A stretch of 64,000 nt of DNA from Clostridia bacterium (GTDB taxonomy: Bacteria > Bacillota > Clostridia > Oscillospirales > CAG-272). The translations under genes and the position numbers were made by a program. The notes under the pieces are model-generated. The model saw only the letters and a program-made list of their open reading frames with translations. It was not told where the DNA came from and did not search any database. The stretch is from assembly GCA_017452525.1 (NCBI GenBank), contig JAFTMG010000024.1, positions 989 to 64,988 on the forward strand, given 5' to 3'. This document shows positions 1 through 64,000 of this stretch, one piece after another. How positions within the stretch are numbered: the first letter of the stretch is position 1; each line of letters starts with the position of its first letter.

Positions 1-2146
1 ATCCAAGGATGCCGCCAAGCAAACAAAACAGTACGCAGCATATACCAACGATCAGTAAATTTCTGCGGTTGTGTCCCCTCTTCAAGCTATCCGACATATC
101 CCACTGAACCAGAAAAGCCGTGGTCTGCATCGAAAGCAGGCTCAGATAGTAGGCATTGCCATCGGAGGCTTGTCCGGAGGTATTATAATAAATGAATAGA
201 AAAGCAATTAAAGTCAAGACACCCGCCGCGATCGCTTCGGTTACCGTTCCGCCAAACAAGTACCTTTTGGAAGTATTTGGCGTTGGTTCATGGCTGACAC
301 GTGTCAGGAAAAGCCAAACAAAAAACAGATCTACAAACAGTCCGCTGAATAAAATGCGAAGTGACGGCACGGTATACAACCCGATCAACATAGAAGGAAG
401 GAGCATAACCGCCCGCAGCACAAGTGTATACAGTAGATACCGTGTCATATCGGTCAGATTACGGGCAGTATCCTCGGCGGTGTGTAGGGTATGCAGGATG
501 GAGGAAATACCGCCGTAACGACGTGAAGCACACGGAATCAGTACGTCTGCCTTTTGTCGCATACGCTGAGTAGCCACGTCCTCACGCCCACGACTTATCA
601 TGGGAGAACGCTCTCTTTCTCTGTCGGAATCGGTATAAACCGAAATATCATCCACGCAGGCAAAGCTGACATCGGCTTGCTTGAGCGCGGCATATTCCTC
701 GGGGCTGTTTCCCAAAAGCCCCACTTTCTTCCCCGATTTTTGCAATGTGATCATCAGTTCTCTCAACTCTTCGTTGGAAAAACCGCAATATGCAAGATAT
801 TTTCCCCATCCGGATGTGATTTTTCGATTTTCGGCACGAAACCGAGAAGCCAGGGCGATCTGTGAGCGGGAGGATATCAGAGCGGAGCGAATGATATAGG
901 TAACAGACCGACTGCTTTCCGTTTCCAAAAAGATGATTGGAGTGATTCCGAGCTCTTTCAGCTGCCTCAGGCAGTCCTCACGACCCGCAAGAAACGCCTC
1001 ACTCATGGCAAGCTTCAATTCCTGTTTATGTATTTCCGACTCCTGCTCTCCTCTGCTCACAGATCGTGATGCGGTCTCGGATTCGTGCTCGGGATAATAG
1101 GAAAACGCTTGTGAACCGAGCAGAAACAGAACGTCGATATCGGAGAGCCGATCCGTTTCCTTGTCGGTTTTGATCAGCGCTGTGTCTCCGTTCCCCTTGG
1201 CGGCATAAGCACGGTATATTCCGATTGCCTGCCCCAGCTTCAACACGGTATCCATATTCCCCGCAGGATTTGCCAGACAGATACATAAAAGTGAGGAAAA
1301 AAGCAGCGGCAAGCTCTCGGCATTCTTGCCGATCAATAGACAAAGAAACACAAGCGGAATGGTTGCGAGCAATAGCCCGACCTGCAAAACGGCTACGGCT
1401 TTTCTGATTCGCTTTGCCGTTTTCGGACACGACTGTCCGCTACGTATAAAATAGCCGCCCTGCAAGGCGCCGATATAGGTGTGCATCCCTGCTTCCACCA
1501 CAAGCCCCTTGATCGATCCGCTTTCTATGACAGATCCGCCATAAATCATATTGATATGTGTACTGATATCATTCTCCGTAGAAACGGATACCTCATCGGC
1601 GGCAGATTTCAACGAACGAATATACTGTGCTTCGCCCTTTCTATCTCCGAGATAATCCAAAACACGGACGCGGTCTGCCGTAACGAGGCGAATATCGCAG
1701 GGGGCAACGTCACCATGCTCCAATTCGATCAGATCTCCCGGAACCAGCTTGGAATAGTGCAACAAAAACATCTGTCCTTCTCGTATAACACGCACCGGCG
1801 GAATCATCGCTTTGGCGGGAACGCGCAGGACTCTTCCTGACCAGACATCAGCCACCACCAAAAACAAAATGTACAGAACGGTAAAGGTAAGAAAAATGCC
1901 TCCGTAAAGCGGTTGCTTGAAAAAGATCAACAGCAGACCCAATACGATCAATAATATGATCGACGGCTGCATGATCACCTCTCGGACACAATCTACGGGG
2001 GCGGCATGTGACGACTGAAAAAAATTGTTTTCGCCAATCTTTTGCAGGCGCGCTCTCGCCGCCTTCCGGGAAAGACCGGAGGCGGCGGAGGTATTCAGTT
2101 TCTTTTCTGTCTCACTCAAGGAGAGCGCAGTCCATTTTTCACTCAT
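1..2146 (-). CDS. P-type cation-transport ATPase-like membrane protein with degenerate catalytic motifs (3' end runs off the window)
   Basis: Hand translation from ATG at 2146 is open to the window edge (715 codons). It shows Cation_ATPase_N-like MSEKWTALSLSETEKKLNTSAASGLSRKAARARLQKIGEN, A-domain VRVIREG..LVPGDLIELEHGDVAPCDIRL and NMIYGGSVIESG, then ALKQADV and C-terminal TM helices. It is not in the ORF track because there is no stop in the window. Confidence 0.85.
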   Translation of the reverse strand, partial: MSEKWTALSLSETEKKLNTSAASGLSRKAARARLQKIGENNFFQSSHAAPVDCVREVIMQPSIILLIVLGLLLIFFKQPLYGGIFLTFTVLYILFLVVADVWSGRVLRVPAKAMIPPVRVIREGQMFLLHYSKLVPGDLIELEHGDVAPCDIRLVTADRVRVLDYLGDRKGEAQYIRSLKSAADEVSVSTENDISTHINMIYGGSVIESGSIKGLVVEAGMHTYIGALQGGYFIRSGQSCPKTAKRIRKAVAVLQVGLLLATIPLVFLCLLIGKNAESLPLLFSSLLCICLANPAGNMDTVLKLGQAIGIYRAYAAKGNGDTALIKTDKETDRLSDIDVLFLLGSQAFSYYPEHESETASRSVSRGEQESEIHKQELKLAMSEAFLAGREDCLRQLKELGITPIIFLETESSRSVTYIIRSALISSRSQIALASRFRAENRKITSGWGKYLAYCGFSNEELRELMITLQKSGKKVGLLGNSPEEYAALKQADVSFACVDDISVYTDSDRERERSPMISRGREDVATQRMRQKADVLIPCASRRYGGISSILHTLHTAEDTARNLTDMTRYLLYTLVLRAVMLLPSMLIGLYTVPSLRILFSGLFVDLFFVWLFLTRVSHEPTPNTSKRYLFGGTVTEAIAAGVLTLIAFLFIYYNTSGQASDGNAYYLSLLSMQTTAFLVQWDMSDSLKRGHNRRNLLIVGICCVLFCLLGGILG

Positions 2147-2152
2147 GATCCA

Positions 2153-4492
2153 TTATAAGCACGTGATCTTCAAGCTCTCGCCATTCTTCTGTACGGAAAT
2201 CGAGATCTGTGAGATCTTGTGATGATAGTCGGCAATGATCTGCTCTGCAAGCGGATCTTCGATATGGGTCTGAATAAAGCGGCGCATATTTCTCGCACCG
2301 AATTTACGCGAATAGGAGTGGGAGGCGATCCACGCCACCGCATCCTCGGAGACGTGAAGCGTGAGCCCTTTCTCGCACAGTGCGTCCTTCAACTCGCCCA
2401 ACATGATATTGGCAATGCGAACGAAATCATTTTCATCCAGTGAACGGAAGGTTAGGATCTCATCCACACGGTTCAAAAACTCGGGGCGGAGGAAGGAGGA
2501 GAGTGCCTTTTCAGTTTGTGCTTGCGCCTGCTGCCTCTCCGATTCGCCAAAGCCTGCCGAGGAGCCGCTATGGTCGGAGCCGGCATTGGTCGTCATCACG
2601 ATAACGGTATTTTCAAAATTGACCGTCTTTCCGTGCGCGTCGGTAATACGACCGTCATCCAGGATCTGCAACAAAATATTCAAAACATCGGGATGCGCCT
2701 TTTCTATCTCGTCAAACAGAATGACCGAGTAGGGGCGACGGCGGATCTTTTCCGTCAACTGTCCCGCCTCATCATAGCCAACGTATCCGGGAGGCGCTCC
2801 GATAATGCGGGAGACCGAGTGCTTCTCCATAAATTCTGACATATCCAATCGGATCAGCGTTTCGGGGGAATGGAAGAGATCGTTTGCCAGCACCTTGACC
2901 AGCTCTGTTTTTCCGACACCGGTCGGTCCCGCGAAAATGAAGGACACGGGTTTTCTCTTATAGGAAACGCCGGCGCGGTTGCGCTTGATCGCGCGAGTTA
3001 CGGCGCTGACAGCCTCGTTCTGACCGATGATACGTTTCAGTAATCGGGTTTCAAGATTTTCCAGCCGCTCAAACTCGTCCTCTTTGACTGTAGACGCAGG
3101 CACACCGGTCCATATCTCGATCACCTCGGCAAGATTGGCAGAAGTCAGAACCACCTGCTCGCAAAGTGGCTCGATCTCATTCAATCGGGTGGAGAGCTTG
3201 AGCTCCTTCTCCTTGATCTTTGCCAGCTTTTCGTAGCGTGCCTGCTCCAAGCGTTCATCCGTCACCGTTTCAGCCTCGCACGCTTCCCTTTCCGTTTTCA
3301 ACGAGATCAATTCGTCACGGATCTTGGCAGATTTGTTCAGCTCTGCGCAATTCAACGAAAGGTTTGCCGCTGCCTCATCCAACAGGTCAATGGCTTTGTC
3401 AGGCAGAAAGCGGTCTGTGATATAGCGTTCCGATAGGGTGACTGCCTGACGAAGAAGCTCGTCGGGAATGCGGATGCTGTGGAACTTTTCGTAATAGTGC
3501 TTGATCCCGCGAAGCATTTCCACCGTTTCATCCATAGAAGGCTCTGCTACCATCACGGGCTGGAAGCGGCGCTCCAACGCGGTATCCTTTTCGATATACT
3601 TGCGATATTCTGTCAGCGTTGTCGCACCGATCACCTGCACCTCTCCGCGGGAAAGAGCGGGCTTGAGAATATTGGCGGCATTGACGCTACCCTCGGAATC
3701 TCCGGCGCCGACGATATTGTGTACCTCATCGATCACAAGGATCACGTTTCCTGCTTCCTTTACCTCATTCAGCAGACCGAGGATGCGGGACTCAAACTGA
3801 CCGCGGAACTGTGTTCCTGCCACCAGTGCTGTCAGATCCACAAGATATACTTCTTTTCCTTTCAAACGATATGGCACGGTTTCTTCAACGATCCGTTGTG
3901 AAAGTGCCTCGGCAATTGCCGTTTTGCCCACACCGGGCTCACCGATCAAACAAGGATTGTTCTTTTGACGTCGGCTCAGAATCTGGATCACGCGCGCCAG
4001 TTCACGCTCTCGTCCCACGATCCGATCCAGCTTGCCTTCCGCTGCGGCACGGGTCAGATTTCGGCAATAGGTCGTGAGAAACTTGTATTTTTTGTCTTTT
4101 TTATCGGACTTCTTTTCCTTGGAGCTCCCGCCGTTTTTGCCCTTTTGCTCTTGTTCGGCAGGAAGATCGGCATTGTTTTTTTGAAGTGCCGCGCTCTCTT
4201 CCATCAGCTTTTGGAAATCGATTGTGGGAGCTCCTCCCTCTACAATGTTACCGTTTTCGTCGAGAGGCACCTCCCCATTGGAGAACATCTCGTTTACCTC
4301 GTCCTCCATTTCCGCCAGCTGCTCGGCAGTCATTCCAAGCTTACCAAGCGCATCGCTCATCAAATTTTCAATAGGAAGTCCCAGCTCCTTTGCGCAATGA
4401 AGACAAAGCCCCTCACCGCGCTTCTGATTATTTTCTATCTTGGTAACAAACACCACCGCCATACGCTTGTGGCATCTTGTGCATATGATCAT
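2153..4492 (-). CDS. Class I Clp/Hsp100 ATPase with N-terminal Zn-binding motif (ClpE-like)
   Basis: Two AAA+ modules (GEPGVGKT, GPTGVGKT; DEIEKAHP); N-terminal CxxC..CxxC (CTRC, CLHC); AGF loop resembling the ClpP-binding motif. Confidence 0.92.
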   Translation of the reverse strand: MIICTRCHKRMAVVFVTKIENNQKRGEGLCLHCAKELGLPIENLMSDALGKLGMTAEQLAEMEDEVNEMFSNGEVPLDENGNIVEGGAPTIDFQKLMEESAALQKNNADLPAEQEQKGKNGGSSKEKKSDKKDKKYKFLTTYCRNLTRAAAEGKLDRIVGRERELARVIQILSRRQKNNPCLIGEPGVGKTAIAEALSQRIVEETVPYRLKGKEVYLVDLTALVAGTQFRGQFESRILGLLNEVKEAGNVILVIDEVHNIVGAGDSEGSVNAANILKPALSRGEVQVIGATTLTEYRKYIEKDTALERRFQPVMVAEPSMDETVEMLRGIKHYYEKFHSIRIPDELLRQAVTLSERYITDRFLPDKAIDLLDEAAANLSLNCAELNKSAKIRDELISLKTEREACEAETVTDERLEQARYEKLAKIKEKELKLSTRLNEIEPLCEQVVLTSANLAEVIEIWTGVPASTVKEDEFERLENLETRLLKRIIGQNEAVSAVTRAIKRNRAGVSYKRKPVSFIFAGPTGVGKTELVKVLANDLFHSPETLIRLDMSEFMEKHSVSRIIGAPPGYVGYDEAGQLTEKIRRRPYSVILFDEIEKAHPDVLNILLQILDDGRITDAHGKTVNFENTVIVMTTNAGSDHSGSSAGFGESERQQAQAQTEKALSSFLRPEFLNRVDEILTFRSLDENDFVRIANIMLGELKDALCEKGLTLHVSEDAVAWIASHSYSRKFGARNMRRFIQTHIEDPLAEQIIADYHHKISQISISVQKNGESLKITCL

Positions 4493-4520
4493 TATTGAAG
4501 AATCCTTTCCTGATTAGGGG

Positions 4521-5228
4521 TTAAAACAATTTGATATTGGCGATCAGTTGGAACAGACGTGTTCCCTCGATCAGCTCTTCCGCAACAAATTTTCCGCTTG
4601 CGGCACCGATAAATTTCAAAAGATACGCGCCGATGAAGCAAAAGATAAACGCATTCAATACGGCAAACAAAAGTCCGAGAACGAATCCGAGTAGGTGATT
4701 GATCTGTTTGAGAACGGGCAACTCAAAGATCTTACTCAAAACACCGGTGAACAGGATCAGCAGAACAAAGGCGACCAGAAAAACAATCAGATAGCCAAAC
4801 AGATTGGAAATCACCGTTGTGATGGGGGCGGCAATGGTCTGGGAAAGATCCGTCAGATTTTCACGGGTCGCCGCAGTCAGATCGCCGTACTTGGCTTCCA
4901 GTTCCGCCATGTTTCCACCAAAGCGCTCTACCAGCGAAACGAACGCTTCCGGCATTTTATCAAACAGCTCGGACAGATCGAAGGACTCGGTCTGTTTATC
5001 AAAAAACGATACAAGAAGATTATACACTCTGTCTGCGATCTTATTCCCAATCAATTTGGTTGCGATCACACCTCCGAGCTTGGGTCCGAGCAGCATGGCA
5101 AGCAGGAAGGAAAGCAGAGTTCTGCCAAAACCCAGAACCGCCTTCACAAATCCGCGATGGGTATAATAGACCAAGGTACCCAAAACAATTGCAATCAAAA
5201 GAACGTCAAGAATCCAACTCATAAACAT
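4521..5228 (-). CDS. CvpA-family membrane protein
   Basis: N-terminal 'ILD..RGFVK' and C-terminal 'LPVLKQINHLLGFVLG' patterns; about four TM helices. Confidence 0.75.
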   Translation of the reverse strand: MFMSWILDVLLIAIVLGTLVYYTHRGFVKAVLGFGRTLLSFLLAMLLGPKLGGVIATKLIGNKIADRVYNLLVSFFDKQTESFDLSELFDKMPEAFVSLVERFGGNMAELEAKYGDLTAATRENLTDLSQTIAAPITTVISNLFGYLIVFLVAFVLLILFTGVLSKIFELPVLKQINHLLGFVLGLLFAVLNAFIFCFIGAYLLKFIGAASGKFVAEELIEGTRLFQLIANIKLF

Positions 5229-5292
5229 ATTGGCTGTTTATCAAAAACAGCACTCCTTTCTGAAAATGATCATCAAACACTGATATGTGGGT

Positions 5293-6501
5293 TCAGGATT
5301 TCAAGTTTAGAAAACGCGCGATCGAACGGGAACATAAAAGCAGCTCATCCTCGGAATACCACAACAGCTCGTGTACCGAAAAATCAAACGTCTGCGAGGT
5401 ACTACTCCCCGTCTCCCGGTGGTATGTCATCAACTCGCCCTCAGACATCATATAAATCCGGTCCTCTCCAACGAGGACCGAGTGAATATTCTCTCCCTCA
5501 TCGCGTGCTCCGAGCAGTTCTCCATTTCGGTCAAAAATTTGAAGAGAACCGTCGGATAGGTTGAGAGCATATCCTTGCTCGCTGTAATGTGCTTTGGTGA
5601 TTTTCTGCGTAAAGGACAAGTCTGACAGAATCTCACCGTCGGTATTTAATATCAGCATACGATCCGTTCCCGTGAGATACAATATCTCATTATCCGCAAA
5701 AGCGCACTTCAGAGGGAAAAGCCCCTCAAAGCTCCACTCCCGCAAGAGTGTATCCGTTCCTGCAGCATACAACTCAATCTTCGTCAGATAATGCCCCTGC
5801 AAGGTATCCGTGGTCACAATGGCGAGGAGATTCCCCTTCTGATCAAGAGCGAGCGCCGTAGCAAAGGCGTTTTTGAAATGTTCTGCCTTCAAGTGATTGT
5901 ATTTGTCATATACCGAGATCACCGAGGAGCTTCCGTTTTGGGAAGCTACCGCAAGCCAACCGGCATCGGAAACGGCGGCGCAGGTCAAATTCCCCTTGAC
6001 TTTACCGGAATAGATGCGGGAAAAGGCATTGAAAAGATAGAAATCCGTCCCTCCTTGGTCGTACACAAGAATATAGCGCGAGGAGGTATGCAAACGCGGA
6101 GCGTTCATATTCCATTGGCGGCTCAAGGTCTGCCGCCCCGTGGCAGAAAACACCGTCAATCCGGATGAGCCTGCTACCGCAAGCCCTCCGCGGTATGTAT
6201 CAAAGTCCTGTGCGTCATCCGCGTTGTAAACGAGACTTGTAAAAGTTACATTTTCCGAATCCACCGCGGCGTGAATGTCCTTAAAGAGATAAAAGAAATT
6301 TTCATACGTGATGTCATCCGAGCGGATCAGCATGGAGAGGATGACAAACAGCGCAAGAAGACTGAACAGCACCAACTGCGCGATATGGTATTCTCTTGCT
6401 ACCGACGCGTGGTATGGATTCTGCGCAGCAAAATCCTCGCCGGACAACTTGATCTTCTCTCCGCTCTTCGGATCGGTTCGAAAAAGCTTGAACAGTCTCA
6501 A
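5293..6501 (-). CDS. Membrane-anchored beta-propeller protein (DUF5711-like)
   Basis: One N-terminal TM segment then repeated beta-rich blades; AAGGAGG RBS upstream of a TTG start; adjacent to cvpA. Confidence 0.65.
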   Translation of the reverse strand: MRLFKLFRTDPKSGEKIKLSGEDFAAQNPYHASVAREYHIAQLVLFSLLALFVILSMLIRSDDITYENFFYLFKDIHAAVDSENVTFTSLVYNADDAQDFDTYRGGLAVAGSSGLTVFSATGRQTLSRQWNMNAPRLHTSSRYILVYDQGGTDFYLFNAFSRIYSGKVKGNLTCAAVSDAGWLAVASQNGSSSVISVYDKYNHLKAEHFKNAFATALALDQKGNLLAIVTTDTLQGHYLTKIELYAAGTDTLLREWSFEGLFPLKCAFADNEILYLTGTDRMLILNTDGEILSDLSFTQKITKAHYSEQGYALNLSDGSLQIFDRNGELLGARDEGENIHSVLVGEDRIYMMSEGELMTYHRETGSSTSQTFDFSVHELLWYSEDELLLCSRSIARFLNLKS

Positions 6502-6539
6502 GGCATGGCGCCTCCTTTCTCACATGTGATATATTCGGA

Positions 6540-7313
6540 TCAAAAACCGTACACCACCTGATTCAAGTACAGTCCGCATGCCGGCAAGGTACTTCCCGCC
6601 AATGACCGGTCCCGACTCTTTAAAATTTCAGGAATGTCGGACGGCGAGATTTTTTCCTCTGCCACAGCGATCAGGGTCCCTGCCATGATACGCACCATAT
6701 TGTAGAGGAATCCGTTTGCGGAGACGGTAAACGTGATCAAGTTGTCATTCTTTGTAACTTTCGCCCCGTATATACAACGAACCGTTGATGTGACCTTGGA
6801 GCCCTGCGCCATAAATGCCGCAAAATCATGCTCTCCCAGAAACGCCTCACAAGCAAGGTTCATCCGCGCAATGGCGTCCGCATCCAACACGTGAGGATAG
6901 GAATGTGCCAAGCCCTCGCGGAACGGATCGCGAATGGGACTGTTCCAGATCAGATACCGATATTCCTTATGCCGCACGTCGTATCTTGGATGAAAGTTCT
7001 TCGGAACCCAGGAGGCTGACAGTATTGCGATATCTCGCGGCAGGTGGGCGTTCAGCGCCAGCGGGATCCGCTCGGTTGGAATCGATGTTTTCAGATATCC
7101 CTGTCCTCGCTCGGATACGGTAATGCAAAACATATTGGCGTGAACGCCGCTGTCGGTACGGCTACAGCCGATGATATCACATTCCGTTCCGAATACCGCA
7201 CGCGCCGCCTCGTTCAGCTTTTGCTGGACGGTAACGCCCACCTTCTGGACCTGATAGCCGCAATAGGCGGTGCCGACAAAGGAAAGAGTACAAAATAATT
7301 TTTGATTTTCCAT
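6540..7313 (-). CDS. truA: tRNA pseudouridine(38-40) synthase
   Basis: GCSRTDSGVHA catalytic motif, GEHDF, NGFLYNMVR; follows ecfT. Confidence 0.96.
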   Translation of the reverse strand: MENQKLFCTLSFVGTAYCGYQVQKVGVTVQQKLNEAARAVFGTECDIIGCSRTDSGVHANMFCITVSERGQGYLKTSIPTERIPLALNAHLPRDIAILSASWVPKNFHPRYDVRHKEYRYLIWNSPIRDPFREGLAHSYPHVLDADAIARMNLACEAFLGEHDFAAFMAQGSKVTSTVRCIYGAKVTKNDNLITFTVSANGFLYNMVRIMAGTLIAVAEEKISPSDIPEILKSRDRSLAGSTLPACGLYLNQVVYGF

Positions 7314-7314
7314 A

Positions 7315-8133
7315 TCACATCGTATAGCCGATTCCCAGCCGATTGAGAACGATCAGTCCCGCGCCGAGCAGGATCATCACGCCAATGGCAACAAAATCGG
7401 AGGGACGGTATTTCAGTATCCGCATACGGGTTCTTCCCTCTCCACCGTGATAGCAACGACATTCCATCGCGGTGGCAAGCTCCTCCGCTCTGCGAAATGC
7501 CGAAACAAAGAGCGGAACCAGGATCGGGATCAACGCCTTGGCGCGCTTGATCAGGCTACCGGAGGAAAAATCGGTACCGCGCGATTTCTGCGCGGACATG
7601 ATCTTTTCCGTTTCATCCACCAGCGTGGGAATAAAGCGCAGGGCGATGGTCATCATCATGGCAAATTCGTGCACGGGCACCCTGATCTTTTTCAAGGGAC
7701 CGAGCAGCTGTTCCAGCGCGTCGGTCAGTGCGATGGGGGTCGTGGTATAGGTCAGGAACATGCTGGTCCCCACGATCAGAGTCAGAATGCGTACGATCAT
7801 AAAGACCGCCTGCATGATCCCTTCCAGGTAGATACGAATGAAGCGCCATTCAAGCAGAAGCGTATCGCCCGTGGTCCAGAAGATATTGATGATCACCGTA
7901 AAAAGCAGGATCACGATCAGCGGTTTGATCGATTGAAATACCGTGCGCAACGGTATGCGGGTAAGCAGGATCAGTATGACGGCAGAAACAACCAAAGCCG
8001 CAAAGCTGAGAATGTTTTTGCAAAGGAAGGTGCATACGATATACAGCGTGGCAAGGATGACCTTGGCGCGCGGATCGATCCGATGCACGACCGAAGCTGC
8101 CGGATAATACTGTCCGAGAGCAATGCTTTTCAT
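7315..8133 (-). CDS. ecfT: ECF transporter transmembrane component T
   Basis: LGQY..SVVHRIDPR, ALRFIP, AQKSRG, AMECRCY motifs. Confidence 0.95.
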   Translation of the reverse strand: MKSIALGQYYPAASVVHRIDPRAKVILATLYIVCTFLCKNILSFAALVVSAVILILLTRIPLRTVFQSIKPLIVILLFTVIINIFWTTGDTLLLEWRFIRIYLEGIMQAVFMIVRILTLIVGTSMFLTYTTTPIALTDALEQLLGPLKKIRVPVHEFAMMMTIALRFIPTLVDETEKIMSAQKSRGTDFSSGSLIKRAKALIPILVPLFVSAFRRAEELATAMECRCYHGGEGRTRMRILKYRPSDFVAIGVMILLGAGLIVLNRLGIGYTM

Positions 8134-8172
8134 ATATTTACTAACTCCATGGTACGTTTTTCAAAATGATAC

Positions 8173-9030
8173 TCAAATGCCGAACAGATGCGCCAGCTCC
8201 TGCTCTGCCCGATCCACAGTATAAATACTGCGGTCCACATCGATCCCGCGGGATCGGAGCAGCCAGATCAGCTTGGTGATCTCCGGAATATCCAGCCCCG
8301 CATCGATCAACTCGTCGGAGCGTGCGAAGATCTCATCGCGGGGACCGTGCATCCGCACCTTGGCATGATCCATCACGATGATATCATCGCAATAGCGCGC
8401 CATGTCCTCCATGCTATGGCTGACGATCAGCACGGTGGCTCCCGATTCTTTTTGATATTCGCAGATACCGTTCAGAATGGCATCACGCCCCATCGGGTCG
8501 AGACCCGCGGCAGGCTCATCCAGAACAAGCACCTCCGGGCGCATGGCAATAATGCCTGCCAATGCCGCGCGTCGCTTTTGTCCGCCCGAAAGGTCGAAGG
8601 GTGATTTGGTCAGCATTTCCGGTGAAAGACCGACAAAACGAGCCGCCTCCGCCACTCTGCTGCGGATCTCATCTTCGTCCAGCCCCATATTGCGCGGACC
8701 GTAGGCAATATCCGCCTCCACGGTTTCCTCAAACAACTGGTATTCGGGATATTGCATTACCAAGCCCACACGGAAACGGATCTTACCGATCTCCTTGGGC
8801 TTCTCCCAGATGTCCACGCCGTCCAAAAGGATCCTTCCTTCCATGGGGCGGGTCAAGCCGTTGAACAGCTGGACCATGGTGGATTTACCTGAACCGGTAT
8901 GTCCGATGATGCCGGTAACGGTTCCCGTACGGATATTCAGTGAAACGTCGTCCAACGCCTTGATCTCAAAAGGGGTCCCCTTGCTATAGGTATATGAGAC
9001 ATGCTCCAAAGATATTTTGATCTGATCCAT
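8173..9030 (-). CDS. ecfA2: ECF transporter ATPase A2
   Basis: GHTGSGKS, QYPEYQLFEETV, LSGGQ, DEPAAGLDP; start set at MDQIK (9030). Confidence 0.93.
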   Translation of the reverse strand: MDQIKISLEHVSYTYSKGTPFEIKALDDVSLNIRTGTVTGIIGHTGSGKSTMVQLFNGLTRPMEGRILLDGVDIWEKPKEIGKIRFRVGLVMQYPEYQLFEETVEADIAYGPRNMGLDEDEIRSRVAEAARFVGLSPEMLTKSPFDLSGGQKRRAALAGIIAMRPEVLVLDEPAAGLDPMGRDAILNGICEYQKESGATVLIVSHSMEDMARYCDDIIVMDHAKVRMHGPRDEIFARSDELIDAGLDIPEITKLIWLLRSRGIDVDRSIYTVDRAEQELAHLFGI

Positions 9031-9031
9031 G

Positions 9032-9904
9032 TTACTTCTCCCCCTTGCCTGCCAATGCGGCACAGATGGTATCGGCGCATTGCTCGGGTGTGGTGCAATC
9101 GCCGTCCAAGGAGATGCCGCGCTCGCGCAAACGGTGGATCAGTGCGGTCCCCTGAGGAACGTCCAGTCCATACTGCGCCAGCCGCTCTCCCTGGCTGAAG
9201 ATCTCGTTGGGAGTGCCGTCCATGGCAACCTTACCGTCATTGATGATAATGACGCGGTCGGCGCGCGCTGCTTCGTTCATATAATGTGTGATAGCGATGA
9301 CGGTAATATCGCGCTCACGGTTCAGCGTTTCGATCGTTTTGATCACGTCGCGGCGTCCGGAGGGATCCAGCATTGCGGTGGATTCATCGAAGATCATGCA
9401 TTCCGGCTGCATGGCGATGATGCCTGCAATCGCAATACGCTGCTTTTGACCGCCCGAAAGACGGTGAGGCTCGTGCCCCGCGTACGCGGTCATGCCAACC
9501 GCCTCCAGGGCGTCGTCCACACGGCGGCGGATCTCCTCAGAGGGCAAGCCCAGATTTTCGGGACCAAAGGCGATATCCTCCTCCACAATGGTAGCCACCA
9601 GCTGATTATCGGGGTTTTGAAACACCATGCCGATCTTCCGCCGAAGTGCAAACACATCGTCGTCCGTCATATCCGGCGAGGTGATATCCTTTCCGTCAAT
9701 GAGGATCTGCCCGCTGTTCGCCTCAAGGATCATATTCAATAATTTGGCAAAGGTGGATTTGCCTGAGCCGTTATGACCGAGGATCACAACGTATTCTCCA
9801 CGATGGATATCCAGCGTCAGATCCCGAAGGACCGGCACCTCACGCCCATCGTCATCCTGATAGGAATAACAAAGGTTTTTGACTTGAATAAAGGGTTGCG
9901 ACAT
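9032..9904 (-). CDS. ecfA1: ECF transporter ATPase A1
   Basis: GHNGSGKST, VFQNPDNQ, LSGGQKQR, DESTAMLDP. Confidence 0.94.
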   Translation of the reverse strand: MSQPFIQVKNLCYSYQDDDGREVPVLRDLTLDIHRGEYVVILGHNGSGKSTFAKLLNMILEANSGQILIDGKDITSPDMTDDDVFALRRKIGMVFQNPDNQLVATIVEEDIAFGPENLGLPSEEIRRRVDDALEAVGMTAYAGHEPHRLSGGQKQRIAIAGIIAMQPECMIFDESTAMLDPSGRRDVIKTIETLNRERDITVIAITHYMNEAARADRVIIINDGKVAMDGTPNEIFSQGERLAQYGLDVPQGTALIHRLRERGISLDGDCTTPEQCADTICAALAGKGEK

Positions 9905-9945
9905 TCAGAAAGCCTTTCCGATATATATCGATTTTTTGAAATATG

Positions 9946-10812
9946 TTACCAATTGGCTTGCCAGCGCGCGGAGGAGCCGCAAGGCAAAAATCCACCTGTC
10001 TGGGTCACAGGCAAGGCAAGCTCGCCTGCTTCAACGGTACCGCCGTAGCGCTTACGAATCTTCATATCAATCATGTAAGACATCGTCAGCGGAGACAGCC
10101 CCGTAGTATAGGAGTTCAGAAGGAAGAACAGCGGATCATCGGACAGAAGCTGCGAGGTGAGCGTGATCAACCCGTCGATACTGTCCTCGATCTTCCACAC
10201 CTCCCCACTCGGTCCGCGACCGTAGGAGGGGGGATCCATGATGATACCGTCATAGTGATTGCCGCGGCGGATCTCACGCTCCACAAACTTCTGGCAGTCA
10301 TCCACCAGATATCTGATGGGCGCATCCTTCAGCCCGCTCAACTCTGCGTTGATCTTTGCCTGCGCGACCATGTTTTTTGCCGCGTCAACGTGGCAAACAG
10401 AGGCACCTGCCCGTGCGGCAGCCATGGTGGCACCGCCGGTATATGCAAACAGATTCAGTACCTTGATCGGTCTGCCGGCACGGCGGATCAAACCGCCGAA
10501 CCAATCCCAGTTTGCCGCCTGTTCGGGAAAGAGCCCCGTGTGCTTAAAGCCCATGGGCTTCAGTAAAAAGCCAAGCTCACCGTATCGGATATTCCATTGC
10601 TCCGGCACCTTGTTTTTGATCCACCCGCCGCCACCGTTGGAGGAACGGCGATAGATGGCATCCGCCTTCTTCCACGCGGGGTGAACGGCGGTATTTTTCC
10701 AGATGATCTGAGGATCGGGACGAATCAGAATATATTTTCCCCACCGCTCCAAGCGCTCGCCGTCGGAGGTATCCAACAGCTCATAATCTTTCCATTGATC
10801 GGCACACCACAT
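9946..10812 (-). CDS. Class I SAM-dependent methyltransferase (RlmI/RlmK-related)
   Basis: KHTGLFPEQ, VLNLFAYTG, DPPSY motifs; start at MWCADQW with a GGAGTG RBS. Confidence 0.85.
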   Translation of the reverse strand: MWCADQWKDYELLDTSDGERLERWGKYILIRPDPQIIWKNTAVHPAWKKADAIYRRSSNGGGGWIKNKVPEQWNIRYGELGFLLKPMGFKHTGLFPEQAANWDWFGGLIRRAGRPIKVLNLFAYTGGATMAAARAGASVCHVDAAKNMVAQAKINAELSGLKDAPIRYLVDDCQKFVEREIRRGNHYDGIIMDPPSYGRGPSGEVWKIEDSIDGLITLTSQLLSDDPLFFLLNSYTTGLSPLTMSYMIDMKIRKRYGGTVEAGELALPVTQTGGFLPCGSSARWQANW

Positions 10813-10831
10813 ATTGATCTCACTCCTGCAT

Positions 10832-11332
10832 TTATTTCTGATTGTAATACGAAGATATTCTCGAGCAGCCGCTGTGGGCGTGGCAGATGGCGATTGCCAG
10901 TGCATCGGCGGTATCGTCCGGCTTTGGGGGCTTTGGAAGATTCAACAGCATGGTCACCATAGAGATCACCTGCTTCTTCTCCGCTCTGCCGAAGCCGACC
11001 ACAGATTGCTTGACTTGAAGCGGCGTATATTCCGCCATGCGCAGACCGTTTTGCTGACCGCACAGAAGAATGACCCCGCGCGCTTCCGCCACGCGGATTC
11101 CCGTGGTGATGTTGGTATTGAAAAACAACTCCTCCACCGCCATTTCATCGGGATGATATTTTTGTATGATCTGATTCATGCCGTCATAGATCAAGGACAG
11201 CCGCTCTTCCGTTTTGGTTCCCGCGGGCGTTTGGATGGAGCCATAGCCCAACGTTTGAAACCGAAAACCGTCAAACCGTACCACGCCCCATCCAATGATA
11301 GCGAGTCCGGGGTCGATTCCCAATATGACCAT
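10832..11332 (-). CDS. ruvC: Holliday junction endodeoxyribonuclease
   Basis: ILGIDPG, EELFF, EYTP..VKQ, G.AEK.QV, DDTADALAIA. Confidence 0.97.
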   Translation of the reverse strand: MVILGIDPGLAIIGWGVVRFDGFRFQTLGYGSIQTPAGTKTEERLSLIYDGMNQIIQKYHPDEMAVEELFFNTNITTGIRVAEARGVILLCGQQNGLRMAEYTPLQVKQSVVGFGRAEKKQVISMVTMLLNLPKPPKPDDTADALAIAICHAHSGCSRISSYYNQK

Positions 11333-11372
11333 TTTCGGATCCTCTCTTTCAAAACATAAATATACATCTTAT

Positions 11373-11401
11373 ATTATAGCACATATTATGCCACAAGTCA
11401 A
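11373..11401 (-). promoter_or_regulatory. sigma-A promoter of the ruvC-led operon
   Basis: Minus strand TTGACT-17 nt-TATAAT with TG extension. Confidence 0.7.
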
Positions 11402-11519
11402 ATATTTTTCGTGATTTCTCTCTGAATTCATGATGAATATTTCAGATCACTTCTTTACATTTTCCCTCTTTTATGGTATACTGATAGCAATTGATCACAC
11501 GAAATGAGGGCTCCCGTTT

Positions 11520-12296
11520 ATGAATCATACATTTTCTCAAAAGATACCGCGAAAGCTTGCGATCTTATCCTTCGGTCTTTCCGCTTTGTTTGTTGTATTG
11601 GCGCGCCTTTACACCGTCAGCTGTGCTGACATCGTTTTTATGTATACCGTCGTTCCGGAGCTTTTGGAAATATTGGTAAATCTTCTGGAATGTGCCATCT
11701 ACGGCATTGCATACGGTCTTTGCATTTACGCGGCGTACCGCGACCCTGCGCGGTTATTCCGCCGCTGTGCTCTGATCTATGGCGGATCCGTTCTGTTCAA
11801 ATACCTCGGGAACTATTTTATGACGTGGATCACTGATACCCACATGTCCGCCTCGTATCTGCTGGAAAACCTGCTCTACATTTTCCTTTACACTCTGATT
11901 GAGCTGGCACAGGCAGCCATCATCCTTTTGGTGATTCTGCGTGCGATGAAGTCCTATCACACCTTCATTGCCAAGCAGCAGCGCATTGCGCAGGCTCTTC
12001 CCGATGCAAAAATCACCCTCCGCACATATGCTTTTCCCTTCTCCAAGCTGATCTCGCTGAAAAACCCGCTCCAGAAATGTGCTTTTTGGGCAGGAACGAC
12101 TGTCACAATTTTCCGTATCGTCTCCCGCTTGATCTACGATATCTCCTTCGGTCTCCCGACCTCTCTCGTAGATGCTCTTTGGATCGTAGTCTACTATCTG
12201 TTGGATTTTTTTGTGGGCTTCGCGGTTTGTTTGCTGATCACTTTCCTCTTGATCTCCATGGATCAAAAGGATCCCGATCTTTCCAACATCTCATAA
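11520..12296 (+). CDS. Hypothetical polytopic membrane protein
   Basis: 258 aa with about six hydrophobic helices; upstream TTTACA-17-TATACT; followed by a hairpin. Confidence 0.7.
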   Translation: MNHTFSQKIPRKLAILSFGLSALFVVLARLYTVSCADIVFMYTVVPELLEILVNLLECAIYGIAYGLCIYAAYRDPARLFRRCALIYGGSVLFKYLGNYFMTWITDTHMSASYLLENLLYIFLYTLIELAQAAIILLVILRAMKSYHTFIAKQQRIAQALPDAKITLRTYAFPFSKLISLKNPLQKCAFWAGTTVTIFRIVSRLIYDISFGLPTSLVDALWIVVYYLLDFFVGFAVCLLITFLLISMDQKDPDLSNIS

Positions 12297-12303
12297 CAAA
12301 AAT

Positions 12304-12339
12304 GAAACACCACCAAGAATTTTTCCTTGGTGGTGTTTC
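12304..12339. terminator. Terminator hairpin between convergent genes
   Basis: GAAACACCACCAAG / CTTGGTGGTGTTTC inverted repeat. Confidence 0.7.
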
Positions 12340-12380
12340 CATTGTTCCCCAAGATACCGCCATGGCGGCACGCCGGGCAA

Positions 12381-12830
12381 TCAATTGGTCTCGTTTTTCA
12401 ATTCGCGCAACTCTGCGAGGAAGGTATCCAGATCCTTGAACTCACGATAAACAGAAGCAAAGCGAACATAAGCAACGTCATCTCGCTCCTTCAGCTTTCT
12501 CATGACCATTTCGCCCAATTGACGGGAGCTGACCTCCAAAGTCAGAGAATTCTGCAGCTCAGCCTCGATCTCGGCAACCAATGCTTCCGCATTGACGGGA
12601 CGCTTCTGACACGCCTTCATGACACCTGACAAAAGCTTATTTCGGTCAAAAAGCTCCTTCGACCCACCCTTTTTCAGCACCACGATCTGCACCGTTTCAA
12701 TGACCTCAAAGGTGGTAAAGCGCTTTTGACATTCAAGACATTCACGGCGGCGGCGAATACTGCTTCCGTCGGAAACAGGTCTGGAATCAATAACCTTGCT
12801 ATCAAAGTAGCCGCAAGCGGGACACTTCAT
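12381..12830 (-). CDS. nrdR: Transcriptional repressor NrdR
   Basis: MKCPAC..SKVIDSR..RRRRECLEC.KRFTT.E, ATP-cone, VAYVRFASVYREF. Confidence 0.97.
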   Translation of the reverse strand: MKCPACGYFDSKVIDSRPVSDGSSIRRRRECLECQKRFTTFEVIETVQIVVLKKGGSKELFDRNKLLSGVMKACQKRPVNAEALVAEIEAELQNSLTLEVSSRQLGEMVMRKLKERDDVAYVRFASVYREFKDLDTFLAELRELKNETN

Positions 12831-12984
12831 AAATAAGACCTCCTGATTTACAGTTCCGTAATTCAGCCCGAAAAATTTCGGCTCTTCCGTTGCCATAAAA
12901 GAGTTTGACTTGGATCTTTGGCATCCGTTTTTGATTTACACAGTTATTTTACCACATTTTCCGACATTTGTAAAGTGTTTCCAA

Positions 12985-13296
12985 TTATATTTTACATAGA
13001 TTTTTGCGATAACATCTTTCCTCCTCACCGCAAATCATATCATGTACGACATCCCGCAGGGTACACGGTGTTACAGTCTCATTCACCATGATCTCAAAAT
13101 AGCGTTGGACCCGCTCAAAATCGGTACCGAGCAGCTCCATCGCCCCCTCCGAGGAAGAACAGATCTCTATGGCATAATATGTCTGACGTGCGGTCTCGAT
13201 ACTCATCAGTATATATTCCGCGGAAAAGGTCTCTGTTCTGCAAGTTTCTGTTTGTAACACACGAACGTTTCGCTGTTTTTCGCTGACTGGATTCAT
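12985..13296 (-). CDS. Small conserved clostridial protein (DUF6514-like)
   Basis: C-terminal 'NETVTPCTLRDVVHDM' pattern; AAAGGA RBS; start uncertain. Confidence 0.6.
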   Translation of the reverse strand: MNPVSEKQRNVRVLQTETCRTETFSAEYILMSIETARQTYYAIEICSSSEGAMELLGTDFERVQRYFEIMVNETVTPCTLRDVVHDMICGEEERCYRKNLCKI

Positions 13297-13573
13297 TCTG
13301 ATCATTCCTTTCAAATTTGATGTGTTCGTCGGAACATCTCCATTATACCGCAACGAAAAAGTGGCTTTTTTGTGTACATCCGTTGTTTTTCTTTGAAAAA
13401 ATTCTTCATACGATACAAAAAGATGTAAATTTATGTCAGCATTTACAGAAATATTGCATTGAAATTCCGAATATGATCTTTTATAATATTATTGAAAAAA
13501 TAATTATTAAATTTTGACCGACTCGTTTTATATAAATCACAGTCATAACCAACAAAAAAGAGGTGAAGAAACA

Positions 13574-13819
13574 GTGCAAAAGAAACAAACAAAAAGATCG
13601 CTCCCGCCCGCCGCTCTTATTTTGCGCATCGGGCTTCCCGTTATTCTGATCGAGCTGTGTCTCTTTGCATCCATGCTGTGTCGGGACATGGTGCGAGACA
13701 TCACCTTTGCGCTCCACCGATATCCGCCCATGCTGGAATATATTATGATGAGTCTTACCTTGTTGATCATCGGCGCATTTCTGTTTGACTACATAGACAG
13801 AAAAAATAAAGGGAGCTGA
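13574..13819 (+). CDS. Small two-TM hypothetical protein
   Basis: GAGGTG RBS then GTG start; two hydrophobic segments; ends in a hairpin. Confidence 0.6.
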   Translation: MQKKQTKRSLPPAALILRIGLPVILIELCLFASMLCRDMVRDITFALHRYPPMLEYIMMSLTLLIIGAFLFDYIDRKNKGS

Positions 13820-13844
13820 GCCACAAAACAGGCAGCTCAGCTCC
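13812..13844. terminator. Hairpin between convergent genes
   Basis: GGAGCTGAGC / GCTCAGCTCC inverted repeat. Confidence 0.55.
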
Positions 13845-13860
13845 GTTCGGTATGATTCGT

Positions 13861-14154
13861 TTAATCGAAAGCGGCAGGTGTCGTATGCATGGCTTTTCTG
13901 GGAGATGCCATGTAGGGGGCGACCGTTTCCTTCCAAATATGATAGTGCTCTGTTGCCTTGTGTGCCGCAACGGCATCCTCATCGGCAAACACCTCATAGA
14001 GTGTAAACTTGGTGGGATCATCCGCGCTCTGCAACACGTCAAAACGAATGTTCCCCGGCTCCTTGCGGCTGCCCTCGTGGTTCAACACGCTGGCTTTTTT
14101 AAAATCCTCTACAAATTCGGGCTTTACATCCACAAATACCAAATTGGCGATCAT
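13861..14154 (-). CDS. ABM-family protein, LsrG-like
   Basis: N.H.GS..EPGNIRFDVLQ..F.LYE.F..EDAV.AHK.T.HY closely follows the LsrG pattern. Confidence 0.8.
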   Translation of the reverse strand: MIANLVFVDVKPEFVEDFKKASVLNHEGSRKEPGNIRFDVLQSADDPTKFTLYEVFADEDAVAAHKATEHYHIWKETVAPYMASPRKAMHTTPAAFD

Positions 14155-14240
14155 AGCAAATCCTCCTTTGATCTCTCGTCACGAATTACAGATCGTAACC
14201 GTATTGCATTCATTATACACGGAAACGAGGCGTTTGTCAA

Positions 14241-15188
14241 TCACTCCGCCGCCGTTATTTTACAGATCTCAACCATGCCACTGACGGTTTCAATCTCAAA
14301 ATCCGCACTGCCGTCACCGCAAACATAAGTGCCGTTCCCTCGAGATAAGATCCCGAAGTCGGTCGCACTCAGCTTACCGCTGACGGAATCCATCTGCACC
14401 CTGAAGCCGGACTGCTCGGGGATCACCAGCTTCACGTACCCGCTCACAGACTCGCAGGACAGCTCTGCGGGACATTGGATGGTATACACGTCCAAACGTG
14501 CGGAAACACCCTTCAACTCCAACGAGCGAACGGTGCCATTCAGCGAAACGTTGCCACTGACGGTGGAAAGCTCTGCACGCTCGATCATACTCTTTTCGAT
14601 CTGAACCGTTCCGCTGACATTCCCGATCTCCAACGTACCGATCTCGGACTTGAGAAGATCGATATTGCCGGAAACACTCTCGATATCCAGCGAGCGAACC
14701 GCCAACCCCTCCACATGGATCTGCGAGGACACGTTTTCAACCTCAATCCCGTAGAGAGTACGGTCGATATCCTCGGTCAACATGGACGACGGAACGCTGA
14801 TCTCCAGATCCTTGGCAAACGTGATCTTTCCGAAGCGGCGAGGCTTGCAATATTTGATCTGCAGTTCACCGTCATGCAGACGCCAACGAAGGGCATCGTC
14901 CGAGGATGCCGTCTCGCTCTCATTCACCGTGATCCGGTTTTCCTCCGTGGCAACAATGCGGATATTTCCGGAAAGCCAGTCAATATCGATGCTATGAACA
15001 GCATCCGTTTCAAGTGCTGTTTCCCCGACAGAATAACTACCTTCCTCATCATAATAGTAGCCACCCAAAGAAACGTTCCAATTGCCGGTTTTCAGACTCC
15101 CGAATGCCATACCTACAATCATGATCACTGTAAGAACTGCTGCCAGGATCGTCCAAAGACATATTCTGATGATGGCACTCCCCTTCAT
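14241..15188 (-). CDS. DUF4097-family beta-strand repeat protein
   Basis: N-terminal TM then repeated (E/S)xVSG units. Confidence 0.8.
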   Translation of the reverse strand: MKGSAIIRICLWTILAAVLTVIMIVGMAFGSLKTGNWNVSLGGYYYDEEGSYSVGETALETDAVHSIDIDWLSGNIRIVATEENRITVNESETASSDDALRWRLHDGELQIKYCKPRRFGKITFAKDLEISVPSSMLTEDIDRTLYGIEVENVSSQIHVEGLAVRSLDIESVSGNIDLLKSEIGTLEIGNVSGTVQIEKSMIERAELSTVSGNVSLNGTVRSLELKGVSARLDVYTIQCPAELSCESVSGYVKLVIPEQSGFRVQMDSVSGKLSATDFGILSRGNGTYVCGDGSADFEIETVSGMVEICKITAAE

Positions 15189-15628
15189 GATCTTCCACCT
15201 CCGATCAGATCAAAGATCGCGCGCAGAATGTTGGAAAGCGCGATGCCAATCAAAAAGGTCAGCCAAGTGATATGCCAGGCGCCCGTGGCAAAGCTGAGCA
15301 GAAAATACACCACCAGAACAAGCATCCACAGCGCGCTGTTGATCGAGTGGAACAGCGGGTTGTGCTTGGCACCGACCACGTGCTTGGGTGGAGGAGGCGG
15401 CGTAAACTCCGGTTGTTCGTTGCGAAGAGAGGCAATCAGATCCTCCAGGTTTCCGATACTGCCGACCGCGTTGCGATAGGCATCCTGAGGCTTCTTGCCT
15501 TCACGGACCATATCGTCGTATTTTTCAAGCGTATCCGCAAGGATCGCTTCTTTCATCTCCACAGCCTTTCTCGTGCAGGGCGCGTTGGCAAAAACGCGAT
15601 CCAGATAGGCGGGAATTTGTTCTCTCAT
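15185..15628 (-). CDS. Permease-prefix-domain membrane protein
   Basis: E.KE.I...EKYDD...GK...AY..A..SIG motif plus two C-terminal TM helices; 4-nt overlap with the next gene. Confidence 0.75.
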   Translation of the reverse strand: MREQIPAYLDRVFANAPCTRKAVEMKEAILADTLEKYDDMVREGKKPQDAYRNAVGSIGNLEDLIASLRNEQPEFTPPPPPKHVVGAKHNPLFHSINSALWMLVLVVYFLLSFATGAWHITWLTFLIGIALSNILRAIFDLIGGGRS

Positions 15629-15642
15629 ATCTTGTCTCTCCT

Positions 15643-15990
15643 TTATATTTGTTCCGATTGGGGGATCTGAACCAGCATTTCGATCATCCGGCTGACCTGT
15701 CCCCATTCATCCGTCAATTGGCGGTAGTGCTGTCTGCCAAGATCGGAAATGGTATAATACCGTCTCCGCGCGCCGCTTTCCTCATTTCCCCAATAGGATT
15801 GGATGTAGCGCTCCTCCTCCAATCGCTTGAAGGCGGAATACAGCGTTGCCTCTTTAAACTCATATTTTCCGTCGGTCATTTGCTTTACCGCCTTGTTGAT
15901 GCGGTATCCGTAGCTATCCCCTGCCATCAGTTGGGCAAGAATGATCGTTTCCGTGTGCCCGCGTATCAGGTCTGCCGCGATATTGGACAT
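15643..15990 (-). CDS. PadR-family transcriptional regulator
   Basis: DLIRG..IIL..DSYGY.I..EATLY..KRLE..RRRYY.I; upstream TTGACA-17-TAATAT. Confidence 0.93.
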   Translation of the reverse strand: MSNIAADLIRGHTETIILAQLMAGDSYGYRINKAVKQMTDGKYEFKEATLYSAFKRLEEERYIQSYWGNEESGARRRYYTISDLGRQHYRQLTDEWGQVSRMIEMLVQIPQSEQI

Positions 15991-16068
15991 TTTTCATACC
16001 TCCTTTTTTGTATATATATTATCACAACATACATCATCTGTCAAGGTATATTAAAAAAGAAAATATAA

Positions 16069-16100
16069 AAAAAGTCGCAAAAAAACATTTGCGACTTTTT
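16069..16100 (-). terminator. Intrinsic terminator after spoVFB
   Basis: AAAAAGTCGCAAA / TTTGCGACTTTTT with A/T tails. Confidence 0.75.
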
Positions 16101-16105
16101 ATATT

Positions 16106-16666
16106 TCAGAGGAACAGCGGGCGGAGCTGTCTTCCATGCTTTGCCAGCTCTACGGTTTTAGAAAGCAATGAAAAATCTGCAACCAATGAATGGGGCTTAC
16201 CAATCGGGTCATCCTGACGCACAGGGACAAAATACACGCCCTTTCGACTCAGCAACGTCCCGATATTTTTCAGATTGGCCGACATCGCGTCATTGGAGGC
16301 AAGTGCGATCACGAGTGGACGGTCTGTCCTCATATGTGCCTTTGCCGCCATGCACACCGGTGTATCTGTGATCCCATTGGCAAGCTTTGCCAACGTATTT
16401 CCCGTGCAAGGACAAAGGATCAACATATCCAGAGGACTCTTGGGACCCAAAGGCTCTGCTTCCGTAATTGTGTGAATGATGTTTTTTTTGCAGAGATCCT
16501 CGATCAGCTTCCGCCACGTCTCCGCTTTTCCAAAACGTGTATCGGTCTCATATACTGCGTTGCTCATGATCGGACAGATATCCATACCGCCTCCGATCAG
16601 CTGCTCCAATTGCCTGACCGAATCCGACAAAGTACAAAAAGATCCGCACAGCGCATATCCTGTCAT
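16106..16666 (-). CDS. spoVFB: Dipicolinate synthase subunit B
   Basis: CGSFCT, EPLGPK, PCTGNTLAKLANGITD, QDDP.GKP.SL. Confidence 0.95.
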   Translation of the reverse strand: MTGYALCGSFCTLSDSVRQLEQLIGGGMDICPIMSNAVYETDTRFGKAETWRKLIEDLCKKNIIHTITEAEPLGPKSPLDMLILCPCTGNTLAKLANGITDTPVCMAAKAHMRTDRPLVIALASNDAMSANLKNIGTLLSRKGVYFVPVRQDDPIGKPHSLVADFSLLSKTVELAKHGRQLRPLFL

Positions 16667-17553
16667 GGTGAACCGTCTCCTCCCCTCATATACGATAATA
16701 CACAATCTCCGATGATCTCTCCCGCCGTCAACGGCGCAACCTTTCCCGGAAGCGATAGCGCCACAACTGTTTTAAGCCCCAATCGGTTAGCCGCGTCGTA
16801 GTCGATTCCACCGGGTGCGGAGGCAAGATCGATCAGAACCGTTTCGCGATCCGTCGCCTCCAGCATACGCTCATCCAATAAAAGGACAGGAACGGTATTG
16901 AAGATCACGTGAAAACCGGAGGATAAAGCCGGCAGCTCGCTCCCCTTCTCCCGTGTGATGATCTTGCAGGTGTGACAACCGCGCAACGCGGCATACGCGA
17001 GGTCGGCATCCTTACGGGCGGCGACGGTAACGTCAACCCCCACGCGTATCAGCAGTTCGCTCAAAAGCTTTCCGATCCTGCCATATCCGACGACCAAAGC
17101 GCAACTTCCGAACAATGTCCGCCTCATTTCGTTCATGGCAATCCCCACCGCTCCCTCGGCAGTTGGTTGAGCGTTGCGGATCATAAATACCTCGTCCTGA
17201 CTGTAATCGATGACCTTCGATCCGCGCGAGTTCATTTTCTGTAAGCATTCCGTATCCGGCCGACCGCAAAAAACGGTATGCTTCTCGGACATTCGTGAGA
17301 CAAGTTGCGTTACGGAAATATCGGTCCCCGTGATCTGGAATCCGTCACGCGTCATGGGAAGCGGCAAAAGCCATATATCCGCCTCGTTGATCGCAGCCTC
17401 AAACGAGGCGCACCGAATCGCTCGTTGGGTGTCGGCAGCCAATCCGTAGGTCTTCACCGCATATCCCGCGCGTGTCAAATGATCCGCCGCGTATACCTGC
17501 CGAGCATCACCGCCCAGCACAGCGACGCTATGTTGACGATCTGTCAAATCCAT
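16663..17553 (-). CDS. spoVFA: Dipicolinate synthase subunit A
   Basis: GGDARQ, N..PTAEG, GYGRIG, IDLASAPGG, LPGKVAP.TAG. Confidence 0.95.
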   Translation of the reverse strand: MDLTDRQHSVAVLGGDARQVYAADHLTRAGYAVKTYGLAADTQRAIRCASFEAAINEADIWLLPLPMTRDGFQITGTDISVTQLVSRMSEKHTVFCGRPDTECLQKMNSRGSKVIDYSQDEVFMIRNAQPTAEGAVGIAMNEMRRTLFGSCALVVGYGRIGKLLSELLIRVGVDVTVAARKDADLAYAALRGCHTCKIITREKGSELPALSSGFHVIFNTVPVLLLDERMLEATDRETVLIDLASAPGGIDYDAANRLGLKTVVALSLPGKVAPLTAGEIIGDCVLSYMRGGDGSP

Positions 17554-17576
17554 CCCTCCACATCGGTTTTATTCAC

Positions 17577-17605
17577 AGGATATGACAAAATCTTAATGAA
17601 TGTGA
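17577..17605 (-). promoter_or_regulatory. Putative sigma-K (late mother-cell) promoter of spoVFAB
   Basis: Minus strand TCACA-16 nt-CATATCCT matches the ACA-16-CATAnnnT pattern; spoVF is sigK-dependent in Bacillus. Confidence 0.55.
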
Positions 17606-17606
17606 G

Positions 17607-17640
17607 AAAAAGCAACAGACCTCAAAAAGATCTGTTGCTT
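17607..17640 (-). terminator. Intrinsic terminator after comEC
   Basis: AAGCAACAGA / TCTGTTGCTT stem with a U-tail on the minus strand. Confidence 0.65.
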
Positions 17641-17644
17641 CGGG

Positions 17645-19930
17645 TTATTTCGGAATGGAAAATTTGTAGCACGTGATATCCGTGATCACACACGGTGCAT
17701 CCGAACCGGAAAGCGTGCCGACTAAGGAAGTAAGGGCATCCGTGCCGTCTGTCAATATCAGCCTCGTGCTTTTCCCTATCTCAAACAGCGTCATCGGGTG
17801 CTTGATGACGGGGCCGTCCTCTCCAAAGATCAAAATATCCGAGCGCTCTGTGATCCAACGGAACGTAGAGAATGCATCTGTTTCTTGTATCGACGGATGC
17901 GCAAACGTGACAATTTGCGAAGGGGTCTGCACCATGTACGATACAATTGGATGCGTAGAACGCGCAATGGACGGCGAGGCGACCGGTGTAAACACGACCT
18001 GTGATGTCAATTGCAAGGCATCCTTGGGGCCATAACAAAGGATATCCGTACCCAAGGGTGCCAACCTGTCATATAGAGCGGAAAGCACGAGATAATCCTC
18101 ATCGCTTTTCGGCATGGGAACGTATATGCGGTGGAGCGCCGTACGTTTGGCGAGCTTGGTAACGCTCGTCACGTGAGCACGGTGGCAGTGTGTCAGGATC
18201 AAGAAATCGACCTCCGTCGCTGCCATTTTCTCATATGCCCTCTGCGCCTCTCTCATAACGGCATCACTTCCTGCTGAGGTATCGATCACCGTGACGGATC
18301 CGTAATCATTGACGATCAACGCGCTCCCGCTTCCGCGCACCACGTATGCCGCCGTGACCTGTGTCCCAAAGGTTGTGTGATACCACATAAATGTTGTTGT
18401 ACAAAAGACCGCCAAAGCAAGAACGGGCGGTAGCACCAGCCAAAGCTTACGCTTGAGAGGAAGACACAAAAGCAGCAGAAGCACTGCTGTCATAACGCCA
18501 AGGATCCAACCCGCATACGGCGTTTGAAGAGAGACCGATACACGCGGGATCTCCGAAACCTTTGCGGTCAGCCGCCCCATCAGCTCCAATAACAGTCGCA
18601 AAGGAAATGCCACGGGCGTCGCGCTGAAAAAAGGAAGAGCATCCAGAAGAAGCACTGCAGGTATCAACATAAGTATCAGAGAAAGAACGGGAGAAAGGAT
18701 CACCGTGAGCGGGATACCCATCAGAGTGAATTCTCCGCTGAAGATCCAGCTTATGAATACAACCGCCACAATTGCCGTAACAGAAGCCACCAAAGATGCG
18801 CAAACCGTCGACAAAACGTGCGAAATGTTTTTGCATTTCAACCATTCGTTGAAATACGGGAGTATCGTCACCAATCCGAAAACCGCCGAAAAAGACATCC
18901 AGAAGCCCGCGTCCGCCACGGTGGACGGCGAAACGGCAAGCATCATGAAGCCAACAAAACAAAGCGAGGTGAGCGGATCATTCTGTTGTCCCGAGAATTC
19001 GGCAAGATACATGAGCAATACCATGCCAGCCGCACGTATAGCGGAGATTCGAAAATCCGTCAAAGCAAGATAACCGATCAGGAGGATGGCCAGCAATATC
19101 AGACGTATCCTTTTGGGCACACGGACTTTCGTTCCTACCGAGGCAAAGATTCCAAGCAAAATCGAAACGTGCATGCCGCTGAGTGCCAACAAATGAGAAA
19201 CACCTGAGCGTCGAAAATGCGTGGTGATCTCTGTGTTCAGATACGTCCGGTCGCCTAAAAACAACGTGATCGCTAATCCGCCGTTTCGTTTTCCCACAAG
19301 ACGAAGCATCCTGGATGCAAGATTGGCACGAAGATGAGAAAAGAATTCGCGAAACGCCGTTTTCTCACCGCCCAAAACAGTCATTTGCGATTCCTGCTCG
19401 CTCAGCACATGTAAGCGGATACCATTGGCAACCGAGTACAGATATTCTTCCTGCGAATATACCTTTTCCGGCAAACTGACAATGGCAGAAAGTACAACGG
19501 TATCTCCGATGTGACAGGTTGCCGCATAAGTACACTCAAGTGTGGCACAAAGGTCGGTCTTTTGTCCGTCAAGCTCCGTTATATTCACCGTATAACGGGC
19601 GTAACCGTTCCCGCTTCCCTCCTCCTCCAAAATACGGCAAGTCACCGCACAAGGCGCGTCTTCTTCATAAAGAGGAATCTCAATGCCAAAATGCATAGCG
19701 GAGCGAAGCAGCAGGATTCCCGACAACAGGAGACAAAGCGTCAGTGTCAGCAGTAATGCGGAGGGTTTTCCGCGGCATTTGATCCAAAAGCACAATGTGC
19801 CAAGAAAAGCGACCGATATCGCAATCATACATATCAAGCGTATCGGTTGAGATATCGAAAACGAGAGAACGGCTGTCGCCATCGCCACGGCGGCGGCTAT
19901 TGCCAACAGTCGATGCGTAAATATACTCAT
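17645..19930 (-). CDS. comEC: ComEC/Rec2 DNA-uptake channel
   Basis: FRRSGVSHLLALSGMHV, SAIRA, GFWMSF competence-domain motifs; C-terminal metallo-beta-lactamase-like domain. Confidence 0.88.
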   Translation of the reverse strand: MSIFTHRLLAIAAAVAMATAVLSFSISQPIRLICMIAISVAFLGTLCFWIKCRGKPSALLLTLTLCLLLSGILLLRSAMHFGIEIPLYEEDAPCAVTCRILEEEGSGNGYARYTVNITELDGQKTDLCATLECTYAATCHIGDTVVLSAIVSLPEKVYSQEEYLYSVANGIRLHVLSEQESQMTVLGGEKTAFREFFSHLRANLASRMLRLVGKRNGGLAITLFLGDRTYLNTEITTHFRRSGVSHLLALSGMHVSILLGIFASVGTKVRVPKRIRLILLAILLIGYLALTDFRISAIRAAGMVLLMYLAEFSGQQNDPLTSLCFVGFMMLAVSPSTVADAGFWMSFSAVFGLVTILPYFNEWLKCKNISHVLSTVCASLVASVTAIVAVVFISWIFSGEFTLMGIPLTVILSPVLSLILMLIPAVLLLDALPFFSATPVAFPLRLLLELMGRLTAKVSEIPRVSVSLQTPYAGWILGVMTAVLLLLLCLPLKRKLWLVLPPVLALAVFCTTTFMWYHTTFGTQVTAAYVVRGSGSALIVNDYGSVTVIDTSAGSDAVMREAQRAYEKMAATEVDFLILTHCHRAHVTSVTKLAKRTALHRIYVPMPKSDEDYLVLSALYDRLAPLGTDILCYGPKDALQLTSQVVFTPVASPSIARSTHPIVSYMVQTPSQIVTFAHPSIQETDAFSTFRWITERSDILIFGEDGPVIKHPMTLFEIGKSTRLILTDGTDALTSLVGTLSGSDAPCVITDITCYKFSIPK

Positions 19931-19940
19931 AAGTGCTTTG

Positions 19941-19974
19941 AAAAGAAGACCGCCACGCGATATACATGGCGGTC
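19941..19974 (-). terminator. Intrinsic terminator after the GDPD gene
   Basis: GACCGCCA / TGGCGGTC stem followed by TTCTTTT on the minus strand. Confidence 0.6.
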
Positions 19975-19990
19975 GTTCCCTTTCCTTTGA

Positions 19991-20836
19991 TCAGTTTTTG
20001 TAGATCTTGCCTGTCTTGTACAGATAATCACACATCATTCCCGTCCAGTCGGTCTGAATGATGTCATAATTGCGATCCGCGAGAGCACCCCAGCCCTTGG
20101 AGGGCTCCTCCACCAGCGAGGTATCGTCACTCATACCTGCGGCAAGTTGAACCGTATAACGGTAAATGATGGCATTTGCCCACAGCTTCTTGCCTTCCTT
20201 GTGCATCTTTTCGATATACGCCAGCTGTGCGATCTCGGCATCCAACGAGTCAAAAACGACCTCGGCGCCCGCATAATTGATGTTCATGCGTGATAGAATA
20301 TCGTGGCATTCATCCACGTTCTTCAGAATGGGCATATAGGCGATATCGGGAGCGACCTCTTCGATGATATCGAAGAATTTCTGCTTGGGTCCGCTCTTGA
20401 GAATGATCTGCTCCTCCATACCGTGGCGGCGCACTGCCGCAACCGCCTCGGGGAAAAAGTTCCAGCAATGATCCAGATTGATGTAGCAACGCCCCTTGAA
20501 CGCCTCCAGAACCTCGTCCAGCGTATTGATCGGAAACTGTGTTACATCATGGTCCTGATTCACGTAGCGCAAACGGCGGATCTCCTCCGCGGTCATCAGC
20601 TTCAGACTATGCTCAAAATCATTCAGATGGGATTTTTCCTTGCCCTCGTGGAAAATAAAGAGCGTGCCGTCGGCGGCTCTTTCTACGTCCATCTCCAATA
20701 TATCTGCGCCCTGGCGGAGAGCGGTCTCAAAGGCCGTCATCGTATTGCAAGGGATATTACCGCCGCAAGCACCGCGATGTGCCGCTACCAGAATTCGTCC
20801 GGATTCTTCGCTGCGGATCGTATTAAAATCTTTCAT
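19991..20836 (-). CDS. Glycerophosphodiester phosphodiesterase family protein
   Basis: AAHRG, NT..AF..A, EMDV..DG, IQTD. Confidence 0.88.
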   Translation of the reverse strand: MKDFNTIRSEESGRILVAAHRGACGGNIPCNTMTAFETALRQGADILEMDVERAADGTLFIFHEGKEKSHLNDFEHSLKLMTAEEIRRLRYVNQDHDVTQFPINTLDEVLEAFKGRCYINLDHCWNFFPEAVAAVRRHGMEEQIILKSGPKQKFFDIIEEVAPDIAYMPILKNVDECHDILSRMNINYAGAEVVFDSLDAEIAQLAYIEKMHKEGKKLWANAIIYRYTVQLAAGMSDDTSLVEEPSKGWGALADRNYDIIQTDWTGMMCDYLYKTGKIYKN

Positions 20837-20873
20837 GGACAAAAACCTTGCCTTTCCTTAAATTTGATACCCT

Positions 20874-20980
20874 ATTATACCGCGAAACGAAGGGGGATGT
20901 CAACGGGGTTTTCAAAAATCGACAAGAAATATCTGATCCCGTAACTTTGATTTGACATTGTCGCCGATGGATGTTATAAT
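20874..20980. promoter_or_regulatory. Divergent sigma-A promoters (GDPD / M42 peptidase)
   Basis: Minus strand TTGACA-18-TATAAT at 20874-20903; plus strand TTGACA-17-TATAAT at 20952-20980. Confidence 0.75.
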
Positions 20981-21013
20981 AGATACCGTAATCTTTTTCA
21001 AAGGAGCTTTCGT

Positions 21014-22051
21014 ATGAACAAGGAATATGCAAAATATTCGGCGCAGAAAGCGCTGGAATTGATCGCGATAGACAGCCCCAGCGGCTTTACCGATCGCGCG
21101 GCGGAATGGGTCTGCCACGCTTTTTCCGAGCTGGGCATGACCGCCGCGATCACCACCAAGGGCGGCGTTCTGATCGACCTCGGCGGAAAGGATGACAGCG
21201 ATGCCCTGCTTTTGGAGGCACACGCCGACACACTTGGTGCTATGGTCGCCGAGATCAAGGGCAATGGCAGACTTCGGGTAACCAATCTCGGCGGCATGCG
21301 TGCGGAAAACGCCGAAACGGAAAACGTCCGTGTCTATACCCGCAGCGGCAGGGTGATCGAAGGAACGCTACAGTTGTGTAACGCTTCGGTACACGTCAAC
21401 GGCAGCTACGGAAGCACCTCCCGCAACTTCGACACCACCGAGATCCTTCTGGATGAGGACGTGCGATCCGCCGCAGATAGCCGTGCGCTCGGCATTGAGG
21501 TCGGTGATATCGTGTGCTTCGATCCCCGCTCGAAGATCACCGAGTCGGGATATATCAAGAGCCGTTTTCTCGACGACAAGCTCTCCGTCGGCATCCTGCT
21601 CGGACTTGCAAAATATATGAAGGATAACGGCATATCTCCCAAAAGACACGTTTGGGCGCATGTCACCTGCTATGAAGAGGTGGGACACGGCGGATCCGCC
21701 TCCGTTCCCTGCGGTGTGACCGAAGCGATCAGCGTGGATATGGGATGCGTTGGCAACGGTGTCCAATGCACTGAGCGGCAGGTTTCGATCTGCGCCAAGG
21801 ATTCCGGCGGACCCTACAGCTATACGGTGGTCGGCAAGCTGATCGATGCCGCCAAGCGCGAGGGCGCGGACTACGCTGTGGACGTCTATCCCCATTACGG
21901 CTCCGACGTGGAGGCTACCCTCCGCGCAGGCTACGACATCCGCCACGGTCTGATCGGTGCCGGCGTGTATGCAAGTCACGGCTATGAGCGAAGCCATATC
22001 GACGGTGTTTTCAACACGTTGAAGGTGCTGAAGGGCTATCTGGAGATCTGA
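21014..22051 (+). CDS. M42-family metallopeptidase
   Basis: SPSG, AHADT, LDDK, EEVG, DMG, SH.YER metal-binding motifs. Confidence 0.92.
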   Translation: MNKEYAKYSAQKALELIAIDSPSGFTDRAAEWVCHAFSELGMTAAITTKGGVLIDLGGKDDSDALLLEAHADTLGAMVAEIKGNGRLRVTNLGGMRAENAETENVRVYTRSGRVIEGTLQLCNASVHVNGSYGSTSRNFDTTEILLDEDVRSAADSRALGIEVGDIVCFDPRSKITESGYIKSRFLDDKLSVGILLGLAKYMKDNGISPKRHVWAHVTCYEEVGHGGSASVPCGVTEAISVDMGCVGNGVQCTERQVSICAKDSGGPYSYTVVGKLIDAAKREGADYAVDVYPHYGSDVEATLRAGYDIRHGLIGAGVYASHGYERSHIDGVFNTLKVLKGYLEI

Positions 22052-22057
22052 CAAATG

Positions 22058-22100
22058 AAGACAGGACGGTCTTGCTTTTGTGACCGTCCTGCCTTTTGTT
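22058..22100 (+). terminator. Intrinsic terminator
   Basis: CAGGACGGTC / GACCGTCCTG followed by CCTTTTGTT. Confidence 0.7.
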
Positions 22101-22163
22101 AAAGACACACAAGAGCATTCCTGAAAAATTGTGAAAAAAGCAAAAAATAATTTCAAAAAGCTC

Positions 22164-22192
22164 TTGACAAAACAAGACCTCTCTGTTATAAT
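22164..22192 (+). promoter_or_regulatory. sigma-A promoter of ylxM-ffh
   Basis: Perfect TTGACA-17-TATAAT with TG extension. Confidence 0.8.
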
Positions 22193-22231
22193 GTGTAAAG
22201 TAATTTGCTTTACACCACTTTGGGAGCATTT

Positions 22232-22567
22232 ATGTTTGAAAAAGATTGGAACATCAGCTATCTGCTTGACTTTTACGGAGAGATCCTCCCCGAAAAGAAG
22301 CGCGGCGTGATGGAAATGTATTATAACGAGGACCTCTCTCTGGCAGAGATCGCCGAGCAGATCGGCATCTCAAGACAAGGGGTTCGTGACATGATCAAAA
22401 AAACGGAAGAAGAGCTGTTCTTTTGGGAAGAAAAATTGGGGCTTGCCAGGCGGGATCTCCAATTGCGCGGACGGGCGGATCGCGTTCTTTCCCTGCTCGA
22501 TCACGAGCAAGATCTCTCCGCAGAGCTGGCAAGTGAGATCCGCTCTCTTCTGGCGGAAATCCGCTGA
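22232..22567 (+). CDS. ylxM: YlxM-family HTH protein
   Basis: LLDFYG.IL..K...YYNEDLSL.EIA..ISRQGV.D.IK; directly upstream of ffh. Confidence 0.92.
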   Translation: MFEKDWNISYLLDFYGEILPEKKRGVMEMYYNEDLSLAEIAEQIGISRQGVRDMIKKTEEELFFWEEKLGLARRDLQLRGRADRVLSLLDHEQDLSAELASEIRSLLAEIR

Positions 22568-22595
22568 CAACCCACGAAAGGAAGGTGAGTAGTCA

Positions 22596-23936
22596 ATGCC
22601 ATTTCAAAGTCTGAGTGAAAAACTGAACAACGCATTTAAGAAATTCAAAAATAAAGGTAAGCTGACTGAGGCGGACGTCAAAGCGGGCATGCGAGAGATC
22701 AAGCTCGCGTTGCTGGAGGCAGACGTAAACTTCAAGGTCGTAAAGGACTTTATCAAGGTCGTTTCCGAGCGTGCTGTCGGAAGCGAGGTACTTGAGTCCC
22801 TGCTCCCTGCCCAGCAGATCGTTAAGATCGTCAACGAGGAGCTGACGGCACTGATGGGCGGCACGCAAAGCAAGCTGACCATCTCTTCCAAGCCCCCCAC
22901 AGTAGTCATGATGGTCGGTCTTCAGGGTGCCGGTAAAACGACCCACGCCGGCAAGCTGGCAGGTCTTTACAAAAAGCAAGGCAAGCATCCTTTGCTGGTT
23001 GCCTGCGATATATACCGTCCCGCAGCGATCAAGCAACTGCAGATTGTCGGCGAGCAATTGGGAATTCCCGTCTTCACCATGGGCGATCAGACCTCCCCGG
23101 TCACCATCGCGCAGGAGGGTGTGAAGCACGCCATTGCCAAGGGATACGATATGGTCTTCATTGATACCGCAGGTCGTCTGCATATCGATGAGGAGCTGAT
23201 GAACGAGTTGAAATCGATCAAAGTATCCGTGGAACCGACAGAGATCCTGCTCACCATCGATGCCATGATCGGTCAGGACGCAGTCAATGTTGCGTCCACC
23301 TTCAACGAGCTGCTCGACATCACCGGTGTCATTCTGACCAAGCTGGACGGCGACACCCGCGGCGGTGCGGCGCTCTCCGTTAGACACGTTACCGGCAAGC
23401 CCATCAAATTTATCGGTACCGGCGAAAAGCTGGATACCATTGAGCCCTTCCACCCCGACCGTATGGCATCTCGAATCCTCGGCATGGGCGACGTTCTCTC
23501 CCTGATTGAGAAAGCGGAACAGGCATACGACGAGAAAAAGGCGGCTGAGCTGGAAAAGAAGCTTCGCCAGGCAACCTTCACGTTGGACGATTATCTGGAA
23601 CAGTTCGGCCAGATCCGCAACATGGGAAGTATGGATCAGATCCTCGGTATGATGCCCGGTGTCAAGCCAGGCGCATTGAAGGATGCCCAGCTGGATGAAA
23701 AGGCGATAGACCATCAGGAAGCCATCATCCGCTCCATGACCCCAGCGGAACGCGAAAATCCGGATATTATCAGCGCCTCCCGCAAAAAGCGAATCGCGAT
23801 GGGCAGCGGTACTTCTGTGGAAGAAGTCAACAAATTGCTTCGTAGCTTCGATCAGATCAAAAAAATGATGAAGCAGTTCTCCGATCCCAAAAAGATGCGC
23901 GGATTCGGAAAAGGTAAGATGAAAATTCCGTTTTAA
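22596..23936 (+). CDS. ffh: Signal recognition particle protein
   Basis: ALLEADV, GLQGAGKTT, DTAGR, TKLDGDTRGG, Met-rich M domain. Confidence 0.98.
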   Translation: MPFQSLSEKLNNAFKKFKNKGKLTEADVKAGMREIKLALLEADVNFKVVKDFIKVVSERAVGSEVLESLLPAQQIVKIVNEELTALMGGTQSKLTISSKPPTVVMMVGLQGAGKTTHAGKLAGLYKKQGKHPLLVACDIYRPAAIKQLQIVGEQLGIPVFTMGDQTSPVTIAQEGVKHAIAKGYDMVFIDTAGRLHIDEELMNELKSIKVSVEPTEILLTIDAMIGQDAVNVASTFNELLDITGVILTKLDGDTRGGAALSVRHVTGKPIKFIGTGEKLDTIEPFHPDRMASRILGMGDVLSLIEKAEQAYDEKKAAELEKKLRQATFTLDDYLEQFGQIRNMGSMDQILGMMPGVKPGALKDAQLDEKAIDHQEAIIRSMTPAERENPDIISASRKKRIAMGSGTSVEEVNKLLRSFDQIKKMMKQFSDPKKMRGFGKGKMKIPF

Positions 23937-23998
23937 ATCATAACTTGCGGATTTTTATAAAAAATATTTTATTTTCATATCTTGGAGGATAATGAACA

Positions 23999-24235
23999 AT
24001 GGTTAAGATCAGACTTAAGAGACTTGGCTCCAACAAGAGCCCCTTCTACCGTGTTGTTGTTGCTGACGGTCGCTACCCCCGCAACGGTCGTTTCATCGAG
24101 GAGATCGGTTACTTCAATCCCCTTTCCGAGGAAGTAAAGATCGACGCTGAAGCAGCTAAGAAGTGGATCGCTAACGGCGCACAGCCCACTGATACCGTAA
24201 AGGCTCTGCTGAAGAAGACCGGTGCCGTTGACTAA
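23999..24235 (+). CDS. rpsP: 30S ribosomal protein S16
   Basis: [31 protein letters not shown]. Confidence 0.98.
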
Positions 24236-24259
24236 GCCGTTTCGGTTCGGGAGAGACAC

Positions 24260-24496
24260 ATGGTTAATTTGAAAGAGACCTTGATTGAGCTCGCTCAGGC
24301 GATTGTTGACAGTCCCGATGAAGTAACCGTGCTGGAGTCCGAGGAGAATGGCACCGTCAATCTCACGCTCAGCGTTGCTCAGGACGACATGGGTATGGTC
24401 ATTGGCAAGCATGGCAAGATCGCCAAAGCGATCCGTACCGTCATGAAAGCCGCCGCCGGTACCTGCGGAAAGAAAGTCAATGTCGAAATCAAGTAA
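24260..24496 (+). CDS. khpA: KH-domain RNA-binding protein
   Basis: DMG.VIGKHG.IAKAIRTV; follows rpsP. Confidence 0.92.
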   Translation: MVNLKETLIELAQAIVDSPDEVTVLESEENGTVNLTLSVAQDDMGMVIGKHGKIAKAIRTVMKAAAGTCGKKVNVEIK

Positions 24497-24538
24497 TGAA
24501 AAAACGGGTTGATTCATCAGAATCAGCCCGTTTTTTCA
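24497..24538 (+). terminator. Intrinsic terminator after khpA
   Basis: TGAAAAAACGGGTTGATTC / GAATCAGCCCGTTTTTTCA. Confidence 0.8.
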
Positions 24539-24629
24539 CTTTATTTTCATTTCATACTTGACCTTCTGTGCTGTTTGCGATACAATAAGAATATACTTAC
24601 GCTTACCGTGTCAGAAAGGATGTATTGAT

Positions 24630-26123
24630 ATGGCTCGTTATTTGATGGCTTTGGATCAGGGGACCACAAGTTCCCGTTGTATTTTGTTTGATCTCTCAGG
24701 CAATATTTGCAGTATGGTCGCCAAGGAATTTCCGCAGATATTCCCCAAGGAAGGTTGGGTCGAGCACGATGCCTGCCAAATCTGGGAAACTCAGCTGGAG
24801 GTTGCACAAAAAGCGCTTGAAAAGATCGGTGCTACTGCTGCCGATGTGGCAGCGATCGGTATTACCAATCAGCGAGAAACCACCGTTGTCTGGGATAAGG
24901 CTACGGGCAAACCCATCGCCAACGCGATTGTCTGGCAGTGCCGCAGAACAGCGGAGGAATGTGACAAGCTGAAGGAGAGAGGCTATACCGACGTGGTTCG
25001 TCAAAAGACGGGACTTCTGATCGATTCCTACTTCTCTGCCACCAAGCTTCAATGGCTCCTCGATCACGTGGATGGCGCGCGCCAAAAGGCAGAGCGCGGC
25101 GAGCTTCTCTTCGGCACCATCGATTGCTGGCTGATCTGGAATCTGACGGGCGGTAAGGTCCACGCCACCGACGTGTCGAATGCGGCTCGCACGATGCTCT
25201 ATAATATCAACACGTTGGAATGGGATAGCGAGCTGCTTGAACTGTTCGATATTCCCGCCTGCATGATGCCCGAGGTCGTTCCCTCAAGCGGCGTGCTCGG
25301 TTATTCGGAAAAAGCACTCTTCGGCTCCACAATCCCGATCGCAGGTGTAGCGGGAGATCAGCAGGCCGCGCTGTTCGGTCAATGTTGCTATCACAAGGGA
25401 GACGCAAAAAATACATACGGCACAGGTGGATTCCTTCTGATGAACACCGGCGAGACACCTGTATTCTCGGAAAACGGTCTTGTCACCACTATTGCATGGA
25501 AAATCGGAGACAAAGTCAACTATGCGTTGGAAGGCTCTGTATTTGTATGCGGTGCCGCGGTACAGTGGCTGAGAGACGGACTGCAGCTGTTTGCCAACGC
25601 AGCCGACTCGGAAGCCATGGCAGCCGCCGTTCCGGATAACGGCGGTGTGTATATGGTTCCTGCCTTTGTCGGTCTTGGCGCCCCCTATTGGGATCCTTAC
25701 GCGCGCGGTGCCATTCTCGGTCTGACCCGCGGTACGACCCGAAACCACCTTGTTCGCGCGGTGCTGGAATCCATGGCTTTCCAGACGCATGACGTTCTGT
25801 CCATCATGCAAAAAGAAGTCGGTGCCGACATGACAGCACTGCAGGTCGATGGCGGCGCAACCGCTAACAATCTGCTTCTCCAGTTCCAAGCGGATATTCT
25901 CGGTCTGCCTATTCTCCGCCCCTCCTGCATTGAAACCACGGCGCTCGGCGCGGCAAATCTGGCAGGTCTTGCCGTCGGTTGCTTTGCTTCCATGGAGGAT
26001 ATTGCCAAGCACCGTCACATGGATCGCACCTTCACGCCGGATATGGCAGAAGAAACCAGGGCGAGCAAGCTAAACGGCTGGCATCGCGCAGTAGGTCGCT
26101 CTTTGGATTGGATAGAACACTAA
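24630..26123 (+). CDS. glpK: Glycerol kinase
   Basis: [42 protein letters not shown]; promoter TTGACC-17-TACAAT at 24558-24586. Confidence 0.97.
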
Positions 26124-26130
26124 GCACACA

Positions 26131-26166
26131 AAAAATCGGTCTTCCAACTGTGGAAGACCGATTTTT
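26131..26166. terminator. Bidirectional terminator
   Basis: AAAAATCGGTCTTCCA / TGGAAGACCGATTTTT. Confidence 0.8.
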
Positions 26167-26239
26167 AATATATGGAACCGATTCGGGCAATGAATCACAC
26201 GCTTTGATGAAATCCAAAGCGGATGATGACCGCACCCGC

Positions 26240-27910
26240 TCATTTCCTCGTTTGATCCGGTTGGAACGGCTTGAGCTTCATGATCTGATCACCCAACAAA
26301 CTGCACAGCGTTTTCTTTGTCTCGTCCAGATCATAGGTCGCAAAGTGCAGATCAACCATATCCCCCACATGCATACCTGCATGACCTCCGTGAGACTTGT
26401 GTCCCTCCGGATGACGAACCGCCATGACAACACACTCCGGTGGCCAGAAAATGTCTCTCGTCTGCTTGCCAACCGCAAAACTGCCGGATTGAACCATCAT
26501 AGAAGTTTCGTATTCTTGGCGTTCTTTCCCCTCATGCTCCTGCTCAATTCTCGCCTCGTAGACAAATTCCATCACAGGCTCGGCGCCAAGCAGCTCCACG
26601 ACCAGATAAGCGATTGCCACAGCAAGAACGACAAACGGAATATTGCCAAGTCCGGAAAGGACCTCTACCGCGAACACGATCGCAGTGATCGGCGTACGCA
26701 TGGAGGCACCTTTGTAGGACGCCATACCGATCACGATCAGAATGGGCGCATATTCTGCCGGCAGTACGCCGAGAGAGATCAGGATCTGCGCACAGATCGA
26801 GCCAAGCATCGCGCCAAATACCAGCGTGGGAACAAACAAGCCACCGGTTGCGCCGACACTGTTGGAAAAGATCACGAGGATCGAACGCACAAACAGATAT
26901 AACAACAAGAAAGTCCACACATGCTCGTTATGAACGATCTCATGCAGCAGATTATGACCATCGTTAATGAAGTTTCCGGAGATCAGACCGCACAGGGCAA
27001 CGATCAGAAAAACTGCCAACAAACGAAATACGAAATGAACCCGTTCACGGATCTTTAAAACAACATGTCTGACTTTTTCATATGTCTTCGAAAACAGTGC
27101 CGCAAAGAAAGCGCATACGATTGCCACAAGGATCACTGCCCAGATGTCCCGCAGACGGAGCGTATGCTCCAGTGCCACGGTAATGATCGTCAACTCTACA
27201 CGGAATATGTGACATAGGCACCTGGAAGTCAATATCGCCGCCGAGGTACTGATGGTTGCAACCATGATCACCATGGGCGTAAAACGGCGATGTGCCTCCT
27301 CCAGCGCAAAGAAAATACCGGAAAGAGGGGCTCCCGTTGTCACGGCAAATCCGGCGCAAGCACCGCCGGTCATTACATACCGTTCCCATGCGCGATGCTT
27401 CTTGGTAAACAGGCTCACCGTCCCCTTACCCACGGCGGCACCCATCTGAACACAGGGGGCCTCATTGCCGAGGGGTAAGCCCACCAGATAGGTGATCATC
27501 GAGGAAATATAGACGAAAACAATATTGGGGATCCACTTAAACGCAATATGTCCTCGCAGATGTGCGACCGCAATCGGAAGACTGCCGCCTCTTGCACTGG
27601 GAAAAAGCTTCAGCATCAAGCCTGCCAACAATCCCAAAAGCACCACCGCTAGCAGAAGCGCGGGAATCCAGATCGGATTTTCACGTACAAAATGATAGAT
27701 TTCCACAGAATGGTGAATGACCTGCGTGGAGAGCAAATTAAAGCTGAATATCAGAACACCGGTAAAAATACCGGTCAAGGTCGAAAACAGAAGGCAAGGA
27801 AAAAGAATATTTTCTATAAACGTTCTTCGTTCCTTTATGTGGTCTGAAAAATTATTCGGCTTATGTCGCGAGCGCAAAAGATGCATTGAAAATTCCTCAA
27901 GCTTTCTCAA
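26240..27910 (-). CDS. ClC-family anion channel/transporter with C-terminal TrkA-C-like domain
   Basis: GGSLP, LGNEAP.VQMG, FALEE, GGLFVP motifs; many TM helices; C-terminal 'GKQTRDIFWPPECVVMAV'. Start could be 27886. Confidence 0.85.
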   Translation of the reverse strand: MRKLEEFSMHLLRSRHKPNNFSDHIKERRTFIENILFPCLLFSTLTGIFTGVLIFSFNLLSTQVIHHSVEIYHFVRENPIWIPALLLAVVLLGLLAGLMLKLFPSARGGSLPIAVAHLRGHIAFKWIPNIVFVYISSMITYLVGLPLGNEAPCVQMGAAVGKGTVSLFTKKHRAWERYVMTGGACAGFAVTTGAPLSGIFFALEEAHRRFTPMVIMVATISTSAAILTSRCLCHIFRVELTIITVALEHTLRLRDIWAVILVAIVCAFFAALFSKTYEKVRHVVLKIRERVHFVFRLLAVFLIVALCGLISGNFINDGHNLLHEIVHNEHVWTFLLLYLFVRSILVIFSNSVGATGGLFVPTLVFGAMLGSICAQILISLGVLPAEYAPILIVIGMASYKGASMRTPITAIVFAVEVLSGLGNIPFVVLAVAIAYLVVELLGAEPVMEFVYEARIEQEHEGKERQEYETSMMVQSGSFAVGKQTRDIFWPPECVVMAVRHPEGHKSHGGHAGMHVGDMVDLHFATYDLDETKKTLCSLLGDQIMKLKPFQPDQTRK

Positions 27911-28091
27911 TCAATGTACCTATACATAGTACCACACTTTTCCCGAAAAAGCAAGGAATTTCGCAAAAACTGTTCACCAAAACTGTAAGAAAACCGCATT
28001 TCTGCGCCGATAGGTCTTTACTTTTCTTCAATTTTATGATAGAATAAACATGTATGCTTGAATCGTTTTCCGAAAGGATCAAATACCCTCC

Positions 28092-28565
28092 ATGAATTCA
28101 TTGATTTTCTCCCGGACCACACACAGCGCCAAGGAAACGGAGTCTTTGGGTGCCCTGCTTGCCAAGCAGATGTGCGAAGACGCTGCTCTGCCCCCCTTTA
28201 TCGCCCTATACGGAGATCTCGGCGTTGGAAAAACGGCTTTTGTCCGAGGATTTACTTCCCACATTGCGCCAAGTGCCCTTGTCCGTTCTCCCACCTTTGC
28301 ACTGGTCAACGAATACCGTGCCAAGCCACGCTCGGTATTTCATTTTGATATGTATCGGATCACCGATGAGGACGATCTTTTCTCCATCGGTTACTACGAT
28401 TATCTGAATCGCCCCGGGATCTGTCTGGTGGAATGGAGCGAAAACATCCCCTATGCCCTTCCCGAGTTATATATCCGCTTGACCATTGAAAAAAGCGATC
28501 CGTCACAGCCGGAGTTGCGCACCGTGGTTGCGGAGATCACCGACGAGCTACCCGAAGAGGGATGA
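28092..28565 (+). CDS. tsaE: t6A biosynthesis ATPase
   Basis: GDLGVGKT, SPTF.LVNEY, HFDMYR, VEW. Confidence 0.96.
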   Translation: MNSLIFSRTTHSAKETESLGALLAKQMCEDAALPPFIALYGDLGVGKTAFVRGFTSHIAPSALVRSPTFALVNEYRAKPRSVFHFDMYRITDEDDLFSIGYYDYLNRPGICLVEWSENIPYALPELYIRLTIEKSDPSQPELRTVVAEITDELPEEG

Positions 28566-28579
28566 GGAAAGGAGCTTAT

Positions 28580-29314
28580 ATGAAAATATTGGCTTTGGAC
28601 AGCACCGCAACGACCGCAACTGTCGCGCTGTGCGAAGATGAACGATTGATCGGACTATACACGCTGAACAGCGGCAGTACACAAAGCGAAACGCTTCTCC
28701 CCATGGTGGAGTCCCTGCTGAAGCTGCTCGGGTTGACGGTAGACGATATCGATATGTTTGCCTGCGCCAAGGGGCCCGGCTCGTTTATCGGCGTGCGCAT
28801 CGGCGCGGCAACCGTTAAGGGTCTTGCCTTTGGCACCGACAAGCCCTGTATCGGCGTTTCCACGCTGGAAGCACTTGCCGCCAATCTGATCGGTCTTGTG
28901 GGCGACGATGCGATCCTTTGTCCTGTCATGAATGCCCGCCGCGGTCAGGTCTACAATGCGCTTTTCCGCATGATGGACGGAAAATTGACTCGTATTTGCG
29001 AGGATCGCGCACTCTCCATTCAAGAACTGGAAACAGAATTGATTAAATATCAACTCCCCGTTTATTTGTGCGGTGACGGGTATGACGTCACACTGAAAGG
29101 CATGATACAACTGACCGTCGCGCAGACCCCAGAGCTGATGCGTTATCAAAACGCGTATTCCGTGGCAACGGTAGCTCTTGAGGCTTACCGAAACGGAGAG
29201 CGTACAACCGATGCCGAGCTTACGCCCTCTTACCTCAGACTCCCTCAAGCCGAGCGCGAGCGGAATGAGAGGCTTGCACGAGAAGCGTCAGAATCAAATC
29301 GAAACAAAAATTAA
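28580..29314 (+). CDS. tsaB: t6A biosynthesis subunit
   Basis: ILALDS, GPGSF.G.RIG, ARRGQVY, PSYLR.PQAER. Confidence 0.94.
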   Translation: MKILALDSTATTATVALCEDERLIGLYTLNSGSTQSETLLPMVESLLKLLGLTVDDIDMFACAKGPGSFIGVRIGAATVKGLAFGTDKPCIGVSTLEALAANLIGLVGDDAILCPVMNARRGQVYNALFRMMDGKLTRICEDRALSIQELETELIKYQLPVYLCGDGYDVTLKGMIQLTVAQTPELMRYQNAYSVATVALEAYRNGERTTDAELTPSYLRLPQAERERNERLAREASESNRNKN

Positions 29315-29343
29315 GATCATATACAGAAAGCGAGAACAAGATC

Positions 29344-29796
29344 ATGAAGACAAACAAAGTTATCATCGGATGCGACCACGCGGGATACTATCTGAAGCTT
29401 CAGGTGATCGAACACCTGAAGGAAAAGGGTGTGGAATACGTAGACGTAGGTACCAACTCCGCCGAAAGCTGTCACTACCCCGATTTTGCACACGCCGTCT
29501 GCGTAAAGGTACAGAACGGTGAAGCACCCGTTGGCATCTTGATCTGCGGCACCGGTATCGGCATGTCCATGGCAGCCAACAAGCATCGCGGCATCCGCGC
29601 AGCATGCTGCTCCGACACCTTCTCCGCAAGGCTGACCCGCGAGCATAACGACGCCAACGTTCCCTGCTTCGGCGAGCGCGTCATCGGCGAGGGACTTGCC
29701 ATGGAGCTGGTAGACGCCTTCCTGGATGCGGAATTCATGGGTGGCAAGCATGCGACCAGAGTCGATATGTTCATGGCATACGAGAACGATCGCTGA
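29344..29796 (+). CDS. rpiB: Ribose-5-phosphate isomerase B
   Basis: DHAG, CGTGIGM..AANK, EHNDAN, GG.H..R. Confidence 0.95.
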   Translation: MKTNKVIIGCDHAGYYLKLQVIEHLKEKGVEYVDVGTNSAESCHYPDFAHAVCVKVQNGEAPVGILICGTGIGMSMAANKHRGIRAACCSDTFSARLTREHNDANVPCFGERVIGEGLAMELVDAFLDAEFMGGKHATRVDMFMAYENDR

Positions 29797-29833
29797 TCTT
29801 TAAACCAATCAAATACACAGCGAGGACGAAAGC

Positions 29834-30616
29834 ATGAAAAAGAAAGAGATCTTTTATAAAGTCGCTGATATCATCCGTGCCGTCAACGGAAAACCGTCTT
29901 GTCGCTTCACCAGTGCCATCATCGTTGCCGCAGGTAACTCCACCCGCATGGGTGGTGGCATCTCCAAGCAGATGGCGCTGCTTGACAATATGCCTGTAGT
30001 GGTACGCACGCTCCGTGCGTATCAGCAAAGCCCGGAGATCAGCGAGATCATTGTGGTCGCACGCGAGGACGAGATCGCTTATTATGAAGAATTTAAGGAG
30101 AAATACCGTCTGACCAAGCTGGCTCACGTCGTCAGAGGCGGAATCGACCGTCAGGAATCGGTCCTCAACGGACTGAAAAAGGTACGCGAGCATGCAGGCT
30201 ACGTCGCCATTGCGGATGGTGCGCGCTGTCTCATCACCCCCGAAATGATTGGCAAGGTCTGCCGTAGCGCATATCAGTTCGGCGGTGCAAGCGCTGCCTG
30301 CCGCGTGGTAGACACCGTGAAGGTCGCCGATGCCAACGGTTTTATCAAGAGCACCGAAGACCGTGAAAAGATCTGGCTCGCCCAGACCCCGCAGGTCTTC
30401 AAGCTGAACGTCTACCGTGCGGCTGCCTATTCCGCTATGGAAAAGGGCTTCAAGGCGACAGATGACAATTCTCTGGTGGAGCGCATCCACAGACGCGTCA
30501 AGCTGGTGGATTGCGGTCAGGATAATCTTAAGATCACCACCCAAGAGGATCTGATCCGCGCACAGACAGTTCTGCGCACGCGCCGCGAAATGGCGGAACG
30601 GGGTGATTTCGAATGA
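29834..30616 (+). CDS. ispD: MEP cytidylyltransferase
   Basis: AAG.STRMG..K, GG..RQES, DGAR, QTPQ.F, TDD, N.KITT.ED. Confidence 0.95.
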
Positions 30617-31089
30617 TCCGCATTGGTCATGGTTATGACGTTCACCGCCTGGTTCCGGATCGCAAGCTGATTCTGGGGGGTGTGGAGATCGCGCATGAAA
30701 CAGGTCTGCTCGGTCATTCGGACGCGGATGTGCTGACCCATGCGGTCATGGACGCGCTTCTCGGCGCCGCCGCTATGGGTGATATCGGCAAGCTTTTTCC
30801 GGATACCGATCCGGCCTTTGCCGGTGCAGACAGTTTGCTGTTGGCAAAAGAAGTAGTCAGACGCATCACGGCAGCAGGTTATCGTGTAGGAAACGTGGAC
30901 GCTACGGTGATCGCACAGGCACCCAAGCTGGCTCCTCATATCGATGCCATGCGCCAAAATCTGGCGGCAGTAATGAACGTGGACCTGTCTTGCGTCAACG
31001 TTAAGGCGACCACAGAGGAAAAGCTCGGTTTTACCGGTGAAAAGCTCGGCATCGCGGCGCACGCGGTCTGTCTGTTGGAGACTCTTTAA
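30613..31089 (+). CDS. ispF: MEcPP synthase
   Basis: [31 protein letters not shown]. Confidence 0.97.
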
Positions 31090-31302
31090 CATCGGAGACG
31101 AACATCAGCGTCCCGATATCCGCCCCCGATCACAGCACAGGTGGAGTCTCATCTTCCGCACATCCCGCTCGTTCTACAATCTCTGATCCCCCGCCCTGCG
31201 CGAATCTTCTTTAACAGAATATGCGCACAGTCATCCGTTGTGTGTTATTTTGTCGTATTTTGAATTTTTTCGTCGCGTCTTCGCGCGACACGAGGTAATC
31301 AT

Positions 31303-31974
31303 ATGGTTTATATTGCACCGTCGGTTCTCGCCGCCGATTTTTCACAGCTTGGCGAAGAAGTTCGGCGCGTGGAGGATGCCGGCGCGGATTTTCTGCATCT
31401 GGACGTGATGGACGGCATGTTCGTCCCCAATATCACGTTCGGCGCGCCCGTTATCGCCTCCTTGCGTAAAAAAACAGATCTGATCTTCGATGTTCATTTG
31501 ATGATCCGTGACCCGCAACGCTATCTTGATGATTTCATTCGTGCCGGTGCTGATATTCTGACCATTCACTATGAAAGCTGCGAAAAGCCGCTTGACGTGA
31601 TCCGTCAGATCCGTAATAATGAGGTCAAAGTTGGCATCTCCATTTCTCCGAAAACACCGGCGGAGGTCCTGCTGCCTCTGTTGACCGAGGTGGACATGAT
31701 CCTTGTCATGACGGTCGAGCCCGGCTTTGGCGGACAGAAATTCATGCCCGAAATGCTGGACAAAGTACGCCTGCTCCGCAAGGAAATCATTCGCCGCAAG
31801 TTGCGCGTGGATATCGAAGTGGACGGCGGCATCAGCGAAGACAATGCCGCGCAGGTCGCCTCCGCGGGTGCCAATATTTTCGTGGCGGGCTCTGCCATCT
31901 TCAAATCCCGTCGCCCCCGTCTTGTCATCTCCCGTATGCGAAGCGAAGGCATCAAGAACCTGTATCAGGGCTGA
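31303..31974 (+). CDS. rpe: Ribulose-phosphate 3-epimerase
   Basis: APS.L.ADF, HLDVMDG.FVPN, DVHLM, MTVEPGFGGQ, VDGG. Confidence 0.96.
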   Translation: MVYIAPSVLAADFSQLGEEVRRVEDAGADFLHLDVMDGMFVPNITFGAPVIASLRKKTDLIFDVHLMIRDPQRYLDDFIRAGADILTIHYESCEKPLDVIRQIRNNEVKVGISISPKTPAEVLLPLLTEVDMILVMTVEPGFGGQKFMPEMLDKVRLLRKEIIRRKLRVDIEVDGGISEDNAAQVASAGANIFVAGSAIFKSRRPRLVISRMRSEGIKNLYQG

Positions 31975-32021
31975 TTTTGGCAATTCATTTCCTTTTCTGT
32001 CGCTTTTTTAACAAAATACTC

Positions 32022-32050
32022 TTGCAATCCGATCAGGATTGCGATATAAT
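32022..32050 (+). promoter_or_regulatory. sigma-A promoter of ackA
   Basis: TTGCAA-17-TATAAT. Confidence 0.7.
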
Positions 32051-32096
32051 TAAGCGTATGTAAAATTTTCTATATTCACTTGGAGGATTAATTCTT

Positions 32097-33308
32097 ATGA
32101 ACGTACTTGTTGTAAACGCAGGTTCCAGCTCCTTGAAGTATCAGTTGTTCGATACCGCGAGCAATACCGTCATCGCGAAAGGTCTTTGTGACCGCATCGG
32201 TATTGACGGTACCCTGACACACAAGCAGCTGATCACCGGTAAGGTTTACGAGGTTGCTGTTTCCATCCCCAACCACACCGTTGCCATGAAATGTGTTGTG
32301 GATGCGCTTCTGGATGCTGACCACGGTTGTGTCAAGAGCATGGATGAGATCGAGGCTGTCGGTCACAGAATCGTGCATGGTGGCGCCTTCTTCTCCGAAT
32401 CCGTTCTTCTGAACGAGGATGTAATGGCAAAGTTGGAACTGTGTCGCGATCTTGCTCCCCTGCACACCGGCGCACATATTCAAGGTATCCAGGGTTGCCT
32501 TGAGGTCATGCCCAAGACCCCTCAGGTCCTTGTATTTGATACCGCATTCCATCAGACCATGCCTCAGAAGGCATTCATGTACGGTCTGCCCTACGAGCTT
32601 TACGAAAAGCACTCCATTCGTCGCTATGGTGCGCACGGCACCTCTCACCGCTACGTTGCAGGCGAGATGATCAAGCTGATGGGCGGCAAGGCGGAAGGCA
32701 CCAAGATCGTTACCTGCCATCTGGGCAACGGCTCTTCCATCTCTGCTGTCAAGGACGGTAAAGTCATGGATACCTCCATGGGCTTCACTCCTCTGGCAGG
32801 CGTGATCATGGGTACCCGTTGCGGCGATATGGACCCCGCCGTGGTTCCCTACGTAATGGCAAAGGAAAATCTGGCTCCCGATCAGATGAACAACTACATG
32901 AACAAGAAGTGCGGCTTCCTCGGAATTTCCGGAGTTTCCTCCGACTGCCGTGATCTTGAGGCAGCTTCCAAGGAAGGCAACGAGCGCGCAACTCTGGCAA
33001 TGGATATGCTGGGCTTCCAGATCAAGAAGTTTATCGGCGCATACTCTGCCATCATGAACGGTCTGGATGCGATCGTCTTCACCGCAGGTATCGGCGAAAA
33101 CACCGCAAGCATCCGCGAGCGCGCACTTTCCGAGCTGGATTATCTGGGTGTTGAGTTTGATCGCGAGATCAACAACAAGACCAAAGGCAGCTCCGGTGTC
33201 ACTAAGCTCTCTACCGACAACTCCAAGGTTCAGGTCTATATGATTCCCACCAACGAAGAGCTGGTTATCGCAAGAGATACCGAGAAGATCGTCAGCGAAA
33301 TGAAATAA
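32097..33308 (+). CDS. ackA: Acetate kinase
   Basis: NAGSSSLK, GHRIVHGG, APLH, FDTAFH, HGTSH, HLGNG, TNEE. Confidence 0.97.
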   Translation: MNVLVVNAGSSSLKYQLFDTASNTVIAKGLCDRIGIDGTLTHKQLITGKVYEVAVSIPNHTVAMKCVVDALLDADHGCVKSMDEIEAVGHRIVHGGAFFSESVLLNEDVMAKLELCRDLAPLHTGAHIQGIQGCLEVMPKTPQVLVFDTAFHQTMPQKAFMYGLPYELYEKHSIRRYGAHGTSHRYVAGEMIKLMGGKAEGTKIVTCHLGNGSSISAVKDGKVMDTSMGFTPLAGVIMGTRCGDMDPAVVPYVMAKENLAPDQMNNYMNKKCGFLGISGVSSDCRDLEAASKEGNERATLAMDMLGFQIKKFIGAYSAIMNGLDAIVFTAGIGENTASIRERALSELDYLGVEFDREINNKTKGSSGVTKLSTDNSKVQVYMIPTNEELVIARDTEKIVSEMK

Positions 33309-33313
33309 TTGCC

Positions 33314-33352
33314 AAAACAAAAATCCTCGCCCGGGGCGAGGATTTTTGTTTT
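33314..33352. terminator. Bidirectional terminator
   Basis: AAAACAAAAATCCTCGCC / GGCGAGGATTTTTGTTTT. Confidence 0.8.
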
Positions 33353-34166
33353 ATGAGCCGATACTTTTTCTTGCCGCCACGCGGTATTCAGAGGGTGTCA
33401 TTCCCGTAATACTCTTGAATATCTCCCGAAAATAGATAGTAGAGTGGAATCCGTTGGACATGGCAATCTCATCAATGGAAGTACTCTCGGTGCGAAGCTC
33501 CCTTGCCGCTTGCTCCACACGGATCTCATTGCGAAATTTTACCGGTGTCGTTCCCAATTCCTCTCGGAACAGATGGTACAGTCTCGATTCACTGATGCAA
33601 ACGACGGATGCCAATGCTTTCACATCGAAATCGTCATGATAATTCTCCCGTATATACGCCATCGCTTGCAGTAAGGCGGGATTATATTGCACGGGAGGGA
33701 CCGCGTTCAAATGCGGCAGGACGTCCGCGTAAAAATGATAATAACTCCCGATCGCACGTACCTTTTGGATCCGTTCTCCCGTGGCAAACAGATCGAAAAT
33801 CGTTCGGAACAACGTCTCCGTCTGCGGCACGGAGAGCGCATCGATACGTTGGATCTCGTATCTTACCGCATTGGAAAGATCAAAGCTTCCGGAAATGATA
33901 TTGCAGGCATAGTATTCTACCGTTGGCGTTCCCTGCCATACCGCGTGATATTGCTGACCCTCGGGGATATACAAAAGGGATCCCGCCTCCGCGTACAATC
34001 GATTTCCCATGGCGTTTACCGTGACATTGCCTTCTACCAAATAGACAAAGCTGGAATGTCTCCGCCCCTCCACTGTCTCAAAAAAATTGCTCCGCGCGTA
34101 TACGGTATGCTCCGCTTGGAGCTCACTCATGCAAAGCTTTTTATCATGTAGGATCCGTTGTTCCAT
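33351..34166 (-). CDS. AraC-family transcriptional regulator
   Basis: Cupin-like N-terminus and C-terminal double HTH (SESRLYHLF..G.TP; GF.S..YF...FK..TG.TP.EYR). Confidence 0.92.
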   Translation of the reverse strand: MEQRILHDKKLCMSELQAEHTVYARSNFFETVEGRRHSSFVYLVEGNVTVNAMGNRLYAEAGSLLYIPEGQQYHAVWQGTPTVEYYACNIISGSFDLSNAVRYEIQRIDALSVPQTETLFRTIFDLFATGERIQKVRAIGSYYHFYADVLPHLNAVPPVQYNPALLQAMAYIRENYHDDFDVKALASVVCISESRLYHLFREELGTTPVKFRNEIRVEQAARELRTESTSIDEIAMSNGFHSTIYFREIFKSITGMTPSEYRVAARKSIGS

Positions 34167-34208
34167 GTCCACACCTCCGAAATCAGCAGAATCGTTTTCC
34201 TAATAAGC

Positions 34209-34248
34209 AATATACCATATCGACAGGATTTTGTCAAGAGGCTATAAT
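34209..34248. promoter_or_regulatory. Overlapping divergent promoters (araC-like gene / SDR operon)
   Basis: Minus strand TTGACA-17-TATATT; plus strand TCGACA-17-TATAAT. Confidence 0.6.
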
Positions 34249-34299
34249 AATGATAGAAAGCTTTATTCTTCAACATCGTTATAAAACAGGAGGTAGCAT

Positions 34300-35064
34300 A
34301 TGAATTTTCAAGGGCAAGTCGCCATATCCACGGGAGCCGCATCCGGCATGGGTTTGCTCTTTGCGCAAAATTTTGCAAGTCTTGGCGGAAACGTCGTGAT
34401 GTGCGACGTCAATGAGCCCGTTCTTACGGAAAAGGTTGCCGAGATCAACGCCGCAAACCAAGGCCGCGCCGTGGGCGTTGTATGTGACGTGCGCGATTAT
34501 GCGCAGGTATGTGCGGTCCGTGACCGTGCCGTTTCTGAGTTTGGTCGCATTGACGTGATGGCAAATTTCGCCGGCGGAACTGCCGTTCGCATGCTGAAGG
34601 TCGACAGCAAATTGGAATTTCCCGATATTCCGATTGAGGTATTCGACTGGGGAATCGACGTAAATCTGAAGGGACAGTTTTATTTCGCCCATGCCGTCAT
34701 GAAGCAGATGCGTGAGCAAAAAAGCGGTTTGATCATCAACATAGGCTCGATCACAGGTGAGGAGGGCGACAAACGGGGCATGGACTACCCTACCGCCAAA
34801 AGCGGTGTCATGTACGGTCTGACCAAATCTCTTGCCGCCTACGGCGGGCAATACAACGTGCGTTGTGTCTGCATCTCCCCCGGTCCCGTGCTGACCCGAG
34901 AAGCCATGGCAAAAATGAGAACTCCGCTTGGTCGTGCGGCAGAGCCGCAGGAGATCATTGATCTGGCCCTGTTTGTCGCTTCGGAAAAAGGACAGTTCAT
35001 CAACGGCACCAGCCTCCTGATCGATGGCGGACGAAATGCCCTGCAACGCCTGCGATACGATTAA
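34300..35064 (+). CDS. SDR-family oxidoreductase
   Basis: TGAASGMG, NFAG, YPTAK (YxxxK), PG, DGG. Confidence 0.92.
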   Translation: MNFQGQVAISTGAASGMGLLFAQNFASLGGNVVMCDVNEPVLTEKVAEINAANQGRAVGVVCDVRDYAQVCAVRDRAVSEFGRIDVMANFAGGTAVRMLKVDSKLEFPDIPIEVFDWGIDVNLKGQFYFAHAVMKQMREQKSGLIINIGSITGEEGDKRGMDYPTAKSGVMYGLTKSLAAYGGQYNVRCVCISPGPVLTREAMAKMRTPLGRAAEPQEIIDLALFVASEKGQFINGTSLLIDGGRNALQRLRYD

Positions 35065-35076
35065 CACGGGAGGCTT

Positions 35077-35847
35077 ATGATGAATCATCACACTACCTTT
35101 TTAGGGCATGAACGCCCCTTGATCACCTGCATGATCCAGGCTGACAACACCCATCGCGCGATTGAACTGGCGGAGCGTGGATTGGCCGCCGGTTGCGATG
35201 CCTTCGGTTTTCAATGGGAGGTCATGCCTCCTGAGCTGCGCCGTGAGGAGACCATCAAAAGCATTTTTGCCGCAATGCAGGGAAAACCCATTTACGTAAC
35301 CAACTACCGCTCGAAAAAGAACGCGGGGATCGATGACGAAACGCTGCTCAATGGATTGATCACACTGCGCAAATGGGGGGCTACACTCATTGATATTACA
35401 GGAGATTTGTTTTCCCCGCACCCCATACAGCTTACGGAAGACAAGGAAGCCGTTGCACGTCAGAAGGAGGCGGCTGCCATGATCCATGATCTTGGCGGTG
35501 AGGTATTGATCTCCTCTCACGTCATGAAATTCACCCCCGCCGAGGAGGTCCTACGCATTGCCACCGCACAGCAAGAGCGAGGCGCGGACATTGCCAAGAT
35601 TGTCACCGCCGCCAACACAGAGGAGGAGGAGCTGGAAAATCTCCGCATTACCTCCCTGCTGAAAAAGGAATTAAAGATTCCCTTCCTCTTCCTGTCCGGC
35701 GGTACACACACCAAGTTACACCGCACCATGGGTCCCATGCTCGGCTGTTGTACCTGGCTGACCGTAGCGGAGCATGACGCGTATTCCACCAAGCAGCAGC
35801 CCCTTTGTCACCACATCCGTGCCATTTCCGACCACTTCTCGTGGTAA
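35077..35847 (+). CDS. Type I 3-dehydroquinate dehydratase-like protein (divergent)
   Basis: KPI.VTNYR, ISSH..FTP (catalytic His), GADIAKIV (Schiff-base Lys), HR. Confidence 0.7.
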   Translation: MMNHHTTFLGHERPLITCMIQADNTHRAIELAERGLAAGCDAFGFQWEVMPPELRREETIKSIFAAMQGKPIYVTNYRSKKNAGIDDETLLNGLITLRKWGATLIDITGDLFSPHPIQLTEDKEAVARQKEAAAMIHDLGGEVLISSHVMKFTPAEEVLRIATAQQERGADIAKIVTAANTEEEELENLRITSLLKKELKIPFLFLSGGTHTKLHRTMGPMLGCCTWLTVAEHDAYSTKQQPLCHHIRAISDHFSW

Positions 35848-35871
35848 GCAAACAGAAAAGAGGATAACACA

Positions 35872-36858
35872 ATGAAAGCAATTTTAGTCAACCCCGATCA
35901 GTCCTTGATCTGGACTGAAGTTCCCGATCCCATCATCCGCGACGATGAGGTTCTGGTTGAGATCCACTATGCCGCGTTGAATCGCGCTGACCTGATGCAG
36001 CGAGCAGGCGACTATCCCCCCCCTCCCGGTTGCCCGGAGTGGATGGGACTGGAGATCTCCGGATACATTCGTCAAATGGGCAAAACCGCGCAGGAGAAAT
36101 CCAATTTCCGCTGCGGTGATGCCGTCTGTGCCCTGCTGGGCGGCGGCGGATATGCAGAATACGTTGCCGTAAAATACGACATGCTTATGCCCGTTCCCAA
36201 GGGGTGCTCGTTGGCAGAGGCGGCAGCTATGCCCGAGGCTTACTGTACCGCATATCTCAACATCTTTGGTGAAGGCGGTGCCAAGGCTGGCGACACGCTG
36301 TTGATGCATGCCGGCGCAAGCGGACTGGCATCCGTTGTCATCCCCATGGCAAAGTCCTTCGGACTGCGCGTCATCACCAGCGTTCGTTCTACCGAATACG
36401 TCGAAAAGATCAGTTCCCTCGGGGCGGATATCATCATCGACACCTCCAAAGAAAAGACCGCCGACGTTCTCCACGCCCAATTGGATGCAGGCACTCCCGT
36501 AGATGTTGCCATTGACTGTCTGGGCGGCGAGGACATGGGCACATGCCTTCCCTATCTGGCCCGCGGTGCCCGTTGGATCATGATCGCCGCGTTGGCGGGA
36601 CAGTTGACTCAGATCGATCTGAAAAACATTTACGTCCGCAACGTGCGCATCATCGGCAGCACCTTGCGCTCCCGCACCCCGGAATACAAGGCAGAGCTGA
36701 TTGCCAAGCTGGTCAAGGACGTCTGGCCCCGTGTGGAATCCGGCGAGTTGAAATCCAGCATATATCGCATCTTCCCGATCACGCAGGCGGAGGACGCCCA
36801 TGCTCTGATGGCATCCGGTGCGCACAACGGCAAGATCGTTCTGTGTGTAAAAGAATAA
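35872..36858 (+). CDS. NAD(P)H-quinone oxidoreductase (PIG3-like MDR)
   Basis: NRAD..QR.G.YPPPPG, GLE.SG, ALLGGGGYAEY, GSTLR.R, GKIVL. Confidence 0.92.
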   Translation: MKAILVNPDQSLIWTEVPDPIIRDDEVLVEIHYAALNRADLMQRAGDYPPPPGCPEWMGLEISGYIRQMGKTAQEKSNFRCGDAVCALLGGGGYAEYVAVKYDMLMPVPKGCSLAEAAAMPEAYCTAYLNIFGEGGAKAGDTLLMHAGASGLASVVIPMAKSFGLRVITSVRSTEYVEKISSLGADIIIDTSKEKTADVLHAQLDAGTPVDVAIDCLGGEDMGTCLPYLARGARWIMIAALAGQLTQIDLKNIYVRNVRIIGSTLRSRTPEYKAELIAKLVKDVWPRVESGELKSSIYRIFPITQAEDAHALMASGAHNGKIVLCVKE

Positions 36859-36870
36859 AACAAATCGCAT

Positions 36871-36914
36871 CACAAAGAAGAACCGCTTTCGATTGGAAGC
36901 GGTTCTTCTTTGTG
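36871..36914. terminator. Bidirectional terminator
   Basis: CACAAAGAAGAACCGCTT / AAGCGGTTCTTCTTTGTG. Confidence 0.8.
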
Positions 36915-36936
36915 GGTACGTACCATGTCGGCATTG

Positions 36937-37422
36937 CTATTCTTCGCGATAAATAAAGTGCCGGATACCCTGTTCTGTCTTTTCAAGCAGTGCCCGTGCC
37001 TCCGGTGGATATACCTCAATATCCGATAAACGATTTATCGGGATCCATAAAAATTCCAACGAAAAATCCCGATTCTCAAGCTGTTCTTCTCCGATAAAGG
37101 ACGTTCGTTCCATCAGTATAGGATCGGTCAGCTCCACGGCATAGTAAAGACAAATCTGATGGCAGGGGCGGTCTCCCCACGGAAAGAAGATCTCACCGAC
37201 CCACATCAGTTCTCCCACACGGATCTCCGCGCCGATCTCCTCTCTGAACTCGCGGATCAACGTCTGTTCATTGGTCTCTCCAAACATGACATGACCGCCG
37301 GGAAACGCGTGCGCCGAGTCATTGGTCGGCTTTTGCAGAAGCACCTTGCCATCATGCAAACAGACGCCTGCCACACGATAGCTGAACACAGCCTCACTGT
37401 CCTTGAAAAGAATATCTCTCAT
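36937..37422 (-). CDS. NUDIX hydrolase
   Basis: PGG....GE......REFREEIG Nudix box. Confidence 0.9.
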   Translation of the reverse strand: MRDILFKDSEAVFSYRVAGVCLHDGKVLLQKPTNDSAHAFPGGHVMFGETNEQTLIREFREEIGAEIRVGELMWVGEIFFPWGDRPCHQICLYYAVELTDPILMERTSFIGEEQLENRDFSLEFLWIPINRLSDIEVYPPEARALLEKTEQGIRHFIYREE

Positions 37423-37441
37423 ATACTTACCTCCCATTGCA

Positions 37442-38020
37442 TCACTCGATCACGACGGAATCCCCATCACGCAAGGCATGAACGGTATATTTCCCTTCCG
37501 AAACCAGCTTTTTGTAATGTGCCTCCCGCTCCTTTGTGTAGTGACACAATAATATTCCGTCAAACAGTCCCAGCCCGGAATCATCAAAGCAAGGATCGGA
37601 AGGCGGGTCATCATAACACGCTACGTGAATCACGTTTTTCGTTACAATATGTGCCCCCGCGCTGCCTCCGATATAGGTAACACCGTTTTGAACGTACCGG
37701 ATCAGATCCTTGTCAAAGCCGCACCGCCTTAATTTTTGAAGTGTAGCGAAGGTGTTGCCTCCGCTGACGTAGATCACATCCAAGGGAAGTTCACGAAAAG
37801 AATCGGCTGAACGTTCATCGAAAATAAAGGTCAGCGCCTCCGAAAAACCGATGTCCCGGAGTCTTTGTCGGTATTTTCCGGATAAGATCTTTTGGGTGCT
37901 TGCCTTTTCATTGGGGATAAACAGTACTCGGCATTCTTCTATCGGCTTGGGCAAATGTTCTAAAATACATGCTCTTGATATAGGGTGCGAAAAATCGCAG
38001 GAGGACAAGATCAGCTTCAT
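37442..38020 (-). CDS. Peptidase E (S51) / class I glutamine amidotransferase-like protein
   Basis: GGNTF, GGSAGA nucleophile elbow, GLGL, CHY. Confidence 0.85.
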   Translation of the reverse strand: MKLILSSCDFSHPISRACILEHLPKPIEECRVLFIPNEKASTQKILSGKYRQRLRDIGFSEALTFIFDERSADSFRELPLDVIYVSGGNTFATLQKLRRCGFDKDLIRYVQNGVTYIGGSAGAHIVTKNVIHVACYDDPPSDPCFDDSGLGLFDGILLCHYTKEREAHYKKLVSEGKYTVHALRDGDSVVIE

Positions 38021-38619
38021 ATTTTTTCTCCTTTAGCAAGGTCATCCGTTATATCTGCTTTTTCCTGCGCGATCTTTCGCCGGGACTCCTGATTCAACGT
38101 GTTTTTTAATGTCGCCGTCCACTCCGACCAGGCAACATTCCGCTCTCCATAGGTCAGATTTTCCTCAAATTCGCGCGGAAGCCATGTGGAGAGAGGTGCC
38201 TCATTGTGGGAAAGAATCGCCTCCATGTTATCCAATGCCTTATACAGCTTTGCTTCCTCGCTCTCCCGCGCATTCATTTCCGCAAAAAGCTGCTTCCAAT
38301 TTGTCCGATAAGGCTCGGGCAGTTCACCAAGCAGCCGCTCGATCGCCTGCTCCTCTTCCCGCTCGTGCCCTTCTGTTTTGAGAAACGCGGGGATATCTCC
38401 CGTCACGGCTTCTCCCAGATCATGAATAAGACACATCGTAACAACCTTGTGGATATCGACCGTAGGAAAAGCATCGGCGCAAAGCAATGCCATGACCGAC
38501 AACCGCCAGGAATGCTCCGCCACGCTTTCATGCCGACCGCTGGAGGTCCATGAATGGCGCGTCTGACATTTCAGCTTTTCAATCACATGCAAAAAGGCAA
38601 TGTACTCATTGACATTCAC
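38017..38619 (-). CDS. HD-domain phosphohydrolase (YfbR/HDDC2-like)
   Basis: LK...R, ESVAEHSW, HDLGEA.TGDIP, KALD. Confidence 0.9.
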   Translation of the reverse strand: MNVNEYIAFLHVIEKLKCQTRHSWTSSGRHESVAEHSWRLSVMALLCADAFPTVDIHKVVTMCLIHDLGEAVTGDIPAFLKTEGHEREEEQAIERLLGELPEPYRTNWKQLFAEMNARESEEAKLYKALDNMEAILSHNEAPLSTWLPREFEENLTYGERNVAWSEWTATLKNTLNQESRRKIAQEKADITDDLAKGEKI

Positions 38620-39545
38620 GAAATATCCCTCGCTTTTTTCAGAAATTCGTCCAAATAGAAGAACGGTACCAAGGTCCCTTCGCGGTAAAGCTCACGTATC
38701 TTCTCTTCCGACGCCAACATCACGTCGCAGGTCTCACCGGGCTGCAAAACGACCTCGGACAGATCTACGTCGTGTTGGAACAGCCACACATCGCAGAAAT
38801 TATCTTCTCGCGGGATTGGCATCAAACAGATACCGCGCCGGGGATCCAGCGTAATTCCCGTTTCCTCCTGGACCTCTCGCAAAGCCGCCCGCAGGCTATC
38901 ATCACCGCTCAAAGCAGAGCCGCCGGTACATTCCCACATGTTAGGAAAGCCCTTGGTGGGAGCACGCTTGGTCAAAAGATATTCACCGCGGCTGTTTCGG
39001 ATCCAGACCTGAACGACAAGATGATAGTCTCCGTGCGGAAGCGGATCACCTCGGCGGTGCGTCCTGCCCGTCAAGCAGCGATTTTCGTCATATATGTCCC
39101 AAAGCTCATCGGGATTGCTTTGCAAATTCAGCCACGCCTGCACCCACTCATATAAATAGCCTTGGATCTCCGGATATGTCAGCTCCTGCGGAAGCGTTTC
39201 ACGAAGTGATATCTCGCCAATCTCAAACTCAGCGGGAATCGGTCCCAGCTCTGTTACCTCGGCATAATAAAGCATGCCGTAGCCAATACCGTGCTCGTTT
39301 TCTGCACTGTACACGCGAATAGGCGTCAAGGAAAAGACGGTTGCTCCCGTCTCTTCAAAAAGTTCACGGCGGGCACAGTCATCCACCGACTCGCCGCTCT
39401 CCCGATGTCCACCGGGAATCTCCCACGTGGTTCTCTTTTTGTGGCGGCAAAAGATCCACTTACCTTGATATTTTGCAGCGATTACCGCAAACTTCAAATT
39501 TCCATCCGGAATCTGCTCCGGCATATACGTTGTAACCTTGATCAT
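38616..39545 (-). CDS. Tandem double-NUDIX hydrolase
   Basis: Two Nudix boxes: PGGHRESGE..RRELFEETG and TGGSALSGD..REVQEETG; start set at MIKVTT. Confidence 0.88.
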   Translation of the reverse strand: MIKVTTYMPEQIPDGNLKFAVIAAKYQGKWIFCRHKKRTTWEIPGGHRESGESVDDCARRELFEETGATVFSLTPIRVYSAENEHGIGYGMLYYAEVTELGPIPAEFEIGEISLRETLPQELTYPEIQGYLYEWVQAWLNLQSNPDELWDIYDENRCLTGRTHRRGDPLPHGDYHLVVQVWIRNSRGEYLLTKRAPTKGFPNMWECTGGSALSGDDSLRAALREVQEETGITLDPRRGICLMPIPREDNFCDVWLFQHDVDLSEVVLQPGETCDVMLASEEKIRELYREGTLVPFFYLDEFLKKARDIS

Positions 39546-39562
39546 ACAACCCCTCTTTACGC

Positions 39563-40291
39563 TCAAATTTTCGCGCGAACGATCAGAAAACACGGCTTGA
39601 TCTGTTCCTTGATCAGCGCAGGACGTTTGACAAGTGCCCAATCTTCCGCCACAGGCTCGATCACATCCTCCATGATAAAGCCCGTGTGTGCCAGTGAAGT
39701 TAGGATCTGTCCCATGGGTCGGTGATATTTTTCCACACCGTCCACAAACCATGTCGTCACGATTTTCGACGCACGGTTATAATCATATACGGTATATGCC
39801 GTACAGTTCCCCTGCTCATCGCGCTCAAAATGCCCCTGCGCGGTGTTCAGCGGATGCTCTTGTGAAAACAAAAGCATCCCGCCGGGACGTAAATGACGGC
39901 GGATCTCGCCAAGCAGCGAATCCAAATCCTCGATATAATGAAACGCCAAAGAGCTGTAGATCAGGTCAAAAGATTCATCGATCTCCGCCAGATCCTCCAT
40001 GCTCATGCACCGATATTCCACGCGAGGGTCGGCAGTCCGTTCCCTAGCCACCGCAAGCATCCTTTTCGAAATGTCGATTCCAAGCACCCGCTCAGCTCCG
40101 CGACGCGCGAAATCCATACAATTCTCACCCATGCCGCATCCCAGATCCAGAACCTTTTTTCCGTCCAAGGATGGAAGAAGCTTTGCCATTGCAGGCTGCT
40201 CGATCAACACATTGTGGTTGTCATCTCGCGCACGCAGGTTACTGTATTCCCGAAAAAACGCTTCGTTATCATATATATTTTGAGATTCCAT
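39563..40291 (-). CDS. Class I SAM-dependent methyltransferase
   Basis: QNIYD, VLDLGCG.G, GIDIS..ML, SSLAFHY, L.PGG.LLFS.EHP. Confidence 0.9.
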   Translation of the reverse strand: MESQNIYDNEAFFREYSNLRARDDNHNVLIEQPAMAKLLPSLDGKKVLDLGCGMGENCMDFARRGAERVLGIDISKRMLAVARERTADPRVEYRCMSMEDLAEIDESFDLIYSSLAFHYIEDLDSLLGEIRRHLRPGGMLLFSQEHPLNTAQGHFERDEQGNCTAYTVYDYNRASKIVTTWFVDGVEKYHRPMGQILTSLAHTGFIMEDVIEPVAEDWALVKRPALIKEQIKPCFLIVRAKI

Positions 40292-40316
40292 CAAAAACAC
40301 AACCTTTCGTTGAATT

Positions 40317-42071
40317 TCATTCGCCGCTGAACAACTGCTTCCGGAGATATCCACAGGTGAATGGAAAGAAATCAAATTTTTGAGTTCCCACGTGGACAAA
40401 GCCGTATTTTTCATACCACACGCGAAGCAGGCGATTTTCTTCCACAATTCCCGCAGTCATCGTCTGATAGCCGCGAACCATTCCCTCTCTGATTGCGTGA
40501 AGCAAAAGCCGCTCCCCGATCCGTTGATGACGGTATTCCGGCGCTACACAAAGCTGCTCCAACTCGACCTGCTCCCCGCTCTTTTCAGCCAATGAATAAT
40601 AGCCGATGGGGCGATCCTCGCCGTCACAGCAAACGAACATCGGTCTTCCATTGTTATACCGGTCTATTAATCTCGCTTCATCCACGACAAAGGCGGTAAA
40701 CCTTGGCGCGTTGGCAGGCGTAAAGCCAAATTCATCGACAACGCTCTGAAAGGATCGACAGATCAGTGAAACACAAGCCTCGATCTCATCCTGCCTCATC
40801 GCCCGAATTTGCCGGCTCGGCTTTCGGGTCGGTCTGACTTCCGAAGCAATTCTGTAACCCCCATCTTGCCCCGTGCCAAGCAGCCTTGCCTCTCCCAGTA
40901 CCTCGCGGGCAAGACTTGCGCAACTCCCACACAGCAGGATCTCGCGGGCATCACGACCGCGCATCATTGCCTCTTGGAGCAAAGTCGCAGCCACATCACG
41001 GTAACGGCTTCTCGGCGATACACAGAACGCGCATATCTCAAACGTCGAGCCGACGTCCCCCTTCATACAGATCAAGCCAAGAGGCGTATCTTGCTCGCAT
41101 GCGATCAAGGTCAACCATGCGTCCGAAGGCAAACCGTCCGCAAGCCCATTTTCCTCACACACGTGTCGTAACGCGCTCGGATCTGCGTCATGCGCGGCAC
41201 GGTATTCATGCACGGTATATCCGTCACACCACAGCTCCACGTGGGAATCATAGTATTTCTCCTGAAAACGTATCTGCTCAGCGATCTCCGCTTGTGTCAG
41301 CCTCATACCCATCGGCAAGGCGACCAGCTTATCCTCCACGTCATCCTCACGGTGCACAATGGCAACGATCTTTGCGAGATACTCTTCCACCGGCTCGCAA
41401 ACACCAAGGAGATATACGTCCAGCTCCTCGTCATCACCGCCGAGAACGCCCGGAATACAGCCGTAATTGATGGGATACACGATATCCTTTTTATGCGCAA
41501 ATCCGATTGGTCGGTCGATACTTACCGTCACCGTTTTTCCAAGATACGACCACACCATCGCTTTGCGCAAGGTATAGCGGATAAACTTTTCTTTTCCTGC
41601 CGTGTAGGCAGCACGGTCATCTGCATACTGGGCGGCGAGCGCCTCCTTTAATTGCTGATATTGAGCGGCAATTTGCGGATGAGTGTTCAGGTAATCAACA
41701 AAATTCAGATAGTTCCGCCACTCCATACTCTCGTATTCCACCACGTGAATATGATGCGTCCGCGTATCCTGCGCCATATCCCCTGCGGAAAAGAAGATCT
41801 GCTTGTCATGTCCGACATCTTTGCGGTGAAAGCCGCATGCCGCCATCGCGTCGATCAGCGGTGCCACGTCCTCCAAAGCATCGACCGCAACCGCGATGTC
41901 TATAATCGGCTTCGCCTTGATCGCACGGATCGCAGTGCTTCCCACGTGGCGGATATCCCGCGCGACGTCGCCGAAAATACGTCTCAATTGGCAAACGGCC
42001 TCCGAAGCAACACGGTCCCACTCCGCATCGTGCGGGAGAAGCTTTACCGTTCCTCTCTTTAATCCAATCAT
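40317..42071 (-). CDS. Multidomain fusion: GrpB(UPF0157)-inorganic pyrophosphatase-GNAT-GNAT
   Basis: GLKRG, HVGST.I..KAKPIIDI, H.HV, YT.GK (GrpB); IDRPIG..YPINYG..D.EELDVY..EDKLV (PPase); two GNAT segments, the last with V.PEYR..RIG and WYEKYGF. Confidence 0.85.
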   Translation of the reverse strand: MIGLKRGTVKLLPHDAEWDRVASEAVCQLRRIFGDVARDIRHVGSTAIRAIKAKPIIDIAVAVDALEDVAPLIDAMAACGFHRKDVGHDKQIFFSAGDMAQDTRTHHIHVVEYESMEWRNYLNFVDYLNTHPQIAAQYQQLKEALAAQYADDRAAYTAGKEKFIRYTLRKAMVWSYLGKTVTVSIDRPIGFAHKKDIVYPINYGCIPGVLGGDDEELDVYLLGVCEPVEEYLAKIVAIVHREDDVEDKLVALPMGMRLTQAEIAEQIRFQEKYYDSHVELWCDGYTVHEYRAAHDADPSALRHVCEENGLADGLPSDAWLTLIACEQDTPLGLICMKGDVGSTFEICAFCVSPRSRYRDVAATLLQEAMMRGRDAREILLCGSCASLAREVLGEARLLGTGQDGGYRIASEVRPTRKPSRQIRAMRQDEIEACVSLICRSFQSVVDEFGFTPANAPRFTAFVVDEARLIDRYNNGRPMFVCCDGEDRPIGYYSLAEKSGEQVELEQLCVAPEYRHQRIGERLLLHAIREGMVRGYQTMTAGIVEENRLLRVWYEKYGFVHVGTQKFDFFPFTCGYLRKQLFSGE

Positions 42072-42102
42072 CTTTTCCACTCCTGACTTCAACAAAACGT
42101 TG

Positions 42103-43575
42103 TTATTTCCCTGCTTTTTCTTCTTTTTTCATAAAAGCGGGCACCTTTCTGACTTCCGAAGAGGTGAAATCATCATGCATTGCATCACAGAAGCGTGCAA
42201 GCTGTGTCTCGTTCATCCAACCGCCTACGTACTCATAAAGCAAACGGTAGGCATCGACCTGCGAGATCTTCTGGATATGCCGACCGTCGTGCAACGCGAT
42301 ATGATCACTCAGCCCCTCGTAAAACGCAAACGGGGACCGCGAGCCATCCAAAACCGTTTCAAGGCAGCGATCGAATTTGCCGCTCTCCCGATATCTCTCC
42401 AAAATTTCCGCAATGGCATGCAAACGGGATAGCTCCTCATAAGTGATCCAATTTGTCTGCAACACGGTATAGGGTGCCTCGTGCATATACCGATAACCAT
42501 ATTCCTCCGCATGCCTGCGAAGCTCCGTTCCGTACAGTAGCTTCAAAAAACCGAGCTGCAACAGGTCGCAGCAAGGATATGCTTCATCGAAGGACTGTGC
42601 AAACCGAGCGTAGCTCTCATACGGCAAACCTGCGATCAGATCCAGATGCACATGGATATTGCCCATCTCATAGATACGACGCACGTTTTCCAGTGTTTTT
42701 TGGGGATCAATATGTCTCGAAACTGCGCGCAGGGTCTCCCCGTGGGTGCTTTGCAAGCCAAATTCCAGCTGGATCTTCCCTTTGGGAAACCGCCGCAGGA
42801 TCTCAAAGCTTTCTTCGTTCAGCAAGGAGGCACAAACCTCAAAATGATAATGTCTGGTATAGGCATCGCTTAAAAGCCCTTCCCAGATCTGATTGGCGCG
42901 CTCAACAGAAAAATTAAAGGTGCGGTCTACGAATTTGATGATCTTCATACGCTCCGGCAACACTTCAAATTCCAAAAGTTCCGTAAGCGTCTGCGACACG
43001 CTTTTGGCGCTGACACCGTGCGTCGCGGAGGACAGACAGTAGGCACAGGAAAATGGACACCCTCGCGAAGACTCATAGTAGAGCATGCTCCCATCCGGGA
43101 AATCATGCTCACGGTACAGAATTCCCTCCTCGGGCGTACCAACGGTCTCCCCGGTGGCATCCAGGATCCGAGGTATCGGTTTTCCGTCCCGCAGGTCACA
43201 GCACAACGCGGTCAAAAGCTTTTCCCCGGGACCGCATATCAGAGTATCGATATCGCGATACTCGTCGCACTCAAACCGTTCCAACCCGTAAGAAACCTCA
43301 GGACCGCCGAAAACGATGTGACAATGAGGGCAAAGCGATTTCAGATCCCGAGCCAGCTCCAGCATGGGGCGAATATTCCAGATATAAGCGGAAAAACTGA
43401 CCACGTCCGCTTTTGCCGCTACCAGATCATGCAGAATGTGAGAGGTGCGATCCCGCAGATTTCTCTCCAGCAGTTGAACTTCAAAACCCTCCCGCTCCAA
43501 CGGGCGGCGCAGACAGCGTATCGCCAACGAGGTATGCGAGTAGGAACCGTTCAATGCAAAAAGTAAAATTTTCAA
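42103..43575 (-). CDS. B12-binding-domain radical SAM protein (DUF4080 type)
   Basis: FSAYIWN, GGPEVS, ESSRGCPFSCAYC, DRTFN, HLDLIAGLP, QLGFLKLL.GT. Confidence 0.9.
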   Translation of the reverse strand: MKILLFALNGSYSHTSLAIRCLRRPLEREGFEVQLLERNLRDRTSHILHDLVAAKADVVSFSAYIWNIRPMLELARDLKSLCPHCHIVFGGPEVSYGLERFECDEYRDIDTLICGPGEKLLTALCCDLRDGKPIPRILDATGETVGTPEEGILYREHDFPDGSMLYYESSRGCPFSCAYCLSSATHGVSAKSVSQTLTELLEFEVLPERMKIIKFVDRTFNFSVERANQIWEGLLSDAYTRHYHFEVCASLLNEESFEILRRFPKGKIQLEFGLQSTHGETLRAVSRHIDPQKTLENVRRIYEMGNIHVHLDLIAGLPYESYARFAQSFDEAYPCCDLLQLGFLKLLYGTELRRHAEEYGYRYMHEAPYTVLQTNWITYEELSRLHAIAEILERYRESGKFDRCLETVLDGSRSPFAFYEGLSDHIALHDGRHIQKISQVDAYRLLYEYVGGWMNETQLARFCDAMHDDFTSSEVRKVPAFMKKEEKAGK

Positions 43576-43695
43576 TGTCTGTACCTCCCAAATTCGTCTT
43601 GTACTATTTTACCATGTTATGGACAGAATGGCAACAGCTTTTACAAAAGAAACACGTAGGGCGACTATTTTCTTTTATAGCCGCCCTGACATAGT

Positions 43696-44508
43696 TTATT
43701 TCTTTTTCAGTTTTCCGACCACGCGACCCGTGCAATTAACCTCTTCGAAGTCCTTCAAGAGAATATCTCCGTATTTGGGATTCATGGAGATGAGACGATC
43801 ACCGCCAAAGATTTTGAAATAACCGCTGCCGTCCAACACAAAAATACCGAGTTCGCCAACCTCTACGGAATCGCAATTCTGAATCAGAAGAACGTCCCCG
43901 TCATGATATCTCGGCTCCATACTGTTACCGCTGATCCGAAGCGCGAAATCGGCATCCTGCGTTTTGACAGTATCGGGAATGGCGATCTCCTCTGCGCGGG
44001 ACTCATCCAAGTAGACACCTGTACCGGCGGAAACGGGCATATCGTACAGGAAAAGCTTGCGGCGGGCAAACGCTTTTTCCGCACTCTGCTCGCTGACTCT
44101 GATCGACGCGGAGGACTTCTTCGCAGCCGTCTTCGTCTGTGCCACGGAAGGCATGGCAAGCACGGTGGCAGACGGCGCGGCGAGAACTCTTTCCTTCTCC
44201 TTTTTCATGATCAGCGCAGCCAGATCTTTTCCGTAAGCATCCAACATACGGTAGTCTTCAATCAGCTCTATCTCATCCGGATCGAGGGTATAGTTATTGG
44301 TGTTCTCCTCGGTTCCCTTTACAATATAATCCAAAGAGCAACCGAGAGCATCACAGATCGCGACCATATTGGAAAGCTTCGGCGAATCGCTGATGCCGGC
44401 AAGAAGTTTGCTGAGCGTTCCCAACGGGATTCCCGTCATGACAGCGAGCTGATCGTTGGTGATCTTTTTTTGACTCTTCAGTTTTTTGATTCGTTCCTTA
44501 TAATCCAT
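43696..44508 (-). CDS. XRE-HTH plus S24 peptidase (CI/LexA-like self-cleaving repressor)
   Basis: N-terminal HTH; VSAG Ala-Gly cleavage site; GNSMEP catalytic Ser; YFK Lys. Confidence 0.9.
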   Translation of the reverse strand: MDYKERIKKLKSQKKITNDQLAVMTGIPLGTLSKLLAGISDSPKLSNMVAICDALGCSLDYIVKGTEENTNNYTLDPDEIELIEDYRMLDAYGKDLAALIMKKEKERVLAAPSATVLAMPSVAQTKTAAKKSSASIRVSEQSAEKAFARRKLFLYDMPVSAGTGVYLDESRAEEIAIPDTVKTQDADFALRISGNSMEPRYHDGDVLLIQNCDSVEVGELGIFVLDGSGYFKIFGGDRLISMNPKYGDILLKDFEEVNCTGRVVGKLKKK

Positions 44509-44539
44509 GGTTCGTACCTCTGTTTCTTATTATGGTATT

Positions 44540-44638
44540 ATTATAGCATATCAATTGCAATTTGTAAATAGTTTTTTGAAAATATTTTTCTGTTTTCGGA
44601 AAATTTCTATTGACAAATGTCGATTCGTGTGTTATAAT
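44540..44638. promoter_or_regulatory. Divergent sigma-A promoters (repressor / membrane-protein gene)
   Basis: Minus strand TTTACA-17-TATAAT (44540-44568); plus strand perfect TTGACA-17-TATAAT (44610-44638). Confidence 0.78.
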
Positions 44639-44762
44639 GACATCACAAAGTTCCAATGGAAGAAAGCAAACAATAAAAAGAACAATTAGAAATCCAAAAA
44701 CCAGCCGTTTCCATTCCACTTTTGGAACGAACGCTTTGTTGCAAGATTTCAGGAGGACAGTT

Positions 44763-45089
44763 ATGAATAACGTATATTTCGGTAAAAACACCAAGCTGCA
44801 GACCCGCAACCGTACCGGCATGATCCGCTCCTACCGCACGACTCGCACCTTCCCCGAAATGCTCGGCATTATTTTGGATATGATCCTCACCGCCTTCGAC
44901 GGTATGCTGGATGTGCTTGCACGTCCCACCGTTCGCCGCATCGCCCGCACCGTCACCGCGATCGCTTGCATTGCCGTCTTTCTCTGCCTGATCAGCGCCG
45001 TAGAAAATCAGCTGCTCGCAACGCTCCCCGCACTGCTGATCGCTCTCGCGCTTGTCGGCATTGAGATCTTGTGTCTGCGCGGAAATTGA
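44763..45089 (+). CDS. Small membrane protein (108 aa), function unknown
   Basis: AGGAGG RBS; basic N-terminus and two C-terminal hydrophobic helices; own promoter and downstream hairpin (45120-45143). Confidence 0.72.
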   Translation: MNNVYFGKNTKLQTRNRTGMIRSYRTTRTFPEMLGIILDMILTAFDGMLDVLARPTVRRIARTVTAIACIAVFLCLISAVENQLLATLPALLIALALVGIEILCLRGN

Positions 45090-45167
45090 TCTGTCTGTTT
45101 TCATAATTTTCTCTTTTCAGGGAGGCTTCTACGGAGGTCTCCCGTTCTTCTCTATCTTGGACAAATC

Positions 45168-45201
45168 AAAAAGCTGCTGTACCGTAGTACAACAGCTTTT
45201 T
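45168..45201 (-). terminator. Intrinsic terminator after the EF-G paralog
   Basis: AAAAAGCTG.TGTAC / GTACA.CAGCTTTTT. Confidence 0.72.
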
Positions 45202-45217
45202 AATTGTTTATGTTGAC

Positions 45218-47272
45218 TTATGCCTTCTTAGCAGCCTCTTCCTTGATCTTAGCGGCGAGCTGAGTAGGAACTACGTCATAGTCATTCACCTCAAAATCGA
45301 AGGAACCGCGACCCTGTGTCATGGCACGGAGCGTGATGGGATAATCCATCAGCTCAGACTTGGGAGCGGTAGCGGCAATCACGGTATAACCCTTCTTTGC
45401 AGCGGGCTCCATACCCATCACAGTACCTCTGCGCTTGTTGAGGTCACCCATAACATCACCCACCAGAGAATCCGGAACGGTAACGTTCAGGTTGCCAACA
45501 GGCTCCAGAATAACAGGAGCGGCGAGCTCCAGGCACTTCTTGTAAGCCAGGCTTGCAGCAGTCTTGAAGGAAAGCTCATCCGAGTCAACGGCATGATAAG
45601 AACCATCGTACAGATCGGCAGCCAGATTGATCAGCGGGAAGCCGGCAGCGCCTTTCGCCATAGAATCCTGCAGACCCTTTTCAACAGCGGGATAGAAGTT
45701 CTTCGGAACGGTACCGCCGACAACGGATACGGTAAAGGTCAAGCCAGCCTCTTCACCGGGAGCGAAGCGGATCTTAACGTGACCAAACTGACCGGAACCG
45801 CCGTTCTGCTTCTTGTGCTTGCCTTCTACGTCAACGCGCTTGGTGATCTTCTCGCGATACGGGATCTTGGGAACCTCGTACTTAACGTTAACACCGAAGC
45901 GGTTCTTCATCTTGGCGGCAAGAACTGCCAGATGCATATCGCCCAGACCGTAAACGATCATCTGCTTGGTCTCTGCGTTGTTCTCGTAGCGAATGGTATA
46001 ATCCTCTTCGCACATCTTGGTGATACTCTGAGAGATCTTGGACTCGTCAGCGGTGGTAGCGGGGATCATGGTCTGACCGTAGTAAGGCGTAGGATATTCG
46101 ATCTTGGAATAAGAGAACGCACTGTTCCAGGTCAGGGTGTCGTTGGTGTTGGTGTTATTGAGCTTAGCGACCATACCGATATCGCCGCAAACAAGCTCAT
46201 CGACCTCGGTCTGCTTCTTGCCCTTCATCACGTAAAGGTGAGCCATCTTTTCGTTGTCACCGGTGGTCTGGTTGATCATGGTGGCATCCTTCTTAAGTGT
46301 ACCGTTCATGACCTTGAAGAAGGACATTTTACCGACGAACGGGTCAGCGACCGTCTTGAAGACGAACATTGCAGGCTCGCCATCAGGGTTGATCTCCATC
46401 TCGTCGCCGTCTGCCATCAGCTCAACGCCCTTGGCGGTATGACGCGGGAAGGACTCGGTGATCTTGTCCAGCATGGTCCAAACGCCCCACAGCTTGGTAG
46501 CGGCACCGCAGAATACGGGAACGATATCGCCGTGGATGATGCCCTCGTGGATGGCGTTGAAGGCTTCCATAGGACCGATCTCCTCGCCCTCGAAGTACTT
46601 CATCATCAGATCCTCATCGGTGCTGGCAACAGCCTCCATCAGCATATCTCTGAAGCGCTCGGTAGCCTCCATGGACTCCTCGGGAATGAGCTCCACGCTG
46701 TGGCGACCGTTCTTATCAAATACGTGAGCGTTCTGCTCGATCAGGTCGATCGCACCGACGACCTCGCCGTTCTTGACCATCGGGATGGTCAGCGGGCACA
46801 CGATCTTACCGAACTTCTCGTGCAGCGCTTCCAGAACCTTACTGAAGCGAGCTTCGTTATCGTCGAACTTATTGATAAAGAATGCCTTGGGAAGATTTGC
46901 GGCAGTTGCCATATCCCATGCAAGCTCGGTACCAACCTCGATACCTGCTCTTGCGTCCATCACGATCAGCGCACTGTCGGCAACGCGAACAGCCTGCGCA
47001 GCCTCACCGGTAAAGTCGAGATAACCGGGGGTGTCGATCAGATTGATCTTAACGTCTTTCCAAGTCAGATTTGCCAAGGAAAGGGAGAGAGAGAAGCCGC
47101 GGGAGACTTCTTCGGAATCGTAGTCACAAACCGTGTTACCGTCAGCGATCTTGCCCAGACGGTCGGTTCCACCGCTTATATACAGCATAGCCTCTGCGAG
47201 AGAAGTCTTTCCGCAACCGCCATGTCCGAGTAAAACAATATTTCTGATTTTTTTGGTATCCATGTTCGCCAT
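45218..47272 (-). CDS. Elongation factor G paralog (EF-G2 type)
   Basis: Full EF-G domain layout; GHGGCGKTS, DTPGYLDF, NKFD, DGSYHAVDS; not in the str operon. Confidence 0.92.
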   Translation of the reverse strand: MANMDTKKIRNIVLLGHGGCGKTSLAEAMLYISGGTDRLGKIADGNTVCDYDSEEVSRGFSLSLSLANLTWKDVKINLIDTPGYLDFTGEAAQAVRVADSALIVMDARAGIEVGTELAWDMATAANLPKAFFINKFDDNEARFSKVLEALHEKFGKIVCPLTIPMVKNGEVVGAIDLIEQNAHVFDKNGRHSVELIPEESMEATERFRDMLMEAVASTDEDLMMKYFEGEEIGPMEAFNAIHEGIIHGDIVPVFCGAATKLWGVWTMLDKITESFPRHTAKGVELMADGDEMEINPDGEPAMFVFKTVADPFVGKMSFFKVMNGTLKKDATMINQTTGDNEKMAHLYVMKGKKQTEVDELVCGDIGMVAKLNNTNTNDTLTWNSAFSYSKIEYPTPYYGQTMIPATTADESKISQSITKMCEEDYTIRYENNAETKQMIVYGLGDMHLAVLAAKMKNRFGVNVKYEVPKIPYREKITKRVDVEGKHKKQNGGSGQFGHVKIRFAPGEEAGLTFTVSVVGGTVPKNFYPAVEKGLQDSMAKGAAGFPLINLAADLYDGSYHAVDSDELSFKTAASLAYKKCLELAAPVILEPVGNLNVTVPDSLVGDVMGDLNKRRGTVMGMEPAAKKGYTVIAATAPKSELMDYPITLRAMTQGRGSFDFEVNDYDVVPTQLAAKIKEEAAKKA

Positions 47273-47510
47273 GATAGATAACCTCCTTGAAATTCTCCGC
47301 CGCGCTCAGTTCACGTGCGGAATGGTCTTATAAAACTGCCTACCAACGCGCTTATATAAACAAAACATAATGGCTGATTTGTACTATTTTCAATATCGTC
47401 AGTTCACAGCATATGTTCATTATAACTTATTTGGTCCTTTTTTGCAATACTATTTTCGTGTTTTTTTCGTCCTATACAGATAGAAATTCTGCCACCAAAT
47501 TTGTGTATTT

Positions 47511-48311
47511 TCAACAAACTCCGCTGAAAAACAGCCGTTCGGCGTTACGTCTTGTCAACTGTATCATCTCATCATCGGACATACCGAACAAGTCCGCCAG
47601 CGTGTGAAGAGTGTAACGCATATAGTCGGAGCGATTGATTTTACCGCGGTTGGGGTGCGGCGCAAGATAAGGACAATCGGTCTCTGCGAGCAGACGGTCC
47701 TGCGGGATAGTTTCGGCAACACGCCGCACACGCTCCGCGTTTTTGAAGGTGACCACACCCGAAAAAGAGATATACCAGCCGCGGCGCACCAGCTCCTTAG
47801 CCATCTCGGCGCTGCCGCTGTAGCTGTGAAACACACCGCTCACATCGGGATACCGACAGATCATATCAAAGCAATCGCCGTGTGCTTCCCTGTCATGTAT
47901 GATAACGGGCAGGCGATGCTTGCGCGCCATCTCCATTTGCCGTTCAAAAAACACCTTCTGAAGCGGACGGTTAACAGGCTCATAGTGATAGTCAAATCCG
48001 ATCTCTCCCAGCGCCACGATCTTGTGCCTCTCTCTCTCGCATAACAGATTCTCCAAACGGTGCAGCTCCGTGTCCGGATCAAGACAAAGCTGTTGTGCGT
48101 CCTCCGGGTGGATCCCGACCGCCGCAAACATTCCGGGATATTTCGCCGCCTGAGCGAGGCACTTCTCCACATTATTCATATTGGTCGCCACGTTAATGAC
48201 CGTACCGATCCCGTCGGCAAACACCTCTTCCAGAACCCGATCCGCGCCCTCCGTCTCCCGATCGTATCGGGAATCAAAATAATGCGCGTGGGAATCAAAT
48301 ATACCGTTCAT
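47511..48311 (-). CDS. tatD: TatD-family nuclease
   Basis: DSHAH, GIHP, GEIG.DY, IHDREA, HSYSG, ETDCPYLAP. Confidence 0.93.
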   Translation of the reverse strand: MNGIFDSHAHYFDSRYDRETEGADRVLEEVFADGIGTVINVATNMNNVEKCLAQAAKYPGMFAAVGIHPEDAQQLCLDPDTELHRLENLLCERERHKIVALGEIGFDYHYEPVNRPLQKVFFERQMEMARKHRLPVIIHDREAHGDCFDMICRYPDVSGVFHSYSGSAEMAKELVRRGWYISFSGVVTFKNAERVRRVAETIPQDRLLAETDCPYLAPHPNRGKINRSDYMRYTLHTLADLFGMSDDEMIQLTRRNAERLFFSGVC

Positions 48312-48378
48312 GATATTTACCTCGTTATATCAACGTTCCATTGCAAAAAGCAAACGGAGCGTTGTTTTATTTACAAGT

Positions 48379-48416
48379 AAAGCCCGTTTTCAATGTTGAA
48401 ATTGAAAACGGGCTTT
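48379..48416 (-). terminator. Hairpin after metG
   Basis: AAAGCCCGTTTTCAAT / ATTGAAAACGGGCTTT. Confidence 0.65.
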
Positions 48417-48437
48417 GAAATCTGCGAAATGGAACGA

Positions 48438-50411
48438 TCAGCGAACACGCTCGCCCACGGGAGTTTCGGGATCCAGGAACACCACGCGGACCTGCTCTTC
48501 GCCGCTGGCAAGGATCATACCGTTGGACTCAATACCGCACAGCGTGGCAGGCTTCAGATTAGCAACCATGATCACCTTTTTGCCGATCATATCTTCCGGC
48601 TTATAGAATTTCGCAATACCGGAAACGACCTGTCTCTGCTCGTAGCCGAGATCCAGCTGCAGCTTCAGCAGCTTCTTTGCCTTCGGCACGGTCTCGCAAG
48701 CGATGACCTTTGCCGTACGAAGCTCCACGCCCATAAAGTCCTCAATACCGATCACGGCACAGCCCTCGGGCTTCTCGGGTGCCTGCGCAGCCTTCTCTGC
48801 TGCCTTGGCAGCCGCGATCATCTTTTCGCGTTCTGCCTCGAAAGCAGCCAGCTCCTTTGCCTCGTCCACACGGGCAAACAGCACCTTGGAATCCAACACC
48901 TCGCTACCTACGCGAATACCGCCAAACTTCTCCGCCGTACCGATGGTGTCCAAAGTCACAGCCTCGGTATTCAGCTCGCGAAGGATCTCCTCGGCGCTCG
49001 AGGGAATGAAGGGAGTCAGCAGGATCGCGCCCCAACGGATCGCCTCAAGGAGATTGTAGAGAACGGTTGCCAGGCGGTCCTTCTGCGCCTCGTCCTTTGC
49101 CAAGGTCCAAGGGGTGGTCTCATCGATATATTTGTTGGCGCGACTGAGCATCTTCATAACGTCCGCGGCGGCATCGGCAATATGGAAGGTATCCATATGC
49201 GCGATGGCGTTTTCGTATGCCTCCACGCACGCCGCCTTCAGCTCGGCGTCGCAGGCATCGCCGATATCGGTGGGTGCGAGTACCTTCTTATCGAAATACT
49301 TCTTCTGCATATCCAGCGTACGCTTGACCAGATTGCCCAGCGTATTGACCAGATCGCCGTTATAGCGCTTGATCACGCTCTCATAGGTGATAGAGCCGTC
49401 GCTGCCGTAGGGCATCTCGGAGAGCGCGTAGTAACGGGCGGCATCCACACCGAAATGATCGGAGAGCTGATCTGCATAAATGACGTTGCCCTTCGACTTG
49501 GACATCTTGTCCATACCGAAATTGAACCACGGATGACCGAATACCTTCTTGGGAAGCGGCAGATCCAGTGCCATGAGGAAGATGGGCCAGTAGATGGTGT
49601 GGAAACGCAGAATGTCCTTACCGATGATATGAACGTCGGCAGGCCAATATTTGCGGAAATGCTCAGACTGCTCCTCGTAGGTCTTATCGGGATCGTATCC
49701 GAGGGCGGTGATGTAGTTGGTCAACGCGTCCAGCCAGACGTAAGTCACGTGCTTCGGGTCAAAATCCACAGGGATGCCCCAAGTGAAGGAGGTACGGGAA
49801 ACGCAGAGATCCTGCAGACCTGCCTTGAGGAAGTTGTTGACCATTTCCTTCTTACGGGACTCGGGCTCGATGAATTCGGGATGATCCTCGATGTGCTTCA
49901 TCAAACGGTCGGCATATTTGCTCATTTTGAAGAAATAAGCCTCTTCCTTTGCCTGAGTAACGGGTCTGCCGCAGTCGGGGCACTTGCCGCCTTCCGCCTG
50001 CGTCTCAGTGAAGAAGGACTCGCAGGGGGTGCAATACCAGCCCTCATAATAGCCCTTATAGATATCACCCTGGTCAAAGAAGCGCTTGAAGATCTTGGCA
50101 ACAGCCTTCTCATGCTGCTCGTCGGTGGTACGGATGAAATAATCGTAGGAGGTATTCATCTTATCCCAAAGACCGCGGATCTCACCTGCTACGCCGTCGA
50201 CGTATGCCTTGGGGGTAATGCCTGCCTCGGCAGCAAGGTTTTCGATCTTCTGACCGTGCTCGTCGGTACCGGTACACATAAAGACGTCATAGCCGCGGGC
50301 GCGACGGTAGCGTGCGACAGAGTCTGCCATGATCGCCTCGTAGGTGTTGCCGAAGTGCGGCTTACGGGAGGCATAAGCAATGGCTGTTGTCAAATAATAC
50401 TTTTCTTTCAT
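48438..50411 (-). CDS. metG: Methionine--tRNA ligase with C-terminal tRNA-binding domain
   Basis: HIGH-like PHFGN, GTDEHG, YVWLDAL, GKDILRFH, KMSKS, C-terminal Trbp111 domain. Confidence 0.97.
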   Translation of the reverse strand: MKEKYYLTTAIAYASRKPHFGNTYEAIMADSVARYRRARGYDVFMCTGTDEHGQKIENLAAEAGITPKAYVDGVAGEIRGLWDKMNTSYDYFIRTTDEQHEKAVAKIFKRFFDQGDIYKGYYEGWYCTPCESFFTETQAEGGKCPDCGRPVTQAKEEAYFFKMSKYADRLMKHIEDHPEFIEPESRKKEMVNNFLKAGLQDLCVSRTSFTWGIPVDFDPKHVTYVWLDALTNYITALGYDPDKTYEEQSEHFRKYWPADVHIIGKDILRFHTIYWPIFLMALDLPLPKKVFGHPWFNFGMDKMSKSKGNVIYADQLSDHFGVDAARYYALSEMPYGSDGSITYESVIKRYNGDLVNTLGNLVKRTLDMQKKYFDKKVLAPTDIGDACDAELKAACVEAYENAIAHMDTFHIADAAADVMKMLSRANKYIDETTPWTLAKDEAQKDRLATVLYNLLEAIRWGAILLTPFIPSSAEEILRELNTEAVTLDTIGTAEKFGGIRVGSEVLDSKVLFARVDEAKELAAFEAEREKMIAAAKAAEKAAQAPEKPEGCAVIGIEDFMGVELRTAKVIACETVPKAKKLLKLQLDLGYEQRQVVSGIAKFYKPEDMIGKKVIMVANLKPATLCGIESNGMILASGEEQVRVVFLDPETPVGERVR

Positions 50412-50452
50412 GATCGGATCAATTCCTTTCCTTTGGGTTATCTTAGAAAAAT

Positions 50453-51262
50453 TCAGTCAAAATAAGGGGGCACGGTCTGCGACAGATAAAAGCTGACCGT
50501 GAGCAGATAATACGGAAGCACGAAGAGCACCAGAAGAATGCCCACCGTAGCTACGGACAAAAGCAACCAGCCGAGAAAGCTGATGTGCAGCAGAAACCAC
50601 AGACCGAGGTGACGGCGGATCGCGGTCGCACTGTCGGCAAGGATACGGCGCACGGGACGGGCGGGATAGGCAAAGAGCAGCCACAGGACCGGCATCACGA
50701 AGGCGCAAAGGATCGCGCCGAGCAGACCGATCAGTGCGGCAAAGAGATTGCCACCGTCTAAGAACAGATAACTGTACGCCTTCCCTTCCTCGATCGACCA
50801 GAAGGTGTCGGCGATCCCCTGCGACATGGCAATCACCGAGAGAACGGTCATGACAACGATTGCCACAGCGCCGATCGGGATCAGCAGCGCGAGCCACGTA
50901 CGCCCATGGGCGCGCCACGTGGTATAGGCATAAAACACGTCACGAAGGGCACGTTTCTCGCCGCGTGCGAGCCCCGTGACGATATACAGCGTGCCGCCGA
51001 AGAGCGGCAGGATCAGGAAGATCAGCAGATAATCCACGACGGACGCGATATCCGCCACAAGTCCGCCCATTTCTTCCGGTTCCAGCGCAAAATATATCAT
51101 GGAGTAGATGCCCTGCATTGCCACGTACATCACAATGGGGATCAGTGTCGCGGCAATCAGCACAAGACTGTTCTCTCCCGAAAAGAAGCACTGCCACGCG
51201 CGCCGCTTGATCGCTCTCAGCTGAGAGACTGTGGATCCTTTGTTTACAGTTGTTTCCGTCAT
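50453..51262 (-). CDS. DUF975-like membrane protein
   Basis: IK.RA N-terminus; C-terminal 'LF.LH.SFLGW.LL..T.GI...V.PY'; AAAGGAGG RBS. Confidence 0.65.
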   Translation of the reverse strand: MTETTVNKGSTVSQLRAIKRRAWQCFFSGENSLVLIAATLIPIVMYVAMQGIYSMIYFALEPEEMGGLVADIASVVDYLLIFLILPLFGGTLYIVTGLARGEKRALRDVFYAYTTWRAHGRTWLALLIPIGAVAIVVMTVLSVIAMSQGIADTFWSIEEGKAYSYLFLDGGNLFAALIGLLGAILCAFVMPVLWLLFAYPARPVRRILADSATAIRRHLGLWFLLHISFLGWLLLSVATVGILLVLFVLPYYLLTVSFYLSQTVPPYFD

Positions 51263-51296
51263 GGCATGTCCTCCTTTCGCAGACTCATGGATTGGT

Positions 51297-52460
51297 TCAT
51301 GCGATCTCAATGCCGTTTTTGATCACAAGCTCCGAAACGATATCTCCGTTCACCTCACGCGCGACCAGAATATCCGCGCGCTTGCCCGGCTCCAACGAGC
51401 CGACCAGATGGTCGATCCCCACCATTCGAGCGGGTGTGTAGGTAGCACAGCGAAGTGCCTTGGCAAACGGAATTTCGGCAAATTTAGCAAGGTTCTTCAC
51501 ACCGTCGAGCAGGCTGAGAGTGCTTCCCGCCAGCGCGCCGTCGGTAGTCAGGGCTTTACCGTCCTTGACGATGACCTTCATGCCGGCGATGGAATATTCT
51601 CCGTCCGCGCCGCCGGTCGCCTCCATCGAGTCGGTGATCAGCACCAGATGCTCGTCGCCCTTGCAAAGATACGCCATTTTGACCATTTCGGGGCAGATGT
51701 GCATACCGTCACAGATCAACTCCGCATAGGCGCTCTCGGTGGTCAGCGCAACGCAAGCGGCACCGCCTGCACGGTGATGGAGCGCCGGCATGGCGTTGAA
51801 CAGGTGGCTGAAGGAGATCACGCCCCGCTCCACGGCAAGCTTTGCCTGCGCGGTATCTGCGCAGGTGTGCGCCAAGCCCATCGTTGCGCCGTGCGTTTTG
51901 GCAACAGAGGCAAACGAGCCGTCATCATCCAATTCCCATGCAGCCGAAATATGGCACGGAGCGGGCATATGGGAGAGCAACTCCTTCAATTCCTTCGCGT
52001 CAAGCGCCGCCAACAACTCGGGCGCATGTGCGCCTCGTTTGGCGGGATTGAGAAATCTTCCTTCCAGATGAACGCCGGCAAAGCAAGCGCCCTGTTCTGT
52101 TTTTGAAAGTGCCGTAATACGGTCGGAGGCAATGCACAGATCTTCCAAGGGAGCCGATGCCAGCGTGGGCATCAGTGTGGTCACGCCGGAACGCAGATAA
52201 GACTCTGCCATGCGGCGCATCCCCTCTTCATCGGCGGTATTGAAATCGTAGCCCGCGCGACCGTGGGTGTGAACGTCCACCAAACCCGGCAGGAGCAGCT
52301 TGCCACTCGCGTCGATCTCGCGGTCATGCGCGGGAACGGGCTCTCCCTCGGGAATGATAGCCTCGATCTTATCGTCCGCGATCAAAAGACCGCCGCAGAA
52401 AAAGTCGCGCCGCTCGGTGTCATATACACGCGCGCCATAGATCCATGTACGCATATTCAT
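51297..52460 (-). CDS. nagA: N-acetylglucosamine-6-phosphate deacetylase
   Basis: PGLVDVHTHG, HLEG.F..GAH, HLFNAM, ICDG.H, ITD, LAGS. Confidence 0.95.
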   Translation of the reverse strand: MNMRTWIYGARVYDTERRDFFCGGLLIADDKIEAIIPEGEPVPAHDREIDASGKLLLPGLVDVHTHGRAGYDFNTADEEGMRRMAESYLRSGVTTLMPTLASAPLEDLCIASDRITALSKTEQGACFAGVHLEGRFLNPAKRGAHAPELLAALDAKELKELLSHMPAPCHISAAWELDDDGSFASVAKTHGATMGLAHTCADTAQAKLAVERGVISFSHLFNAMPALHHRAGGAACVALTTESAYAELICDGMHICPEMVKMAYLCKGDEHLVLITDSMEATGGADGEYSIAGMKVIVKDGKALTTDGALAGSTLSLLDGVKNLAKFAEIPFAKALRCATYTPARMVGIDHLVGSLEPGKRADILVAREVNGDIVSELVIKNGIEIA

Positions 52461-52631
52461 ACCTCCGCAGAAAATATTCTATACCAAATTATTATAACAG
52501 ATTTATTGCATTTTTACAAGAGTGTTTGCAAAGAAAAGTAAAAAAAGAGCCATGAGCCTATAAAAAACCGCAAAAGAATCAAAACAGGATCCGAGCATAT
52601 TGTATTCTCTCATTTTCAATATTCCAAACAC

Positions 52632-52657
52632 AAAAGAGCCCCGCACGAGGCGGGGCT
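52632..52657 (-). terminator. Intrinsic terminator
   Basis: AGCCCCGC / GCGGGGCT followed by CTTTTG on the minus strand. Confidence 0.65.
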
Positions 52658-52669
52658 GAAATGATAGGA

Positions 52670-53779
52670 TCAAAAAGCTTTTTTGTTTCCGACAAACGGC
52701 TCGTATTTCGCAATGATCGCTTGCATTTTCGGATCATCCTTCAATTTCCGATACGAATCGCTTTCTAAAATATACCCAAGTTCACGCGCCACATCGTTTT
52801 TTTCAGTTCCGGAATTGATATTACGAACGTCAAATACGTTTCCTCGTACCAGAAAGGACGTGTGTGCCGTTGTCTGCGGAAGATCATCATATGCTTTGGC
52901 ATGCTCTAAACCCTTTTCAAAATGTGTCAAAGCAACATCGATATTACAAGCACGCACATGCCGATGGGCGATCAGGATGTGCAGCTCTGCCAAGTGATAA
53001 TGCCAGAAGCAATAGTCTCCGTCATCGATCAAAAGCTCGATCAATGCAATCGCTTTTTTCAAAATGCGAATGGATTCGTGCGGATCACTCACTTCCAAAG
53101 CCATATCGCGCACGTCTACCGTCAGACACTCTGCAAACTCAGCCAAACCGCTTCGGGTGTATTTCCACCATTCCGCTGTTCCCTTTTCCCAGCATCCTTG
53201 CAGCTCCTGTTCCTGCGAAAAGCGCAAGGATGGAAATCGTTTGGCTGTCTCGATCGCCTTGTCAATCTGACCGTCCAGCACATATAATCCACCGAGAATG
53301 GAAATGGCAGAGTAGCGTACCTGATCGACCGTACACTCATCCAACACACGTTCGCACAGTTGATACAATTCCTCCTTGTGTACCTCGCTTCCGTATGGTC
53401 CGGCACAATTCGGATCGTAGTTGAGTTTCCACATGTATTCCTCCACGATACGCCAATCGTTAGGAAAATCTTGATATGCACGTACGATCAGGTCAAACAC
53501 TTCTTGCTCTTTGCCAAGCGCGCACAATCGGTTCCTCTCGCAGAGGATCTCCCGGATCTTCTCCTCGGTTTTTGCGGCATCCAAGCCAAGCAGCTCATCG
53601 GTGGATACGCCGAAATAGGATGCCAACGGAAGCACCATTCCAATATCCGGGAGAGATTCATTCCGCTCCCATTTGGAAACCGCTGCCACGGAAACGAACA
53701 TGCGTTCCGCCAATGTCTCCTGCGTAATGCCTTTTTGTCTGCGAAGACGTTTTATATTTTCGCCAATATAAAGTTGCAT
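52670..53779 (-). CDS. XRE-family regulator with helical (TPR-like) C-terminal domain
   Basis: IGENIKRLR..TQE.LAE..VS..AVSKWE...PDI..LA.YFGVS.DELLG; long alpha-helical remainder. Confidence 0.85.
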   Translation of the reverse strand: MQLYIGENIKRLRRQKGITQETLAERMFVSVAAVSKWERNESLPDIGMVLPLASYFGVSTDELLGLDAAKTEEKIREILCERNRLCALGKEQEVFDLIVRAYQDFPNDWRIVEEYMWKLNYDPNCAGPYGSEVHKEELYQLCERVLDECTVDQVRYSAISILGGLYVLDGQIDKAIETAKRFPSLRFSQEQELQGCWEKGTAEWWKYTRSGLAEFAECLTVDVRDMALEVSDPHESIRILKKAIALIELLIDDGDYCFWHYHLAELHILIAHRHVRACNIDVALTHFEKGLEHAKAYDDLPQTTAHTSFLVRGNVFDVRNINSGTEKNDVARELGYILESDSYRKLKDDPKMQAIIAKYEPFVGNKKAF

Positions 53780-53953
53780 ATTGTATACCTCGCTTTTCCG
53801 TATTGATTCACCGGTGTTTCTGAGCATATTATACGTTATAAACGGATTTCTTACAAGAGACAGCGGCGCTACACATTTTTACCGACAGTTGAATTTTTAA
53901 AGCGGAGATCTTCTGATCAGAGCTTATATAATCTTCTTTTTGGTGACACTCGC

Positions 53954-53982
53954 AAAAAAGGAGCCAATATCGGCTCCTTTTT
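53954..53982 (-). terminator. Intrinsic terminator
   Basis: AAAAAGGAGCC / GGCTCCTTTTT. Confidence 0.75.
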
Positions 53983-53989
53983 CACTTGA

Positions 53990-54583
53990 TTATTGATTGA
54001 TCTGCTTGCCAACCGCTCCGCCGGGATGAATGAGTGCAAAAGACTCCAGACGATAATCCTTCTCTTCCATCAGTCCCACCATCAGTGCATCAAAGATCGC
54101 GACGGTAGAGGCAAAGCTGGAGGTAGACATGACCCCGTAACGGTCGCTCTCGGTCGTGCAGCACATTTCCAGCACCACATCCGCCGCACGGGCGATCTCG
54201 GACTCAAGGTTTGCAGTGATTGCGATCAAATGCGCGCCCTTGGCGCGAGCGATTTCAATTAACGGAAGCAGCTCTTCGGATTTGCCGCCCTTGGAAACGA
54301 GGATCAGCACGTTGCCCGGCTGAAGGGCGCCCATTCCGCCGTGAACCGCCTCGGATGGTGGTACGAATTTTCCGGGACACTCGACACAGCAAAGTGAGTG
54401 CGCAAACTTCTTCGCCGCAAAGCCGGAGGAGCCGCAAGCGGAGGTCACAGTCAACGTAGAGTTGCAAAGAAGGTCAATTGCGCGCCCATATGCTTCCCTG
54501 TCCATCTTTTGCCAAAGTAGATCCAGCGCGTCGCGCTCCTGCTTGACGGAGTTATGTATTCTTTCGTATGTTTCATTTTTCAT
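53990..54583 (-). CDS. SIS-domain sugar-phosphate isomerase (KdsD/GutQ-like, no CBS domains)
   Basis: GSSG..A.K, EA.HG.MG, SKGG.S.EL, FDAL, HPGG..G. Confidence 0.85.
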   Translation of the reverse strand: MKNETYERIHNSVKQERDALDLLWQKMDREAYGRAIDLLCNSTLTVTSACGSSGFAAKKFAHSLCCVECPGKFVPPSEAVHGGMGALQPGNVLILVSKGGKSEELLPLIEIARAKGAHLIAITANLESEIARAADVVLEMCCTTESDRYGVMSTSSFASTVAIFDALMVGLMEEKDYRLESFALIHPGGAVGKQINQ

Positions 54584-55863
54584 CGGATCTCACTTGCCTC
54601 CTTCTCGCCCAAAAACAGATCGCCATACAGCCACAGCACGGAATAGCGGTCCTTCAGGTCCTTGCCGTACCACACGCCGCGCTGAATCTTTTCCTTTCCG
54701 TACATCTTCTCAAAGGCACTCATATCAAAGCCGATATCGAGAAGCATCTGCGTGATCTCCTCTGCCGGCGGGCACAGACGCAGGATCTCGCGGATCTCCT
54801 CCCAATGCGCGGCGTAAAAGGGCGTTTTATCCTGCGCATAACGTCCGGCATCATCCTGAATTTGTTTGACTTCCTTCCAGAAATCCTGATAGATCGCGCG
54901 GTATGCCGCCTCGCGAGTCTCGGTGCTGACCTTTTGGAAGGTCGGCTTTTCCAACGCCACGATCTGCTCGCGCAATCCCGCGGTCACGACGGTGGAATAA
55001 CCCACGTCGGTGCCGTGCAGGAAATACGGCTTGTTCTCGATCAGACCTGTGATCTCAAAATAATGGGACAGATGATGCTCCGATCCCGAGCCGGGGCGGG
55101 TGGTGGAAATCAGCGTCAGACAAACGCCGATCAGCACCAGGATCTCCATCAGCTTGCCGATCGCCGCACCGTCTCGCGCCTTGAGTGCCTCGGTCAGTGA
55201 GCGGACCTCGTCGGTGCTTTCCTTGACAATATCATAGACGAAGGGACAAAGATATTCGTCATTGACGAATTTGCTGAGTGTCCAGTCGCAAAGAGCACTG
55301 TATTTTCCGATGATGTCGGCATAACCGGAACGGATCATATCCATCGGTGCGTTTTTCAAAATATCCACGTCGCCAAGGATCAGCGAAGGCGCGTGGGTGG
55401 TATAGGTCACCTTCATGCCGCCGATGATCATGGCAGCGCCCGAGGATGCAAAGCCATCCATGGAGGGGGCTGTGGCGATAATGCCGCAGGTCAGTTCGTG
55501 ATAAAAAGAAACGTATTTGCAGGTATCGTTGATGACGCCGGAGCCGATACCGAGAATAAAATCGGTCTCCTCGGTCAGATGCCGCTCCACCGCGGCAATG
55601 GTTGCTTCGTCGGGAACAAGAAGTTCTTCCCCTTCGAACAGACAAACACTTTCGATCCGATCGCCCAACAGTGCTTTGACACGGTCAGCGCACAGAGGGG
55701 CGGTATTACGGTCGGCGACCAGAACAACGTGCTTTTTATCTTCAAGCATCTCTGGCAGGCGCGCCAACACGCCCGCACCAATGGCAAGATGCGCAATATC
55801 ACAGCGGTGCGTTTTTCCGCATACACACGGAATATCCCGATTAATCAATTCAAATACGGTCAT
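54580..55863 (-). CDS. sn-glycerol-1-phosphate dehydrogenase-like protein (AraM/EgsA family)
   Basis: C.CGKTH N-terminus, GSGVIND..K, TAPSMDG, SG.EHHLSH, HG. Confidence 0.88.
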   Translation of the reverse strand: MTVFELINRDIPCVCGKTHRCDIAHLAIGAGVLARLPEMLEDKKHVVLVADRNTAPLCADRVKALLGDRIESVCLFEGEELLVPDEATIAAVERHLTEETDFILGIGSGVINDTCKYVSFYHELTCGIIATAPSMDGFASSGAAMIIGGMKVTYTTHAPSLILGDVDILKNAPMDMIRSGYADIIGKYSALCDWTLSKFVNDEYLCPFVYDIVKESTDEVRSLTEALKARDGAAIGKLMEILVLIGVCLTLISTTRPGSGSEHHLSHYFEITGLIENKPYFLHGTDVGYSTVVTAGLREQIVALEKPTFQKVSTETREAAYRAIYQDFWKEVKQIQDDAGRYAQDKTPFYAAHWEEIREILRLCPPAEEITQMLLDIGFDMSAFEKMYGKEKIQRGVWYGKDLKDRYSVLWLYGDLFLGEKEASEIR

Positions 55864-55894
55864 GTCGTTTCCTCGCTTTTCGGTTGTTGCCTTG

Positions 55895-55995
55895 ATTGTA
55901 TCAGTTTTCACGCTTTTTGTCAAGATGGATGCAAAACACTTGACATTCGATCATCCCGCGTTTATAATAAAAGCATCCCCGATCACAAACGATCA
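55895..55995. promoter_or_regulatory. Divergent promoters with three CGATCA repeats (candidate DeoR operator)
   Basis: Minus strand TTGACA-17-TACAAT (55895-55923); plus strand TTGACA-17-TATAAT (55940-55968); CGATCA at 55948, 55980 and 55990. Confidence 0.65.
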
Positions 55996-56011
55996 TGAAA
56001 AGGAGGGACAC

Positions 56012-56707
56012 ATGCTACAACTCGAACGACAACAGGACATTCTGCGCCTGCTCGGCACACATAAAAGCATGACCGTCAAGGAGCTGTGTACAGCACTGTT
56101 CGCAAGTCCTGCCACCATCCGACGCGATCTGGCAGAGCTTGAACGGGCAGGACATCTGCGGCGAAGTTTCGGTGGCGCGGTGCTGACAGAGTCCTATCCC
56201 GATCAGTTACCGTTGACGGTGCGCGCCTGCGACCGTATCACAGAAAAAAAGCGGATCTGCGCCAAGGCGGCACAGCGGATCCGCCCGGGAGACACCGTGT
56301 TTATCGATGCCTCCTCTACCACCTATTTTTTGGTCCCACATCTGCGTGAAATTCCGGAGCTGACCGTGATCACCAACAATCCCAACGTCAATATCGCGTT
56401 GGCACAGCAAAACGTGCGCAGCTTCTGCACCGGCGGTGAAATGCTCAACGGCTCTGTCGCGCTGGTGGGAAGTGAAGCGGAGCGATTTGTCCGAGGCATT
56501 CACGCTCACGCGTTTTTCTTCTCCGCGAGAGGTCTTTGCGAAGGAAAAATATCCGACTCCTCTGCGGCAGAGCGCAATATGAAGATTGCCATGGCAGAGC
56601 AAGCGAACCGCCTTTATTTTCTTTGCGACACGTCCAAGCACGGACATATTTTCCCTTATCTCATCGCCGATCTCGATCGGGTCGACGAGATGATCGATGA
56701 AACGTAA
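56012..56707 (+). CDS. DeoR/GlpR-family regulator
   Basis: ERQQ.I..L, S.ATIRRDL..LE..G...R.FGGA, FIDASST, VITN; AAGGAGG RBS. Confidence 0.93.
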   Translation: MLQLERQQDILRLLGTHKSMTVKELCTALFASPATIRRDLAELERAGHLRRSFGGAVLTESYPDQLPLTVRACDRITEKKRICAKAAQRIRPGDTVFIDASSTTYFLVPHLREIPELTVITNNPNVNIALAQQNVRSFCTGGEMLNGSVALVGSEAERFVRGIHAHAFFFSARGLCEGKISDSSAAERNMKIAMAEQANRLYFLCDTSKHGHIFPYLIADLDRVDEMIDET

Positions 56708-56722
56708 GAAAGGATTTTTCAC

Positions 56723-59101
56723 ATGAAAATCATCCAAACATTGAACGAAGGTTGGAATTTAACCATCGTTCCCAACGAAACGTTGAGAGCGGACCGCTTT
56801 GATCCCGAACGGATCGATGAAATTCTGAACAGCCCTTACGAAACGGTCCCCGCCGCGGTTCCCGGAAATTTCGAGTTGGATCTACTCCGTGCAGGCAGGA
56901 TCGACGATCCCTTTTACAGCACCAACATTCTCAAACTGCAGGAGCTGGAGAACCGCCATCTGTTTTACACGCTGACCTTTGACGCACCCGAAGCACCAAC
57001 GCCATCCACGTCTTATATCGACGGAGAATACGTCACCTACGATGCCAATATGCCGATCCTGCGCTTTGAGGGAATCGACACCATCGCGAAGATCACCCTG
57101 AACGGCACCTACGTCGGATATACCGAAAATATGTTTCTTCCCACGGAGTGCCCCTGCCCCAATCTGAAAGCGCATGGAAACGAGCTGATCGTTCATATTT
57201 TCCCCACCTGCATCGCCGCCCGAGCTCACCGTCTCACGCCGTCAAGCTTCGCGCAATTCTACAATTACGCCTCCCTTTCCGTCCGCAAGGCTGCCTATAT
57301 GTTTGGCTGGGACATCATGCCCCGCGCCGTGTCGGGCGGTATATGGAAGTCCGTTTACCTGATTGAAAAGCAGGCAGAACGGTTGGAGGACACCTATCTT
57401 TTCGTCACTTCGCTGGACGCGGAACAGCGTACTGCCAAGCTTGATCTCTTCTATCAGATCCAAACCGAGCGGGACAACCTCCGCTCTTTGAAAATCACGG
57501 TGGACGGTCAGTGCGGAAATTCCACCTTCCACGCGGAGCAAGCGCCGTGGCACGTGGCGGAGCATTGCCGTTTTGTCGTCAAGGATGCCCTGCTTTGGTA
57601 TCCCAAAAACGCGGGAGAGCCACACCTCTACCGCGTCAAGATCGGTCTGTGGCACGGGGATCAGCTGATCGACGAGAAGGAATTTGATTTTGGAATCCGT
57701 ACCGTGGAATTGGTTCGCACCTCCACCATCGACAAAGACGGAAACGGCGACTTCCATTTCCGTGTCAACGGCAAAAAAATATTCATCATGGGCACCAACT
57801 GGGTACCGCTGGACCCCTATCCGTCTCAAAACGGAAAGCGTATGCCGCGGGCACTCGCACTTCTGGATGACATCGGCGTCAATATGGTACGTCTTTGGGG
57901 CGGCAACATTTACGAGGAAGAAGCGTTCTTCGAGTTCTGCGACCGCCACGGCATTCTGGTCTGGCACGATTTTGCCATGGGATGTGCCGTTTATCCTCAA
58001 AACGAGCTGTTCCAGCTGAAGATCCGGGAAGAAGCGACCGCTATCGTCCGAAGCACACGCCAACATGCATGTATCGCGCTGTGGGCGGGCGACAATGAAT
58101 GTGATCTCGCATTCAGCTGGGGTGGGCTGCGCCGCGATCCCAATTTCAACTTGCTGACCCGCAAAATCTTAGCAGACGTGATCCGCGAAGAAGACCCGGT
58201 GCGCCCCTATCTTCCCTCCTCCCCATATCTGGATCAACACGCCTACGATTCCCACGAAAAGCTCAGTGAGGATCATCTTTGGGGTCCACGCGACTACTTC
58301 AAGAGCAATTTTTATAAAAACGCGGCCTGTGCCTTCGCCTCCGAGACAGGCTATCACGGCTGTCCTTCCCCCGAATCGCTGAAGAAATACATTCGCCCCG
58401 AGCAGCTTTATCCCATCACGGATGAGGATGGCAAGGTATGGGACGATTGGAAGGTAAAAGCCTCCGCCATGGAGCTTCGTGAGGGCGCGCCCTACACTTA
58501 TCGCATCCCACTGATGACCTCGCAGGTCGTTACCATGTTCGGCGCCCTCCCCGATACACTGGAGGATTACGCCCGCATGTCTCAGGTCTCACAGGCGGAG
58601 GCAAAGAAATACTTTATCGAGCGCTTCCGCATTGGAAAATGGAAACGGACCGGTATCATCTGGTGGAACTTGCTGGACGGCTGTCCGCAGATCTCGGATG
58701 CCGTGGTGGATTACTATTTTGTCAAAAAGCTGGCATATTCTTATATTCGTCGGGTCCAGGCGCCGATCTGTCTGATGATGGACGAGGCGAACGCGGGTGA
58801 ACACGCGTTGTATGCAGTCAACGATACCCCCGTCTCCACCAAGATCACCTATCGCCTCCGCGAGCTTTACAGCGGTCGCGTGATCCATAGCGAAACCGTG
58901 ACCGCGGAGTCCGACGCGTCGACGCCCATTCTCCGCATTCCCGCAACTGAGGATGAAGATCTCTTCTACGTGATGGAGTGGGATACCGCCAACGGTCAGC
59001 ACGGCAGCAACCATTATATGACCAAGACCCAAAATATCGATTACCTCAAAGTCTTGAAGGCGCTGAAGGAATGCGGCTACGATTGTTTTGAAGGATTTTG
59101 A
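56723..59101 (+). CDS. Glycoside hydrolase family 2 (beta-mannosidase-like)
   Basis: F.GIDT, RKA.Y.FGWD, G.NWVP.D, RLWGGN.YE, WAGDNE (acid/base), SETG (nucleophile); no signal peptide. Confidence 0.9.
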   Translation: MKIIQTLNEGWNLTIVPNETLRADRFDPERIDEILNSPYETVPAAVPGNFELDLLRAGRIDDPFYSTNILKLQELENRHLFYTLTFDAPEAPTPSTSYIDGEYVTYDANMPILRFEGIDTIAKITLNGTYVGYTENMFLPTECPCPNLKAHGNELIVHIFPTCIAARAHRLTPSSFAQFYNYASLSVRKAAYMFGWDIMPRAVSGGIWKSVYLIEKQAERLEDTYLFVTSLDAEQRTAKLDLFYQIQTERDNLRSLKITVDGQCGNSTFHAEQAPWHVAEHCRFVVKDALLWYPKNAGEPHLYRVKIGLWHGDQLIDEKEFDFGIRTVELVRTSTIDKDGNGDFHFRVNGKKIFIMGTNWVPLDPYPSQNGKRMPRALALLDDIGVNMVRLWGGNIYEEEAFFEFCDRHGILVWHDFAMGCAVYPQNELFQLKIREEATAIVRSTRQHACIALWAGDNECDLAFSWGGLRRDPNFNLLTRKILADVIREEDPVRPYLPSSPYLDQHAYDSHEKLSEDHLWGPRDYFKSNFYKNAACAFASETGYHGCPSPESLKKYIRPEQLYPITDEDGKVWDDWKVKASAMELREGAPYTYRIPLMTSQVVTMFGALPDTLEDYARMSQVSQAEAKKYFIERFRIGKWKRTGIIWWNLLDGCPQISDAVVDYYFVKKLAYSYIRRVQAPICLMMDEANAGEHALYAVNDTPVSTKITYRLRELYSGRVIHSETVTAESDASTPILRIPATEDEDLFYVMEWDTANGQHGSNHYMTKTQNIDYLKVLKALKECGYDCFEGF

Positions 59102-59173
59102 ACCGAGAACTTGTATTTTATGCCGGAATCTGTTACAATATAAAGGTAAATATCATTTAAAGGAATCGATCAA

Positions 59174-60586
59174 ATGAGAAAAACAAAAATTGTATGCACC
59201 ATCGGTCCCGCCAGCTGTTCCCCCGAGATACTGCGACAAATGTGCCTCGCGGGCATGAACGTAGCTCGCCTGAACTTCTCGCACGGCACACAGGCGGAGC
59301 ATCTGGAAAAAATCAATACCATCAAAAAGGTCCGTGAGGAGCTGGGACTCCCCATTGCCATCATGCTGGACACCAAGGGGCCCGAATACCGTATCAAAAC
59401 CTTTGAGGCGGGAAAAGTCACACTCAAGGAAGGCGACCTCTTCACTTTTACCTCCGAGGAGATCATTGGCAACGATCAGCGCGTCTCGGTCAACTACCGG
59501 GGGCTTGTCGCCGATCTGCAGGTCGGTGACCGGATCCTGTTGAACAACGGTCTGATGGTTTTTGAGGTTGAAAGACTGACCGACGTGGATGCCGTTTGCC
59601 GCGTAATCGTCGGCGGAGAGCTTTCCGACCGCAAGAGCATGAGCTTCCCCAACAAGGTGCTCAAGCAAGTCTATCTGAGCGAGCAGGATAAGAGCGACCT
59701 GCTGTTCGGCATCGAACAGGACGTGGATTTCATCGCCTGCTCCTTCGTTTCCGAGAAACAGAATCTTTTGGATGTCCGTGAGTTTTTGTCCGCGCACGGC
59801 GGAGACCATATTGACTTGATCGCGAAAATCGAAAACCGCTCGGGTGTGGATCACATCGAAGAGATCTGCGATGTCTGCGACGGCATTATGATCGGTCGCG
59901 GCGATATGGGAGTGGAGATCCCGTTTGAGGAGCTGCCCGCCATTCAGAAATATCTGATCACAAAGTGCCGGTTGCTGGGCAAACGCGTCATTACCGCAAC
60001 GGAAATGCTGGAATCCATGATCAACAACGCGCGTCCCACCAGAGCGGAGATCTCGGACGTAGCAAACGCCGTATACGACGGCACCAGTGCCGTGATGCTC
60101 TCGGGCGAGACCGCCGCAGGCAAACACCCCGTGCTGGTTATTGAAACCATGGCACGTATTGTCGAGCAGGCAGAACAAAATATCCATTACGCCCAGCGCT
60201 TCCGCACGGCAGAGTTCAAGATCAAAAATACTGTGGACGCCATCTCTCACGCCACCTGCGGTATGGCGATCGACATCGGTGCCAAAGTCATCGCCGTTTG
60301 TTCCCTTTCGGGCATGACCGTTCGCATGGTCTCACGTTTCCGCGCCCCCGTGGATATTCTGGGGATGACCACCGATGAGCGCACGTATCGCAAGCTTGCG
60401 CTGTCCTGGGCGGTGACTCCCACCATCTGCGAGAAGTTCAATTCCACCGACGTTCTCTTCTACGCGGCACAAAAGGAAGCACGCCGCATGATGAATCTGA
60501 CAGAGGGTGACAAGATCATCATCACCGGTGGTATCACCAACGGTGAATCGGGAAATACCAATCTGATCAAAGTAGAATATATCTAA
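59174..60586 (+). CDS. pyk: Pyruvate kinase
   Basis: RKTKIVCTIGP, RLNFSHG, DTKGPE, KIEN, RGDMGVE, PTRAE.SDV.NA, LSGETA; promoter TTGTAT-17-TACAAT at 59111-59139. Confidence 0.98.
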   Translation: MRKTKIVCTIGPASCSPEILRQMCLAGMNVARLNFSHGTQAEHLEKINTIKKVREELGLPIAIMLDTKGPEYRIKTFEAGKVTLKEGDLFTFTSEEIIGNDQRVSVNYRGLVADLQVGDRILLNNGLMVFEVERLTDVDAVCRVIVGGELSDRKSMSFPNKVLKQVYLSEQDKSDLLFGIEQDVDFIACSFVSEKQNLLDVREFLSAHGGDHIDLIAKIENRSGVDHIEEICDVCDGIMIGRGDMGVEIPFEELPAIQKYLITKCRLLGKRVITATEMLESMINNARPTRAEISDVANAVYDGTSAVMLSGETAAGKHPVLVIETMARIVEQAEQNIHYAQRFRTAEFKIKNTVDAISHATCGMAIDIGAKVIAVCSLSGMTVRMVSRFRAPVDILGMTTDERTYRKLALSWAVTPTICEKFNSTDVLFYAAQKEARRMMNLTEGDKIIITGGITNGESGNTNLIKVEYI

Positions 60587-60587
60587 A

Positions 60588-60629
60588 GAAACAACCGGTC
60601 TCGGAGTATCATCCAAGACCGGTTGTTTC
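60588..60629. terminator. Hairpin between convergent genes
   Basis: GAAACAACCGGTCT / AGACCGGTTGTTTC. Confidence 0.72.
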
Positions 60630-60636
60630 CGTGGTA

Positions 60637-61170
60637 TCATGTTGCCTTTTCGTTTTCCACGGTGATCTGGCACGCTTTCATGGCAGAGAGCGCCGTCTCG
60701 TGGCTCTGCGGTGTCACACCGGCACAGCAATCGGCATCTACGACAATGTCCACCTCAGGGAGAGCCGCCTTTATCAACATAGCGTTGGAAATCACACAAA
60801 TATCCGTGCAAAGTCCAATCAATGTAACACTTGCGAGGGGATCCTTCTCATGCATGGCAAGCAGATTCTCCACAAGACGCAAGGAGCCGAAGGTCGGCTT
60901 ATCCACTACAAGATCTGCGCGAAGCGATCTCAACTCGGGATGAAGCTGCCAGCCGTCCGTACCGCGGATGCAGTGTGGGATCGGCAAATATTTCCCTTCT
61001 CTGGTCTCCATATAGTCCGCTTCATGGGTGTCGCGGGTATAGATCACCTTTCCGTCAAAGTTCCCGATCTTTTCCTTGACGCGCGGCACGATCTCACATG
61101 CCTCTTTCGTTCCGAGCGCACCGCAGATAAAATCGACCTGCATATCCACAACGATCAGAATATTTTGCAT
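60637..61170 (-). CDS. Isochorismatase/nicotinamidase-family cysteine hydrolase
   Basis: VVDMQ.DF..G.L, DTH, HC..GT.G, K, GLCTDICV. Confidence 0.9.
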   Translation of the reverse strand: MQNILIVVDMQVDFICGALGTKEACEIVPRVKEKIGNFDGKVIYTRDTHEADYMETREGKYLPIPHCIRGTDGWQLHPELRSLRADLVVDKPTFGSLRLVENLLAMHEKDPLASVTLIGLCTDICVISNAMLIKAALPEVDIVVDADCCAGVTPQSHETALSAMKACQITVENEKAT

Positions 61171-61179
61171 ATCATCACC

Positions 61180-61467
61180 TCATTCATAACAGAATTTGCA
61201 ATTCGGACATTTCGGGTAATCAAAATCATGCACCGTGCCGCAGCGCGGACACGTCTTTTGGGGCAGCTCATCATCTGTCGCGATATTCTCACCGGCATAG
61301 AACTCCAGCTTTTTGCAGGACGGACAGATATAGATCACTACCTTCATTGCCCCGGCAATCAAATTCGGAAGATCGCCCAATATCCACCCGGTCTTTCCCA
61401 GCTGCAAATATTCCTCCGACAAAAAATTCATTTCCGTATCGCATCGCAGACAAGTCAACGGCTTCAT
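61180..61467 (-). CDS. Small double zinc-ribbon protein
   Basis: Four CxxC motifs (CLRC, CPSC, CPRC, CPNC); GGAGGAG RBS; upstream TTGTAT-17-TATAAT. Confidence 0.75.
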   Translation of the reverse strand: MKPLTCLRCDTEMNFLSEEYLQLGKTGWILGDLPNLIAGAMKVVIYICPSCKKLEFYAGENIATDDELPQKTCPRCGTVHDFDYPKCPNCKFCYE

Positions 61468-61712
61468 GCTCTCTCCTCCGATTCCCCTCTTTCGCGAAGA
61501 GTAGTAGATTTTGATCTCATTATAGCACAGACCTTTGAAAAATACAAGCCTCTTTTATAGAGTACGTCGCCTGTGTATCCGGTATATGAAAATAACCGCA
61601 GAATGTTTTCGTTTCCTGTAATTATGGTTTGACAGTCTTATGGATCCATTCTGCATAAAATGCAGAAAAAGATTCATCATGCAATAACCGCTTGAAAAAT
61701 TGATAGATAAAG

Positions 61713-61741
61713 AAAAGGAGCTAAAAACATTAGCTCCTTTT
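61713..61741 (-). terminator. Terminator immediately after tRNA-Ser
   Basis: AAAAGGAGCTAA / TTAGCTCCTTTT followed by a U-rich tail on the minus strand. Confidence 0.75.
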
Positions 61742-61829
61742 GGCGGAGAGAGAGGGATTCGAACCCTCGTGTGCTTGCGCACAAACTGATTTCGAGTCAG
61801 CCCCGTTATGACCACTTCGATATCTCTCC
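61741..61829 (-). tRNA. tRNA-Ser(CGA)
   Basis: GGAGAGATATCGAAGTGGTCATAACGGGGCTGACT-CGA-AATCAG, long variable arm, GGTTCGAATCC, G discriminator and encoded CCA; 89 nt. Confidence 0.96.
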
Positions 61830-62026
61830 ATATTCAATTTACAGAAAGATTCGACTCGAAATCAAATTGATTTCGATGTCAGCATGCGTTGCATGCAACG
61901 CGGTTATGACCACTTCGATATCTCTCCATATTCAATTTACGGAAAGATTCGACTCGAAATCAAATTGTTTTCGATGTCAGCATGCGTTGCATGCAACGCG
62001 GTTATGACCACTTCGATATCTCTCCA
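61805..62026. repeat. Tandem 98-bp tRNA-derived repeat (2 units plus a 26-bp partial)
   Basis: Units start at 61805, 61903 and 62001; the two full units differ at 2 positions; each includes the first 25 nt of the tRNA. Confidence 0.93.
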
Positions 62027-62061
62027 AAATATAACGCTGTGATTGGCTCACAGCGTTATAT

Positions 62062-62090
62062 ATTATAACACAACAATCCGAAAAAAGCAA
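62062..62090 (-). promoter_or_regulatory. sigma-A promoter of the tRNA-Ser transcript
   Basis: Minus strand TTGCTT-17-TATAAT with TG extension. Confidence 0.65.
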
Positions 62091-62128
62091 GAGCAAAAGC
62101 AAAAATTCTTTACTTCTCCGTCGTTTTT

Positions 62129-63589
62129 TTACGCGAAATACTCCTCGGCTTCATACACGTAGATATTGCCGTAGCTCCAATTATACCCGCTTCCGTTGTG
62201 GCGGTCAAAGGTGATCCAGAAATACCGTTTACGGCTGCCGATATCCACGCCGATCACGCTTCCCCAACCTCGGAAGCCACCGTCATCGAAATTGCACTTC
62301 AAATGATCACACCTGGAGAAATCGTCATAGGGGTATACGTCATAAAGGGCGCGACTCTTGAAGTCTGTGCCGCAGGCAAAATAGTATTTGCCCTCAAAGG
62401 GGATCATCAAGCCGCCGGTCTTCCCTCCCGTAGGGGTACGGTCTGCGAACGTAAAACCGTCCAGCGGGGAATCGGACACAAAGCGATAATAATGATATCC
62501 GTCCTCCGGCTCCAAACGGCAAACCGTCAGATGCCATTTGCCGTCAATCAAGGCAAGATCAGGATCCTCGTCCCCCTTGATCCCGGCAAACGCCGTGCGG
62601 TCAGCGCCGTCCCACGTCGGCAGCAGCGCCACGTCCACGATCTGTATGCCGTATCGGGGATCTCCCTTCAGCCTTCCCCGCGCAAGCACGTGCCCGTGTG
62701 AGAAGGAACAGACCCATAGATACCACTCCCGCGCGCGACGGTCATAAACGACCGATGCGGCAACGTCGTTGCAACATTGCCCGTCGCCGGTATCAAAAAA
62801 CATGGCACCCTCCATGCGGAAATCACAGAGTGAGGGATTCCACGACATGATGCCCTGATAGCATCCGACCTCAAGACGGGCGGAAAAGGTGATGAACAGC
62901 CTCCCACCTTCCATCACGGGCGTGCCGTCCTCATAGGTCATCGGCTTCATGTCCGCCTGGCTGATACCGCCGCAGAGATAGCTTTCCACCTGCCGATAAG
63001 CGGCTTTTCCCTTGGGATACACACGCGTGGTTACCCCAACCGTTGCCGAAGCGTGTACCCGATAAGAAAGATATTCCGTCAGCAGATCCAGCGGCACGTC
63101 GCCGATCAGCTCGGGGCGATTGCCGTGATCCGCATAGATGCTGACGCCGCCCGCGCGGAAGGTCACGATCACCGTATCCGACACGCTGAAACGGCAAGGC
63201 AGGTGAACACAAGCGTCACCTCCCTGAACAACGATCTCCTGCCCGCGGCAAAGCATAACGGAAATGCGGCGCTCGCCCGCGCGGTCACAGACCGTAAGCC
63301 CCATGTCACACGCGGCGGGATCCGCCGCGATTTGGAAAGCATAGGTATAATATGGGAAAAAGGCACCGAGCAGGCGGGTGATCTCCCCGCCCTCCTCGGA
63401 TGTTAACAGATAAGAGGCATCCGATATCTGCTCCGTCATATCCCCTCGGCGGTGCAGTACAGGATAAGGATCACCGCGCTGATCGTTGACCCAATCCTTA
63501 TACATGCTCATCTCGCCCACAGGCAATTTCAGCGTCTGATATAAATTGACTGAAAATTTTCTTTGGAAGAAGAGCTCATGAAGCTTCAT
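62129..63589 (-). CDS. Hypothetical protein, possible beta-propeller glycoside hydrolase
   Basis: GAGGTG RBS before MKLHEL; C-terminal half rich in aromatic/acidic beta-strand motifs (NDVAAS..YDR, EDPDL). Confidence 0.55.
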   Translation of the reverse strand: MKLHELFFQRKFSVNLYQTLKLPVGEMSMYKDWVNDQRGDPYPVLHRRGDMTEQISDASYLLTSEEGGEITRLLGAFFPYYTYAFQIAADPAACDMGLTVCDRAGERRISVMLCRGQEIVVQGGDACVHLPCRFSVSDTVIVTFRAGGVSIYADHGNRPELIGDVPLDLLTEYLSYRVHASATVGVTTRVYPKGKAAYRQVESYLCGGISQADMKPMTYEDGTPVMEGGRLFITFSARLEVGCYQGIMSWNPSLCDFRMEGAMFFDTGDGQCCNDVAASVVYDRRAREWYLWVCSFSHGHVLARGRLKGDPRYGIQIVDVALLPTWDGADRTAFAGIKGDEDPDLALIDGKWHLTVCRLEPEDGYHYYRFVSDSPLDGFTFADRTPTGGKTGGLMIPFEGKYYFACGTDFKSRALYDVYPYDDFSRCDHLKCNFDDGGFRGWGSVIGVDIGSRKRYFWITFDRHNGSGYNWSYGNIYVYEAEEYFA

Positions 63590-63603
63590 GGCAGACACCT
63601 CGT

Positions 63604-64000
63604 TTACTCCGCCTCTTTGATGCCGTAAAAATGGATCACGTTCATATCCTCGGGCATATCCAATCCGTGAGAACCGCACTCGGCGTCGATCTCATGGCAG
63701 CCGTGATCGGGGCAAAAACCGTAGAACACGCGATGGTTCTTCCAGCACTGACGGATCTTTTCGACCAGCGCGGCGTAAAAGTCCACGTTCTGCTGTAAAG
63801 CCGCCAGCGCCGCGGGAGATTCTGTCCCGCATTTATGCATCGTTCCGTCGTAATTGCCGTTATAGATGGCGATCAGATCAAAGCGATCCTCCTCGATCAG
63901 CTCCATCGCCTTGCAGTTGACCTCGTCCACGGTGGGATAGATATAATATTCCATCTCCCGCTCCAAAAAGATCTTGGAGATACTGTCCCCCGCGGTCGAC
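63604..64000 (-). CDS. Alkaline-phosphatase-superfamily protein, C-terminal part (5' end outside window)
   Basis: YD.TMH..G, PDHG.H and HG metal-ligand pattern of the AlkP/NPP fold. Confidence 0.65.
   Translation of the reverse strand, partial: STAGDSISKIFLEREMEYYIYPTVDEVNCKAMELIEEDRFDLIAIYNGNYDGTMHKCGTESPAALAALQQNVDFYAALVEKIRQCWKNHRVFYGFCPDHGCHEIDAECGSHGLDMPEDMNVIHFYGIKEAE

What the first reader, a model, noticed from the sequence alone, without database searches (positions are those of the whole stretch)
1..2146. Intact P-type ATPase pseudo-pump: all catalytic motifs lost and N-domain deleted
Seen: an uninterrupted frame of at least 715 codons that follows a type II P-type ATPase in order, with each motif replaced. 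TGES is absent (LDYLGDRKGEAQ), PEGL reads NPAGN, the phosphorylation site DKTGT reads LGSQA (about 1106-1120, no Asp), TGD reads FLE, and GDGVND reads GNSPEE (about 695-712). Only about 50 residues separate the DKTGT position from the 'GITPIIF' strand, where canonical pumps have over 200 residues carrying the N-domain. Known: these motifs are essential for the phosphoenzyme cycle. Inference: an open frame with clean loss of the whole catalytic set looks like a selected pseudoenzyme (passive conduit, sensor, scaffold or regulator of an active pump) rather than random decay.
Basis: partly seen in the sequence, partly recalled or inferred. Interest (0 to 1): 0.75.

Follow-up and report, generated by a model that had tools for sequence, protein, structure and literature searches.

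The report
Dead ion-pump relative kept by selection
This gut bacterium keeps an intact gene for a relative of calcium-type ion pumps that has lost every residue needed to use ATP, and even the whole ATP-binding domain, so it must do some non-pumping job that is still unknown.

Summary
Window 2..2146 (minus strand) is the first 715 codons of an unbroken 757-codon gene. It is collinear with P2-type ATPases. TGES, PEGL, DKTGT, TGD and GDGVND are all replaced, and a 25-residue linker stands where the about 165-residue N domain should be.

It is not decay. 18 cluster representatives at 43-53% identity share the losses and the length. Four other gut samples gave 15 synonymous against 11 non-synonymous differences and no indel in the gene. 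The AlphaFold model matches solved pumps (hSPCA1, Z 25.4, 635 residues aligned).

The short form is nested in a larger clade of about 900-residue homologues that keep an N-domain fold but are equally dead. These long forms were found in 99 of 400 other genomes of the same taxonomic family. All 21 degenerate loci examined hold a zinc-ribbon ClpE-like AAA+ gene, directly upstream wherever gene order could be read.

What it does is unknown. My best guess is a non-transporting membrane scaffold or regulator. I found no description in print. This is a new variant of a known kind.

The parts
2..2146 (-). First 715 of 757 codons of the pseudo-P-type ATPase gene. The last 42 codons and the stop lie left of the window, at G000:C152:861-989.
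   Evidence: No stop or frameshift.
1931..2134 (-). N-terminal segment (residues 5-72) matching Cation_ATPase_N, running into M1. It is among the best-conserved parts of the family (W5, L17, T19, G24, L25, K28, A30, R33).
   Evidence: PF00690, 2.4e-7.
1412..1834 (-). A (actuator) domain, residues 105-245. The core motifs are conserved (P116, R122, G137, D138, G145, D146, D151, R153, N199, G210). The TGES loop is replaced.
   Evidence: PF00122, 3.2e-13.
1625..1660 (-). LDYLGDRKGEAQ at the TGES position. There is no TGE, and the clade has a family-typical YLG plus a 4-residue insertion.
1256..1270 (-). M4 NPAGN at the PEGL position. The ion-site Glu is replaced by Ala.
1106..1120 (-). LGSQA at the DKTGT position. 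The phosphorylated Asp is replaced by Leu.
1022..1096 (-). A 25-residue polar linker (residues 351-375) standing where the about 165-residue N domain lies in the paralogue. It has low pLDDT and is the least conserved part.
467..1021 (-). Remnant P domain (residues 376-560). It has an alternating strand/helix pattern, LET at the TGD position (920-928), GNSPEE at the GDGVND position (695-712), and a family-specific insert of about 25 residues before RGREDVA.
   Evidence: (pieces 391-496 and 548-754 align to LMCA1).
413..415 (-). Arg578 in M5, at the column of the M5 Glu of Ca pumps (SERCA Glu771 by my recollection). It is Arg in 86% of 168 family members.
329..331 (-). Asp606 in M6, at the column of the M6 Asp of canonical pumps. 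It is Asp in 76% of 168 family members.
2..466 (-). M5 to M9, and the start of the M9-M10 loop (residues 561-715). M10 lies outside the window.
   Evidence: (hydropathy).
2153..4492 (-). ClpE-like double AAA+ gene with an N-terminal CxxC...CxxC zinc ribbon and no Clp_N domain. Its stop codon lies 6 nt before the pseudo-pump's ATG, and it is the conserved upstream neighbour.

Best explanation
Shown:
- The gene encodes a full-length, folded descendant of a P2-type (Ca-ATPase-like) cation pump that cannot run the phosphoenzyme cycle.
- The phosphorylated Asp, the TGES dephosphorylation loop, the TGD and GDGVND Mg/phosphate-binding loops and the M4 PEGL glutamate are all replaced.
- The nucleotide-binding N domain has been cut out and replaced by a 25-residue linker.
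- The gene is kept by purifying selection.
- It is the N-domain-less branch of a large clade of equally dead homologues of about 900 residues, found in gut Clostridia of one taxonomic family.
- In that family the gene always sits directly behind a zinc-ribbon ClpE-like AAA+ gene and usually before ylmC/ymxH and rpsB.

Inferred:
- The protein no longer transports ions actively.
- The conserved Arg (M5) and Asp (M6) probably form a built-in ion pair that fills the former cation site.
- The strongly conserved N-terminal tail and A-domain surface then serve as a cytoplasmic interaction platform.
- So the protein acts as a non-enzymatic membrane scaffold or regulator, co-expressed with, and possibly working with, the ClpE-like unfoldase.

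I put about 0.9 on 'selected pseudoenzyme, not a pump and not a pseudogene'. I put about 0.35 on the scaffold/regulator mechanism.
For: Identity and losses:
- Pfam and NCBIfam match only the N-terminal half.
- Motif columns were read against six canonical pumps.
- A profile of the family hits LMCA1 best (9euq_A, 3.9e-22), in three collinear pieces.

Fold:
- The AF2 model has pLDDT 76.5 and pTM 0.76.
- Foldseek: MgtA 8uy7_A 4e-21, then SPCA1, LMCA1 and SERCA.
- VIA: hSPCA1 8iww, Z 25.4, rmsd 5.1, 635 aligned.
- The long form P0011 aligns over 820 residues (8iwp, Z 29.4), so its extra roughly 185 residues are the N domain.

Selection:
- All 18 short-form representatives in the alignment share the losses.
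- 15 synonymous against 11 non-synonymous differences, and no indel in the gene, in 4 runs.
- dN/dS is 0.044 for L011-L017 (dS 0.80) and 0.04-0.3 for other unsaturated long-form pairs.

Clade:
- 340 representatives score at E<=1e-30.
- Among the 146 further listed representatives, 0 have GDGxND. One has a DKTG string, at residue 699 of 928 and not in the DKTGT column, where that protein reads HKEGA.
- 28 degenerate rows fall on one side of a branch with SH-aLRT 100. The short forms are nested and sister to P0011/14/23.

Locus:
- The ClpE-like gene is present in 21 of 21 degenerate loci.
- By my own crude ORF calls it is directly upstream on the same strand in 19 of 21, with gaps of -85 to +52 nt. 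In the window the gap is 6 nt.
- 3 of 5 genomes scored as 'no match' still had a divergent dead copy at that spot.

Conserved parts:
- Arg578 in 86% and Asp606 in 76% of 168 members. The N-terminus and A-domain core are the most conserved regions.
Against: - No experiment bears on the function.
- The link to ClpE may be inherited gene order only. The whole block from an rRNA methyltransferase gene through ecfA-ecfA-ecfT, truA, DUF5711 and cvpA to clpE, the pseudo-pump, ylmC and rpsB is syntenic.
- ClpE-like genes exist without the pseudo-pump in 2 of 5 same-family genomes (G003, G005). They also exist without it in 5 of 5 genomes of other families of the order, though one of those contigs ends 835 nt after clpE.
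- The protein evolves much faster than its neighbour. So constraint is loose.
- The within-species differences come from low-depth contigs and number only 26 sites.
- Most between-species dS values are saturated, and the dN/dS values are for long forms, not the short clade.
- The Arg-Asp contact is inferred from alignment. I had no model coordinates.
- Transcription is not shown. One RNA-library run holds matching contigs, but such libraries can hold DNA.
Confidence: 0.4

Rival explanations
1. Passive conduit: the dead pump has become an ungated or gated leak, uniporter or channel for H+ or a cation. It would use the retained M6 Asp with the M5 Arg as a gate, with no ATP involved.
For: - The ten-helix membrane domain is retained.
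- Asp606 sits at the column of the M6 Asp that is the H+ acceptor/donor of P3A pumps. A basic residue in M5 lies next to it.
- The review PMC10654040 (passages only) describes the Asp684/Arg655 pair of AHA2.
Against: - The other ion-site residues are gone: the M4 Glu becomes Ala, the M5 Asn becomes Leu or Gln, and the M6 Asn and Thr become Gly and Val.
- The family's Arg is one position off the P3A Arg in my alignment.
- M7-M10 are the least conserved domain apart from the linker.
- Conservation is highest in the cytoplasmic N-terminus and the A domain, which a simple pore would not need.
Confidence: 0.15
2. Regulator or partner of the genome's active P2-type pump: a dead paralogue that pairs with the intact Ca-ATPase-like enzyme and tunes it.
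For: - The genome has one intact paralogue with all motifs (C23, 891 aa).
- The best Foldseek hit is an entry titled as an MgtA dimer (8uy7), so pumps of this kind can pair.
Against: - The two genes are on different contigs and are not linked.
- The dead gene's conserved neighbour is clpE-like, not a pump.
- G003 keeps a canonical pump but has no dead copy.
- No co-occurrence test was done.
Confidence: 0.12
3. Slowly decaying relic: the gene has no function and is open only by chance or through recent loss of function. Alternatively, the shortened form is an assembly error.
For: - Divergence is fast relative to neighbours.
- Presence within the taxonomic family is patchy.
- The Shine-Dalgarno sequence is weak, GGA only.
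Against: - 19 short-form clusters at 43-99% identity are all open, 18 of them within 747-762 aa and one of 644 aa.
- Hundreds of long-form representatives are open at about 900 aa.
- There is a synonymous excess and no indel in the gene.
- dN/dS is well below 1.
- The model is confident.
- Independent contigs span the N-domain junction and the clpE/pump junction (records 21 and 15).
Confidence: 0.03

Closest known systems
Bacterial P2A Ca2+-ATPases (Listeria LMCA1, PDB 9euq/6zhf/9evc) and eukaryotic SPCA1/SERCA
   Same: - Collinear sequence and the same overall fold: N-terminal tail, M1-M2, A-domain barrel, M3-M4, Rossmann-like P domain, M5-M10.
- LMCA1 is the best sequence hit in the PDB (3.9e-22).
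- hSPCA1 gives Z 25.4.
- The M6 Asp is kept.
   Different: - No phosphorylatable Asp, no TGES, no TGD, no GDGVND and no M4 Glu.
- The M5 Glu is replaced by Arg.
- The N domain is deleted.
- It therefore cannot be an ATP-driven pump.
Unnamed clade of about 900-residue degenerate P-type ATPase homologues of Bacillota (for example P0011, P0023, P0024-P0029, P0143-P0288; an ESM Atlas cluster of 1543 members called 'hypothetical protein')
   Same: - Same motif losses, same M5 Arg / M6 Asp pair, and the same locus behind the ClpE-like gene.
- The window's protein is nested inside this clade.
   Different: - The long forms keep a folded N domain: 820 residues of P0011 align to hSPCA1.
- That N domain has lost most nucleotide-contact motifs.
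- The window's branch has removed it altogether.
P3A plasma-membrane H+-ATPases (AHA2, Pma1)
   Same: - An acidic residue in M6 paired with an Arg in M5 in place of a multi-ligand cation site (PMC10654040, passages).
- Pma1 7nxf gives Z 25.2.
   Different: - P3A pumps keep all catalytic motifs and the N domain.
- The Arg is one position away in my alignment.
- In the tree the four H+-ATPase-named rows sit with the canonical pumps, not with this clade.
Degenerate P4-ATPase modules fused to guanylate cyclases in alveolates
   Same: A P-type ATPase-derived membrane module kept for a role other than classical pumping. I saw only the search listing and abstract of PMC13466520. That some of these modules are catalytically degenerate is my recollection.
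   Different: Eukaryotic, P4 type, fused to an enzyme domain and with the N domain kept. Here the protein is a stand-alone bacterial P2-type derivative.

Membership tests
P-type ATPase superfamily (homology and fold) | Sequence match to the E1-E2_ATPase (A domain with flanking helices) and Cation_ATPase_N families above Pfam's cut-offs | tested here: met
   PF00122 scores 50 bits (cut-off 28.1). PF00690 scores 30.7 bits (cut-off 20.4)..
P-type ATPase superfamily (homology and fold) | Overall architecture of ten helices plus A and P domains, superposable on solved pumps | tested here: met
   Model pLDDT is 76.5. 8iww gives Z 25.4 with 635 aligned. Foldseek E-values are 4e-21 to 1e-16 for the 50 rows listed.
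P-type ATPase superfamily (working enzyme) | Phosphorylated Asp in DKTGT | tested here: not met
   LGSQA occupies that column. No Asp is present there in any of the 41 degenerate rows aligned.
P-type ATPase superfamily (working enzyme) | TGES (TGE) dephosphorylation loop in the A domain | tested here: not met
   YLGDRKGEAQ occupies that position.
P-type ATPase superfamily (working enzyme) | TGD and GDGxND loops of the P domain; HAD-family match | tested here: not met
   The loops read LET and GNSPEE. There is no PF00702 match at E<=1.
P-type ATPase superfamily (working enzyme) | Nucleotide-binding N domain | tested here: not met
   A 25-residue linker replaces about 165 residues. There is no PF13246 match. 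635 residues align to hSPCA1, against 820 in the long form.
P2A Ca2+-ATPase (NCBIfam TIGR01116, TIGR01522) | Score above the curated cut-off, and Ca-site ligands in M4, M5 and M6 | tested here: not met
   The scores are 38.6 and 65.4 bits against cut-offs of 703 and 798. Only the M6 Asp is kept.
P3A H+-ATPase-like Arg/Asp proton site | M6 Asp and M5 Arg at the equivalent columns | tested here: inconclusive
   The Asp column matches. The Arg lies one column away in a MAFFT alignment without structural check.
Degenerate Bacillota clade (unnamed) | Groups with the dead homologues to the exclusion of canonical pumps, and shares their locus | tested here: met
   The tree of 53 chosen rows puts the degenerate rows on one side of a branch with SH-aLRT 100. 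The ClpE-like neighbour is present in 21 of 21 degenerate loci.

The most novel reading that the evidence does not exclude
The dead pump is the membrane half of a two-part machine. Its P-type-ATPase-derived helix bundle would give a lateral gate or docking site in the membrane, and the co-transcribed zinc-ribbon ClpE-like AAA+ unfoldase would supply the ATP-driven pulling. This would be a bacterial system for extracting or checking membrane proteins. The job that P5A pumps do with their own ATP site would here have been handed to a separate motor, which would explain why first the catalytic residues and then the whole N domain could be lost.
Probability: 0.1. Interest if true: 0.85.

Novelty: new variant of a known kind. 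Interest (0 to 1): 0.62.

Why it matters
P-type ATPases are defined by their aspartyl-phosphate cycle, and I found no paper describing a bacterial family that keeps the fold but drops the chemistry. My full-text searches and term look-ups in one review found none. Subscription journals and TCDB were not searchable.

Here a whole clade is kept under selection in animal-gut Clostridia: 340 representatives at 50% identity at E<=1e-30, and an Atlas cluster of 1543 members. One branch has gone further and removed the ATP-binding domain. That gives a natural series: working pump, then dead four-domain form, then dead three-domain form. The series could be used to ask what a pump scaffold can do without energy input. 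It also flags that automatic names for members of this family are probably wrong. One source names P0019 and its cluster mates 'magnesium-transporting ATPase (P-type)'.

Tried and rejected
- **Binding to ClpE.** Complex prediction with the whole protein (alignment A1) against residues 1-160 of the ClpE-like protein (alignment A2) returned 'no answer', score 0.00. It counts neither for nor against binding.
- **Genome-contig scans.** Scans with the protein and with A1 found no relative.
- **Metagenome scan.** It gave only L034, a short form at 44% identity, and L035. L035 proved to be a canonical pump with DKTG and GDGxND, so I dropped it from the context counts.
- **Close short-form orthologues in reference genomes.** None were found. 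The genus holds only G000. There were 0 of 400 matches in the order at 1e-60. So dN/dS on the short clade itself could not be computed, and with L034 dS would be saturated.
- **Organism names.** The listing of cluster members gave none.
- **CtsR operator.** A CtsR-operator-like repeat, with the consensus recalled from memory, was sought in the window. It gave 5 matches with 3 mismatches each, none near the operon and no more than in shuffles.
- **RNA families.** Rfam found only one tRNA in the window and no riboswitch near the gene.
- **Terminators.** No convincing intrinsic terminator lies between clpE-like, the pseudo-pump and ylmC.
- **Sporulation link.** SpoIVA is present in 5 of 5 genomes tested, with or without the dead pump, so it does not discriminate.
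- **Transcription.** RNA-library run X7 holds contigs matching parts of the gene. No silent control stretch was laid, so transcription is not shown.
- **Model coordinates.** They were not available, so the Arg578-Asp606 distance could not be measured.
- **First tree run.** It timed out and was resumed.
Full report
**1. What is in the sequence**

On the minus strand, window 2..2146 is an open frame of 715 codons. It starts at an ATG and runs off the left end of the window. The window is G000:C152:989-64988. In the contig the frame goes on to a stop codon, giving a 757-residue protein (P0115) with no internal stop. The genome is a draft of 160 contigs, 80% complete with 0.4% contamination.

**2. 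It is a P-type ATPase homologue without the chemistry**

- Pfam finds Cation_ATPase_N and E1-E2_ATPase above their cut-offs, but no HAD, N-domain or C-terminal family.
- NCBIfam models of type IIA, IIB, IIC, IID, IIIA and IIIB pumps match only the first 230-310 residues, far below their cut-offs.
- I aligned the protein with the genome's own intact paralogue (contig C23, 891 aa, all motifs present) and five other canonical pumps. TGES is replaced by YLGDRKGEAQ, PEGL by PAGN, DKTGT by LGSQA, TGD by LET and GDGVND by GNSPEE.
- The N domain is missing. Residues 351-375 stand where paralogue residues about 353-517 lie. The DKTGT position and the next P-domain strand are 57 residues apart, against 197 in the paralogue.
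- A profile of the family hits the Listeria Ca-ATPase LMCA1 best among solved structures (3.9e-22). The match comes in three collinear pieces covering the N-terminal half, the second half of the P domain, and M5-M10.

**3. Fold**

An AlphaFold2 model built from an 18-sequence alignment has mean pLDDT 76.5 and pTM 0.76. The low-confidence stretches are the first 47 residues, 220-237 and the 350-381 linker.

- Foldseek against the PDB gives MgtA, SPCA1, LMCA1, Pma1, PMCA, Na,K-ATPase and SERCA, at E 4e-21 to 1e-16 for the 50 rows listed.
- VIA-align gives hSPCA1 8iww at Z 25.4 (rmsd 5.1, 635 aligned). Pma1 7nxf gives Z 25.2 and MgtA 8uy7 gives Z 24.9.
- The ESM Atlas holds the same sequence. Its own model matches P-type Ca transporters at TM 0.75-0.79.
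- A hydropathy scan finds nine clear membrane segments and one weaker segment, placed as in a ten-helix pump.

**4. Not decay**

- A word-indexed search found 19 short-form clusters (644-762 aa; one at 99% identity, the rest at 43-53%). It also found three long forms (886-891 aa) at 49-54% identity over the shared parts.
- All 18 short representatives that I aligned show the same replacements. Family-typical versions are YLG, LCLANLxG, LGxQAFS and YCGFS, plus an RGREDVA insert.
- Contigs of four other animal-gut runs were laid on the gene. They showed 26 single-base differences and no indel inside it. The only indel was in the spacer downstream.
- Of those differences, 15 are synonymous and 11 are not. 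That gives pN/pS 0.24 and a one-sided binomial p of 2.8e-4 against the share of synonymous sites. These are low-depth contigs, so the figure is rough.
- One contig spans the place where the N domain is missing, and another spans the clpE/pump junction (records 21 and 15).
- For long-form positional orthologues within genera, dN/dS (NG86) is 0.044 for the least saturated pair (L011-L017, dS 0.80). It is 0.04-0.3 wherever dS could be computed. Many pairs were saturated.

**5. The wider clade**

- An exhaustive profile search found 14,257 proteins at E<=0.001 and 340 at E<=1e-30. Among the 150 listed, only two are short-form representatives. Nearly all the others are about 900 residues long.
- Among the 146 further representatives, none has GDGxND. 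One has a DKTG string, at residue 699 of 928 and not in the DKTGT column, where that protein reads HKEGA.
- In a sample alignment of 41 degenerate rows, none has Asp in the DKTGT column.
- I chose 28 degenerate rows out of about 170 known and 25 canonical rows out of about 85 hits, and built a tree of these 53. It puts the degenerate rows on one side of a branch with SH-aLRT 100. The seven short forms are nested inside, sister to P0011, P0014 and P0023. The tree has long branches and uneven composition, so one origin is favoured but not proven.
- The long form P0011 models well (pLDDT 80.9). It aligns to hSPCA1 over 820 residues at Z 29.4, so it keeps a folded N domain. The positions of the canonical DPTE, PFDSxRK and KGAPE motifs are nevertheless changed in it.
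- The likely order of events is therefore loss of catalysis first, then excision of the now useless N domain in one lineage.

**6. Distribution**

- With the single protein at E<=1e-25, 99 of 400 other genomes of the same taxonomic family matched (34 of 97 genera, counting the window's own). All are long forms.
- All 31 loci fetched from these searches lacked both DKTG and GDGxND.
- The threshold misses divergent copies. Of five 'no match' genomes, three had a degenerate pump-like gene right behind clpE. Two had none: G003 carries only a canonical pump, and G005 none at all.
- In the order, matches were 3 of 25 genomes in the same family and 0 of 375 in 29 other families.
- In five genomes of five other families, a ClpE-like gene is present but no pump-like gene follows it. 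One of those contigs ends 835 nt downstream.
- Names that sources give to ClpE-like relatives point to Clostridia of the Ruminococcaceae/Oscillospiraceae kind.
- Runs holding the DNA are animal gut and faeces metagenomes, sheep among them, from 11 studies.

**7. Neighbourhood**

- The gene order in the window is: rRNA methyltransferase, ecfA, ecfA, ecfT, truA, DUF5711, cvpA-like, ClpE-like AAA+, pseudo-pump, ylmC/ymxH, rpsB.
- The ClpE-like gene is present in 21 of 21 degenerate loci by tblastn. ylmC is present in 18 and rpsB in 15.
- By my crude ORF calls, the ClpE-like gene is the direct upstream neighbour on the same strand in 19 of 21 loci, with gaps of -85 to +52 nt. The two misses are ORF-calling failures.
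- In the window, the clpE stop and the pump ATG are 6 nt apart, with only a GGA as a ribosome-binding site. No convincing terminator lies between the genes. Co-transcription is likely but not shown.
- The neighbour has an N-terminal CxxC...CxxC ribbon and two AAA+ modules, and no Clp_N domain. A conserved N-terminal zinc finger is described for the ClpE family in PMC3472708 (passages). I did not test membership with a ClpE model.

**8. What is conserved, and the proposed mechanism**

- Over 168 family members, the most conserved positions are in the N-terminal tail and the A-domain core. Others are two glycines after the P domain, Arg578 in M5 (86%) and Asp606 in M6 (76%).
- Within the short clade, the N-terminus (0.77), M3-M4 (0.75) and the A domain (0.71) are most conserved. 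The linker (0.30) and M7-M10 (0.53) are least conserved.
- Arg578 lies in the column of the M5 Glu of Ca pumps, and Asp606 in the column of the M6 Asp. P3A proton pumps have a comparable Arg/Asp pair (PMC10654040, passages), but their Arg is one column away in my alignment.
- I infer that the Arg-Asp pair fills the old cation site, and that the protein does not cycle or transport actively. Its conserved cytoplasmic surfaces would then bind something.
- The tightly linked ClpE-like unfoldase is the obvious candidate, but shared ancestry of gene order explains the linkage equally well, and ClpE-like genes do without the pump in other lineages.
- The rivals are a passive H+/cation path, a regulator of the intact paralogue, and plain decay. 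Only decay is contradicted by the data.

**9. Comparison with what is known, and verdict**

[quoted passage not shown] It fails every feature that defines a working member. I found no paper on such a bacterial family (searches; term look-up in a 2023 review). Papers outside the held library, and TCDB, could not be checked.

Earlier notes of this scan report dead P1B-type homologues in other phyla and a dead P2/P3-like protein in Giardia. I did not check them, but they suggest that pump-derived pseudoenzymes recur.

The function remains open. I rate this a new variant of a known kind, with interest 0.62.

Noticed in passing
window 2153-4492 (-): The upstream neighbour is a double-AAA+ Hsp100 with a ClpX/ClpE-style CxxC...CxxC zinc ribbon in place of Clp_N. 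It is 49-71% identical across the five other families of the order that were sampled. Most genomes also carry a second, canonical ClpB/ClpC-like paralogue.
   Followed up: partly
ESM Atlas hits (no window coordinates): Two clusters from Cyanobacteriota, of 629 and 653 residues, carry E1-E2_ATPase, Cation_ATPase_N and Cation_ATPase_C. No Hydrolase family is listed among the (at most three) shown for them. They may be another, independent set of shortened pump relatives.
   Followed up: no
L058 (G007:C5), L054, and the 1221-1338-aa open frames of genus g81: Some long-form members are much longer (1100-1340 residues). The one I read (L058) has low-complexity, charged insertions in the cytoplasmic part and near the C-terminus.
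   Followed up: no
P0030, P0034, P0036, P0043, P0047: A group of otherwise canonical pumps (some named Ca2+-transporting ATPase by a source) has Lys at the M5 column where Ca pumps have Glu and the dead clade has Arg.
   Followed up: no
L035 7986-10688 (+): A canonical pump on a 726-kb metagenome contig shares the dead family's N-terminal LNTSAASGLS motif. It may be close to the working ancestor type.
   Followed up: partly
window 8173-9063 and 9032-9904 (-): By my ORF calls, the two ECF-transporter ATPase genes overlap by 32 nt.
   Followed up: no
L001 495-791 (-), just left of the window: A YlmC/YmxH-family sporulation gene with a strong ribosome-binding site follows the pseudo-pump after 69 nt. 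SpoIVA is present in the genome, so the organism is probably a spore former.
   Followed up: partly
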